42,718 nucleotides of DNA from Eubacteriales bacterium (GCA_045603205.1 JAZULS010000086.1:1-42718), one strand, 5' to 3'. Positions 1-42,718 are shown, numbered from the stretch's first letter. Notes: generated by a model from the sequence alone, not told the origin. Program-made: numbers and translations.

Positions 1-756
1 GTTCTTGTCCCAGCCTTCCTTGCAGTGATCCTTCATCCATTCCTTGAGTCTTGCAACCTCGTCAGCATCGTAGATACCCTCGCTCATACGGCGGATGATC
101 TCTACCTCGTCAACGGATTCAACTCTCATGCCGAGGTAGTCCTCGATAAAGTCGGAGTCGATGATGGAGCCGCCGATACCCATGCAGATGAAGCCGATCT
201 GTAGGTAGGACTTGCCGCGCATTGTAGCAACTGCAACAGCAGCGCGAGCAAAGCGGAGGATCTTCTCCTGTACGTCCTCGGGAATGTTTGTCACCTCGTC
301 AAGGTTCTGTACGTCGTGGCCGTAGATGCCGAATGCGGGGAGACCCTTCTGAGCGTGTGTTGCGAGAACGGATGCAAGGTAAACCGCACCGGGACGCTCA
401 GTTCCGTTGAAGCCCCAAACAGCCTTGATTGTGTTAGGATCCATGTCCATAGTTTCAGAGCCGTAGCACCAGCAGGGTGTAACGGTGAGAGTGATGTCAA
501 CGCCCTCTCTCTTGAACTTTTCAGCGCAAGCTGCGCTCTCTGCAACGCGACCGATGGTAGTGTCCGCGATAACTACCTTTACGGCCTCGCCGTTAGAGTA
601 ACAAAGATTTTCGGTGATAAGCTTTGCGGCTGCATTCGCCATAGCCATTGTCTGATCCTCAAGGGATTCTCTTACCTTAAGGGGACCGCGGCGACCGTCG
701 ATGGTAGGACGGATACCGATTACGGGATAGCTGCCGATAAGTCTGCTCTCTGCCAT
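1..756 (-). CDS. fucI: L-fucose isomerase, 5' part; runs off the window start
   Basis: Missing from the ORF track. Manual translation gives [24 protein letters not shown]...VRESLEDQT...[17 protein letters not shown]...[15 protein letters not shown], which are FucI hallmark motifs. RBS AGGAG precedes the ATG at 756. Confidence 0.95.
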
Positions 757-859
757 AATGTTTTTCTCCTTATTATATTAAATAAAATTTCCTATTGATT
801 TTACCGATCAGGTATTTCTGATCGCAAGAACGTTGCGGCTGATTTGCCACTCTCTTATT

Positions 860-888
860 AGAGTATCACATTTTTTCATTTTTTTCAA
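860..888 (-). promoter_or_regulatory. sigmaA-type promoter for fucI
   Basis: TTGAAA-17 bp-TACTCT with extended -10 TG on the minus strand. Confidence 0.55.
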
Positions 889-965
889 TAGTTATTTGTG
901 AGTTATGTATGAAAATACCTATAATTTCTTTAAAGCCTCCCTCTCTTTCATCACAGGACCGCAGT

Positions 966-1006
966 AAAAGATACAGCAGACTATGGTGGAACATAGTCTG
1001 CTGTAT
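966..1006 (-). terminator. Rho-independent terminator of the SLH protein gene
   Basis: Perfect 15-bp stem ATACAGCAGACTATG/CATAGTCTGCTGTAT with a 6-nt loop, followed by CTTTT on the minus strand. Confidence 0.8.
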
Positions 1007-1052
1007 GTGTCCCGTAAACGGACATAATTCACGGGAGATAGCCGAGTATTTA

Positions 1053-3323
1053 TCAGTAAGGCAATTCTATGGAATAGAATATGAAATTCGAGGTTTGTGG
1101 ATTGCTGGACTGAAGTGTGTCATAGTCGTATCGATCCACCTCTTTATCCAAGGTTGTGTGCCGGTTTCCGCCAAGGTCCATGTAGGTGATAATACAAAGC
1201 ACGTTATCCTGGATAGAACAGCTTCTTGTGGTCGTTGCGGCAAGACGGTCATGCTTAAACTTCGCCGTACTTCCCTTGATGCTCATGGGAATGGCTCCCA
1301 CACTTCCGTTTTCGGTCCTTATCATAGGGATCAAAAGATTCGTTTCCTCTAAATTGATCTTATAAAGCTCCAGTTGGGCGTTGGAGAGTGACTGGTCTAA
1401 TGCCACAAGATATACTTCTCCGTCGGTGTTCTCTCCCACGGCAAGCTGATAATGACTGCTTCCGGAGTTGGTGTTCTTTAAGGTCAGCTTTTTGGGTCCT
1501 CTTATCTTCTCAAATCCGTTATTAGCATCGTATACGGAGTAGTAATTGGCGCCGCTTACTGAATAGAAAACGTGGAAATATCCGTCTGAAGCAAGGAAGG
1601 TACAGCCGCCGTCATATGTACAAGCGTGAGCGGGAGTGATCATGCCGTCTGTCCTTGGGAACTTTCTCTCATTGGTATAATCGGGCTCGTAGATCTTGTC
1701 TAAGATAACGACCTCTTCCTTATTAATATCGGGAATGGCAAAGAGATAGACCGCATCCCACACATACGAGGAGGTATTAAACTTTATATCAGCGTCATAT
1801 AGCTTTTTGTAAAGGGTCGTGAGCTGTTCCGGAGTTCCCGTACGACAGCCCACACCGAAAATTCCGCCCTTTCCGTCGGCGAAAAGGTTGAAGTATTCAA
1901 AGCGGTTTGCACCTGTGGGGATCTCGCCGTTGTAGTTTTTGTTCTCCCAAGTATGGGTACTTATGTCGTAATTGAACCATGATACGTATCCGACACCGAA
2001 GTTTCCGCCGGCTCCGAAGCATGCGTGAATGGTGTTATTTATATTGTCGATAACGGGATGTTGCTTATCCGCGTTCATAACACCTACTATCTGAAAGGCA
2101 TCGGGATCGGGGTTTTCAAAGGGGACCACGGCCTTTCCTACGTGCTTTATGGTGTTTGTCTTGGTATCGAACTCGTGTACTGCAAGATATGCTGAGTATT
2201 CAGCCAGATCGGAATGAAAATAGCTTACGGGGTCAACGAGGATATTGACGATATATACCATTCCGTCATTGCCGCACAGTAAGTTGGGAGAACAATTGCC
2301 CCAAATGGGGAAGGTGCTTTCATACACCTTATTGAAGCCGTGGTCCGTCACCTGAACCAGCATAAATTTAGCCTCTGCAATTGCGTAAGTATTATCCCCC
2401 TTGTACGTTCCGGTTTCAAGCAGGCTTTCATCCTGAACGAACACTATGTACGTGCCGTATTCGTTGCGGACAACTCTTGTTTCATGCCAACCGTGAGTGC
2501 TGATGCCGGTTACGGTAAACTGGTTCTCTGCCCCACCGTCATCCATCACGACTGCCTGCGAAACCTTAAAGTCTTCAACTAAAGTCAGCGAATCTGTTGA
2601 AACCGTGCCGATGTTTGAGGGGTTAGGGTCGTTTTTATCCTGACTTGGTCTGTTGTAGTTTGGGAATATGATTCCGTTATCAGCCTCCGGCAGACACGCC
2701 AGCATCCTTGCCGCTTCAACGCGGGTGGTGCCCCTGGTGGGTTCAAAGTTTCCCTTTCCGTCACCGCTTATGATACCCGCAGCAACGCACCTGTCAACTC
2801 CCTCACGTGCCCAGACAGCAACCTTGTCAATGTCATTAATCTGAACACCCATGTCGGTGGGAACGGTAAGCCCCATATAATCAATAAAGGTGTCAAGAAA
2901 CTTAGCAGTCTCCTGTCGGCTCACGCTGATTTCAGGCTTGAAGTAAAGGAGGTCTCCCTTCGGTATCCCCGAGGTGATACCCTCGTCAATCGCCCAAGCG
3001 ACGGCATCCACCGCCCAAGAGCTTATGTCATCTGCGTCAGCAAAGGTGGCGCTGAGAGTGTCAAGAGAGCCTGTAACGGTGGATTTCGCGATCCTGTAGA
3101 GAGTTACAACGAGCTGTTCACGGGTAAGAGGTAAGTCAGACCCGAAGGTGGTACCGCCCGTACCCTTCATTATTTCCTTTTCGTATACGGTACTGACGTA
3201 TTCGTCCGCCCAACCCGGAACGTCTGTGAACGGATGGGTCGCTGAAGTGCCGTTAACTGCAACAAACAAGAGCCCCGTCAGCATTATCGCCGCAAAAAAT
3301 ACACTAATAACGCGTTTTAACAT
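1053..3323 (-). CDS. Secreted protein with three N-terminal S-layer homology (SLH) domains and a large uncharacterised C-terminal region
   Basis: Signal peptide, then SLH motifs FTDVPGWA...IMKG...LTREQ, FADADDISSWA...VSRQE, DIDKVAVWA...TTRVEAA. GGAGG spacing favours the ATG at 3323 over 3329. Confidence 0.85.
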   Translation of the reverse strand: MLKRVISVFFAAIMLTGLLFVAVNGTSATHPFTDVPGWADEYVSTVYEKEIMKGTGGTTFGSDLPLTREQLVVTLYRIAKSTVTGSLDTLSATFADADDISSWAVDAVAWAIDEGITSGIPKGDLLYFKPEISVSRQETAKFLDTFIDYMGLTVPTDMGVQINDIDKVAVWAREGVDRCVAAGIISGDGKGNFEPTRGTTRVEAARMLACLPEADNGIIFPNYNRPSQDKNDPNPSNIGTVSTDSLTLVEDFKVSQAVVMDDGGAENQFTVTGISTHGWHETRVVRNEYGTYIVFVQDESLLETGTYKGDNTYAIAEAKFMLVQVTDHGFNKVYESTFPIWGNCSPNLLCGNDGMVYIVNILVDPVSYFHSDLAEYSAYLAVHEFDTKTNTIKHVGKAVVPFENPDPDAFQIVGVMNADKQHPVIDNINNTIHACFGAGGNFGVGYVSWFNYDISTHTWENKNYNGEIPTGANRFEYFNLFADGKGGIFGVGCRTGTPEQLTTLYKKLYDADIKFNTSSYVWDAVYLFAIPDINKEEVVILDKIYEPDYTNERKFPRTDGMITPAHACTYDGGCTFLASDGYFHVFYSVSGANYYSVYDANNGFEKIRGPKKLTLKNTNSGSSHYQLAVGENTDGEVYLVALDQSLSNAQLELYKINLEETNLLIPMIRTENGSVGAIPMSIKGSTAKFKHDRLAATTTRSCSIQDNVLCIITYMDLGGNRHTTLDKEVDRYDYDTLQSSNPQTSNFIFYSIELPY

Positions 3324-3364
3324 GATCATCCTCCGATTTTAGCGTCCGTTAAGATGTCAAGAAA

Positions 3365-3393
3365 ATAATATCATAATTTTTTTGCAAAGTCAA
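3365..3393 (-). promoter_or_regulatory. sigmaA-type promoter of the SLH gene
   Basis: TTGACT-17 bp-TATTAT with extended -10 TG. Confidence 0.7.
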
Positions 3394-3515
3394 CGGGACC
3401 TAAAAAAACAGAAGATTTTTGATACGGTGCGGAGTCCGAGATACCCTAAAACAGCCGCAAACATGTGTCGGTCAAAACGTTTTTTGAAAAAACTCAGTTA
3501 ATTTGCAATATAAGG

Positions 3516-3544
3516 TTGATTTTTTCGGCAAAACAAGGTAAAAT
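3516..3544 (+). promoter_or_regulatory. sigmaA-type promoter of fba
   Basis: TTGATT-17 bp-TAAAAT. Confidence 0.6.
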
Positions 3545-3605
3545 AAATTAGATAATAAAAAATACACCTTCGGGGACACCCGAAGACAAAGAAAGGATCA
3601 TTATC

Positions 3606-4565
3606 ATGGCACTCGTTAATACAAAAGAGATGTTCAAGAAGGCTTATGAGGGCGGCTACGCTATCGGTGCTTTCAATATCAACAACATGGAGATCATCCA
3701 GGCTATCACTGAGGCTGCAGGCGAGCTCAAGAGCCCCGTAGTTCTTCAGGTTTCCGCAGGTGCAAGAAAGTACGCTAAGCAGGAGTACCTTCTCGCTCTC
3801 GCTAACGCTGCTATCAAGGATTCCGGCGTTGACCTCGCACTTCACCTCGACCACGGCGCAGATTTCGAGATCTGCAAGGCTTGCATCGACGGCGGCTTCA
3901 CATCCGTTATGATCGACGGTTCTCACCACAACTTTGAGGACAACATCGCAGTTACCAAGAAGGTAGTTGAGTACGCACACGAGCGCCGCGTTACCGTTGA
4001 AGGTGAGCTCGGCGTTCTCGCAGGCGTTGAAGACGACGTTGTTGCTGAAGATTCCACATACACACGTCCCGAGGAAGTTGAAGAGTTCGTTGCAAGAACC
4101 GGCGTTGACTCTCTCGCTATCTCCATCGGTACATCCCACGGTGCATACAAGTTCACACCCGCACAGTGCACAAGAAACGAGAAGGGTATCCTCGTTCCCC
4201 CGCCGCTCCGATTCGACATCCTCGAGGAGATCATGGAGAAGATTCCGGGCTTCCCGATCGTTCTTCACGGTGCATCTTCCGTTCCCCAGGAGTACGTTGA
4301 GGAGTTCAACAACATCGGCGGAAAGCTTCCCGATGCAGTTGGTATTCCCGAGGAGCAGCTTAGAAAGGCAGCTTCCCTTGCAGTATGTAAGATCAACATC
4401 GACTCCGATATCCGTCTTGCAATGACAGCAGGTATCCGTCGCGTACTTACAAACCAGCCCGACGTATTCGACCCCAGAACTTACCTCACCGTAGCTCGTG
4501 CAGAGGTTAAGAAGATGGTTGCTCACAAGATCCTCAACGTTCTTGGCAGCGCGAATACTCTTTAA
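3606..4565 (+). CDS. fba: Class II fructose-1,6-bisphosphate aldolase
   Basis: GYAIGAFNINN, LHLDHG, FTSVMIDGS, VEGELG, IGTSHGAYK, VLHGASS, KINIDSD, FDPR. Confidence 0.96.
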   Translation: MALVNTKEMFKKAYEGGYAIGAFNINNMEIIQAITEAAGELKSPVVLQVSAGARKYAKQEYLLALANAAIKDSGVDLALHLDHGADFEICKACIDGGFTSVMIDGSHHNFEDNIAVTKKVVEYAHERRVTVEGELGVLAGVEDDVVAEDSTYTRPEEVEEFVARTGVDSLAISIGTSHGAYKFTPAQCTRNEKGILVPPPLRFDILEEIMEKIPGFPIVLHGASSVPQEYVEEFNNIGGKLPDAVGIPEEQLRKAASLAVCKINIDSDIRLAMTAGIRRVLTNQPDVFDPRTYLTVARAEVKKMVAHKILNVLGSANTL

Positions 4566-4575
4566 TTTTGAATTT

Positions 4576-4605
4576 AAAAACGACAGTCGAAAGGCTGTCG
4601 TTTTT
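4576..4605 (+). terminator. Rho-independent terminator after fba
   Basis: AAAAACGACAGTC-GAAA-GGCTGTCGTTTTT. Confidence 0.85.
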
Positions 4606-4704
4606 GTTTCTTACTCACTGTCCGATGTATTTGTCCCCATGTCAGATGTAACTCCTCTGTCACGGCACTTCCCCCACCATTTGGCTCAGCTTCTCAATAA
4701 CACA

Positions 4705-4736
4705 CAAAAAGCAGATGCTCACACATCTGCTTTTTG
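4705..4736 (-). terminator. Rho-independent terminator of the GLUG protein gene
   Basis: CAAAAAGCAGATG-CTCACA-CATCTGCTTTTTG. Confidence 0.85.
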
Positions 4737-4748
4737 ATTAGTTATTTA

Positions 4749-7568
4749 TTAGTCATAGTACCAGGTGATTCTGAAACAACCGTCAAGATAGGAATAATCA
4801 GTTCTGCACTCAAGCAGGAACAGCTCGCCACGATACTCTACATAAATATCGAGCCATACCATATTGCTGCTTAAGAACAAGAGATCATCGTCCAATACGA
4901 TACCGATCGTCTCCATGGAGTCACCTGAAACCGTCACACTACTGAGATAGCTGTTTCCGCCGGTATACAGCGCGTAAATATCTTCACTTTCACCACCAAC
5001 GTAAACATATCCACGGTCAAGAACCTTGATGGATGAATTCTCGTTGTTTGTGAGTATGACTACATAGAAATCAGTGTAATCCGACTGTCTTGACATAAAT
5101 ACTTCTACATCAGGATAGTCAACTGTCACCTTCAGCTTGTGAGTATCCTTGTAGGTCTTACCGTTATAGGTTATCCTCGCAGTTACCGTAACGGTACCCT
5201 CGTCAAGTCCTGTAATCTTTCCTGCGGAAGTGATCTTTGCGATGCTCTTGTTGCTTACAGACCAAGTCACCTTTGCTCCGCTGGGATAGGTGCTTGCCTT
5301 CATTGTCATCGTCTGACCGATGAAAAGTCCGGTTGCACTGGTTGTAATATTAACGCTGGGCTTCTTAACGGTTACCTTGATCTTCTGAGAAACACCGTTA
5401 GACTTTACGGTAATCGTAGCTGTACCTGCAGCCACACCCTTGATAGTTCCCTTAGAAGAAACAGTCGCTATCTTGCTGTTGGATGTGGAGTATGTGATCT
5501 TGGTGTTACTCTTAGCACCGATCTTGATAGTATCCCCTACAAGTACGCTGGCACTTGTCTTCTCTGTAGGTGTGATCTTATAGGTAAGAGTCTTTGTTCC
5601 TGTATAGTTACCCTTGAGAGTTACTTTTACAGAGTAGGTACCAACATTCTTCATGCCGGAGGGGTATTTTACGGAGTAGCTTGCGGTAGAAAGTGTACTT
5701 CCGTTTGCGTTAACTACAGATACAGACGGCTTCTTTGTTTTTCCGTCGTATATAGAGACAGCCTTCTTGAAGGAAACCTTACATGTGGAAATATCAATGG
5801 GGTTGATCTTATAGGTAAGTGTTTTTGTTCCTGTGTAGTTACCACCTAGAGTTACCTTTACAGAGTAAGTACCCGCATTTTTCATACCGGAGGGGTATTT
5901 TACGGAGTAGCTTGCGGTAGAAAGTGCGCTTCCGTTTGCATTTGTTACAACAACGGAGGGTTTCTTTGTACTTCCGTCATAGGTTGAGTAAGCCTTCTTG
6001 AAGGAAACTTTACATGTAGAAATACTGATAGGATTGATCTTGTAGGTAAGTGTCTTTGTTCCGCTATAATTACCACCTAGAGTTACCTTTACGGAATATG
6101 TTCCCGCACTCTTCATACCGGAGGGGTATGACACGGTGTAATTGGATGAAGAAATCGTGTTGCCCTTGGAGTCTTTCACAACAACGGAGGGTTTCTTTGT
6201 GCTTCCGTCGTAGGTGGAAGAAGACTTCTTGAAAGCTATGCTTGTGATCTTGTAAATAGTCTTGGTTGACTTTACGTCGCCGCAAGCAGAGCACTTCTCC
6301 TCAGACTTACCATCCTTTGTTGTTGTAGCCTTGGTTACAACTGTCTTATAATCGTGGCCTGCAACAGTGATGTCAAAGGAGTAGGACTCTTCTCCATAAG
6401 TTACGGTAACGGTATGAGTTCCTGCTGTAAGCTTGCCCTTAACGTCAAAGTCGCAGTCGAGAACGTAGTCTGTGATCTCATTGATCTGACCATCGGGAAG
6501 CTCCTCAACTACGGTGAGTCCTGCAAAGTCAACTATATCACCTGCGTGGTACTCAAGTTTTGTGGGAGCAGTAATAGTGATAGCACTCTTTCCGCCCTGA
6601 AGATAAGGATAACCGTTATTATTTTTACTGCTGATTGTCCAAACCGTATCAAAGTCAAAGTTGCTGAAGGAGGCTTTATCTCTCATCTGGGACGCGGTGA
6701 GTTCTGTAGCGTAGCCTGAACCGGCTCCCACAGCATATGTAGCACTGCCTGCAAGATAATAACAGCCTGTAATGCTTCCGGAAGAACACCAACCAATAAT
6801 AGCTCCGCTGTCAAGTCCGTTGATCAAACCGGCGTTGTAGCTCTTAGTGACACCTCCACCACTAGAATATCCAAAGATACCGCCGATTTCCGAGTAACCG
6901 GAAACATTTCCGACATTATAGCTGTTGTATACGTTTCCGTAGCTGTTACTTCCAACGATACCGCCAATGTCATAGTTTTCACCGGAAATATCACCTGTAT
7001 TATATGATGTGTAGATGTCACCATGATTACTGTATCCAACTATACCACCGACATATGATTCTCCGGAAACATGACTTTCGTTATAGCACTTTATAATAGC
7101 CGTGTGACTGTTAAATCCAACAATAGCTCCGACGTAACCTCCACCGCTGATATAGGAATCAACCACACCTACGTTGGAGATAGTCGCGTAGGAAGTATAA
7201 CCGAATAAGCCCTGATAGTCATCATAACTGTTGATATAAAGTCCGGACACCTCGTGACCGTCACCGTCAAAGTTACCTTTAAAGGGATAATTACATCCGA
7301 TAGCTGTCCAAAATATGTTGTTAAGATCAATATCACTTGTGAGCTTGAAATACATGCCCTCATAATGTGATCCGTTGAAGCTTGAATCTGCAAGATAAGC
7401 AAGCTGTTCAGCGCTATCAATGATGTAGGGGTCTGTCTCTGTACCTGTTCCCGAGGCAAATCCCGAAGCGATGCTTCCGTCCCAAACGTCAGTTTTTGCT
7501 GATGCGGTTACGGCAAGGCAAGTGACCATAACTACAGCCACTACCAAGAAAGTAAGCAGTCTTTTCAT
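4749..7568 (-). CDS. Secreted modular protein: GLUG-motif repeat region, Ig-like (Big_3/Big_2-type) domains and three 77-aa repeats
   Basis: Signal peptide; WDGS...GTGTETDPYII, FKGNFDGDGH, GLFG and repeated VGGIVG; TAPTKLEY; YSTSNSKIATVSSKG and WSVSNKSIAKITSAG. GGAGG favours the ATG at 7568. Confidence 0.85.
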   Translation of the reverse strand: MKRLLTFLVVAVVMVTCLAVTASAKTDVWDGSIASGFASGTGTETDPYIIDSAEQLAYLADSSFNGSHYEGMYFKLTSDIDLNNIFWTAIGCNYPFKGNFDGDGHEVSGLYINSYDDYQGLFGYTSYATISNVGVVDSYISGGGYVGAIVGFNSHTAIIKCYNESHVSGESYVGGIVGYSNHGDIYTSYNTGDISGENYDIGGIVGSNSYGNVYNSYNVGNVSGYSEIGGIFGYSSGGGVTKSYNAGLINGLDSGAIIGWCSSGSITGCYYLAGSATYAVGAGSGYATELTASQMRDKASFSNFDFDTVWTISSKNNNGYPYLQGGKSAITITAPTKLEYHAGDIVDFAGLTVVEELPDGQINEITDYVLDCDFDVKGKLTAGTHTVTVTYGEESYSFDITVAGHDYKTVVTKATTTKDGKSEEKCSACGDVKSTKTIYKITSIAFKKSSSTYDGSTKKPSVVVKDSKGNTISSSNYTVSYPSGMKSAGTYSVKVTLGGNYSGTKTLTYKINPISISTCKVSFKKAYSTYDGSTKKPSVVVTNANGSALSTASYSVKYPSGMKNAGTYSVKVTLGGNYTGTKTLTYKINPIDISTCKVSFKKAVSIYDGKTKKPSVSVVNANGSTLSTASYSVKYPSGMKNVGTYSVKVTLKGNYTGTKTLTYKITPTEKTSASVLVGDTIKIGAKSNTKITYSTSNSKIATVSSKGTIKGVAAGTATITVKSNGVSQKIKVTVKKPSVNITTSATGLFIGQTMTMKASTYPSGAKVTWSVSNKSIAKITSAGKITGLDEGTVTVTARITYNGKTYKDTHKLKVTVDYPDVEVFMSRQSDYTDFYVVILTNNENSSIKVLDRGYVYVGGESEDIYALYTGGNSYLSSVTVSGDSMETIGIVLDDDLLFLSSNMVWLDIYVEYRGELFLLECRTDYSYLDGCFRITWYYD
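5574..6240. repeat. About three tandem 231-bp (77-aa) intragenic repeats
   Basis: GATCTT(A/G)TAGGTAAG recurs at 5574, 5805 and 6036; protein unit FKK..S.YDG.TKKPSV.V....G......Y.V.YPSGMK..GTYSVKVTL.GNY.GTKTLTYKI. Confidence 0.92.
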
Positions 7569-7645
7569 AATGTCCTCCATAAAAAACTAAATTGCGCATC
7601 TGAATTTGCGCGTTTTTTTGCTACATAGTTTTCGTAGTTTTCTAA

Positions 7646-7674
7646 ATTATATCACCGAAGGCAGGTTTTGTCAA
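7646..7674 (-). promoter_or_regulatory. Consensus sigmaA promoter of the GLUG protein gene
   Basis: Exact TTGACA-17 bp-TATAAT with extended -10 TG. Confidence 0.85.
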
Positions 7675-7761
7675 TGAAATGAAAGCCAAAATACGATCGG
7701 GCAATACCCTTTTCTCGAAATTTGATGTCTCCCATTTCTCACCTAATTTTTGTCGAAGTCC

Positions 7762-7790
7762 TTGCAAACTTTCGGGAAAAGTTATATAAT
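7762..7790 (+). promoter_or_regulatory. sigmaA promoter of the thioesterase / Nudix-RNase H / DUF1294 operon
   Basis: TTGCAA-17 bp-TATAAT. Confidence 0.75.
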
Positions 7791-7840
7791 ATTCTTCGGT
7801 TTAATTTTCTATACTGATGTTTGAAGTGAGGACACGAAAC

Positions 7841-8578
7841 ATGAAATGGACTGAAACCTACCGACTCGGTGCTGCCGAGTCTGATATAAACAGAATCGCA
7901 TCCCCCTCAGCTATACTCAGATACATGCAAAACGCTACCAACTGCCAGATGATGGCGATGGGTCCCTCCTATGAGGAGCTGTTCGACAGGGGATATGCCT
8001 TTATCCTCAGCAAGATCACCTACAGTATCTACGGCACCATCAGCGCTCACGACGAGTTCGAGGTGGAGACCTGGGCGACCCCCTCAAGAGGCGTTACTTT
8101 CAACCGTTGCTACAGAATCACCAAGGGAGATTCTCTTATCGCAGAGGGAGTTTCCATGTGGGCTCTCGTAAACACCCGCGAAAAGAAGCTTTGCCGTGTT
8201 GGCGAGGTTGAATTAAACTACGGAGAGGATGCCCCTCTTGAGCTTGACACTCCCACAAGATTCCGTATCCCCTCGGAGGCGGAGCTGACCCTCGTCGGTG
8301 AACGACTTGTAGAGTACGCAGACTGTGACCTGAACGGACACATGAACAACACAAAATACCCCGACCTGATGTGCAGCTACATCTGCAGTATGAAGGGCGT
8401 GCGTCCTGCGAAGATCAGCATCAACTTCGTAAACGAAGCACCTCTCGGGGACTCAGTTAAGATTTATTCGGGCTTCTGCGACGACGCATACTACGTGCGT
8501 ACCGTGAGAGAAGACGGAAAGGTGAACGCAGAGGCTGAGATCGTTCTTGAGGACATCTCTCCTTCAAGGATAGGTTGA
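7841..8578 (+). CDS. Acyl-ACP thioesterase (FatA/FatB-like double hot-dog fold)
   Basis: EVETW, SMWALVN...KKL and the catalytic-type motif [13 protein letters not shown]; GAGG precedes the ATG at 7841. Confidence 0.88.
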
Positions 8579-8579
8579 T

Positions 8580-9551
8580 ATGAGATACACTACCCTTTGC
8601 TATATTGAAAAAGACGCTTCCTACCTGATGCTCCACCGCACCAAGAAGGAGCATGACGTGAATCGCGACAAGTGGATAGGAATCGGCGGCTCCTTTGAGT
8701 TCGGCGAGACTCCCGAGGAGTGCGTCACCCGTGAGATGGTGGAGGAGACGGGACTTGAACCCTCGCGCCTCGATTACAGAGGCATCGTCACCTTCCTCTA
8801 CGGAAACGAGTGCGAATATATGCACCTTTTCAAGTGTACGGATTTTTCGGGTGTGATAAAAGAGTGCGACGAGGGCGAGCTTGAATGGGTATCAAAGGAT
8901 AGACTTCCTTCTCTCGAGCTTTGGGAGGGAGATTACGTCTTCCTCGACCTGCTTGAAGAGAACGTGCCCTTCTTCTCGCTGAAGCTGTGCTACGACGCGG
9001 GCGAAAAACTTTCTCTTGCACTTCTTAACGGACAAAGCATCCCCCTGCCCTACAAAAAAGCGGCAAGTGGAGATGAAAAACCGAAGGCAAATGCCAAAAA
9101 CGCCGCGGAAAAGAAGGAAATCGAGATCTATACCGATGGCTCTTGCCGCAAGAATCCCGGTCCCGGCGGCTGGGGCGCGATCCTTGTGTATGGCGGACGT
9201 GAAGTTGAGCTTTCCGGAGGCGAAGCGGAGACCACCAACAACCGAATGGAGCTGACCGCCGTAATAGAGGCTCTCTCCAAGCTGAAGCACCCCTGCCGCG
9301 TCACCCTCACCACCGATTCAAAGTACGTTTGCGACGGAATTTCAAAGGGTTGGGCGAAAAACTGGCGTAAAAAGGGCTGGAAGAAGGGCGACGGATCCCC
9401 TGCCCTGAACCCCGACTTGTGGGAAAAACTGCTCTCTCTCTGCGACACCCACGAGGTGAAGTTCGTGTGGGTCAAGGGACACGCGGGACACCCCTACAAC
9501 GAGCGCTGTGATGAGCTTGCGCAGGCTGAATCGGGTAAGTTTTTGATATGA
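8580..9551 (+). CDS. rnhA: Fusion of a MutT/MutX-type Nudix hydrolase (8-oxo-dGTPase-like) and ribonuclease HI
   Basis: N-terminal [18 protein letters not shown]...DKWIGIG with a complete Nudix box [23 protein letters not shown]. From about 9111: [48 protein letters not shown] (RNase HI). Confidence 0.9.
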
Positions 9552-9823
9552 TCTACAAGATCTCATTAGTATATTTGGCACTTGTCTCGCTTGTTTCCGT
9601 TGTCGTCACCTGTCACGACAAGCACCGTGCTATCGTAGGCGGCAGGCGTGTGCCCGAGATGACGCTGCTTAATCTTGCGGTCTTCGGCGGCTCCGTGGCG
9701 ATGTATCTGACAATGAAGCTTATACGTCATAAAACGAGACACCCAAAATTCATGGTGGGCATCCCTGTGATAATCTTAATGCAGGTTTTGGTGATAGGCT
9801 CTATCATTTACCTTTGCAGATAA
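9548..9823 (+). CDS. DUF1294 family small membrane protein
   Basis: DK.RA....RRVPE.TL..LA..GGS.......IRHKTRH.KF; ATGA overlap with the upstream gene. Confidence 0.9.
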
Positions 9824-9832
9824 AAAAGATGA

Positions 9833-9866
9833 TCCCCTGCGGCAAAAAAGTCGCAGGGGAATTTTT
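9833..9866. terminator. Terminator between convergent genes
   Basis: TCCCCTGCGGC-AAAAAA-GTCGCAGGGGA followed by ATTTTT. Confidence 0.75.
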
Positions 9867-9882
9867 GTTGGTTGGGTATGTT

Positions 9883-10788
9883 TTATTTATTTTCGAGGGG
9901 ATAGCGGAAGGTGACCTCAAATTCATGAGGATTTTCACTTAAAGGATAGTTCTGGCTACTCTTGATATATTCTGACTCTCTGATCCAAGTGGTATCAACC
10001 ATCGCGAAAACACCAATATAATAACCGTCGTCGTCTTTGTTTAAAGTATAATCAAGTATTTCATACTTGTCATAGCCTTTGCTTGCCACGTCCTCAAGAA
10101 CTTCTTCAACGAACTTTATAACGTCCTCCTTTGCGATGCTGTCAAGCACTTCAAAATTAAATCCTTCAAATTTTTCGGGATTAGTCATATCGTGCATATA
10201 TACAACACCGTCGTACCTTACACTGACGGAAGAATACTGTCCCTTGATAAAAGAACCTTTGCCGTAAAGCATATAATGGTGTACATGATACTTGCACATG
10301 CTATCAATAGGCTTTACATCAACAAATGTGTACTTGTCAAAGAAACTTTCTCCCTGATTTTCAAGAAGATATTTTTCTGCGATCTCACGGGCTTCTTCTT
10401 CGGAGACTTTTATTCCTTTATATCCATCCTCCATTTCATCAAGTGACGCATCATCCTCAACTGCGAGCCACGATCTTACCAAGGCACCCTCTTTATTATA
10501 ATAGTAGTAGTTGCCTTGATCGTCGGTATATGTGTAAAGTGGCAATCCGCGTTCATCGGTGGTTTCTGCGTCAAAACTGAGTTTAAATACCTCTCCGTTT
10601 AGGTTGGTAAACTCTTTGAACTGTGGTATATCATCATTTGGAGGTTCGGGCAAATCATCATTTGAAGATTCTGGAAGATTTTCCTCGGGAATAAACCACT
10701 CACCATCATTAATAGCATAAACAGTAAGTCCTGCAATAATTCCCAAGAGAACGACTGATAAAATAATCATTAATAATTTCTTTTTCAT
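9883..10788 (-). CDS. Hypothetical acidic exported or membrane-anchored protein with a PepSY/YcdB-like segment
   Basis: N-terminal hydrophobic helix, AGGAG RBS, and VSEEEAREIAEKYL...Y......G..IKG...SVSVRYDG resembling peptidase-propeptide (PepSY/YcdB-YcdC) repeats. The domain call is tentative. Confidence 0.65.
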   Translation of the reverse strand: MKKKLLMIILSVVLLGIIAGLTVYAINDGEWFIPEENLPESSNDDLPEPPNDDIPQFKEFTNLNGEVFKLSFDAETTDERGLPLYTYTDDQGNYYYYNKEGALVRSWLAVEDDASLDEMEDGYKGIKVSEEEAREIAEKYLLENQGESFFDKYTFVDVKPIDSMCKYHVHHYMLYGKGSFIKGQYSSVSVRYDGVVYMHDMTNPEKFEGFNFEVLDSIAKEDVIKFVEEVLEDVASKGYDKYEILDYTLNKDDDGYYIGVFAMVDTTWIRESEYIKSSQNYPLSENPHEFEVTFRYPLENK

Positions 10789-10838
10789 AACGACACTCCT
10801 TTTCTATAGTTTATTATACACATATTGTAAAAAAGCTA

Positions 10839-11960
10839 TTATCCTAAAACAAGAGACCTCAGATCGCAATTTCCATAATAATACTCATATAGAGTTCCGT
10901 TGTCATATACACCTGTCCTTTCAAAATCTAAAATCGCTAAATCAAGTGCTTTTTTTGCCGAATTTCCTTGAGCCATGTATTCAAATAACCTGGCCACCAG
11001 ATAATTGGAGTTGGCAGTATTAACTTTACCGATCCACCCGATACAGTTCATAGCGCCTTTTTCAAGTGTCATATCAACAACATTTCCATATCCTTGGTCA
11101 CTCGTTGCACCAGAATAACATGAAGTATATACTGTCAAATAATTATTAGACAAAGCATTGTTAGAATATGTCGATAATGCTCTATTAGCTGAGGACATAT
11201 TGTTGTATCCATTAGCGTAAATTACTGTCGTCGCAGCATTGGATCTCCCTTGTGTAAAATAACCTTTATTGCCGTGACAAGCTATAACATTTATGATAGA
11301 ATCGGGCATAGTGTTGTAAATTGGGGCAGCGACATTATTAAGATATTCACCTCCGGCATACCCCATGTCCCAAATATAGTCTAGTGAATCTGCAATAGGA
11401 CGGGTAGAGTAGACTCTATCAGGCTCAGTACTATTTTCAGAATAACTATGGTCATCGTTATTATAAATGTAATACGTAGTGAAAATTCTAGCTGTACCTT
11501 CTACCGGATAATTTTTTGCACGCAACAAATAATTTGAACCGGAATGACCGCTCGTACTTGCAACCTTTATGTAATAATACGTGTCAGCTTCAACTCGCAT
11601 GCGGATCAATTCCTGTTGATTTGAAGTTTTATTTGAGGTTGCTATCGAGTTACCCGCTCCGGGATCCGTGAATACCTGAATATAGTAGTTGCATCCGCTG
11701 GGAATATTACCAAGCCAAATATTTGCAAGTCCGTCTTCGTCAAACTTTAATTTCCACCAGTCGGCACTATCAATTTCAGAGGTTAACGCGCCGTAGTTAT
11801 TATAATCCTCGTAGGTCAAATCGGCTTTACTGGATATGTTATTGATTTCGCTTTCGTAAGTCGTACCTGAAACGGAATAAACGATGATAGAACAGTTAAT
11901 TAACAGGCAAATTGCGAGAAGCAAAGCTTTTATCCTGTTGTATAGAATACGTTTTGTCAT
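10839..11960 (-). CDS. Secreted protein: PPC-like beta-sandwich plus caspase/gingipain/CHAT-fold domain (putative cysteine protease)
   Basis: Signal peptide and AAGGAG RBS; ESEINN...DWWK...YYYIKV (PPC-like); VIACHG (H229), VYTSCYSG (C281), KGAMNCIGW..KV, LFEYMAQG.SAKKAL, YYYGN. Confidence 0.7.
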   Translation of the reverse strand: MTKRILYNRIKALLLAICLLINCSIIVYSVSGTTYESEINNISSKADLTYEDYNNYGALTSEIDSADWWKLKFDEDGLANIWLGNIPSGCNYYIQVFTDPGAGNSIATSNKTSNQQELIRMRVEADTYYYIKVASTSGHSGSNYLLRAKNYPVEGTARIFTTYYIYNNDDHSYSENSTEPDRVYSTRPIADSLDYIWDMGYAGGEYLNNVAAPIYNTMPDSIINVIACHGNKGYFTQGRSNAATTVIYANGYNNMSSANRALSTYSNNALSNNYLTVYTSCYSGATSDQGYGNVVDMTLEKGAMNCIGWIGKVNTANSNYLVARLFEYMAQGNSAKKALDLAILDFERTGVYDNGTLYEYYYGNCDLRSLVLG

Positions 11961-12017
11961 TTTTTGCTCCTTTCTCTTTTATAGAACGAAAAACTTTCTT
12001 GAATTATGAGAGAAAGG

Positions 12018-12092
12018 TTAATAGAGTAAGATGATCTTCTCCGAATCTGTTAAAATGAATTGAACGTGATAATGTGCCAGGGTCATATACAT
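12018..12092 (-). CDS. Possible 24-aa leader peptide MYMTLAHYHVQFILTDSEKIILLY
   Basis: Lies between the promoter and the 10839..11960 gene and is preceded by a purine-rich AAAGGGG. Confidence 0.3.
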   Translation of the reverse strand: MYMTLAHYHVQFILTDSEKIILLY

Positions 12093-12148
12093 TATAAATC
12101 GCCCCTTTCCTATGGTGTCAGTAAAAAAATGTATTTCCCTTCAAGTAC

Positions 12149-12177
12149 AGTATACCAGATAAATGTAAATGTGTCAA
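12149..12177 (-). promoter_or_regulatory. sigmaA promoter of the AT-rich two-gene cassette
   Basis: TTGACA-17 bp-TATACT with extended -10 TG. Confidence 0.8.
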
Positions 12178-12490
12178 TGCTAGCAATAGATTTTGTTTAT
12201 ATAGGCAATAAATTCAGCGTTCTGCACAACCGATTACAAAACCACTTTGTAACCCACACTAATTTCGTCTAAATAATTATGGCGTTAACAACACTATCAT
12301 CGATTCTAATAATACTACGACTTACGGCGGGTTTTTCTTTCAAAAAATTCAAAAATCCAAAAAATTTTTCCACACCTCAAAACCCGACACAAACTTTGAC
12401 AAAACCCCTTTTCAAGGTTTATTTTTTGTGATATAATGTTATTTGTATCATTATACCTAACCTAAAAATCTAAGGAAGAGGCGAAACACA

Positions 12491-14323
12491 TTGATAAGAG
12501 AAGACCTCAGGAATATCGCTATCATCGCCCACGTTGACCATGGTAAGACAACCCTCGTCGACGAAATGCTGAAGCAGTGCGGCGAATATCACGAAAACCA
12601 GACCGTTCGTGAGCGCGTTATGGACTCGGGCGACCTTGAGCGTGAGCGCGGAATCACGATTCTTGCAAAGAACACCTCCGTCGTAAGAGACGGCATCAAA
12701 ATAAACATCGTAGACACCCCCGGACACGCGGACTTCGGCGGTGAGGTTGAACGTATACTGAAAATGGTAAACGGCGTTCTTCTCCTCGTTGATGCTGCAG
12801 AGGGTCCCATGCCCCAGACCAGATTTGTTCTCGGCCGTGCAATGGAGCTTGGTCACAAGATCATCGTTGTTATCAACAAGATTGACAAGCCCGACGCACG
12901 ACTTGAAGAGGTTGAAGAAGAGGTCCTTGAGCTTCTTCTGGAGCTTAACGCCACCGACGAACAGCTTGACTCTCCCATGATATTTTGCTCGGGCAGAGCG
13001 GGTACTGCTTCACTTTCCCCCTACGAAAAGGGCGAAAATCTCGATCCGCTGTTCAACACTATCATCGAATATATGCCCTCCCCCGAGGGTGAAGCCGACG
13101 AGCCCCTTCAGCTTCTCGTTTCCTCCATCGACTATAACGAGTACGTTGGCAGGATCGGTATCGGCAGAATCGAACGCGGTAGTGCCAAGGTTGGCGAAGA
13201 CGCAGTTATCGTCAACTACCATACCCCCGACGCTCCGCCGAAGAAGACCAAGATCGTAACTCTCTACGAGTTCGACGGTCTTTCAAGAAAAGAGGTAACT
13301 GAGGCAAAGGTTGGCGACATCGTCTGCTTCTCAGGTGCCGCTGACATCACTATCGGTGACACCATCACCTCTCCTGCAGATCCTACTCCCCTTGAGTTTG
13401 TCAAGGTCAGCGAGCCTACAATGGAGATGACCTTCTCGGTAAACGACAGCCCCTTTGCAGGCCGCGAAGGAAAGTTCGTTACCACAAGACAGATCAGAGA
13501 CCGTCTTTACAAGGAAACTCTCAAGGACGTGTCCCTTCGCGTTTCCGACGGCGAGACCACCGACTCCTTCAAGGTAGCTGGCCGCGGTGAAATGCACCTT
13601 TCCATCCTTATCGAGACCATGCGCCGCGAGGGATATGAGCTTTGCTGCTCCACTCCCCGTGTGCTTTACAAGGATATTGACGGCGAAAAGTGCGAGCCGA
13701 TGGAAAGAGTCTCTGTGGACGTCCCCAGCGAGTACGTTGGCACCGTTGTAGAAAAGCTCAGCGCACGTCGCGGCGAGCTTCTTGAGATGAATCTTGCAGG
13801 CGAGCGTATGAGAATCGAATACTCCATCCCCGCACGCTGTCTCTTCGGCTACAGAAACGAATTTCTCACGGACACCCGCGGTGAGGGAATCTTAAACTCC
13901 ATTTTTGCAGGCTACGAGCCCTACAAGGGTGACGTAACTACCAGATTCACCGGCTCTCTGATAGCCTCTGAGGACGGAGAATCCACATCCTACGGACTAT
14001 TCAACAGCCAGGACAGAGGCACGATGTTCATCGGCGTACAGACTCCCGTTTACGAGGGCATGATCGTTGGCGAGTGTCCCAAGCAGGAAGACATCACCCT
14101 GAACGTGTGCAAGAAGAAGCACCTCACGTCTATCCGTTCCACAGGTGCAGACGAGGCGCTCCGCCTTGTACCCCCGAAGATCTTCTCACTGGAGCAGGCT
14201 ATCGAGTTTATCTCCGACGACGAGCTCATCGAGGTTACACCCAAGACTATCCGCCTCCGCAAGAAGATACTGAATACAGAACTCAGACTCAAAGCTGTCG
14301 CACGACAGAAAAAAGGAAACTGA
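12491..14323 (+). CDS. typA: Translational GTPase TypA/BipA
   Basis: [60 protein letters not shown]; TTG start. Confidence 0.97.
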
Positions 14324-14348
14324 AATTAATAAAAAAGGAAGTTACACC

Positions 14349-15638
14349 ATGCTTGATATTAAATTTATCAGAGAAAATCCCGATGTTGTAAAGCAGAACA
14401 TCAGAAATAAGTTCCAGGACGCAAAGCTTCCCTTAGTTGACGAGCTTATTGCCCTTGACGCAGAAAACAGAGCCACTATGAAGGCTGCTGACGACATGCG
14501 TGCAAACCGTAACAAGATCTCCAAGATGATCGGCGGTCTTATGGCACAGGGCAAGCGCGAAGAGGCTGAAGAGGCTAAGCGTCAGGTAAGCGAGCAGTCC
14601 GCACGTCTCGCTGAGGCTGAGGCTCGTGAGGGCGTCCTTGCTGAGAGAATCAAGGAGATCCTCATGGTCATCCCCAACATTATCGACCCCTCCGTGCCGA
14701 TCGGTAAGGACGACAGCGAAAACGTTGAGGTTGAGAGATTCGGTGAGGCTACCGTGCCCGAGTTTGACGTGCCCTACCACACCGAGATCATGGAAAAGTT
14801 CGACGGAATCGACCTTGACTCAGCAGGCCGCGTTTCCGGTAACGGATTCTACTACCTCATGGGAGACATCGCACGTCTCCACGAGGGTATCATCGCTTAT
14901 GCTCGTGACTTCATGATCGAAAAGGGCTTCACATACTGCATTCCTCCCTTTATGATCCGTCGCAACGTTGTTGAGGGCGTTATGTCTCAGACTGAGATGG
15001 ACGCGATGATGTACAAGATCGAGGGCGAGGACCTTTACCTTATCGGTACAAGTGAGCACTCTATGATCGGTAAGTACATCGACCAGATCATTCCTGAGGA
15101 GAAGCTTCCTCAGACTCTCACCTCTTATTCTCCCTGCTTCCGCAAGGAAAAGGGTGCACACGGTATCGAGGAAAGACGCGTTTACCGTATCCACCAGTTC
15201 GAGAAGCAGGAAATGATCGTTGTTTGTAAGCCCGAGGACTCTATGGAGTGGTATGAGAAGATGTGGAGACTCTCCGTTGAGCTGTTCCGTTCTCTTGATA
15301 TTCCCGTACGCCAGCTTGAGTGCTGCTCCGGCGACCTTGCAGACCTGAAGATCAAGTCTTGCGACATTGAGGCATGGAGCCCCAGACAGCAGAAGTATTT
15401 TGAGGTTTGCTCCTGCTCCAACCTTGGTGATGCTCAGGCACGCCGTCTCAAGATGCGTGTTAAGGGTTCTGACAAGAAGGGTTACCTCCCCCACACACTG
15501 AACAACACCGTTGTTGCTCCTCCGAGAATGCTTATCGCGTTCCTCGAGAACAACCTTAACGCAGATATGTCCGTAAACATTCCCGTAGCGCTCAGACCCT
15601 ACATGGGCGGCAAGGAAAAGCTCATCCCCAAGGCGTAA
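14349..15638 (+). CDS. serS: Seryl-tRNA synthetase
   Basis: MLDIKFIREN, N-terminal coiled coil, LIGTSE, CFRKE, YRIHQFEKQE, EVCSCSN..D.QARR, HTLN. Confidence 0.96.
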   Translation: MLDIKFIRENPDVVKQNIRNKFQDAKLPLVDELIALDAENRATMKAADDMRANRNKISKMIGGLMAQGKREEAEEAKRQVSEQSARLAEAEAREGVLAERIKEILMVIPNIIDPSVPIGKDDSENVEVERFGEATVPEFDVPYHTEIMEKFDGIDLDSAGRVSGNGFYYLMGDIARLHEGIIAYARDFMIEKGFTYCIPPFMIRRNVVEGVMSQTEMDAMMYKIEGEDLYLIGTSEHSMIGKYIDQIIPEEKLPQTLTSYSPCFRKEKGAHGIEERRVYRIHQFEKQEMIVVCKPEDSMEWYEKMWRLSVELFRSLDIPVRQLECCSGDLADLKIKSCDIEAWSPRQQKYFEVCSCSNLGDAQARRLKMRVKGSDKKGYLPHTLNNTVVAPPRMLIAFLENNLNADMSVNIPVALRPYMGGKEKLIPKA

Positions 15639-15652
15639 GACAATAAATAATG

Positions 15653-15678
15653 AAAGCCGAAGTTTCTTCGGCTTTTTT
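15653..15678 (+). terminator. Rho-independent terminator after serS
   Basis: AAAGCCGAAG-TTT-CTTCGGCTTTTTT. Confidence 0.88.
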
Positions 15679-15747
15679 AGTTTGAACATTCACAGGATAT
15701 TTTGCATCAGTCCATAGAAGCAACCATTTCTAACAATAGTCATAATA

Positions 15748-15776
15748 TTGACTTTGGATATAAAATTTGCTAAAAT
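15748..15776 (+). promoter_or_regulatory. sigmaA promoter of the protease gene
   Basis: TTGACT-17 bp-TAAAAT with extended -10 TG. Confidence 0.7.
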
Positions 15777-15814
15777 AGTGGTGTATACACAGAAAAATCA
15801 TTTCGGAGGATAAA

Positions 15815-16843
15815 ATGAGACTAAATATCAGATTTTCCATACTATGTATTCTGTTAATATTACTTTGTTCATGTAATAACAAACCTTTTTCAGAAAATAC
15901 AGATGCAATAGCTAAAGCATCCGAGTCAATCTTAACCATTGAAATTTACGACAAAAACGGTGATTTGTTCGGAACTGGCAGTGGATTTGTTGCATTTGAT
16001 ACTACTACTGTAGTTACAAATTATCATGTCATTGAAAACGCGTATCGTATTTCTGTTATTGACGAGAACAAAAATATTTCTTATGTAACACATATATTAG
16101 CGTATGATAAAGACGATGATATTGCCCTTCTCAAGATTGATTCAGCTAGTGGTTATTCCCCTCTTACACTATTAAATGATGATGAGACACAAAAAGGCGA
16201 AACAATTGTTGCAATCGGCAGCCCTCTAGGAATCAATAATACAATATCAAATGGAATTCTGAGTGGTTTCGTAGAAATTGATAATAATACGTACATACAA
16301 TTTACTGCTCCCATTTCAAATGGCAGTAGTGGTGGCGCGTTGTTAAATGATAATGGCGTTGTGATTGGTGTAACTTCCGCCTCTGTAAGCAAGGGCCAGA
16401 ATATGAATCTCGCAATTCCAATTTCCACTGTAATTGACTTGTACAACTCGACAAATACCATTTGTCAAAGCATTAAAGATTTTTACTCTGAGCAACATCC
16501 CTATATTGAATATGATAATTATTATGTTGGCATTAGAACAATCTCCATAATACCAGAAATTTACGAATCCGCTGACTCTTGGAAAAAAGCGAAAACGTTT
16601 GCTGAAAGCATATATACTGAGTGGGTTTCTGGAGCGGCTAATGAAGATTCATTTATTAGCATCTGTGATAAGTATGGTTCTGATCAGGGGGGAGGTCAAC
16701 TTTATCTAATTGAACCTGGACAATTCGTTGAAGAAATTGATGAATGGTGCTTCGATCGCACCAGACAAATTGGAGATGTCACAATAATCGAAAATGTCTA
16801 TGGATATTCACTCTGTTATTATTCAAAAACTATAGAAAGATAA
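15815..16843 (+). CDS. Lipoprotein: trypsin-like (S1C/HtrA-like) serine protease with a C-terminal degenerate parvulin (PPIase)-like domain
   Basis: Lipobox LCSC (Cys20); GTGSGF, TNYHV, DIALL, AIGSPLG, ISNGSSGG; C-terminal AESIYTEW..G...EDSF....DKYGSD.GGG....PGQFVEE...WCFD..R..GD..IIE..YGY. Confidence 0.85.
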   Translation: MRLNIRFSILCILLILLCSCNNKPFSENTDAIAKASESILTIEIYDKNGDLFGTGSGFVAFDTTTVVTNYHVIENAYRISVIDENKNISYVTHILAYDKDDDIALLKIDSASGYSPLTLLNDDETQKGETIVAIGSPLGINNTISNGILSGFVEIDNNTYIQFTAPISNGSSGGALLNDNGVVIGVTSASVSKGQNMNLAIPISTVIDLYNSTNTICQSIKDFYSEQHPYIEYDNYYVGIRTISIIPEIYESADSWKKAKTFAESIYTEWVSGAANEDSFISICDKYGSDQGGGQLYLIEPGQFVEEIDEWCFDRTRQIGDVTIIENVYGYSLCYYSKTIER

Positions 16844-16874
16844 AAAACAGCGGAAGGCGATAACCTTCCGCTGT
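16842..16874 (-). terminator. Terminator after ftsZ, possibly bidirectional
   Basis: ACAGCGGAAGG-CGATAA-CCTTCCGCTGT with a T-tract on the minus strand. Confidence 0.85.
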
Positions 16875-16884
16875 ACTTATTTAA

Positions 16885-17985
16885 TTAAAGCTCTTTGCTC
16901 TTCTTGAGCATGCTGATGATCTCGGAGATGTCCTCATCAGAAATATTGGACTCACCGATCTCAGGCATTTCCTCGGAAACTGCAGGAGCTGCAACAACTT
17001 CCTCTTCCTTCTTGGAGGGGAACTTAGCGTTCTTGTTGTCAAAACCTGTAGCGATGATTGTGATCTTCATCTTATCCTCGAGCTCGGGATCGAATGCAAC
17101 ACCCCAGATAACGGTTGCGTCCTCGCTTGCCTGGTCAGCGATGAGAGAGGAAGCGGTGTCGATGTCGGAAAGCTCGATGTCGGGAGAAGCTGTGATGCTA
17201 ACGAGGATACCCATAGCACCGGAAATTGTTGTCTCGAGGAGGGGGCTGGAGATAGCGTTCATAGCCGCCTGCTCTGCCTTTTCCTTACCTGCGCCCTCAC
17301 CTACGCCCATATGAGCATAGCCTGCGTCCTTCATGATGGTGGTTACGTCAGCAAAGTCCAGGTTGAGGTACTGAGGTACGCTGATGAGCTCGGAAATGCT
17401 CTGTACACCGTGACGGAGTACGTCGTCAGCTACCTGGAAAGCGTTCATAAGTGTGATCTTCTCACCGATCTCCTTGAGCTTTTCGTTGGGGATGATGATG
17501 AGAGAGTCAACGTACTGGCTAAGTTCTGCGATACCGCTCTCAGCCTGTACCATTCTCTTCTTACCTTCGAATGCAAAAGGCTTGGTTACGATACCAACGG
17601 TAAGAATACCCATTTCACGTGCAATACGTGCAACAACGGGAGCAGCACCTGTACCGGTTCCGCCGCCCATACCAGCGGTAACGAATACCATGTCAGCGCC
17701 AACGAGAGCGCTCTTGATCTCTTCAAGGTTCTCTTCAGCTGCACGTGCGCCGATCTCGGGGTTTGCACCTGCACCGTGGCCCTTTGTGATCTTCTCACCG
17801 ATCGGCACCTTTACGGTTGCGTTAGAGTGAAGAAGAGACTGATTATCTGTGTTGATGGAGATAAAGTCAACGCCGCGTACATTTGTAACGACCATTCTGT
17901 TGATTGCGTTGTTTCCGCCGCCACCAACACCGATGACTTTTATGTTTACCTTGTTCTGTGTGTTATCGTCAAATTCAAATGGCAT
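16885..17985 (-). CDS. ftsZ: Cell division protein FtsZ
   Basis: [57 protein letters not shown]. Confidence 0.98.
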
Positions 17986-18040
17986 TTTTTCTGCCTCCTT
18001 ATATTATTTTTCTTCCTGAATTTTTTCTATACCAATATAT

Positions 18041-18069
18041 ATAATATACCAAAATCTTATTTTTTGCAA
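18041..18069 (-). promoter_or_regulatory. Internal sigmaA-type promoter for ftsZ
   Basis: TTGCAA-17 bp-TATTAT in the ftsQ-ftsZ intergenic region. Confidence 0.6.
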
Positions 18070-18203
18070 TAGATTTTTTAAAATATTTTAGGCAAAACCT
18101 CAAATTGAGGCTATTTTTTTGCTAAATTTACCCGTTTTCGAGTCAAAAAAGCCCGTTTTTGGCATTATCGGCATTTGCAACGGCATTTTTGCGCTTGCCT
18201 AAC

Positions 18204-19220
18204 TCATTCAAGTTCCATAAGGTTGTCTATAACCACGCCTGTTTTGCCCTCTGTAGTCAGATCTACTCTTATCTTGTTATCCGTGGTGAACATTTCGTCC
18301 TGAAGCACAGATGCGGCAGTCTTTAACTGAAGTTCAACGCCTTCGGCATCTCCCAAAACAAGCTTGAATTTGGAGTCACACACCACGCTTATGTCAAATC
18401 TGTCGGAAGTATCAATAGTTGTTACCCTGTGTGACAAGTCGGAAGCTGACACGGCTTCAAGAAGATCTCTTATACCTCGTTCTCTCTGAGCCGAAGCAAA
18501 ACGGATCACCCTTCCCTCTATTGAGTAGCTTACGGAAGGAAGCTTCAGACGAACAAGTCCTGCAGGAAGCTCGTCCTTTTCTTTTGCGGTATCGAGAACA
18601 CGAAGCCCCTCTGAGAGGATCTTATATTCACCGAAGATCACCGCGTAATATTTAGGGACGTCCTCGCTGACACACAGGGTCACCTTACTCGGAAGATCAC
18701 GCTTCACGTCTACGGCACTTATGTATGGGCACTCAAGGGACACTTTCTTAGACACTGTACTTTCCCTGAAGGAATACAGATTTACGCCTGAGGAAAGTCC
18801 TGAAGCCTCTATGATCTCTTCTACGGTGTATTTGTCCGTCCCCTCAACGGAAATATCCCTTACCACGAAAACGAACTTGTAGATAAGAAACAGGATAGCA
18901 AGGAACATAAGAAGAACCGTAAAGCCGAAGAAAAGTCCTCTTCGTCTCTCAACGTTTCGTCTTCTCTCGCCTGCCTCACGTCGTGCTTCTCCGATACCTG
19001 CCTTACCGCGATTTCTTATCTTGCCCGTATTCGAAAGGTTCTCTTCGGGGCGTTTCTTTCTGTTGTTTCGTGCAGAGGCTTGATATGCACCTCTGTCAAA
19101 CTCATAGAAATCCGCCTTGAACTGTCGTGTGCTGAATGGGTTTTCAGCGTATGAAGAGTTTTTGGGCGCAGAACGTCCGACGTTGCCAACAGCCGGTCTT
19201 TGGTATCTGTTTTGTGTCAA
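18204..19220 (-). CDS. ftsQ: FtsQ/DivIB family cell division protein
   Basis: Single TM followed by a POTRA-like VRDISVEG..KYT.EEIIEASG...G.NL....PYI..V.VKR.LPS; position between murG and ftsZ. Confidence 0.85.
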   Translation of the reverse strand: MTQNRYQRPAVGNVGRSAPKNSSYAENPFSTRQFKADFYEFDRGAYQASARNNRKKRPEENLSNTGKIRNRGKAGIGEARREAGERRRNVERRRGLFFGFTVLLMFLAILFLIYKFVFVVRDISVEGTDKYTVEEIIEASGLSSGVNLYSFRESTVSKKVSLECPYISAVDVKRDLPSKVTLCVSEDVPKYYAVIFGEYKILSEGLRVLDTAKEKDELPAGLVRLKLPSVSYSIEGRVIRFASAQRERGIRDLLEAVSASDLSHRVTTIDTSDRFDISVVCDSKFKLVLGDAEGVELQLKTAASVLQDEMFTTDNKIRVDLTTEGKTGVVIDNLMELE

Positions 19221-19241
19221 GACGTTCCCCCCTCTTTCAGG

Positions 19242-20378
19242 TTAGTGTTTTTTCTTTTCCTCGATGAGTTTTACTATGTCGTTATAAATAAGTCTGTTGG
19301 AATCTGTCACAGCGAAGCGCTTGATGTTTTCCGACATTGCCTCTCTCTCCTCTGTTCCCTCGGGAGAAAGGAGGCCCGAAACAGCGTCGATAAGAGAAGC
19401 GGTGCTTTCCGCAAGCTGACGCTCCTCGAAGACGAAAGCCGCACCTGCGTCCGCCAGCACCTTAGCGTTCTTATACTGGTGGTTATCCGTAACGTTGGGT
19501 GACGGAATGAATATGGAGCATTTACCGGATGCTGCAAGCTCCGAAACTGTGAGAGCTCCCGCACGGCAAATTATAATATCCGCCGCCGCCATTCTCACGG
19601 GCATATCGTAGATATACTCAAGGAGCTGCAGATTCTCGTACTTATCAAGCCCCAGTTTTTCAAACTCAGCTCTTGCAATATCTTTTTCAATAGAGCCCGT
19701 CGCGTGGATGTGGAGCACCTCGGGATGCTTTGCGGAATATGATTTCATCAGATCCAGCATCGCCTCGTTGACTTTTTCAGCACCAAGGCTTCCGCCATAG
19801 GAGAGGATCACCTTTTCATATTTACCCTCAAGCCCAAGCTTCTCTCTTGCTTCTTCTCTGGACATTCTCGAAAAGTCTCCGGGAATGGGATTTCCAACTC
19901 TGAGAAGCTTATCCTTTACGCGGAGGGTCTTACCCGTAGCCTCAAAGTTAAGGTAGATTCGATCCACCTTATCCTGAAGCATCTTTACGGCAACTCCCGC
20001 AATAGCGTTGGACTCGTGAAGAGCGCAAGGAATACCCATCTGAGACGCCGCTTTGACAACGGGCCATGAAACGTATCCGCCTGTACCGATGACCACGTCG
20101 GGTTTAAACTTTTTGATCAGCTTCTTAGCCGCAATGGGTGAAGTAAGCGCCAGCCAAAACGCTCTCAGGTTAGCAGGGGAAAGTGAACGTCTGATGCCCC
20201 TTACGTCGATATGGTGCAGTTCATAGCCTGCCGCGGGAACCAGCTTGTTTTCAAGTCCTCGCTTAGTTCCCACAAATATTATCTCGGAATCCGGCTCCTG
20301 ACGCTTGATGGTCTCCGCAATGGACAGCGCGGGATTTACGTGGCCGCCGGTTCCTCCACCGGTCATTATTACTCTCAT
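19242..20378 (-). CDS. murG: MurG lipid II GlcNAc transferase
   Basis: GGGTGGHVNP, GTGGYVS, HESN, GNP, GGSLGA, CRAGALTVSE, HQYKNA. Confidence 0.97.
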   Translation of the reverse strand: MRVIMTGGGTGGHVNPALSIAETIKRQEPDSEIIFVGTKRGLENKLVPAAGYELHHIDVRGIRRSLSPANLRAFWLALTSPIAAKKLIKKFKPDVVIGTGGYVSWPVVKAASQMGIPCALHESNAIAGVAVKMLQDKVDRIYLNFEATGKTLRVKDKLLRVGNPIPGDFSRMSREEAREKLGLEGKYEKVILSYGGSLGAEKVNEAMLDLMKSYSAKHPEVLHIHATGSIEKDIARAEFEKLGLDKYENLQLLEYIYDMPVRMAAADIIICRAGALTVSELAASGKCSIFIPSPNVTDNHQYKNAKVLADAGAAFVFEERQLAESTASLIDAVSGLLSPEGTEEREAMSENIKRFAVTDSNRLIYNDIVKLIEEKKKH

Positions 20379-20451
20379 ATGTTTACACCTTTCTTTGATT
20401 TATGGTGTTTTCCGAACGTTTTCCTTAAATTCAAGGAAATATCAAGTCCGC

Positions 20452-21918
20452 CTAAATCTTTTTTCTGTAGTAGTGTCGTGAGATCGAAAGGATAACTCCC
20501 ATTTCCGCCATCAGCATGATAAGCGAGCTTCCTCCATAGGAGAAGAATGGCAGGGAAATTCCCGTATTGGGGATAATATCGCAAACGACCATCATATTAA
20601 GGAGAGCCTGGAGCCCTACCTGAGTTGTGATACCGAATACTGTCAGCATGGAGAAGGTGTCGGGTGCGCGCATGGCGATAACATATCCTCTCCACATAAA
20701 CGCAAGGAACAATAGAATCAGGAACACAGCGCCCACAAAGCCAAGCTCCTCACACCAGATGGTATAGATGAAGTCGTTGTGTGCCATTGACACGTAGCCG
20801 TACTTCTGATAGCTTTCTGAAAAGCCTACGCCGAATAGTCCGCCGGAGCCGATAGCCAAAATTCCCTGTGCCGTTTGCCATCCTTCGTCAAGGGTGTCAA
20901 CGTTTTCGGAAGTAAAGGTGGTAAGTCGTGCAAGGGCGTAGGGGTTGAGGGCAATGAATGCTCCTGCAGCCAAGGCTCCGGCACCTGCTGATAATCCGAG
21001 GGAATATCCCATGTGGCAACCGCCAACCAGCATTACCGCAAGTCCGATAACGCCTGTAATAAATGTTCCTGAAAGATGCTTTTCAAGTAGAATAAGGGCA
21101 CATGCTACGCCCACGAAAACAAGGGGATAAAACGTGTTGTACTTTATAGTATGCCAAACGCTTATTCTTTCCTTCATCTTCTTTTGGTACTTGTCGATGT
21201 ACCATGCAAGGATCAGCACCAGCGAGACCTTCATGATCTCCGTGGGCTGAATGGAAAAACCTCCGATGTATATCCATCTTTTAGCCTCACCCTCTGCAGT
21301 ACCGATGACCAGAACCGCCAAAAGCAGAACGATAGCCACGCCGTAAGCCGCAAATGCACCCCATTTTTTGAACCAGGTATAGGGCACGTAGGAAGCGACA
21401 AGCATCAAAACTCCGCCTATCGCCATATATATAAGATGTTTCTTTAGGTAGTAGAAGCTGTCGGCAAACTTGTTAAGCGCCGTAGGATAGCTTGCACTGT
21501 ATACCATAAGGGCACCGAGAGCCAGCAGAAGTATGACAATGACAAGCATTATCTTGTCAAAGCCACCGCGAACTCGCTCTACCTCATTCTGCCAGTTTAT
21601 CTCTTTCTGCTCGGCAACGAGGGCTCTTTGTTCTTTTTTAGTGTAAACTAATTCTCTTCCCGAGCGAACGCCGGAACGAGTGTTACGATGGGGCTCTTTT
21701 TCCGAGTTTGATGCAGAAAAGCCTCTGTTTTCTGTATTTCTAAGTCTTCTTACTCTGTTTATATCCGCCTGAACCCTTGGAGTCTGATGTGCATTTCGCT
21801 CCATGTTACGGTCAGCTCTCGGGCGTCTGCCCGCGTTTTGTTGCTTGTCTGCACCGGCGGCGGAAAAATCGGGCCGTCTTGCCGCGCGGGGTCTTTGCTT
21901 TTCATATTCGTTTCTCAT
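20452..21918 (-). CDS. ftsW: SEDS peptidoglycan polymerase FtsW/SpoVE with a long N-terminal extension
   Basis: MVYSAS, AKRWI, IQPTEIMK, AIGSGGLFGVG, HNDFI....EELG, PNTGISLPFFSYGGSS. Confidence 0.93.
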   Translation of the reverse strand: MRNEYEKQRPRAARRPDFSAAGADKQQNAGRRPRADRNMERNAHQTPRVQADINRVRRLRNTENRGFSASNSEKEPHRNTRSGVRSGRELVYTKKEQRALVAEQKEINWQNEVERVRGGFDKIMLVIVILLLALGALMVYSASYPTALNKFADSFYYLKKHLIYMAIGGVLMLVASYVPYTWFKKWGAFAAYGVAIVLLLAVLVIGTAEGEAKRWIYIGGFSIQPTEIMKVSLVLILAWYIDKYQKKMKERISVWHTIKYNTFYPLVFVGVACALILLEKHLSGTFITGVIGLAVMLVGGCHMGYSLGLSAGAGALAAGAFIALNPYALARLTTFTSENVDTLDEGWQTAQGILAIGSGGLFGVGFSESYQKYGYVSMAHNDFIYTIWCEELGFVGAVFLILLFLAFMWRGYVIAMRAPDTFSMLTVFGITTQVGLQALLNMMVVCDIIPNTGISLPFFSYGGSSLIMLMAEMGVILSISRHYYRKKI

Positions 21919-21954
21919 GCAAGTCAGCCTCCTTTAAAGATATTTTCCTGAGTT

Positions 21955-22962
21955 TTATCTACTGAGTCCGAGAAGTGCCACAGCGCTGAGGATAAGAGTC
22001 ACTGTGCTGAACACAACCACAAGTTTATTTTCACTCCAGCCGCACTTTTCAAAGTGGTGGTGGATAGGCGCCATCTTAAACAGACGCTTTCCGTGAGTCA
22101 GCTTGAAGTACATAACCTGAAGCATAACGGATGCGGTCTCAATGATGTAAATAAGTCCGCAAACGACGATGATAAGGGGATTGTTCAGCATGAACGCGCC
22201 GCCCACAACAATTCCGCCGAGGAAGAGAGAGCCTGTGTCGCCCATGAAAACTCTTGCGGGATTAAGGTTGTATACAAGGAAACCTGCACATGCGCCCACT
22301 ATGATCGCACCAAGGGAAAGTGAGCTGCCGTTTGTAGCGGAATCTCCTGTAAGGAGTCCTGCTGCCACAAAGAACATACCCACAACAAGGGTAACAGATG
22401 CCGCCAGACCGTCGATACCGTCGGTAAGGTTCACGCTGTTCATCATTCCGCAGATAAGGAGAAGGGAGATGATGTAGTAGAAGATTCCAAGTTCAAGGGT
22501 CACGTCAACGAAGGGGATGTAGATGGCAGTACCGGTCTTACAAACCATAGCCATACCGAAAAGGTAAAGTCCTGCAGCCAAAAGCTGAAGAAGGAATTTC
22601 TGAGCTGCTGTAAGTCCCTCGTTGCGACGGTTTCTCAGCTTAGCGGAGTCGTCGATGCAACCGATAAGTCCGCCTGCAAGACCGAGACCCAGAGTAAATA
22701 TGAACGGAAGAGCTGAGGTTGCACCGTCCACTATCCAAAGATACGCCGCTACAGCACCGCCTACGATCATAAAGGGGATGATAAACGCAATTCCACCCAT
22801 TGTAGGTGTGCCTTCCTTGCTTTTGTGCCATCTGGGGCCGATGTCAAGGATCTTCTGACCCATTTTACGGCTTTTCAGCACGGGAATCAGCCAACGGGAG
22901 ATAAGTACGGTAGAAATGAAGGTCACTGCAAGGGCAACCAGAGCTATTATCTTATAGTTCAT
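21955..22962 (-). CDS. mraY: Phospho-N-acetylmuramoyl-pentapeptide transferase
   Basis: GP.WHKSKEGTPTMGG, IDD, NSVNLTDGIDGL, VFMGDTGS, FKMAPIHHHFE. Confidence 0.97.
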   Translation of the reverse strand: MNYKIIALVALAVTFISTVLISRWLIPVLKSRKMGQKILDIGPRWHKSKEGTPTMGGIAFIIPFMIVGGAVAAYLWIVDGATSALPFIFTLGLGLAGGLIGCIDDSAKLRNRRNEGLTAAQKFLLQLLAAGLYLFGMAMVCKTGTAIYIPFVDVTLELGIFYYIISLLLICGMMNSVNLTDGIDGLAASVTLVVGMFFVAAGLLTGDSATNGSSLSLGAIIVGACAGFLVYNLNPARVFMGDTGSLFLGGIVVGGAFMLNNPLIIVVCGLIYIIETASVMLQVMYFKLTHGKRLFKMAPIHHHFEKCGWSENKLVVVFSTVTLILSAVALLGLSR

Positions 22963-23003
22963 ATTTAAAACTGCCTTTCATTTAAAGACTTGAGCTCTGC
23001 CGA

Positions 23004-24470
23004 TCATTCTGCGGCAGGCTTCATTAACTTAGTTTTACCTATTTTCTTTTTAAGGCACTCGATGACCTTTTCTGCATGGACTGCACGGCTTGCCTTAACG
23101 AGGAGCACGTCTCTGTCTTCCACTACGTCGAGGATCATATTAGCCATGGTCTGAGGATCTCTCGTGTCAAGGCATACGAATACGTTTTCTGCGCGTACAC
23201 CCTTCTTTATAGCGGCTTCCGCTACCACGTCACTCATCATACCGTAGCAGAAGAGTTTTGCAACCTTTGACTGTGCCGCATACTGACCAAGCTGGTCGTG
23301 CATGAGTCTTGAATAATCACCAAGCTCAAGCATATCTCCAAGGAGCGCGATAGGACGCTTGCCCTTCTTTCCCGCAACAGAAGCGAGAACATCAAGGGCG
23401 GCACGCATGGACTCGGGGCTGGCGTTATAACAGTCGTCTATAACTGTGAGAGCACCTACCTCGTAGATTCTCTGTCTCATTTCAGCACCAACGAAGCTCA
23501 TGAGTCCGCGACGGATCTCGTCATCGGTCATACCCAGCATTACTCCCACAGCATATGCGCTGAGGGCGTTGTATACGTTGTGCTTTCCGAGGACAGGAAG
23601 ATCAATGTTGGTGATGGGTTTATTGTCGTAGATCATATCGAAGGTGATACCCTCGGTGCCGATCCTGATATTCATTGCTCTGTAGTCGCCGATCCTGTTG
23701 TAGACGCTCATCATAACGGTCTTCTTACCGAGCTTTTCGTACTGCTCAAGAAGAAGCGGCTCATCGGCATTGATAAACAGCGTTCCCTCTTCTTTAAGAC
23801 CTGCGGCGATCTCAAGCTTTGCCTTGCAGATGTTCTCTCTTGTCCCGAGAGAAGCAAGGTGTGAAGTACCGATGTTGGTTACGATGGCAAAGTCAGGTTT
23901 CGCGATCTTTGACATATACTCGATCTCACCAAGGTCACTCATTCCAAGCTCAAGGACGGAAACCTCGTCGTCGGGAGCAAGCTCAAGGAGGGTCAAAGGA
24001 AGACCAAGCTCGTTGTTGTAGTTACCCTGAGTCTTGTGAGTCTTATATTTAACGGAAGCAACGGAGGCAACGAACTCCTTTGTGGTAGTCTTACCAACGC
24101 TACCCGTAACGGCTACGAAAACAGCCTTAGAAAGGTCTCTGTACCACTCGGCAAACTTACCGAGAGCGAGGATAACGTTATCAACAACCACCGCGCAATA
24201 AGCACCGCAAGTCAGCGCCGCCTCGGGAAGAGACTGTGTCAGCACACAAACAGCACCAAGTCCAACTGCCTCGGGGATAAAGTCTGCCCCGTCAACGCGA
24301 GTTCCTTTTATAGCACAGAACAGTGCACCTGCTTCAGCACCGCCCGATGATGTGGTTACACACTTGATCTCCGCCTCGGGAGAAAAATCACCGATTATTT
24401 CAAGTTTTCCGCCGACTATATCGCAAAACTCCGCGATAGTGGGGGCCTTTATTTTCAGTTGAATACTCAT
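23004..24470 (-). CDS. murF: UDP-MurNAc-tripeptide:D-Ala-D-Ala ligase
   Basis: AVTGSVGKTTTKE, NYNNELGLPLT, ELGMS..GEI, DDCYNASPESM, LGDMLELG, KASR. Confidence 0.96.
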   Translation of the reverse strand: MSIQLKIKAPTIAEFCDIVGGKLEIIGDFSPEAEIKCVTTSSGGAEAGALFCAIKGTRVDGADFIPEAVGLGAVCVLTQSLPEAALTCGAYCAVVVDNVILALGKFAEWYRDLSKAVFVAVTGSVGKTTTKEFVASVASVKYKTHKTQGNYNNELGLPLTLLELAPDDEVSVLELGMSDLGEIEYMSKIAKPDFAIVTNIGTSHLASLGTRENICKAKLEIAAGLKEEGTLFINADEPLLLEQYEKLGKKTVMMSVYNRIGDYRAMNIRIGTEGITFDMIYDNKPITNIDLPVLGKHNVYNALSAYAVGVMLGMTDDEIRRGLMSFVGAEMRQRIYEVGALTVIDDCYNASPESMRAALDVLASVAGKKGKRPIALLGDMLELGDYSRLMHDQLGQYAAQSKVAKLFCYGMMSDVVAEAAIKKGVRAENVFVCLDTRDPQTMANMILDVVEDRDVLLVKASRAVHAEKVIECLKKKIGKTKLMKPAAE

Positions 24471-24500
24471 TTTACCGTCCTGCCTTTCTGACTGGCTGAT

Positions 24501-26018
24501 TTATTGTTCCGTAAATTTTCCACTGCGCTTTATCATAGCCTCACGGGCTATTTCTATTTCATCAAAGGGGAGCTTCCCTTCTCTTGTTATCTCATATTTT
24601 TCGTGACCCTTGCCAACAAGGAGTACCGTTTCCCCTGTAGTAGCACGGTCTATGGCAAAATGTATTGCTTCTCGTCTGCTTTCTATCACCTCGTGAGGAG
24701 TCTTACTCTTTATTCCCTCAAGTATATCTTCAATTATCGCTCTCGGGTCCTCACTTCGGCTGTTGTCCGAGGTGATTATCACAAAATCGGCAAGGCTTGA
24801 AGCGATCTCACCCATTTTGCTTCGTTTGCTTCTGTCACGGTCTCCGCCGCAACCGAAAAGTACGGTTATTTTTCCCGCTTTACCCACGGCTTCCCTTACA
24901 GTTAAGAGCAGATTCTCAAGAGCGTCGGGGGTATGGGCAAAATCTATGAAAACTTTGAACGGCAACGGCTCATCGGGGAGCATCACTTCCTCGAGGCGAC
25001 CGTCGATAGGTCTTACGTTTGATAATCCGCTACGGACATCTTCGGGAGGCACACCAAGGCTCATCGCCGCGGCAGCAGAAAGCATTGAATTGTAAACGGT
25101 ATACCTTCCGGCAAGGGGACATCCCACTTTGAACACCGCTTTTTCGGAAAAATATACGTATTCAACGCCGTTCATACCGCAAAGCCTTACGTTAAGAGCT
25201 CTGACGTTGGATTTTTCTGCTTTTGCCGAACATGTAATCGTTTTGGAATCAAATTCACTTTTAAGCCTCAGCATATACTCGTCATCTGCGTTTACAATGA
25301 TGTTTTTCGCAAGGTGGGCAAGTCTCGCTTTGGCTTTGAAATATTCTTCTAAACTTCCGTGGAAGTCAAGATGATCGGTTGTAAGGTTAGTAAACAGGGC
25401 GGCATCCACTTTAACGGGATCTATCTTGTACTGTGCAAGAGCGTGGGAGGTGGCTTCAAAAATGAGCACCGTTACTCCCTTTTGCTTCATCAAATATGCA
25501 AGAGCGTAGAAATACTCGGGGTCGGGTGTGGTCATGGCGCCAACAGCGTCAAGCACTGAGGATCCGCTAAGACTGCCGAGAGTTTCCTCCCCTGCCATAC
25601 ATTTGACGGTGGTTATGACCCCCGTTTTGTATCCCGCAGTTCTAAATATCTCACGCAAAACAAAGGCGGTTGACGTCTTTCCGTTAGTACCCGTCACAGC
25701 TACCGTTTTCATATTTTCCGTGGGTCTGCCGTACCAGTTGTTCCATATATGGGCTTCTGCAAGTCTTGTGTTTTCCACAAGTGCATAACAAGCTCCGTCG
25801 GGCACGTTCACCGTGTCGCTTACCACGAAAGCTTCCGCGCCACGTGACACAGCATCCTTTATATAATCGTGGCCATCCTTTTTCGTGCCCTTTATGCACA
25901 CGAAAAGTCCGCCTTTCAGTATTCCTCTTGAGTCAGAGGATACCTGTCTTATTTCTGTTTCGGGGTCACCACCCCATTTTTTGACGTCAACACCGTAAAG
26001 CAGGTCTGAAAACTTCAT
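24501..26018 (-). CDS. murE: UDP-MurNAc-L-Ala-D-Glu:diaminopimelate ligase
   Basis: VTGTNGKTST, TTPD, EATSH, NLTTDHLDFH, DFAHTPDAL, FGCGGDRD, DNSR (mDAP-type DNxR), GKGHE. Confidence 0.96.
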   Translation of the reverse strand: MKFSDLLYGVDVKKWGGDPETEIRQVSSDSRGILKGGLFVCIKGTKKDGHDYIKDAVSRGAEAFVVSDTVNVPDGACYALVENTRLAEAHIWNNWYGRPTENMKTVAVTGTNGKTSTAFVLREIFRTAGYKTGVITTVKCMAGEETLGSLSGSSVLDAVGAMTTPDPEYFYALAYLMKQKGVTVLIFEATSHALAQYKIDPVKVDAALFTNLTTDHLDFHGSLEEYFKAKARLAHLAKNIIVNADDEYMLRLKSEFDSKTITCSAKAEKSNVRALNVRLCGMNGVEYVYFSEKAVFKVGCPLAGRYTVYNSMLSAAAAMSLGVPPEDVRSGLSNVRPIDGRLEEVMLPDEPLPFKVFIDFAHTPDALENLLLTVREAVGKAGKITVLFGCGGDRDRSKRSKMGEIASSLADFVIITSDNSRSEDPRAIIEDILEGIKSKTPHEVIESRREAIHFAIDRATTGETVLLVGKGHEKYEITREGKLPFDEIEIAREAMIKRSGKFTEQ

Positions 26019-26070
26019 TATAGCCTCCGGAAGTTAAAGATTGTTTGAAAATTTAACTTCCGGTGCTTTG

Positions 26071-28419
26071 TTAGTCTGTCACGTCAAGGTGTCTCAGTTC
26101 GATTTCAACGATAGTACCTATCTCAACCGTCGCACCGGGTTCGATGGACTGGCTGATGACCGTTGCACTGGAGCCGTTGGTAGCTCCCGTGATCTTTACG
26201 TTGAGTCCCGAATTCAGCAATACCGCGTTAGCCGCGTCTGCAGTAAGTCCCATAAGACTTGGGATCTCAACGGTCTGTCTTTCGGTTGTTTCTCCGCAGT
26301 AGATGAGCACTTTACCATTCTCGGCTCTCATTGTGCTGCCTGCTACGGGGAATTGAGCGGTGATCACGTCGCCGTCACCGATGATCTCACACTGGAGACC
26401 GCTCAGAGCCAGGTCTTCACGTGCCGCCTCGGGAGAACCGCCAACGTAATCAGAGATAGACACGTCGAGAGATGCAAGGTCCTCTTCGGTATACTGCTGT
26501 TCAACACCAAGGTAAGGCAGAATCGTTTCGAGAAGGCTTGAAATGTAGGGGGCAGCAACAACGCTTCCGTATACCGCGCCGTTCATAGGCTCATCGACCA
26601 CGATGATTGCCGCGATCTGAGGGTCGTCAGCAGGAGCATAAGCAACACAAGAGCCGACTCTAAGAGTATATTCACCGTTTTCGTCGGGGGTGTCTCTCTT
26701 CTCGGATGTTCCCGTCTTTGCCGCAACCTTATATCCCTTAACGTAGGCGTTCTTTGCACCACCGTCTCCGGATACACCGTCCTCAAGGACTACGGTTATG
26801 GAGTCACACACGTCCGTACTGATAACCTGTCGCTTGGTCTCGGTCTCATAGGACTTGATAACGGCACCGTCATCGTCAACGATCTCCTTCAGCACGTGAG
26901 GAGTTACAACGTATCCTCCGTTGGCAACTGTAGAAATTGCCGTGATCTGCTGAATGGGTGTGGTCTTAAAGGTCTGACCGAAGGAATATACAGCAAGGCT
27001 GACTTGCCCTTTAACGAATTCACTCTTGGGCAAGTAGATACCGCCCGTTTCCGCGGGAAGGTCGATTCCCGTGGTGGAGGTGTATCCGTAAGCCTCGTAA
27101 TAATCGTAGAATCTTTCGGTTCCGATCAGCGCCGCTACCTGCATCAGCGCAGGGTTGCAAGACTGCTGAAGTCCGTATCTGAAGGGGAGAGTTCCGTGAC
27201 CTTCGTGGAAGTGGCAGTTGATAGGTTTGGACCAGCCCTCAACCATCCAATATCCGGGGCAGTTAAAGGGAGTATCAAAGGTGATAAGGTCTTCTTCCAG
27301 AGCCATGGATGTAGTGATGATCTTGAAGGTGGAGCCGGGCTCGTAAAGCTCGGTTATCGCCTTATTCTTCCACATAGTGTAGAGCAGGTCGCTGAATTTC
27401 TTATCCTGCTCTTCGCTTCCATCCTCAAACTCTTCAAGCTCTGCCTGAGAGTCCTCATCAAGAGTATAAGGAGAATTTAGGTCAAAGCTCGGATAGGTCG
27501 CCATACCGAGAATACCGCCGGTATTTACGTCCATTACGATTCCCGTTACACGGTTACCCGCCGCAGAATCGTTATATGTCATCTCAAGCTGATTCTCGAG
27601 AGCACTCTGGATATATTTGTCGATAGTGGTAACTATATTGTATCCGTTCTCTTCGGAAATATATGTCTCATACTCAAAGGGCATATCGTTGTTCTGCGCG
27701 TCCTGTGCGAGAACGTACTTTCCGCTCTTACCTTCAAGAATATTGTTGTAGAAGGACTCGATTCCCGCACTTCCCACGCCTTCCGTGTTTGTAAATCCAA
27801 GCACGTGGGAGGCAAGGCTGTCGTAGGGATAGTACCTCTTTGAAGATTCTCTGTCGTAGATCTGGTCATACATATCGTACTCAGCGATAAAATCCTGAAT
27901 TACGTCGTTGACGGACTCTTCTACGTCCTTTTTGACCACCTCGTACTGTCTTTGAGTCTTAGCGATCTTTTCAGTAACAGTCGAATACTCTACTTCAAGG
28001 GTAGCAGAAAGGAATGTAGCGATAAGCTCGTCGGCGCGGTCGCCTTTGTAGCTGGTCTTGCCGTCCTCAGATACCCAATCGTACTTTATATCGTTGTCGG
28101 GGTTGCTGTCAGCTTTCAGCTTAGCGATCTCCTCGTTACGCTTTGCAATGTGGTGAGGAGAAATAATAATATTGTATACGGTTTTATTCGTAGCAAGAAC
28201 TACGCCGTTGCAATCAAGGATCTCTCCTCTTTCGGGGTTCACCTGAGTCTCCGTGGTAAGTTGAGAAAGCACCTGAGACTGATAATATTCATAATCCTGA
28301 AGCTGATATTTTGCAAGTCTGCCGATTATCAGCATCGCCATTGCCGCAAACAGACAGAAAGCCACTGCAAGTCTGCCATAGGTTTTTCTGTCCGTTCTGT
28401 TTTTTACTGTATTATTCAC
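26071..28419 (-). CDS. Class B penicillin-binding protein with two PASTA domains (FtsI/SpoVD family)
   Basis: RGEILD, RYYP, YEPGSTFK (SxxK), SCN, KTGT and two C-terminal PASTA-like repeats. GGGAG RBS favours the GTG at 28419 over 28527. Confidence 0.92.
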   Translation of the reverse strand: MNNTVKNRTDRKTYGRLAVAFCLFAAMAMLIIGRLAKYQLQDYEYYQSQVLSQLTTETQVNPERGEILDCNGVVLATNKTVYNIIISPHHIAKRNEEIAKLKADSNPDNDIKYDWVSEDGKTSYKGDRADELIATFLSATLEVEYSTVTEKIAKTQRQYEVVKKDVEESVNDVIQDFIAEYDMYDQIYDRESSKRYYPYDSLASHVLGFTNTEGVGSAGIESFYNNILEGKSGKYVLAQDAQNNDMPFEYETYISEENGYNIVTTIDKYIQSALENQLEMTYNDSAAGNRVTGIVMDVNTGGILGMATYPSFDLNSPYTLDEDSQAELEEFEDGSEEQDKKFSDLLYTMWKNKAITELYEPGSTFKIITTSMALEEDLITFDTPFNCPGYWMVEGWSKPINCHFHEGHGTLPFRYGLQQSCNPALMQVAALIGTERFYDYYEAYGYTSTTGIDLPAETGGIYLPKSEFVKGQVSLAVYSFGQTFKTTPIQQITAISTVANGGYVVTPHVLKEIVDDDGAVIKSYETETKRQVISTDVCDSITVVLEDGVSGDGGAKNAYVKGYKVAAKTGTSEKRDTPDENGEYTLRVGSCVAYAPADDPQIAAIIVVDEPMNGAVYGSVVAAPYISSLLETILPYLGVEQQYTEEDLASLDVSISDYVGGSPEAAREDLALSGLQCEIIGDGDVITAQFPVAGSTMRAENGKVLIYCGETTERQTVEIPSLMGLTADAANAVLLNSGLNVKITGATNGSSATVISQSIEPGATVEIGTIVEIELRHLDVTD

Positions 28420-28480
28420 ATTTATCTCCCGGGCTCTGTTTTCGCCTGAAAACTCCTGTACCGTGTAATATCCTTTTCCA

Positions 28481-28509
28481 TATATATTGCGAATATGCCA
28501 CAGATATTC
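28481..28509 (-). promoter_or_regulatory. sigmaE-like (mother-cell sporulation) promoter upstream of the PBP
   Basis: GAATATC-14 bp-AATATATA resembles the ZHATAXX-14-CATACAHT consensus; preceded by a GC hairpin at about 28518-28543. Confidence 0.45.
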
Positions 28510-28570
28510 ACTAAAATCGGGGCGCACCGAAAAGTGCGCCGATCCTTAGTTGCTGTGGCATAGCGTTTAT

Positions 28571-29374
28571 TTATCTGAAGTAATCGAGTATACCGTCGAA
28601 AGCACTTGATGCTGATGAAAGCATCGCGCCGAAGAAGCTTTCGCCGCCTTCCGTCTCGGTATCCTCAAGAACTATGCGGTCTCCGCTTGAAACCGATATG
28701 TATTTTCTCTGAACGGAACCCTCTTTTACCATATTGTACTCGTGGGTAGCAAGCTGCTCAATAACGTTGAGGTCGTTTTTCTCAGCCAGTGCAAGTCTGA
28801 GTTTGCCTGACTCATTCTCAACGGATGCGATCTCGCTCTTCAGTGAAGAAAGCTTTGCATTGGACTCAGTAACGGAGGAGAAGCTGAAGACCACTCCCAT
28901 GAGGAGAACGAAGGACATAACAACACCGAAGATGAACCAGAAAGGAAGCTTTACCTTTTCAACTGCTATCTCGCGACCTCTGAGTTCTGCTTCTGCACGA
29001 CGGGCTTCCGCCTTTGCTTTTGCTCTTGCCGCCTTGGCTCTGCTCTTCTCGAAGGCACGCATCTCAGCACGGGCTCTCGCCTCTCTCTCCTTCATACGGG
29101 CAAGCTGTTCCTCGCGGCGACGGAGCAGCATCTCAAGGCGTCTTGCCTCTTCTGCTTCACGGCGGGTCGCTTCTCTGTATTCAGCCTCACGACGGCGGCG
29201 AATCTCTGCACGTGCGGCGGCTGACATATTATTTCTGTTTACACGGTTTCCGTCTGTGGACATAGCTCGACCTTGGTATCCGACGTTTTCGCGATGGGGA
29301 GCACCCGACACGAAGCCGTTTTGTCTGTTAGCACTCTGACCGAAGTTTATCGGTCTGGTCGCCTGATATGTCAC
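28571..29374 (-). CDS. ftsL: FtsL-like protein with a long charged cytoplasmic extension
   Basis: Position between rsmH and the PBP; single TM, heptad coiled coil, then IEQLA...YNMV. Start is GTG 29374 (alternative 29383). Confidence 0.7.
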   Translation of the reverse strand: MTYQATRPINFGQSANRQNGFVSGAPHRENVGYQGRAMSTDGNRVNRNNMSAAARAEIRRRREAEYREATRREAEEARRLEMLLRRREEQLARMKEREARARAEMRAFEKSRAKAARAKAKAEARRAEAELRGREIAVEKVKLPFWFIFGVVMSFVLLMGVVFSFSSVTESNAKLSSLKSEIASVENESGKLRLALAEKNDLNVIEQLATHEYNMVKEGSVQRKYISVSSGDRIVLEDTETEGGESFFGAMLSSASSAFDGILDYFR

Positions 29375-29410
29375 AGCTTTCACCTTCCTACTTTTTTGTT
29401 TTCCTTGTTT

Positions 29411-30352
29411 TTAGAGCTTCTTTACTACTCTGAGTTTTGCGCTTCTTGCTCTGGGGTTTTCTTTTATCTCCTCATCCGTGGGGAGAATCGGTTTTTTCGT
29501 TAAAACTTTTACCTTGGGTTTGTTGCCGCACACGCATACGGGAAACTCCGGCGGACAGGTACATCCTTCCGCTAAAGCTGCAAAGGTTTGCTTTGTGATC
29601 CTGTCCTCTAAAGAGTGGAACGTGATCACAGCAGCAACTCCGTCCGGATTAAGTCTTGATACGGCTTCCTCGATGGAGGGTCTTATAACGTCAAGCTCGC
29701 GGTTTACTTCGATCCGTATCGCCTGGAACGTTCTTTTGGCGGGATGCTGAGCCTCTTTATATTTAGCCGAGGCAGGCATCGCAGCCTTGATTATCTCAGA
29801 GAGCTCAAGAGTCGTCTCAATGGGTTTATCAGTTCTTTTCTTTACGATAAGGGATGCTATCTTACCCGCAAACTTTTCTTCACCGTAGGCTGTAATAATG
29901 CGTCTCAGCTCACCTTCAGAGTAGTTATTAACAACAAACGCCGCATCAAGCGTTGCCGTGCGGTCCATTCTCATATCTAACGGTGCATCGGCCATATATG
30001 AGAAACCTCGTTCAGCTTCGTCAAGCTGATAGGATGAAACTCCAAGGTCCCACATAACTCCGTCGATCTTCTCTATACCGAGAGAATCGAGAGCCGTGCC
30101 TATGGACGAGAACTCACATTTTACGAGAGTTACACGGTCCATATACGCCGCGAGTCTTTTCCTGCAGGCTGCAAGGGCATCGTCATCCCGGTCAAGACAG
30201 ATAAGTCTTGATCCCTCGGGAAGCCTTTGGGCAATTCCGAGAGAGTGACCGCCGCCGCCTGCCGTGCAGTCAACGTATATGCCGCCCCGTGAGGGATCAA
30301 GGGCGGTCATACACTCTTCAAATAAAATCGATTTATGTTTAAATTCCATCAT
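29411..30352 (-). CDS. rsmH: 16S rRNA m4C1402 methyltransferase
   Basis: DCTAGGGGHS, DLGVSSYQLD..ERGFSY, LDMRMD, FQAIRIEVN, ITFHSLEDR, NPRARSAKLR. Confidence 0.97.
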   Translation of the reverse strand: MMEFKHKSILFEECMTALDPSRGGIYVDCTAGGGGHSLGIAQRLPEGSRLICLDRDDDALAACRKRLAAYMDRVTLVKCEFSSIGTALDSLGIEKIDGVMWDLGVSSYQLDEAERGFSYMADAPLDMRMDRTATLDAAFVVNNYSEGELRRIITAYGEEKFAGKIASLIVKKRTDKPIETTLELSEIIKAAMPASAKYKEAQHPAKRTFQAIRIEVNRELDVIRPSIEEAVSRLNPDGVAAVITFHSLEDRITKQTFAALAEGCTCPPEFPVCVCGNKPKVKVLTKKPILPTDEEIKENPRARSAKLRVVKKL

Positions 30353-30366
30353 CACTCACCGATGGA

Positions 30367-30786
30367 TCAAAGTCCGAGAAGCTCGAGAGTTTCAGCGAAG
30401 TTTTCAGGCTCTTCGGAGAGATTCATTTCGTTCCATCTTTCCTCAGACCAGATCTCAACGTACTTACCGCAACCTACGGTCACTACGTTCTTCGTAATGC
30501 CTGCGTAATCTATCATACCCTGAGGGAGAAGCACTCTTCCCTGTCCGTCAGGCTGAACCTCGATCGCGTTGGAGTAAAGGAAACGGGTGACTTCTTTAGC
30601 ACGGCTCTTGGGAAGCTCGCTGAGCTTCTGTGTGTAGTTTGCCCATTCCTCTTCGGAATAAACGCACAGACACTTGTCCGCATCCTTGATAATGGTAATG
30701 GTTGCCCCAAGCTGCTCCTTCAGTTTAGCAGGAATGATCAGCCTGTTTTTTGAGTCTATTGAATGTGTGTAGTTACCCATCAGCAT
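30367..30786 (-). CDS. mraZ: Transcriptional regulator MraZ
   Basis: G.YTHSIDSKNRLIIPAK, D.QGRVLLP, VEIWS; GGGAGG RBS precedes the ATG at 30786. Confidence 0.95.
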   Translation of the reverse strand: MLMGNYTHSIDSKNRLIIPAKLKEQLGATITIIKDADKCLCVYSEEEWANYTQKLSELPKSRAKEVTRFLYSNAIEVQPDGQGRVLLPQGMIDYAGITKNVVTVGCGKYVEIWSEERWNEMNLSEEPENFAETLELLGL

Positions 30787-30795
30787 GGCTGATTC

Positions 30796-30835
30796 CTCCC
30801 TTTCGTTGCATTTTGTGGCATTTCGCTCCACTTCG
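30796..30835 (-). promoter_or_regulatory. Degenerate MraZ-binding 10-bp repeats
   Basis: Minus strand reads GAAGTGGAGC GAAATGCCAC AAAATGCAAC GAAAGGGAG with a 10-bp period, between the promoter and the mraZ RBS. Confidence 0.55.
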
Positions 30836-30841
30836 TATTTA

Positions 30842-30870
30842 ATTATATATCACTTCGCTATAAATATCAA
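30842..30870 (-). promoter_or_regulatory. sigmaA promoter of the dcw operon
   Basis: TTGATA-17 bp-TATAAT. Confidence 0.8.
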
Positions 30871-31151
30871 GATATAAAGCCAAATTTTTTTAGGTTTTTT
30901 TCGCATTTTTTCCGAGTTTTTCCCTTATTCCGCCACAATCTACATAAAAACCCACCCAAATATCCTTTTTTTCCTATTTTTGTGATTTATTTCCACATTG
31001 TGAGCAAACTAACAATTACCTGACAACTCACGGGGCAAATTCACGAAATATTCCGCAGTCGGTCATTTCCTTTTGTGACACCCGACAAAAATTCCCCATC
31101 TGCGATACAGCCTTCAATTTTGCTACATTTCTCTATCCCCCTCTTATTTAC

Positions 31152-31191
31152 AAAAAAGCATCTCCTTTGCACGAAGCAAAAGAGATGCTTT
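31152..31191 (-). terminator. Terminator after gatB
   Basis: AAAGCATCTC.TTTGC-ACGAA-GCAAA.GAGATGCTTT with a T-tract on the minus strand. Confidence 0.8.
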
Positions 31192-31193
31192 GT

Positions 31194-32606
31194 TTATTCA
31201 AAGTATAGGTCCACTTCTTCGTTTAAGATCACGGGGTCTGCTCTGCCTTTGGTCAGCTTCATAACGCATCCGACGATTACCTTTTTAGCCGTTAGTTTGC
31301 CACGCCTGATCTCTCTGACAGCTCCTTCGCACTGCTTCACCGCCTCGTCGACGAGACGCTTCAGTTCCACTCTGTCCCGAAGAATGAAAAGTCCGTTTTT
31401 TTCGGCTAACTCACGAGCTGAGGCACCGCTTGACACGGACAGTTTCAAAATCTGTTTAGCGGAAACGATGTTTACTTCCCCCAAGACGTACATATCGCAG
31501 GCGTCGGCGAGATTTTCAGGTCTTGATACCGCTTCCCCACGAGACATAGCGGGATATATTTCCGAAGCGAACAGATTTGCCGCCTGGCGGACGTTACCCG
31601 TGCGGCTCAAAACCTCGTCAAAATAGTCAGCCGTGGAAACGCTGTCGCAGATAAGACTTGCCATGTCAGAGGTCACACCTTGGGAGATCAACCTCTCGAC
31701 CCTTCTCGAGTAAGTCTCGGGCATCCCGCCTTTGACAGATGAAACGTACTCTTCGTCCGTGATGACAGGCGGAAGATCCGGCTCTCTCATATACCTGTAG
31801 TCCAGGGGAGTTTCCTTGGGCCGCATGAACTCCGTGGACATAGTCTCTTCGTTGAATCTGCGGCTCTCTAACGCCACTTCTCCGCCCGAGAGGATCAGGT
31901 CTACCTGTCTTTTAAACTCTGCTTCTATAGCCCGTCCGATGAAATTAACGGAGTTGATATTCTTGATCTCACACCGTGTTCCGAAAGACTCTTCTCCAAC
32001 GGGTCGCACGGAGATGTTCACGTCGCACCTGAGGGACCCTTCGTTCATTTTACAGTCGGACACTCCCGCAAACAGAAGCTCACGTCTCAGCACGTCCACA
32101 AACGCCATAGCCTCATCAGCGCTTCTCATATCGGGTGCGGTAACTATCTCAATAAGGGGGACTCCGCATCGGTTGTGGTCGATCTTTACCACGCCGTCCT
32201 TATAAGAGAGTTTTCCTGCGTCCTCTTCAAGGTGGATGCGCTCCACACGGATACTTTTTACGCCCTTTTCAGAGGGGATATTCACCACGCCGCCTGTGCA
32301 GAGGGGTGTATAATACTGAGTTATCTGGTATCCCTTAGGCAGGTCAGGGTAGAAATAGTGTTTTCTGTCAAAACGGGACACCTTTGCGATACTGCAATCG
32401 AGAGTCAGTCCCGCCACTGTGGCAAGGCGTACCGCCTCGGGATTGAGTGCTGGCAACGTCCCCGGAAAACCCATGCATATGGGGCAACAGTTGGTGTCAG
32501 GCTCTGCTCCATATTCTGCCGAACAGGTGCAGAAGGCTTTTTCTCTTGTGCGAAGCTCCACGTGTATCTCAAGTCCGATGACAGCCTCATAACCTTTGTA
32601 GGTCAT
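31194..32606 (-). CDS. gatB: Asp/Glu-tRNA(Asn/Gln) amidotransferase subunit B
   Basis: VIGLEIHVEL, YFYPDLPKGYQITQ, HLEEDAGK, NR.GVPLIEIV, EGSLRCDVNIS, EIKNINS, DYRY..EPDLPP. Confidence 0.95.
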   Translation of the reverse strand: MTYKGYEAVIGLEIHVELRTREKAFCTCSAEYGAEPDTNCCPICMGFPGTLPALNPEAVRLATVAGLTLDCSIAKVSRFDRKHYFYPDLPKGYQITQYYTPLCTGGVVNIPSEKGVKSIRVERIHLEEDAGKLSYKDGVVKIDHNRCGVPLIEIVTAPDMRSADEAMAFVDVLRRELLFAGVSDCKMNEGSLRCDVNISVRPVGEESFGTRCEIKNINSVNFIGRAIEAEFKRQVDLILSGGEVALESRRFNEETMSTEFMRPKETPLDYRYMREPDLPPVITDEEYVSSVKGGMPETYSRRVERLISQGVTSDMASLICDSVSTADYFDEVLSRTGNVRQAANLFASEIYPAMSRGEAVSRPENLADACDMYVLGEVNIVSAKQILKLSVSSGASARELAEKNGLFILRDRVELKRLVDEAVKQCEGAVREIRRGKLTAKKVIVGCVMKLTKGRADPVILNEEVDLYFE

Positions 32607-33991
32607 TTTCTCACCTCCGACTCACTGATCTTACCCGCCACGCTGTAAAGAAGATCCTCTTCCCCACGTCGTCCCATAAGCTGAAGTGACAAAGGGATTA
32701 CGGTGCCGCATTCCCTGGTGTATTCTCCGAAGGGGAAAGCCAGCGCGGGCAGTCCCGTAATGTTTGCGTACACGGTGTACCTATCTCCGATAAATTTCGT
32801 CTGTCCCCATTTGACTCTGGCACAGTCGATAACGGGAGAAAGGATAAGATCTACGTCCTCGAGCATCTCGTCAAGGGCATCGGTTATCTCACGCCTCAGT
32901 GCCAATGCGTCGGCGTACATTTTTCCGCCGCCCACAGTAGTTACGAACACTCCCTCAGCAATTCTTTCCGAAAGCTTTGGCCCAAAGGTTTCACGGCGGC
33001 TTGCCAAAACCCCATCCTTTGATGTGTGTCCGAATCTCACCCCATCAAATCTTGCAAGGTTTGACGCCGCCTCAGCGGAGGAAAGGGTGTAATAAATATA
33101 AGAAATATCCGCCAGGTACGGCATGGTTACCGCTTTCACCTGAACTCCTGCATTCTCGAGGACTCTCACTGCTTTTTCTACATTCGCCGCAATATATCCT
33201 CTCGTGTCCGCGGGAAGGAACACACCAGCCTTTTTGGGTGACTTCTCGCATTTCACGCTATGATCCACGGTGGTCATATCTCTCACGTCCACGCCGCGTA
33301 TCACGTCAAAGACAAGCTTGTTGTCCCGCAGATCTTTCGTCATGGGGCATATCTGGTCAAGAGACGGAGCCATACCAACCAGACCGAATCTTGACACGCT
33401 GCCGTAGGTCGGCTTCAGACTGCATATTCCGCAAAGGGCAGCAGGCACTCTCGCTGAGCCACCCGTATCACTTCCCAGAGAAGCTACGCTGCTACGGTCA
33501 AGAAGTGAAACTGCCGAACCTGAAGAGGAGCCACCGGGGATAAGTTCTTCACCAAAGGGATTATAGGTTCTGCCAAAGCAGGAGCTGACGCCGTCGGAGC
33601 CAATGGCAAACTCGTCAAGATTAGCTTTTCCGATAGGGATCGCGCCTGCAGACAGCAGTTTTTTATAAGCTGTTGCGCTGTAGGAAGGCACAAAATTTTC
33701 AAGCATACGGGAGGCGCAGGTGGTCTTCACTCCCGCGGTACAAATATTATCTTTAATTGACACAGGCACACCGGCCAGAGCAAGCCCCTCACCCTCACCT
33801 GCGGCGATGGCTGAATCCACCTTTTTGGCGGCCTCCAATGCCTCGTCTCGCATCACGGTGATATATGCGTTGCAAGAGTCTTCTTCTGCTCTTGCCAAAA
33901 AAGCCTTTGCAACTCTGACAGCGCTTATTTCACCCGATCTCACTAAACGAGAGATCTCCCACGCGGTAAGCTTTGTTACGTTATAGCTCAT
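32603..33991 (-). CDS. gatA: Asp/Glu-tRNA amidotransferase subunit A
   Basis: IKDNI, TTCAS..LENF, GK.NLDEFA.GS, PGGSSSGSA, GSDTGGS.R.PA, KPTYG.VSRFGL, SNLARFDG; lies directly upstream of gatB. Confidence 0.92.
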   Translation of the reverse strand: MSYNVTKLTAWEISRLVRSGEISAVRVAKAFLARAEEDSCNAYITVMRDEALEAAKKVDSAIAAGEGEGLALAGVPVSIKDNICTAGVKTTCASRMLENFVPSYSATAYKKLLSAGAIPIGKANLDEFAIGSDGVSSCFGRTYNPFGEELIPGGSSSGSAVSLLDRSSVASLGSDTGGSARVPAALCGICSLKPTYGSVSRFGLVGMAPSLDQICPMTKDLRDNKLVFDVIRGVDVRDMTTVDHSVKCEKSPKKAGVFLPADTRGYIAANVEKAVRVLENAGVQVKAVTMPYLADISYIYYTLSSAEAASNLARFDGVRFGHTSKDGVLASRRETFGPKLSERIAEGVFVTTVGGGKMYADALALRREITDALDEMLEDVDLILSPVIDCARVKWGQTKFIGDRYTVYANITGLPALAFPFGEYTRECGTVIPLSLQLMGRRGEEDLLYSVAGKISESEVRK

Positions 33992-34233
33992 TTTTCCACC
34001 GCCTCACGTGCAATTTCCGAAGGTCTAACGGGTCTCATCCCATTTATGGCACCGTCTTCGTCCCCTGAAAGACGCAACTGTGCGGCTTCAGCAGAGAGCA
34101 CATCGTCGCCGCAACGGGACAACCATTCCTCCGCATCAATTTCAGCAAAACGTTTGAATTTGTCCGTATCAAGCCCGACTTTCGCTCTTTCAGCAATATT
34201 TTCGACAATTTTCAAAAAATCCGTGTTGTTCAT
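33988..34233 (-). CDS. gatC: Highly divergent GatC-like subunit
   Basis: Size and position, ATGA overlap with gatA, GAGGT RBS. IVENIAERAKVGL....FKRFAE weakly resembles the GatC N-terminal helices. Confidence 0.55.
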   Translation of the reverse strand: MNNTDFLKIVENIAERAKVGLDTDKFKRFAEIDAEEWLSRCGDDVLSAEAAQLRLSGDEDGAINGMRPVRPSEIAREAVEK

Positions 34234-35076
34234 TTATACCTCGCGAAGCGTTTTCAGAAGCGAAATCTCCTCTGCGTAGCCCTCAAGCTCATTTGGAGTT
34301 TCAAGATAAAAAGGCAGATCCCTTGTTTTAGGGTGGTTTATAAGTCTCGACATAGAGTCAAGGGGAATGTTCCCCATACCAAGCCTCTCATGCCGGTCCT
34401 TTGCGGCACCTTTGACATTTTTACTGTCGTTCAGGTGGATCGCCCACAGCTTGTCTATGCCAACGACACGGTCGAACGCATCGAGCACACCGTCGACGTC
34501 CTCTGCTATGGAATATCCGCCGTCGTGGACGTGACAGGTGTCAAGACATACGCCCACGTACTGCCTCAAGTCTTCATCCACTCCGTTTATTATTGCCGAT
34601 ATCTCTTCAAAATTGCGGCCGATCTCAGTTCCCTTGCCAGCCATTGTTTCGATAAGCACCTTTGTGCGCATACCACGCCACAGAACGCGGTTAAGTAGCT
34701 CTGAGGTGAATTTTATCCCAAGGTCAGCACCTTGTCCCACGTGGCATCCGGGATGAAAGTTGTACATAGCCCCGTCGATCACTTCAAGGAATCGTACCTC
34801 TTCAGCCATGGCAGTGACTGAATATTCCCTTATTGCCTCGTCCTTCGAGCAGGGGTTATAGGTATAGGGAGCATGAGCCAAAGGCGCTCTCATTCCGTTT
34901 TCCTTAATGATCTTACAAAGCTCCGCTACATCTTCGCGTGAGGGAGTTTTGCCATTACTGCGACCTCGCGGGTTTTTAGTAAAGAACTGAAAGGTATTTG
35001 CGCCGATCTCCAGAGCTCTCCTTCCCATAGCGGCGTAACCGCCCTCCACAGACAAGTGACATCCTATATAAAACAT
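34234..35076 (-). CDS. nfo: Endonuclease IV (AP endonuclease)
   Basis: IGCHLS, FQFFTKNPR, AHAPY, NFHPG, ETMAGKGTEIG, CLDTCH, HLNDSK, KDRHE, LETP. Confidence 0.96.
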   Translation of the reverse strand: MFYIGCHLSVEGGYAAMGRRALEIGANTFQFFTKNPRGRSNGKTPSREDVAELCKIIKENGMRAPLAHAPYTYNPCSKDEAIREYSVTAMAEEVRFLEVIDGAMYNFHPGCHVGQGADLGIKFTSELLNRVLWRGMRTKVLIETMAGKGTEIGRNFEEISAIINGVDEDLRQYVGVCLDTCHVHDGGYSIAEDVDGVLDAFDRVVGIDKLWAIHLNDSKNVKGAAKDRHERLGMGNIPLDSMSRLINHPKTRDLPFYLETPNELEGYAEEISLLKTLREV

Positions 35077-35098
35077 TCAATTTATCCTTTCCACTCAT

Positions 35099-35127
35099 GA
35101 ATATATGCTCTCTGCAAAACATAATAT
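35099..35127 (+). promoter_or_regulatory. sigmaE-like promoter pointing toward the yihY-family gene
   Basis: GAATATA-14 bp-CATAATAT. Confidence 0.45.
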
Positions 35128-35164
35128 TGATGTTAGGGTCCAAGAGCGAAAACCGTCAATATAT

Positions 35165-35193
35165 ATTATATCAAATTAAATAAAATAAAGCAA
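35165..35193 (-). promoter_or_regulatory. sigmaA promoter of nfo-gatCAB
   Basis: TTGCTT-17 bp-TATAAT with extended -10 TG. Confidence 0.75.
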
Positions 35194-35249
35194 GATGCAC
35201 CTAAGAGAGACAAAGGCCCTGCATATCACAAAGGAGGTACCCGATTAAC

Positions 35250-36107
35250 GTGAAACGCTCATACATGATTTCACTCCGAAGCATAATAAAACGCTTTTCA
35301 GAGGTCATATCAATAATAAGCGGCGACCGCGTGCCGGTATACGCCGCCCAAGCGTCGTTTTTCATGGTGATCTCCTCCCTGCCGCTGATCATGCTTCTGC
35401 TAAGTCTCAGCAGATACGTTCTGTCTGATAAGATATATGACGTTATTTTATCCTTCGGGGACTCCTTGCCGGGCGGTTTAAAGCCACTGTTTGTCACTCT
35501 CTTTGACGAAATGTACGCGCGACCTGCCATCAATCTGATTTCCGTCACCGCTCTCATTACGTTATGGTCTGCCTCCAAAGGAATTCGCGCCATAAGAGAC
35601 GGTGTAGCTACCGTATACCGCGCCCAAGTGGAAAAAAATTTCTTCCGAAAAATTCTTTTGTCTTTCCTGCACACGGCAATTTTCATCATCCTGCTTATCG
35701 CACTTATCATACTTCTTCTCTTCGGAGACCAGCTGTTCAGGCTTCTCTCTCCTAAATTCACGGTTGTGATGAGATTTTACGAGCTGTTCAAATACCGAAC
35801 GGGGATCATTTTCGCTGTTCTCGTGCTGTTTTTCGCTTTACTTTATCATACAGTAGGCAAGCACGGAGAAGCTGTAAACGGAAGTGTGAAAAGCCACCTC
35901 CCGGGAGCCTTCGTGGCCGCGGGCGGATGGGTACTTTTCTCCTTCTTTTATTCCCTGTATACCTTGTATTTTTCAAGGATGTCCTACATTTACGGAAGCC
36001 TCACCGCCATAATACTCCTTATGCTGTGGCTGTATTTTTGTATGATAATTCTTCTTTGCGGGGCGGAATTTAATAAGTATTGTGAGGCAAGGAAGCAGAG
36101 AGAGTAA
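35250..36107 (+). CDS. YihY/BrkB family membrane protein
   Basis: YAAQASFF..IS..P, LWSASKG, LPGA...A.GW, YGSL...ILLMLWLY......L.GAE; AAGGAGG RBS. Confidence 0.9.
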   Translation: MKRSYMISLRSIIKRFSEVISIISGDRVPVYAAQASFFMVISSLPLIMLLLSLSRYVLSDKIYDVILSFGDSLPGGLKPLFVTLFDEMYARPAINLISVTALITLWSASKGIRAIRDGVATVYRAQVEKNFFRKILLSFLHTAIFIILLIALIILLLFGDQLFRLLSPKFTVVMRFYELFKYRTGIIFAVLVLFFALLYHTVGKHGEAVNGSVKSHLPGAFVAAGGWVLFSFFYSLYTLYFSRMSYIYGSLTAIILLMLWLYFCMIILLCGAEFNKYCEARKQRE

Positions 36108-36171
36108 AACAAAAATTGTGCAAAAAGGCTCATCTGTTAAGTTTTACTCCAACTTTTATTATAGAACCAAC

Positions 36172-36206
36172 AAAAACAACCCCGTGTGGATTTCACACGG
36201 GGTTGT
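36172..36206 (-). terminator. Terminator of the SLH metallophosphoesterase gene
   Basis: ACAACCCCGTGTG-GATTT-CACACGGGGTTGT with a T-tract on the minus strand. Confidence 0.85.
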
Positions 36207-36218
36207 AGAAATATTAAC

Positions 36219-39047
36219 TTACGCGAACTTCTTGTGGAAGTTTGTGATCATAGTAGCAGTCTCGGCTCTGGTTGCCTTATCCTGAGGTGCAAGATATGTC
36301 TGACCGTTCTTTGCCTTACCGTTGATGATGCCTGCAGCGTTTGCCCATGCGATGGCTTCTCTAAGGTCACCGTAGGTGCTGATAGTACCTTCATCGGGGA
36401 AGGTGCTGAGGTCTGCGCCTGCTTCCATTTCAAGTCCCTTATAATTCTTAAGGTATCTGTAAAGGAACGCCGCTACCTGCTCTCTTGTTACGTATCCGTT
36501 AGGATTAAACTTTGTAGCACTTGTTCCGGATGCGATTCCGTTCTCGTTTGCCCAGATTACTGCCTTTGCAAACCAATCCTTAGCCTTTACGTCTGTGAAG
36601 GTGGACTTGTACTCTACTTCAGGGCTGCCCTCGAGAGCGTACAGAAGCTGTACGATCATTGCACGGGTTGTCTTGGTGTTAGGCTCAAAGGTGGTCTTTG
36701 TGGAGTTTGTTCCGCTCATAAGGCCTGCCGCTCTTGCGTACTCAACAGAGTCGGTATACCATGTATCGGATACGTCAACAAAGCCGGGATTTTCCTTTGC
36801 TATCTTGTATGCAAGCTTTACGTCATCCTCGTCCATGATACCCTCGTAGAGAGCTACCTTGTTGATCTTGGTACCTGTCTGTACGGGAGCCATTTCTCCG
36901 TCCTTAGGAGTAGAGTAGTCCATAGATCCTACACCAAAGAGGATTCTTTCGCCCTTTACTGCTTCATCCTCTGCTTCAGGATCGTCACTGGCCTCGGAGT
37001 AAGAGGTTACAAGTCCGCCTTGACACTTATTATTGGAAAGGATCTTCTGGTCCTTACCCTCTGCATTAAGGTAAAGTGTGGTGGTAATACCGTCGTATAC
37101 TACTACAGCATGATACCAAACGTTGCTCTGTACGGGAGCTGTAATAATAGTTCTGCCTGCCTCATCACTCTTGCGGCTGAGATACTGAGCGTAAACGACG
37201 AGGTTTCCGCCTTCCACCTTAAGACCGAAACGTGCACCGGTCCAAGCACCGCAGATCGCCTGCTCCCAAACTGTATTGGAAAGACAGAAATATGCCTCGA
37301 TAGTATAACCGTTCCGGATTCTTCTGTAATCCGTACTAGTGAAATCGTAGCTGATACCGGTTGTGCCGAACTTAGTGTAGTTCATCACCTTCTGACCGAT
37401 GGTGGCATCATCTTCTATCTTGGAGAGAACGTTGGTGTCAAGGATCATCTTGTGGCCCTGACCGTCCTTCTTGTTTCCATAGGAGAAGTCGATGTCAAAT
37501 ACAGGCTTTGCGGGGTAAGCGGGTGTGCCGTGGCCAACGTTTATAGTGCCGCTGTACACGATCGGCTCACTCTTTACGCCGTATCCGTTAGTAGCCCAGA
37601 TCGTAAGGGTATAATCGGTATCCCAACCAAGGTTGTTGACCTTTACCGAAAAGGGAGTGCCGTCCTTGGAACTATGGCGGTAGTTAGGAACCTTAACGTA
37701 AGGATATTTCGTAGCGCTGTCGCTTCCGTTGGTTACAATGTTACCGTTTGCATCCTTAAGCTCAATGAAATAGAAGTCAATGGAATCCTTCGCGCTGCTT
37801 GTAGCGGGAGTTGCTTCGGGGAAGGTGATCACAACAGAGGAGTTGTTGCCAAGGTCCTCTACCGTGATCTGAGAAGCCGCATCCGCGGGGAAGGAGGGAG
37901 CCTGACAATCCTCAGAATATGTACCTGCCTTGTTTGCGGAGGTGTTGTAGTAATCTACGTCGTCAGGGTCAACGGTGAACACTTCGTCAAAGATGTATTC
38001 ACCCTTCGCAATATCGAGAGCGCGAAGCTGAGCAGTACCGTCTGCCATTACGTCAACGAGAACTGCAGAGCAGTTAAGGTCATTGTCGTAATCCTTAACC
38101 GGGTCTTCTCTAACACCTGTGGTAGCATTGATGTTACCTTTCTGGTCACCGTAGTTGTTGCCGAGAGAGCCGGCACGAACCTGTGTAAATCCGTTGTTGT
38201 TCTGGATAATGAACTCACCCACGTCATTGATCCATGTGTGGCTGTGTCCGGTGAAGATAATGGTGCTTGGGTGGTCACGGAACTCCTGAAGGATCTCGTT
38301 AGGATAATATTCGTTTCTGTCCTTGTCACCGCTGATGATCTTGGCTACGTCCTTAGAGGGAGTTCTGTGGTGAGCGATAACGAGGATGGGTCCTGTATGT
38401 CCCTTAGCATCGATCTCTGCATAAGCCTGCTGAACGAAAGCAATTCTTCCGTCGTAGTTATTACCGATCTCTCTGGACTCGTCCTGTGTGGGACCGCGCT
38501 CCGGATAGGGGCTGAGAGCGATAACGGGTGTGCCGTTTATCCAGTAAAGAGCGCATGCGTCCATACCGGTGTTGCGCTTAAAGTCCTCGGGGCCAACCTC
38601 ATTATTATTAGTAGAGTGACCAAAGTCATGGTTACCCATGGAAAGAATGGTAGCTCCTACCTTGTTACCGGTTGCGTTGGGGTTAGCAAAGGTGTTTGCA
38701 GACGTATTCTTATTGATGTTCTCCATGAGAGGTGCATACTCAGCGTCTGTGCCGTAGTGAGTAAGGTCACCGGCGATCATCAGCGCGTCAACGCCACCGA
38801 TCTTCTCAGATGCATCGTATGTAGCCTGAAGCTTGTTGTAGGAATTGTAGTGGTCCATGTGGATGTCCGCACCGATAACGAAACGGGCAAGCACGTCGCT
38901 TCCCTTCTCTACGGAAGACCAATCAGACTTAGTAGGTCTCCATACCTTGGTTCCGTCCGGATTCTCGTCAAAGTCTGCACTTACGAACATTGCAAGTGTA
39001 GAAATGATCATCACGAACGCAAGAAGCAGGGATAAAAACTTTTTCAT
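36219..39047 (-). CDS. Surface calcineurin-like metallophosphoesterase with Fn3-like, LamG-like and three C-terminal SLH domains
   Basis: Signal peptide; ADIH, AGDLT, GNHD, IAHH, GHSH; YTLTIWATNGYG (Fn3); WYHAVVVYDG..TTLYLN (LamG); FVDV..TRA, FTDV..TREQ, FPD..ATRAE (SLH). AAGGAG favours the ATG at 39047. Confidence 0.9.
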   Translation of the reverse strand: MKKFLSLLLAFVMIISTLAMFVSADFDENPDGTKVWRPTKSDWSSVEKGSDVLARFVIGADIHMDHYNSYNKLQATYDASEKIGGVDALMIAGDLTHYGTDAEYAPLMENINKNTSANTFANPNATGNKVGATILSMGNHDFGHSTNNNEVGPEDFKRNTGMDACALYWINGTPVIALSPYPERGPTQDESREIGNNYDGRIAFVQQAYAEIDAKGHTGPILVIAHHRTPSKDVAKIISGDKDRNEYYPNEILQEFRDHPSTIIFTGHSHTWINDVGEFIIQNNNGFTQVRAGSLGNNYGDQKGNINATTGVREDPVKDYDNDLNCSAVLVDVMADGTAQLRALDIAKGEYIFDEVFTVDPDDVDYYNTSANKAGTYSEDCQAPSFPADAASQITVEDLGNNSSVVITFPEATPATSSAKDSIDFYFIELKDANGNIVTNGSDSATKYPYVKVPNYRHSSKDGTPFSVKVNNLGWDTDYTLTIWATNGYGVKSEPIVYSGTINVGHGTPAYPAKPVFDIDFSYGNKKDGQGHKMILDTNVLSKIEDDATIGQKVMNYTKFGTTGISYDFTSTDYRRIRNGYTIEAYFCLSNTVWEQAICGAWTGARFGLKVEGGNLVVYAQYLSRKSDEAGRTIITAPVQSNVWYHAVVVYDGITTTLYLNAEGKDQKILSNNKCQGGLVTSYSEASDDPEAEDEAVKGERILFGVGSMDYSTPKDGEMAPVQTGTKINKVALYEGIMDEDDVKLAYKIAKENPGFVDVSDTWYTDSVEYARAAGLMSGTNSTKTTFEPNTKTTRAMIVQLLYALEGSPEVEYKSTFTDVKAKDWFAKAVIWANENGIASGTSATKFNPNGYVTREQVAAFLYRYLKNYKGLEMEAGADLSTFPDEGTISTYGDLREAIAWANAAGIINGKAKNGQTYLAPQDKATRAETATMITNFHKKFA

Positions 39048-39105
39048 AACGTTCTCCTTGTGAAAATAAAATTGTTGTATTTGCCACGCAAATATCACTG
39101 TAGTC

Positions 39106-39134
39106 ATTATAACAAAAAAACTAACAATTGTCAA
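39106..39134 (-). promoter_or_regulatory. Consensus sigmaA promoter
   Basis: Exact TTGACA-17 bp-TATAAT with extended -10 TG. It lies inside the ORF-track 5' extension, which supports the start at 39047. Confidence 0.85.
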
Positions 39135-39146
39135 GAAAAACAATAG

Positions 39147-39181
39147 AAGGCGAAGCATTTTATCCAAAAAAACTTCGCCTT
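39147..39181 (-). terminator. Probable terminator after mltG
   Basis: AAGGCGAAG...CTTCGCCTT stem with a large loop. Confidence 0.55.
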
Positions 39182-39191
39182 TTATCATAAT

Positions 39192-40805
39192 TTATTCGTT
39201 GGTCGAGGCGTTGTTTTCCCTCTGCTGAAGGATCTGATTTATCGCCGCGTTGTGCTGGTCGAGCGTCTCGCTGAAGATAGTTTCCGTATCGGAAGATACG
39301 AAATAGTGATAATTGGTTGTTGTGGGATTCAGCGCCGACAGGATCGCACTGTTACTGGGGTTTGCGATAGGTCCGGGCACGAGTCCCTTTTCCTTGTAAG
39401 AGTTGTAAGGGGAGTCGTTATTGTCAATATCCTCACCCGTTAAATCAGGACGAACGCCCGTCTCATGCTGAATTGCATATGCTATGGTTGCGTCACTCTC
39501 GAGATAGGGATAGTTGGCAGGATCCTTGAGTCTGTTGTGGAAAACGGAGGAGATATTTCCGTACTCTGCCGCGCTTCCTCCCTCCTTCTCGATAAGGGAA
39601 GCAAGAATGAGGATCTCATCCACCGTAAAGCCGAGTTCCTTCGCACGTTCCGCGTAGCTTTCAACGAAAACCTGCTCGAAACGCTTGAGAAGCTTGTTTA
39701 CAACGGTCTCTTCGCTGGAGGCATTGTAGAACTGATAAGTATCGGGGAACAAATATCCGTCCAGGCGGTATATTCTGCCATCCTTGTCCCAGTCTTCTCC
39801 AAGCTCATCCACGAACCAATAGTCGAACTCATGGTTGTTGATGACTTCAACGTATTTTTCACGAGTTCCTATGCCCGTTTCAACGAGAAGATCGATGATC
39901 TCGTCGGTCGTAAAGCCCTCGGGAATGGTTACCCAAGAAATTCCGCTCGGCGGCTTAACTCTAAGTGCTTCAAGCAGATCGTCGTAGCTTGTCATGGGGG
40001 TAAGGGTGTGCTTTCCCGCAACGAATTCACCCGAGAAATCACCCTCTTTTGCGAGGAAGAGCCACTGGTAGTTGATGATCTTGTTATCGTGGAGAATTTC
40101 AGCCACCTGCTCAACGGTTGCGTTCTCGGGAATGGTGATTTCGACTAACTTATCCGACTTTACGAAGCCGTAGATATCGTTTGCGCCAAGGATAACCGCC
40201 GCTGAAATGATGATAGACACCACAAGGACAACGGTGATATATGCCATGCACTTTACAAGGCTGACAACGGTGTTTCCACCCTCGCCATATCCCGACTTGT
40301 CACGATGCTTCTTTTCTTTTTTAGCTTTTTTCTCTTCGGAAGTTTCCGGTTTCTTTGCCGCATCCATCTTACGGGTAGCATCGGTATCCCCCGACGGTGT
40401 AACAACGTCGTTGACGCGTGTAGCGTCGGTATCCGCGGGAGCGGAGGACGTTACGCTGTTGATTCTCGTGGCGTCATCAATAGGTCTCTGCACACGACGG
40501 GGAGACTGACCTGCAGGCACTCCCTCCACTCTCGGTCTCTCGGTACCACCGAGGTTTGCTCTCTCTACTCTCATCTGCGGATTCTGAGGCTGTCTCGAAG
40601 TCCCACCGTTCTGGGGAGCTCTTGCAAACGTTCCGTTTTGGGGAGATGCAGGACGGTTCTGTATAGGACGGCTTTGAGCAGGTGTCTGTTGGACCCTCTG
40701 CTGAGGAGGTGTACCTGTGGGACGTCTCTGAGGATTATTCGTCGGATTTTGGGAGGCTTCGCGAAGTCTTGCTTCACGGATATCTCCGTTATTTTTGTTA
40801 TCCAT
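39192..40805 (-). CDS. mltG: Endolytic transglycosylase MltG with a long disordered N-terminus
   Basis: Single TM, VTIPEG, L.GYLFPDTY, LASLIEKE, ISSVFHNRL, SPYNSY...GL.PGPIANP; GGAG favours the ATG at 40805. Confidence 0.93.
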   Translation of the reverse strand: MDNKNNGDIREARLREASQNPTNNPQRRPTGTPPQQRVQQTPAQSRPIQNRPASPQNGTFARAPQNGGTSRQPQNPQMRVERANLGGTERPRVEGVPAGQSPRRVQRPIDDATRINSVTSSAPADTDATRVNDVVTPSGDTDATRKMDAAKKPETSEEKKAKKEKKHRDKSGYGEGGNTVVSLVKCMAYITVVLVVSIIISAAVILGANDIYGFVKSDKLVEITIPENATVEQVAEILHDNKIINYQWLFLAKEGDFSGEFVAGKHTLTPMTSYDDLLEALRVKPPSGISWVTIPEGFTTDEIIDLLVETGIGTREKYVEVINNHEFDYWFVDELGEDWDKDGRIYRLDGYLFPDTYQFYNASSEETVVNKLLKRFEQVFVESYAERAKELGFTVDEILILASLIEKEGGSAAEYGNISSVFHNRLKDPANYPYLESDATIAYAIQHETGVRPDLTGEDIDNNDSPYNSYKEKGLVPGPIANPSNSAILSALNPTTTNYHYFVSSDTETIFSETLDQHNAAINQILQQRENNASTNE

Positions 40806-40832
40806 ATTTATCTCCAATTCTGTCTTTTAGGC

Positions 40833-41753
40833 TTAAACAAGAAAGACGGTTATTATTATGTAGATCACCGCCAAGAAAAGGAAGGACGGTGAAAACAGTG
40901 ACTTGGTCATGGATGAAAAGAATCTGCTTTTTTTCCTCGGCAGGTAGTCCGAAGGAGCATTTTCCGCGGCGTACCCTTTATAAACAGCGGCACACTCAAA
41001 GGAAAGGAAAGCAGCTGAAAGAAGGGCTACAAGCGCTAAGATTATCACAAAAAGCACAGCGCTGATATTCTGCTTTTCCGCAAGGTAAAGAATGTAATTT
41101 TCAAAGAAAAGCACGATCACATTGTACACTGTATGGACAAGCATTGCAGCCGTAACGGACTTAGTCGCGTATGTCACCACTGAAAGGATTACTCCGCAAA
41201 AGAAGTAGGAGGGCAGTCGGTACACGCTGAAGTGGCACATTGCGAACATCAAAGAGCTCATTACCACAGCGCAAGGGATGTTAAGACTTGTATATTCTGT
41301 AAGCACAACCCCACGGAAGAGGAATTCTTCAATTATTGCAGGAAGAAGCGCAAAGGCGAGAACAAGGTACAGTCCGTCGAACACTCCCGAATTCATAGCG
41401 AAGGCAGCATATTCCGAAGCCGAGGACGCCGCCATCTCCGCAGGAGCTATCATGCTCATGAAATAGTCGATAGTTCCGCTGCCACAGACCATGAGGACCA
41501 CCGCCGCCAGCATAAGAAGTATGGTCTGAGGGGAGGGCAGCCTGAGTCTGAGGGAAGAAGTATAGCCTGTACCCTTAAGAGTGCAGAAAATAAGGGTGGG
41601 AGTAGCAAAAACGATAAGCTGAATTATAACTACGGACAGATAGGGGTTGTCATTCATACCGAAAATTTCGGGAGGAAGCAGATTGAACACCGCAGTCAGT
41701 CCGAAGACCGCAATAAGGAGTATGGGGGTCAAAACGGTTGGTTTATTCTTCAT
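40833..41753 (-). CDS. CPBP (CAAX/Abi) family intramembrane glutamic endopeptidase
   Basis: PAIIEEFLFRG, FAMCH, HTVYN and multiple TMs. Confidence 0.9.
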   Translation of the reverse strand: MKNKPTVLTPILLIAVFGLTAVFNLLPPEIFGMNDNPYLSVVIIQLIVFATPTLIFCTLKGTGYTSSLRLRLPSPQTILLMLAAVVLMVCGSGTIDYFMSMIAPAEMAASSASEYAAFAMNSGVFDGLYLVLAFALLPAIIEEFLFRGVVLTEYTSLNIPCAVVMSSLMFAMCHFSVYRLPSYFFCGVILSVVTYATKSVTAAMLVHTVYNVIVLFFENYILYLAEKQNISAVLFVIILALVALLSAAFLSFECAAVYKGYAAENAPSDYLPRKKSRFFSSMTKSLFSPSFLFLAVIYIIITVFLV

Positions 41754-41789
41754 AGGTTTATTTTGCCTTTCATCAGAGCGTGGGGCATT

Positions 41790-42377
41790 TTACTTTTTGA
41801 CGCTTTTTACCCCGTTTTCGGTCAAAAGAATGTCACAGGACACGTCGTATCTTCCTCTTGGGACTGTGGGGACTATATAGTCGCTGTAGATCACGCCGAT
41901 CTTGCTTCCCGAAAAGTCGGAAAGGTATCTGTCGTAGAAGCCCTTGCCGTAACCAAGTCTGAATCCCTGCTTATCGTAGAGAAGTCCGGGAACGAAGCAC
42001 ACAGCACTTCCCTTTTCCTCTGTCGGATCGTAAACGGGGGCGTCGGGAGAAGGCTCTCTGATACCGTAGGAATCTACAGTCAGCTCCTCAAGGGAGGAAA
42101 CGATGTGATATTTCATTGTGTGAGTGGTCTTGTCGCAACGAGGGAAGGCTACTTTTTTGCCATTCTCCCACGCAAGATTAGCGAGGGGAGTAACTTCGAT
42201 CTCGTTAGCCGTTTCGGCGTAAAGAAGCACGAACTCCGCATATTTGAAGCTGACAAGCCCTGCGGCGTATTTACATATACTCTCGTCACGGTGCTTTTTG
42301 ACTTCCTCGTCCATCTGAGCGCGATGAGCCAGGTAGGTCTCTCTGAGTTCGTCCTTTTCTCTTTTTATAGAGTTCAT
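41790..42377 (-). CDS. 5-formyltetrahydrofolate cyclo-ligase
   Basis: K.ELR, YGIREP, VPGL.YD..GFRLGYGKGFYDRYL, YDV..D..LTE. Confidence 0.93.
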   Translation of the reverse strand: MNSIKREKDELRETYLAHRAQMDEEVKKHRDESICKYAAGLVSFKYAEFVLLYAETANEIEVTPLANLAWENGKKVAFPRCDKTTHTMKYHIVSSLEELTVDSYGIREPSPDAPVYDPTEEKGSAVCFVPGLLYDKQGFRLGYGKGFYDRYLSDFSGSKIGVIYSDYIVPTVPRGRYDVSCDILLTENGVKSVKK

Positions 42378-42425
42378 AATAAGTCTCCTCTCTTATGGGT
42401 AACGTTGAGCTTTGGGGAATAAAGC

Positions 42426-42718
42426 TCAGTCTTTTACGGCACGGATAGTGTTCTCAAGAGCCACTCTTGCCTCTGCCCCGCGAAGTCTTTCAACTATCTC
42501 AAGTGCAAAGGGGAGCGCCGTGCCCATGCATTTTGACGTAATGAATCTGCCGTCTGTAACGACATCGCAACCTTCTGCGATAGCGGCACCCCTCAGAGTT
42601 TCCTCAAAGCCGGGATAGCAAACTGCACGTCTGCCCTCAAGATATCCACGCTTGCCAAGGATCATAGGTGCGGCACAGATAGCGGCAACATATCCACCGC
42701 CCTCCAGGGCGGCTTTTA
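42426..42718 (-). CDS. DJ-1/PfpI/ThiJ family protein, 3' part; starts beyond the window end
   Basis: YVAAICAAPMILG..GYL.GRRAVCYPGFE...VVTDGRFITS...GTA..FAL.IVE.L.G. Confidence 0.92.
   Translation of the reverse strand, partial: KAALEGGGYVAAICAAPMILGKRGYLEGRRAVCYPGFEETLRGAAIAEGCDVVTDGRFITSKCMGTALPFALEIVERLRGAEARVALENTIRAVKD

Follow-up and report, generated by a model that had tools for sequence, protein, structure and literature searches.

A Nudix–RNase HI fusion restricted to one genus-level lineage of uncultured gut Clostridia

The RNase HI of E. coli (RnhA; PDB 2rn2/1rch family) has its own start codon. In the actinobacterial bifunctional RNase H/acid phosphatases (NF005567; presumably including Rv2228c of M. 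tuberculosis and SCO2299 of S. coelicolor) one polypeptide combines a domain of the RNase HI type with a phosphohydrolase, a C-terminal CobC/histidine-phosphatase, that acts on small phosphorylated metabolites. The gene described here, from a window of 42,718 nts (the whole stretch of DNA analysed) of a Eubacteriales bacterium, resembles the latter in plan, though its partner domain is N-terminal and of the Nudix type. Its C-terminal 145 aa align end to end with E. coli RnhA (E about 1e-52), from which it differs in that a Nudix domain and tether, 178 aa together, precede them and that the RNase H part lacks a separate start codon. With the NF005567 model the protein reaches 25 bits, all from the RNase H part, where 326 are needed, which places it outside that family.

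An earlier note on this DNA had described one 323-aa ORF with a complete Nudix box and all RNase HI motifs, and the ORF call, the Pfam and NCBIfam scores and the alignment with the E. coli enzyme all bear this out (Table 1). Pfam NUDIX matches aa 8–124 (E 2.2e-15; 57.3 bits against a gathering cut-off of 21.1) and Pfam RNase_H (PF00075) aa 179–317 (E 6.7e-46), and the NCBIfam RNase HI equivalog model NF001236 gives 213.7 bits against a cut-off of 160, so that the C-terminal domain classes as RNase HI. The Nudix box reads G37-x5-E43-x7-R51-E52-M-V-E55-E56-T-G58-L59, and the domain falls within the PF00293 superfamily. In the alignment of fused homologues, G37, E43, R51, E52, E55 and E56 of the box are invariant in 33 of 33, as are the DEDD and H residues of the RNase H domain, which align to D10, E48, D70, H124 and D134 of E. 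coli RNase HI. The basic protrusion, or handle, is present as well (the alignment of aa 256–282 with the E. coli handle is ungapped). Stand-alone Nudix orthologues (155–160 aa; that of genome G040, in locus L020, for example) terminate at the same LPYK point at which the Nudix domain is taken to end here. As far as sequence can tell, both active sites are intact in one polypeptide, predicted to have Nudix hydrolase and RNase HI activity.

Table 1. Features of the fusion ORF and its flanks (positions counted from the first nucleotide of the window)
Feature	Position	Strand	Details
Sigma-70-like promoter candidate, TTGCAA-17-TATAAT	7762..7790	+	10/12 consensus positions; consensus match only
Acyl-ACP thioesterase-like gene	7817..8578	+	253 aa; PF01643 E 3e-11, PF20791 E 8e-9
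Whole fusion ORF	8580..9551	+	323 aa + stop; start ATG, stop TGA
NUDT1/MTH1-like Nudix domain	8580..9056	+	aa 1–159; C-terminal limit is the conserved LPYK motif
Nudix box G37..L59	8688..8756	+	read from the sequence
Lys/Ala/Ser-rich basic tether	9057..9113	+	aa 160–178, 19 residues
RNase HI domain	9114..9548	+	aa 179–323; D186, E224, D246, H301, D311
DUF1294 small membrane protein gene	9548..9823	+	PF06961, E 4.8e-20
Intrinsic-terminator-like hairpin + T run	9833..9860	+	11 pairs, 8 GC; closes the unit

No in-frame ATG, GTG or TTG occurs between codon 129, within the Nudix domain, and codon 203, which is past the first catalytic Asp of the RNase H domain. The complete RNase H domain can therefore be translated only as part of the fusion, and the absence of an in-frame start ahead of it, claimed earlier, holds. 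The out-of-frame ATGs that had been pointed to as possible starts of a separate rnhA, at 9073 and 9091, do exist and sit in a 79-aa ORF (9016..9255) of a different frame. These findings bear on whether the ORF yields two proteins, with internal initiation or proteolysis in the tether freeing RNase HI; the two halves would then be fused at the level of the gene alone. A Met at the exact start position of stand-alone rnhA is kept in 5 of 33 fused proteins, and the tether is predicted to be disordered and, being purine-rich, resembles a ribosome-binding site. However, the Met is missing from the other 28, Lys (K178; AAG, 9111–9113) occupies the place of the ATG in the window, and with no start between codons 129 and 203 there is only a slight chance that a second product is made in this way.

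That the single ORF is genuine is evident from its recurrence. In a search of 5.8 billion clustered proteins, PF00075 and PF00293 are fused in 34 of the 120 clusters among the matches listed (P0001–P0034; 55–100% identity; sources ncbi, ena, jgi and lgn), the remaining listed clusters being RNase H without Nudix. Among 20 species genomes of the genus, the fused frame is present as one ORF in 10 (G000, G003, G007, G008, G009, G011, G015, G016, G017 and G019; G008 is counted from a contig-end fragment spanning the linker). Contigs of related strains from two other sequencing runs bridge the tether without net frame change, one (X1 record 3) with 0 gaps and one (X2 record 12) with a compensating −1/+1 pair 7 nts apart. 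The one circumstance that would suit an assembly or frameshift artefact, with two genes in truth, is that a single congener of the 20, G006, has adjacent separate genes in two frames offset by 1 nt. Against the fused frame in ten species genomes, in clusters from four sources and in the bridging contigs of two runs, such an artefact is effectively excluded. Separate genes in relatives had been named earlier as a sign against the fusion; they are indeed found in G006, and seven congeners (G001, G002, G004, G010, G013, G014 and G018) have rnhA alone. An RNase HI match is absent from the other two of the 20, G005 and G012, both incomplete (71% and 78% complete).

Outside the genus, 21 genomes representing other genera of its family and order all lack the fusion, and 18 of them have a stand-alone RNase HI; in G040, of another genus, the Nudix orthologue (65% identity) is on a contig separate from that of RNase HI. 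The fusion is restricted to one genus-level lineage of uncultured gut Clostridia. (In G023, L019 2495–3190 on the minus strand, RNase HI lies in a 310-aa stop-to-stop frame overlapping an upstream ThiF-like gene; its real start is probably internal, with no fusion.) A short-peptide-pattern scan of genome contigs gave 1 fused locus among 39. The Nudix-N/RNase HI-C architecture is absent from the 112 scanned of the best 150 matches in a representative library, but this library evidently has no fused member of the family and so gives no count of the fusion.

The promoter-like site and the strong terminator-like hairpin bracket three genes, for the thioesterase, the fusion and DUF1294, that adjoin or overlap one another: the stop of the thioesterase-like gene is 1 nt ahead of the fusion ATG, and the DUF1294 ATG overlaps the fusion stop (ATGA). 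This gene order is common to all fused loci. The thioesterase is upstream of the fused gene in L002–L007, L010 and L011 and upstream of the split pair of G006 in L012, and the rnhA–DUF1294 pair is kept where rnhA stands alone in G010, G014 and G018. The genome of the window (98.8% complete) has one RNase HI match, the fusion ORF, together with one RNase HII and six Nudix loci, none of the six reaching an NCBIfam equivalog cut-off; its best YtkD/RppH-like candidate is another gene, L070 (53.9 bits). On the opposite strand, flanking the unit, the window encodes a 943-aa secreted protein (4749..7580, −) with Gly-rich repeats, then three near-identical repeats of about 90 aa (…SFKK…STYDGSTKKPSVVV…GTKTLTYKINPI…) and Ig-like C-terminal modules, and, downstream of the operon, proteins of 301 and 373 aa with signal peptides (9883..10788, − and 10839..11960, −).

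In the split pair of G006 the nudix stop TGA (L012 1502–1504) and the rnhA GTG at 1501 form a 4-nt overlap, with frames offset by 1 nt and AGGA 8 nts upstream; the flanking genes are as in the fused loci. Stand-alone rnhA of the genus starts MKHV(D/E)IYTDGS, and tblastn (E<=5) found no Nudix remnants 5′ of these genes. The fusion would have come from an ancestral, translationally coupled operon, thioesterase–nudix–rnhA–DUF1294, in which a NUDT1/MTH1-like gene was directly 5′ of rnhA. A small indel or stop loss in the purine-rich junction would have joined the two frames, and the old rnhA 5′ region would have turned into a disordered, lysine-rich tether. To pass from the split to the fused state, or back, a single small indel in this purine-rich tail would suffice.

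Three quick maximum-likelihood trees (LG+G4, SH-aLRT support only; P0032, partial, and L025, redundant, left out) bear on the number of events. The RpoB tree has 20 rows, G017 and G019 having no usable rpoB, and two divergent contaminant contigs as outgroup. In this single-gene quick tree G006 is basal (81% SH-aLRT), six rnhA-only species form one clade (100), and the eight placed fused species form another together with G005, to which G010 is sister with weak support. This topology is repeated in the tree of RNase H domains (60 rows), where 42 fused rows and G010 make up one clade. In the Nudix domain tree (75 rows) the fused domains group with those of G006, G040 and one other stand-alone orthologue, within a broad Clostridia family (Oscillospiraceae, Lachnospiraceae, Christensenellaceae). 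No starred branch of the RpoB and RNase H trees contradicts a single origin, and the simplest reading is one fusion event within the genus. Either a secondary frameshift or an error in the MAG could account for the split in G006. In both trees G010, with its stand-alone rnhA, branches at the foot of the fused clade or within it, which would mean either that the Nudix domain was lost there or that the fusion postdates the branching of G010. (A second, very divergent rpoB is carried by contigs G008:C71 (L088) and G007:C208 (L092), 63% and 57% identical, respectively, to RpoB of the window's genome; these contigs are likely bin contaminants.)

The best solved relatives of the Nudix half are NUDT1/MTH1 proteins (zebrafish 5otn, human 1iry), with E 2.3e-14 to 3e-11, together with a pair of structural-genomics proteins from bacteria labelled ‘MutT/nudix’; the S. 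pneumoniae MutT/nudix protein 2b06 is among these closest structures. The alignment with NUDT1/MTH1 (query aa 23–131) passes the Nudix box into the W-x-x-D region, at only about 30% identity. Among the residues of human MTH1 taken to be those for base recognition of 8-oxoG/2-oxoA (N33, W117, D119 and D120), W117 and D120 are kept (W115 and D118 here), whereas N33 is replaced by Ile (I33) and D119 by Gly (G117), both of them invariant or nearly so across the 33 fused homologues. The earlier designation of the domain as MutT-type is too specific. MutT models are far under their cut-offs (TIGR00586, 30.6 against 97.9 bits; NF008044, 29.4 against 148), and E. coli MutT (1mut) matches over the box region only (E 2.6e-4). 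RppH/YtkD models, at 16–21 bits against cut-offs of 116–259, likewise place it outside their families, and no curated NCBIfam family cut-off is reached by this half.

The replacement of N33 and D119 could be taken to mean that the domain is an enzyme no longer and serves RNase HI as a nucleotide-binding or regulatory module. This is very improbable: the catalytic residues of the Nudix box are invariant in all 33 fused homologues, dN/dS is 0.14, and stand-alone Nudix orthologues carry the same replaced positions, from which it follows that the changes are older than the fusion. Being closest to NUDT1/MTH1, yet with MutT models below cut-off, the half is treated here as a NUDT1-like house-cleaning pyrophosphohydrolase. 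The substrate that it hydrolyses would be a nucleoside-diphosphate-X, a non-canonical (d)NTP being the likeliest. Its orthologues are named ‘8-oxo-dGTP diphosphatase’ in source annotations; with no curated cut-off reached and two MTH1 recognition residues different, the label ‘MutT / 8-oxo-dGTPase’ calls for caution throughout this Nudix subfamily.

Both halves have many unrelated partners elsewhere. When the Nudix region is the query, RNase H fusions make up 32 of 120 listed clusters, and in 31 of the 120 (P0273–P0356; about 303–331 aa) the subfamily is joined to PF04463, which we take to be the 2-thiouracil-desulfurase/DUF523 family and which would be a second nucleotide/nucleobase clean-up pairing. 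Its other partners are PNPOx-like, flavodoxin-like, GNAT and WYL domains, or a second Nudix. Lachnospiraceae have Nudix orthologues as tandem Nudix-Nudix proteins of 350–500 aa, with two NUDIX stretches each (L027 1572–2627, L035 2929–4014, L037 2533–4035, L044 2953–4002 and L046 2950–4014). RNase HI is joined elsewhere to DUF559, Dabb, HBD, Macro and antitoxin-like domains, and a second RNase H is a very frequent partner. Library matches with two stretches were considered as candidate fusions of reversed order, RNase H–Nudix, and rejected on the Pfam result: 50 of the 52 multi-stretch matches scanned (P0121–P0266) have two or three tandem RNase_H PF00075 domains in 276–576 aa, which suggests that proteins with RNase HI in tandem are common. 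P0168 is a tandem NUDIX protein, and only P0145 has both families (RNase_H twice, then Nudix_N and NUDIX).

No conserved partner emerges from the gene neighbours of the Nudix orthologues, which are heterogeneous across 31 loci (60 of 91 ORFs scanned; 33 loci had been taken, L055 and L062 being dropped since no ORF was called, and the scan passed over plain Nudix ORFs and three near-duplicate loci, L038, L039 and L042). In L028 a Maf-like NTP pyrophosphatase fused to HD (YfbR-like 5′-deoxynucleotidase; 3485–4939) is directly 3′ of a stand-alone Nudix orthologue, making a cluster of house-cleaning enzymes, and in L020 (G040) a Y-family DNA polymerase (IMS + IMS_C; 2984–4240) is the divergent neighbour of one.

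The tether was earlier put at about 25 aa and called Lys/Ala-rich; the composition stands, and the length is now placed at 19 residues. Across 33 fused proteins it ranges from 8 to 53 aa (median 19), with K at 27%, A at 17% and S at 12.5%. It carries net positive charge in 32 of the 33 homologues (median +4), and the LPYK motif just before it is nearly invariant, for which reasons it may contribute to nucleic-acid binding. In nine fused coding sequences (36 pairs; L008, partial, and L025 left out) median dN/dS is 0.144 for Nudix, 0.76 for the tether and 0.092 for RNase H, with mean amino-acid identities of 71%, 9% and 80%. Purifying selection acts on both domains, and the tether evolves almost freely. 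AlphaFold2, run with the family alignment, gives pLDDT of 84–97 for aa 1–160, mostly 64–94 for RNase H and below 50 for aa 162–176, where the tether is predicted to be disordered; pTM is 0.52 despite well-folded domains, so the two are without confident relative placement.

The reading favoured here, with moderate confidence, is that of a young, genus-restricted fusion of neighbouring co-translated housekeeping genes, whose two domains work separately, joined by a flexible basic tether. The C-terminal domain would be the only RNase HI of the cell and would cleave the RNA of RNA:DNA hybrids, such as R-loops and primers, through the usual two-metal DEDD mechanism. The main effect of fusion would be to fix 1:1 co-expression, with no need for obligatory mechanistic coupling. 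What the comparisons establish is the architecture, with its conservation and distribution, the pattern of selection and the predicted disorder; both activities, the class of substrate and the absence of coupling are inferred. Independence of the halves is suggested by the near-neutral, poorly conserved and length-variable tether, by its low pLDDT and the low pTM, by the seven congeners that have rnhA alone and by the variety of partners to which each half is fused elsewhere.

The earlier proposal of a coupled enzyme fares poorly for the same reasons: the tether is hypervariable and predicted disordered, and sisters have rnhA alone or separate genes. Coupling would mean that the tether brings Nudix to RNA:DNA hybrids at replication forks or R-loops, where its task would be either to clear damaged (d)NTPs on the spot or to take the 5′ triphosphate or another 5′ cap off primer or R-loop RNA, making the leftovers of RNase HI degradable. 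The fusion has stayed intact across at least 10 species and the 34 listed clusters with both active sites invariant, the species of the window makes RNase HI only as the fusion, the tether is consistently basic, and a few stand-alone Nudix orthologues adjoin the Y-family polymerase (L020), Maf-HD (L028) or RecU (L059) genes; a possible independent Nudix + RNase H family in Saccharimonadota, seen in catalogue labels only, would also fit. However, tether length and sequence are unconstrained, AlphaFold2 finds no confident inter-domain arrangement, congeners manage without Nudix, RppH models give only 16–17 bits against cut-offs of 116–259, with L070 the better YtkD/RppH-like candidate, and the neighbours of Nudix orthologues vary widely over the 31 loci. 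Coupling is thus unlikely, though not implausible, and independent action of the two domains is preferred. If they merely coexist, the locus is a neat, datable case of adjacent translationally coupled genes fusing, with little functional consequence, the one genus still having the split, the fused and the ‘fossil start codon’ forms. If the pairing has been selected, as the Saccharimonadota labels could indicate, Nudix chemistry would be tied to RNA:DNA hybrid processing, a link not known to have been explored in bacteria.

A full-text literature search, with subscription-only papers outside its coverage, returned no paper on a Nudix–RNase HI fusion, which agrees with the earlier view of the pairing as uncharacterised. 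An architecture already common and described had also been named earlier as a sign against the fusion, and this applies in part, since the pairing is already in an automatic catalogue: the ESM Atlas has a Bacillota cluster named ‘NUDIX/RNase H domain-containing protein’ (121 members), probably the same family. The Atlas also has 12 Saccharimonadota clusters with RVT_3/RNase_H + NUDIX, known from automatic domain labels alone and including a ‘14.7 kDa ribonuclease H family protein’ (RVT_3 + NUDIX + RNase_H). As compared by these labels only, their RNase H is of the RVT_3 type, unlike that of the fusion here, which hints at a separate Nudix + RNase H family. If the Saccharimonadota fusion is independent, recurrence would favour a functional link over accident. 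Tethering of Nudix to RNase H would then be a recurrent selected design, arrived at independently in the Clostridia genus and in Saccharimonadota, with Nudix sharing the substrate of RNase H: it could remove a 5′ triphosphate or a nucleotide cap from the RNA of primers or R-loops, or break down damaged (r/d)NTPs where hybrids are processed, and the basic tether would help to retain the nucleic acid. This is doubtful.

In its layout, an N-terminal accessory module on a flexible linker, the fusion is like RNase H1 with a hybrid-binding domain (PF01693 Cauli_VI + RNase_H), an architecture present in 7 of 60 scanned representatives (P0177, P0184, P0216, P0246, P0253, P0265 and similar). The accessory module of RNase H1 is a nucleic-acid binder and not an enzyme, whereas here it is Nudix. 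Proteins joining DUF429 (RNase H-like clade D) to NUDIX are listed, also from Clostridia and with no function given (Majorek et al. 2014, PMC3985635). They too pair Nudix with a domain of the RNase H fold, though DUF429 differs from the RNase HI of the present fusion.
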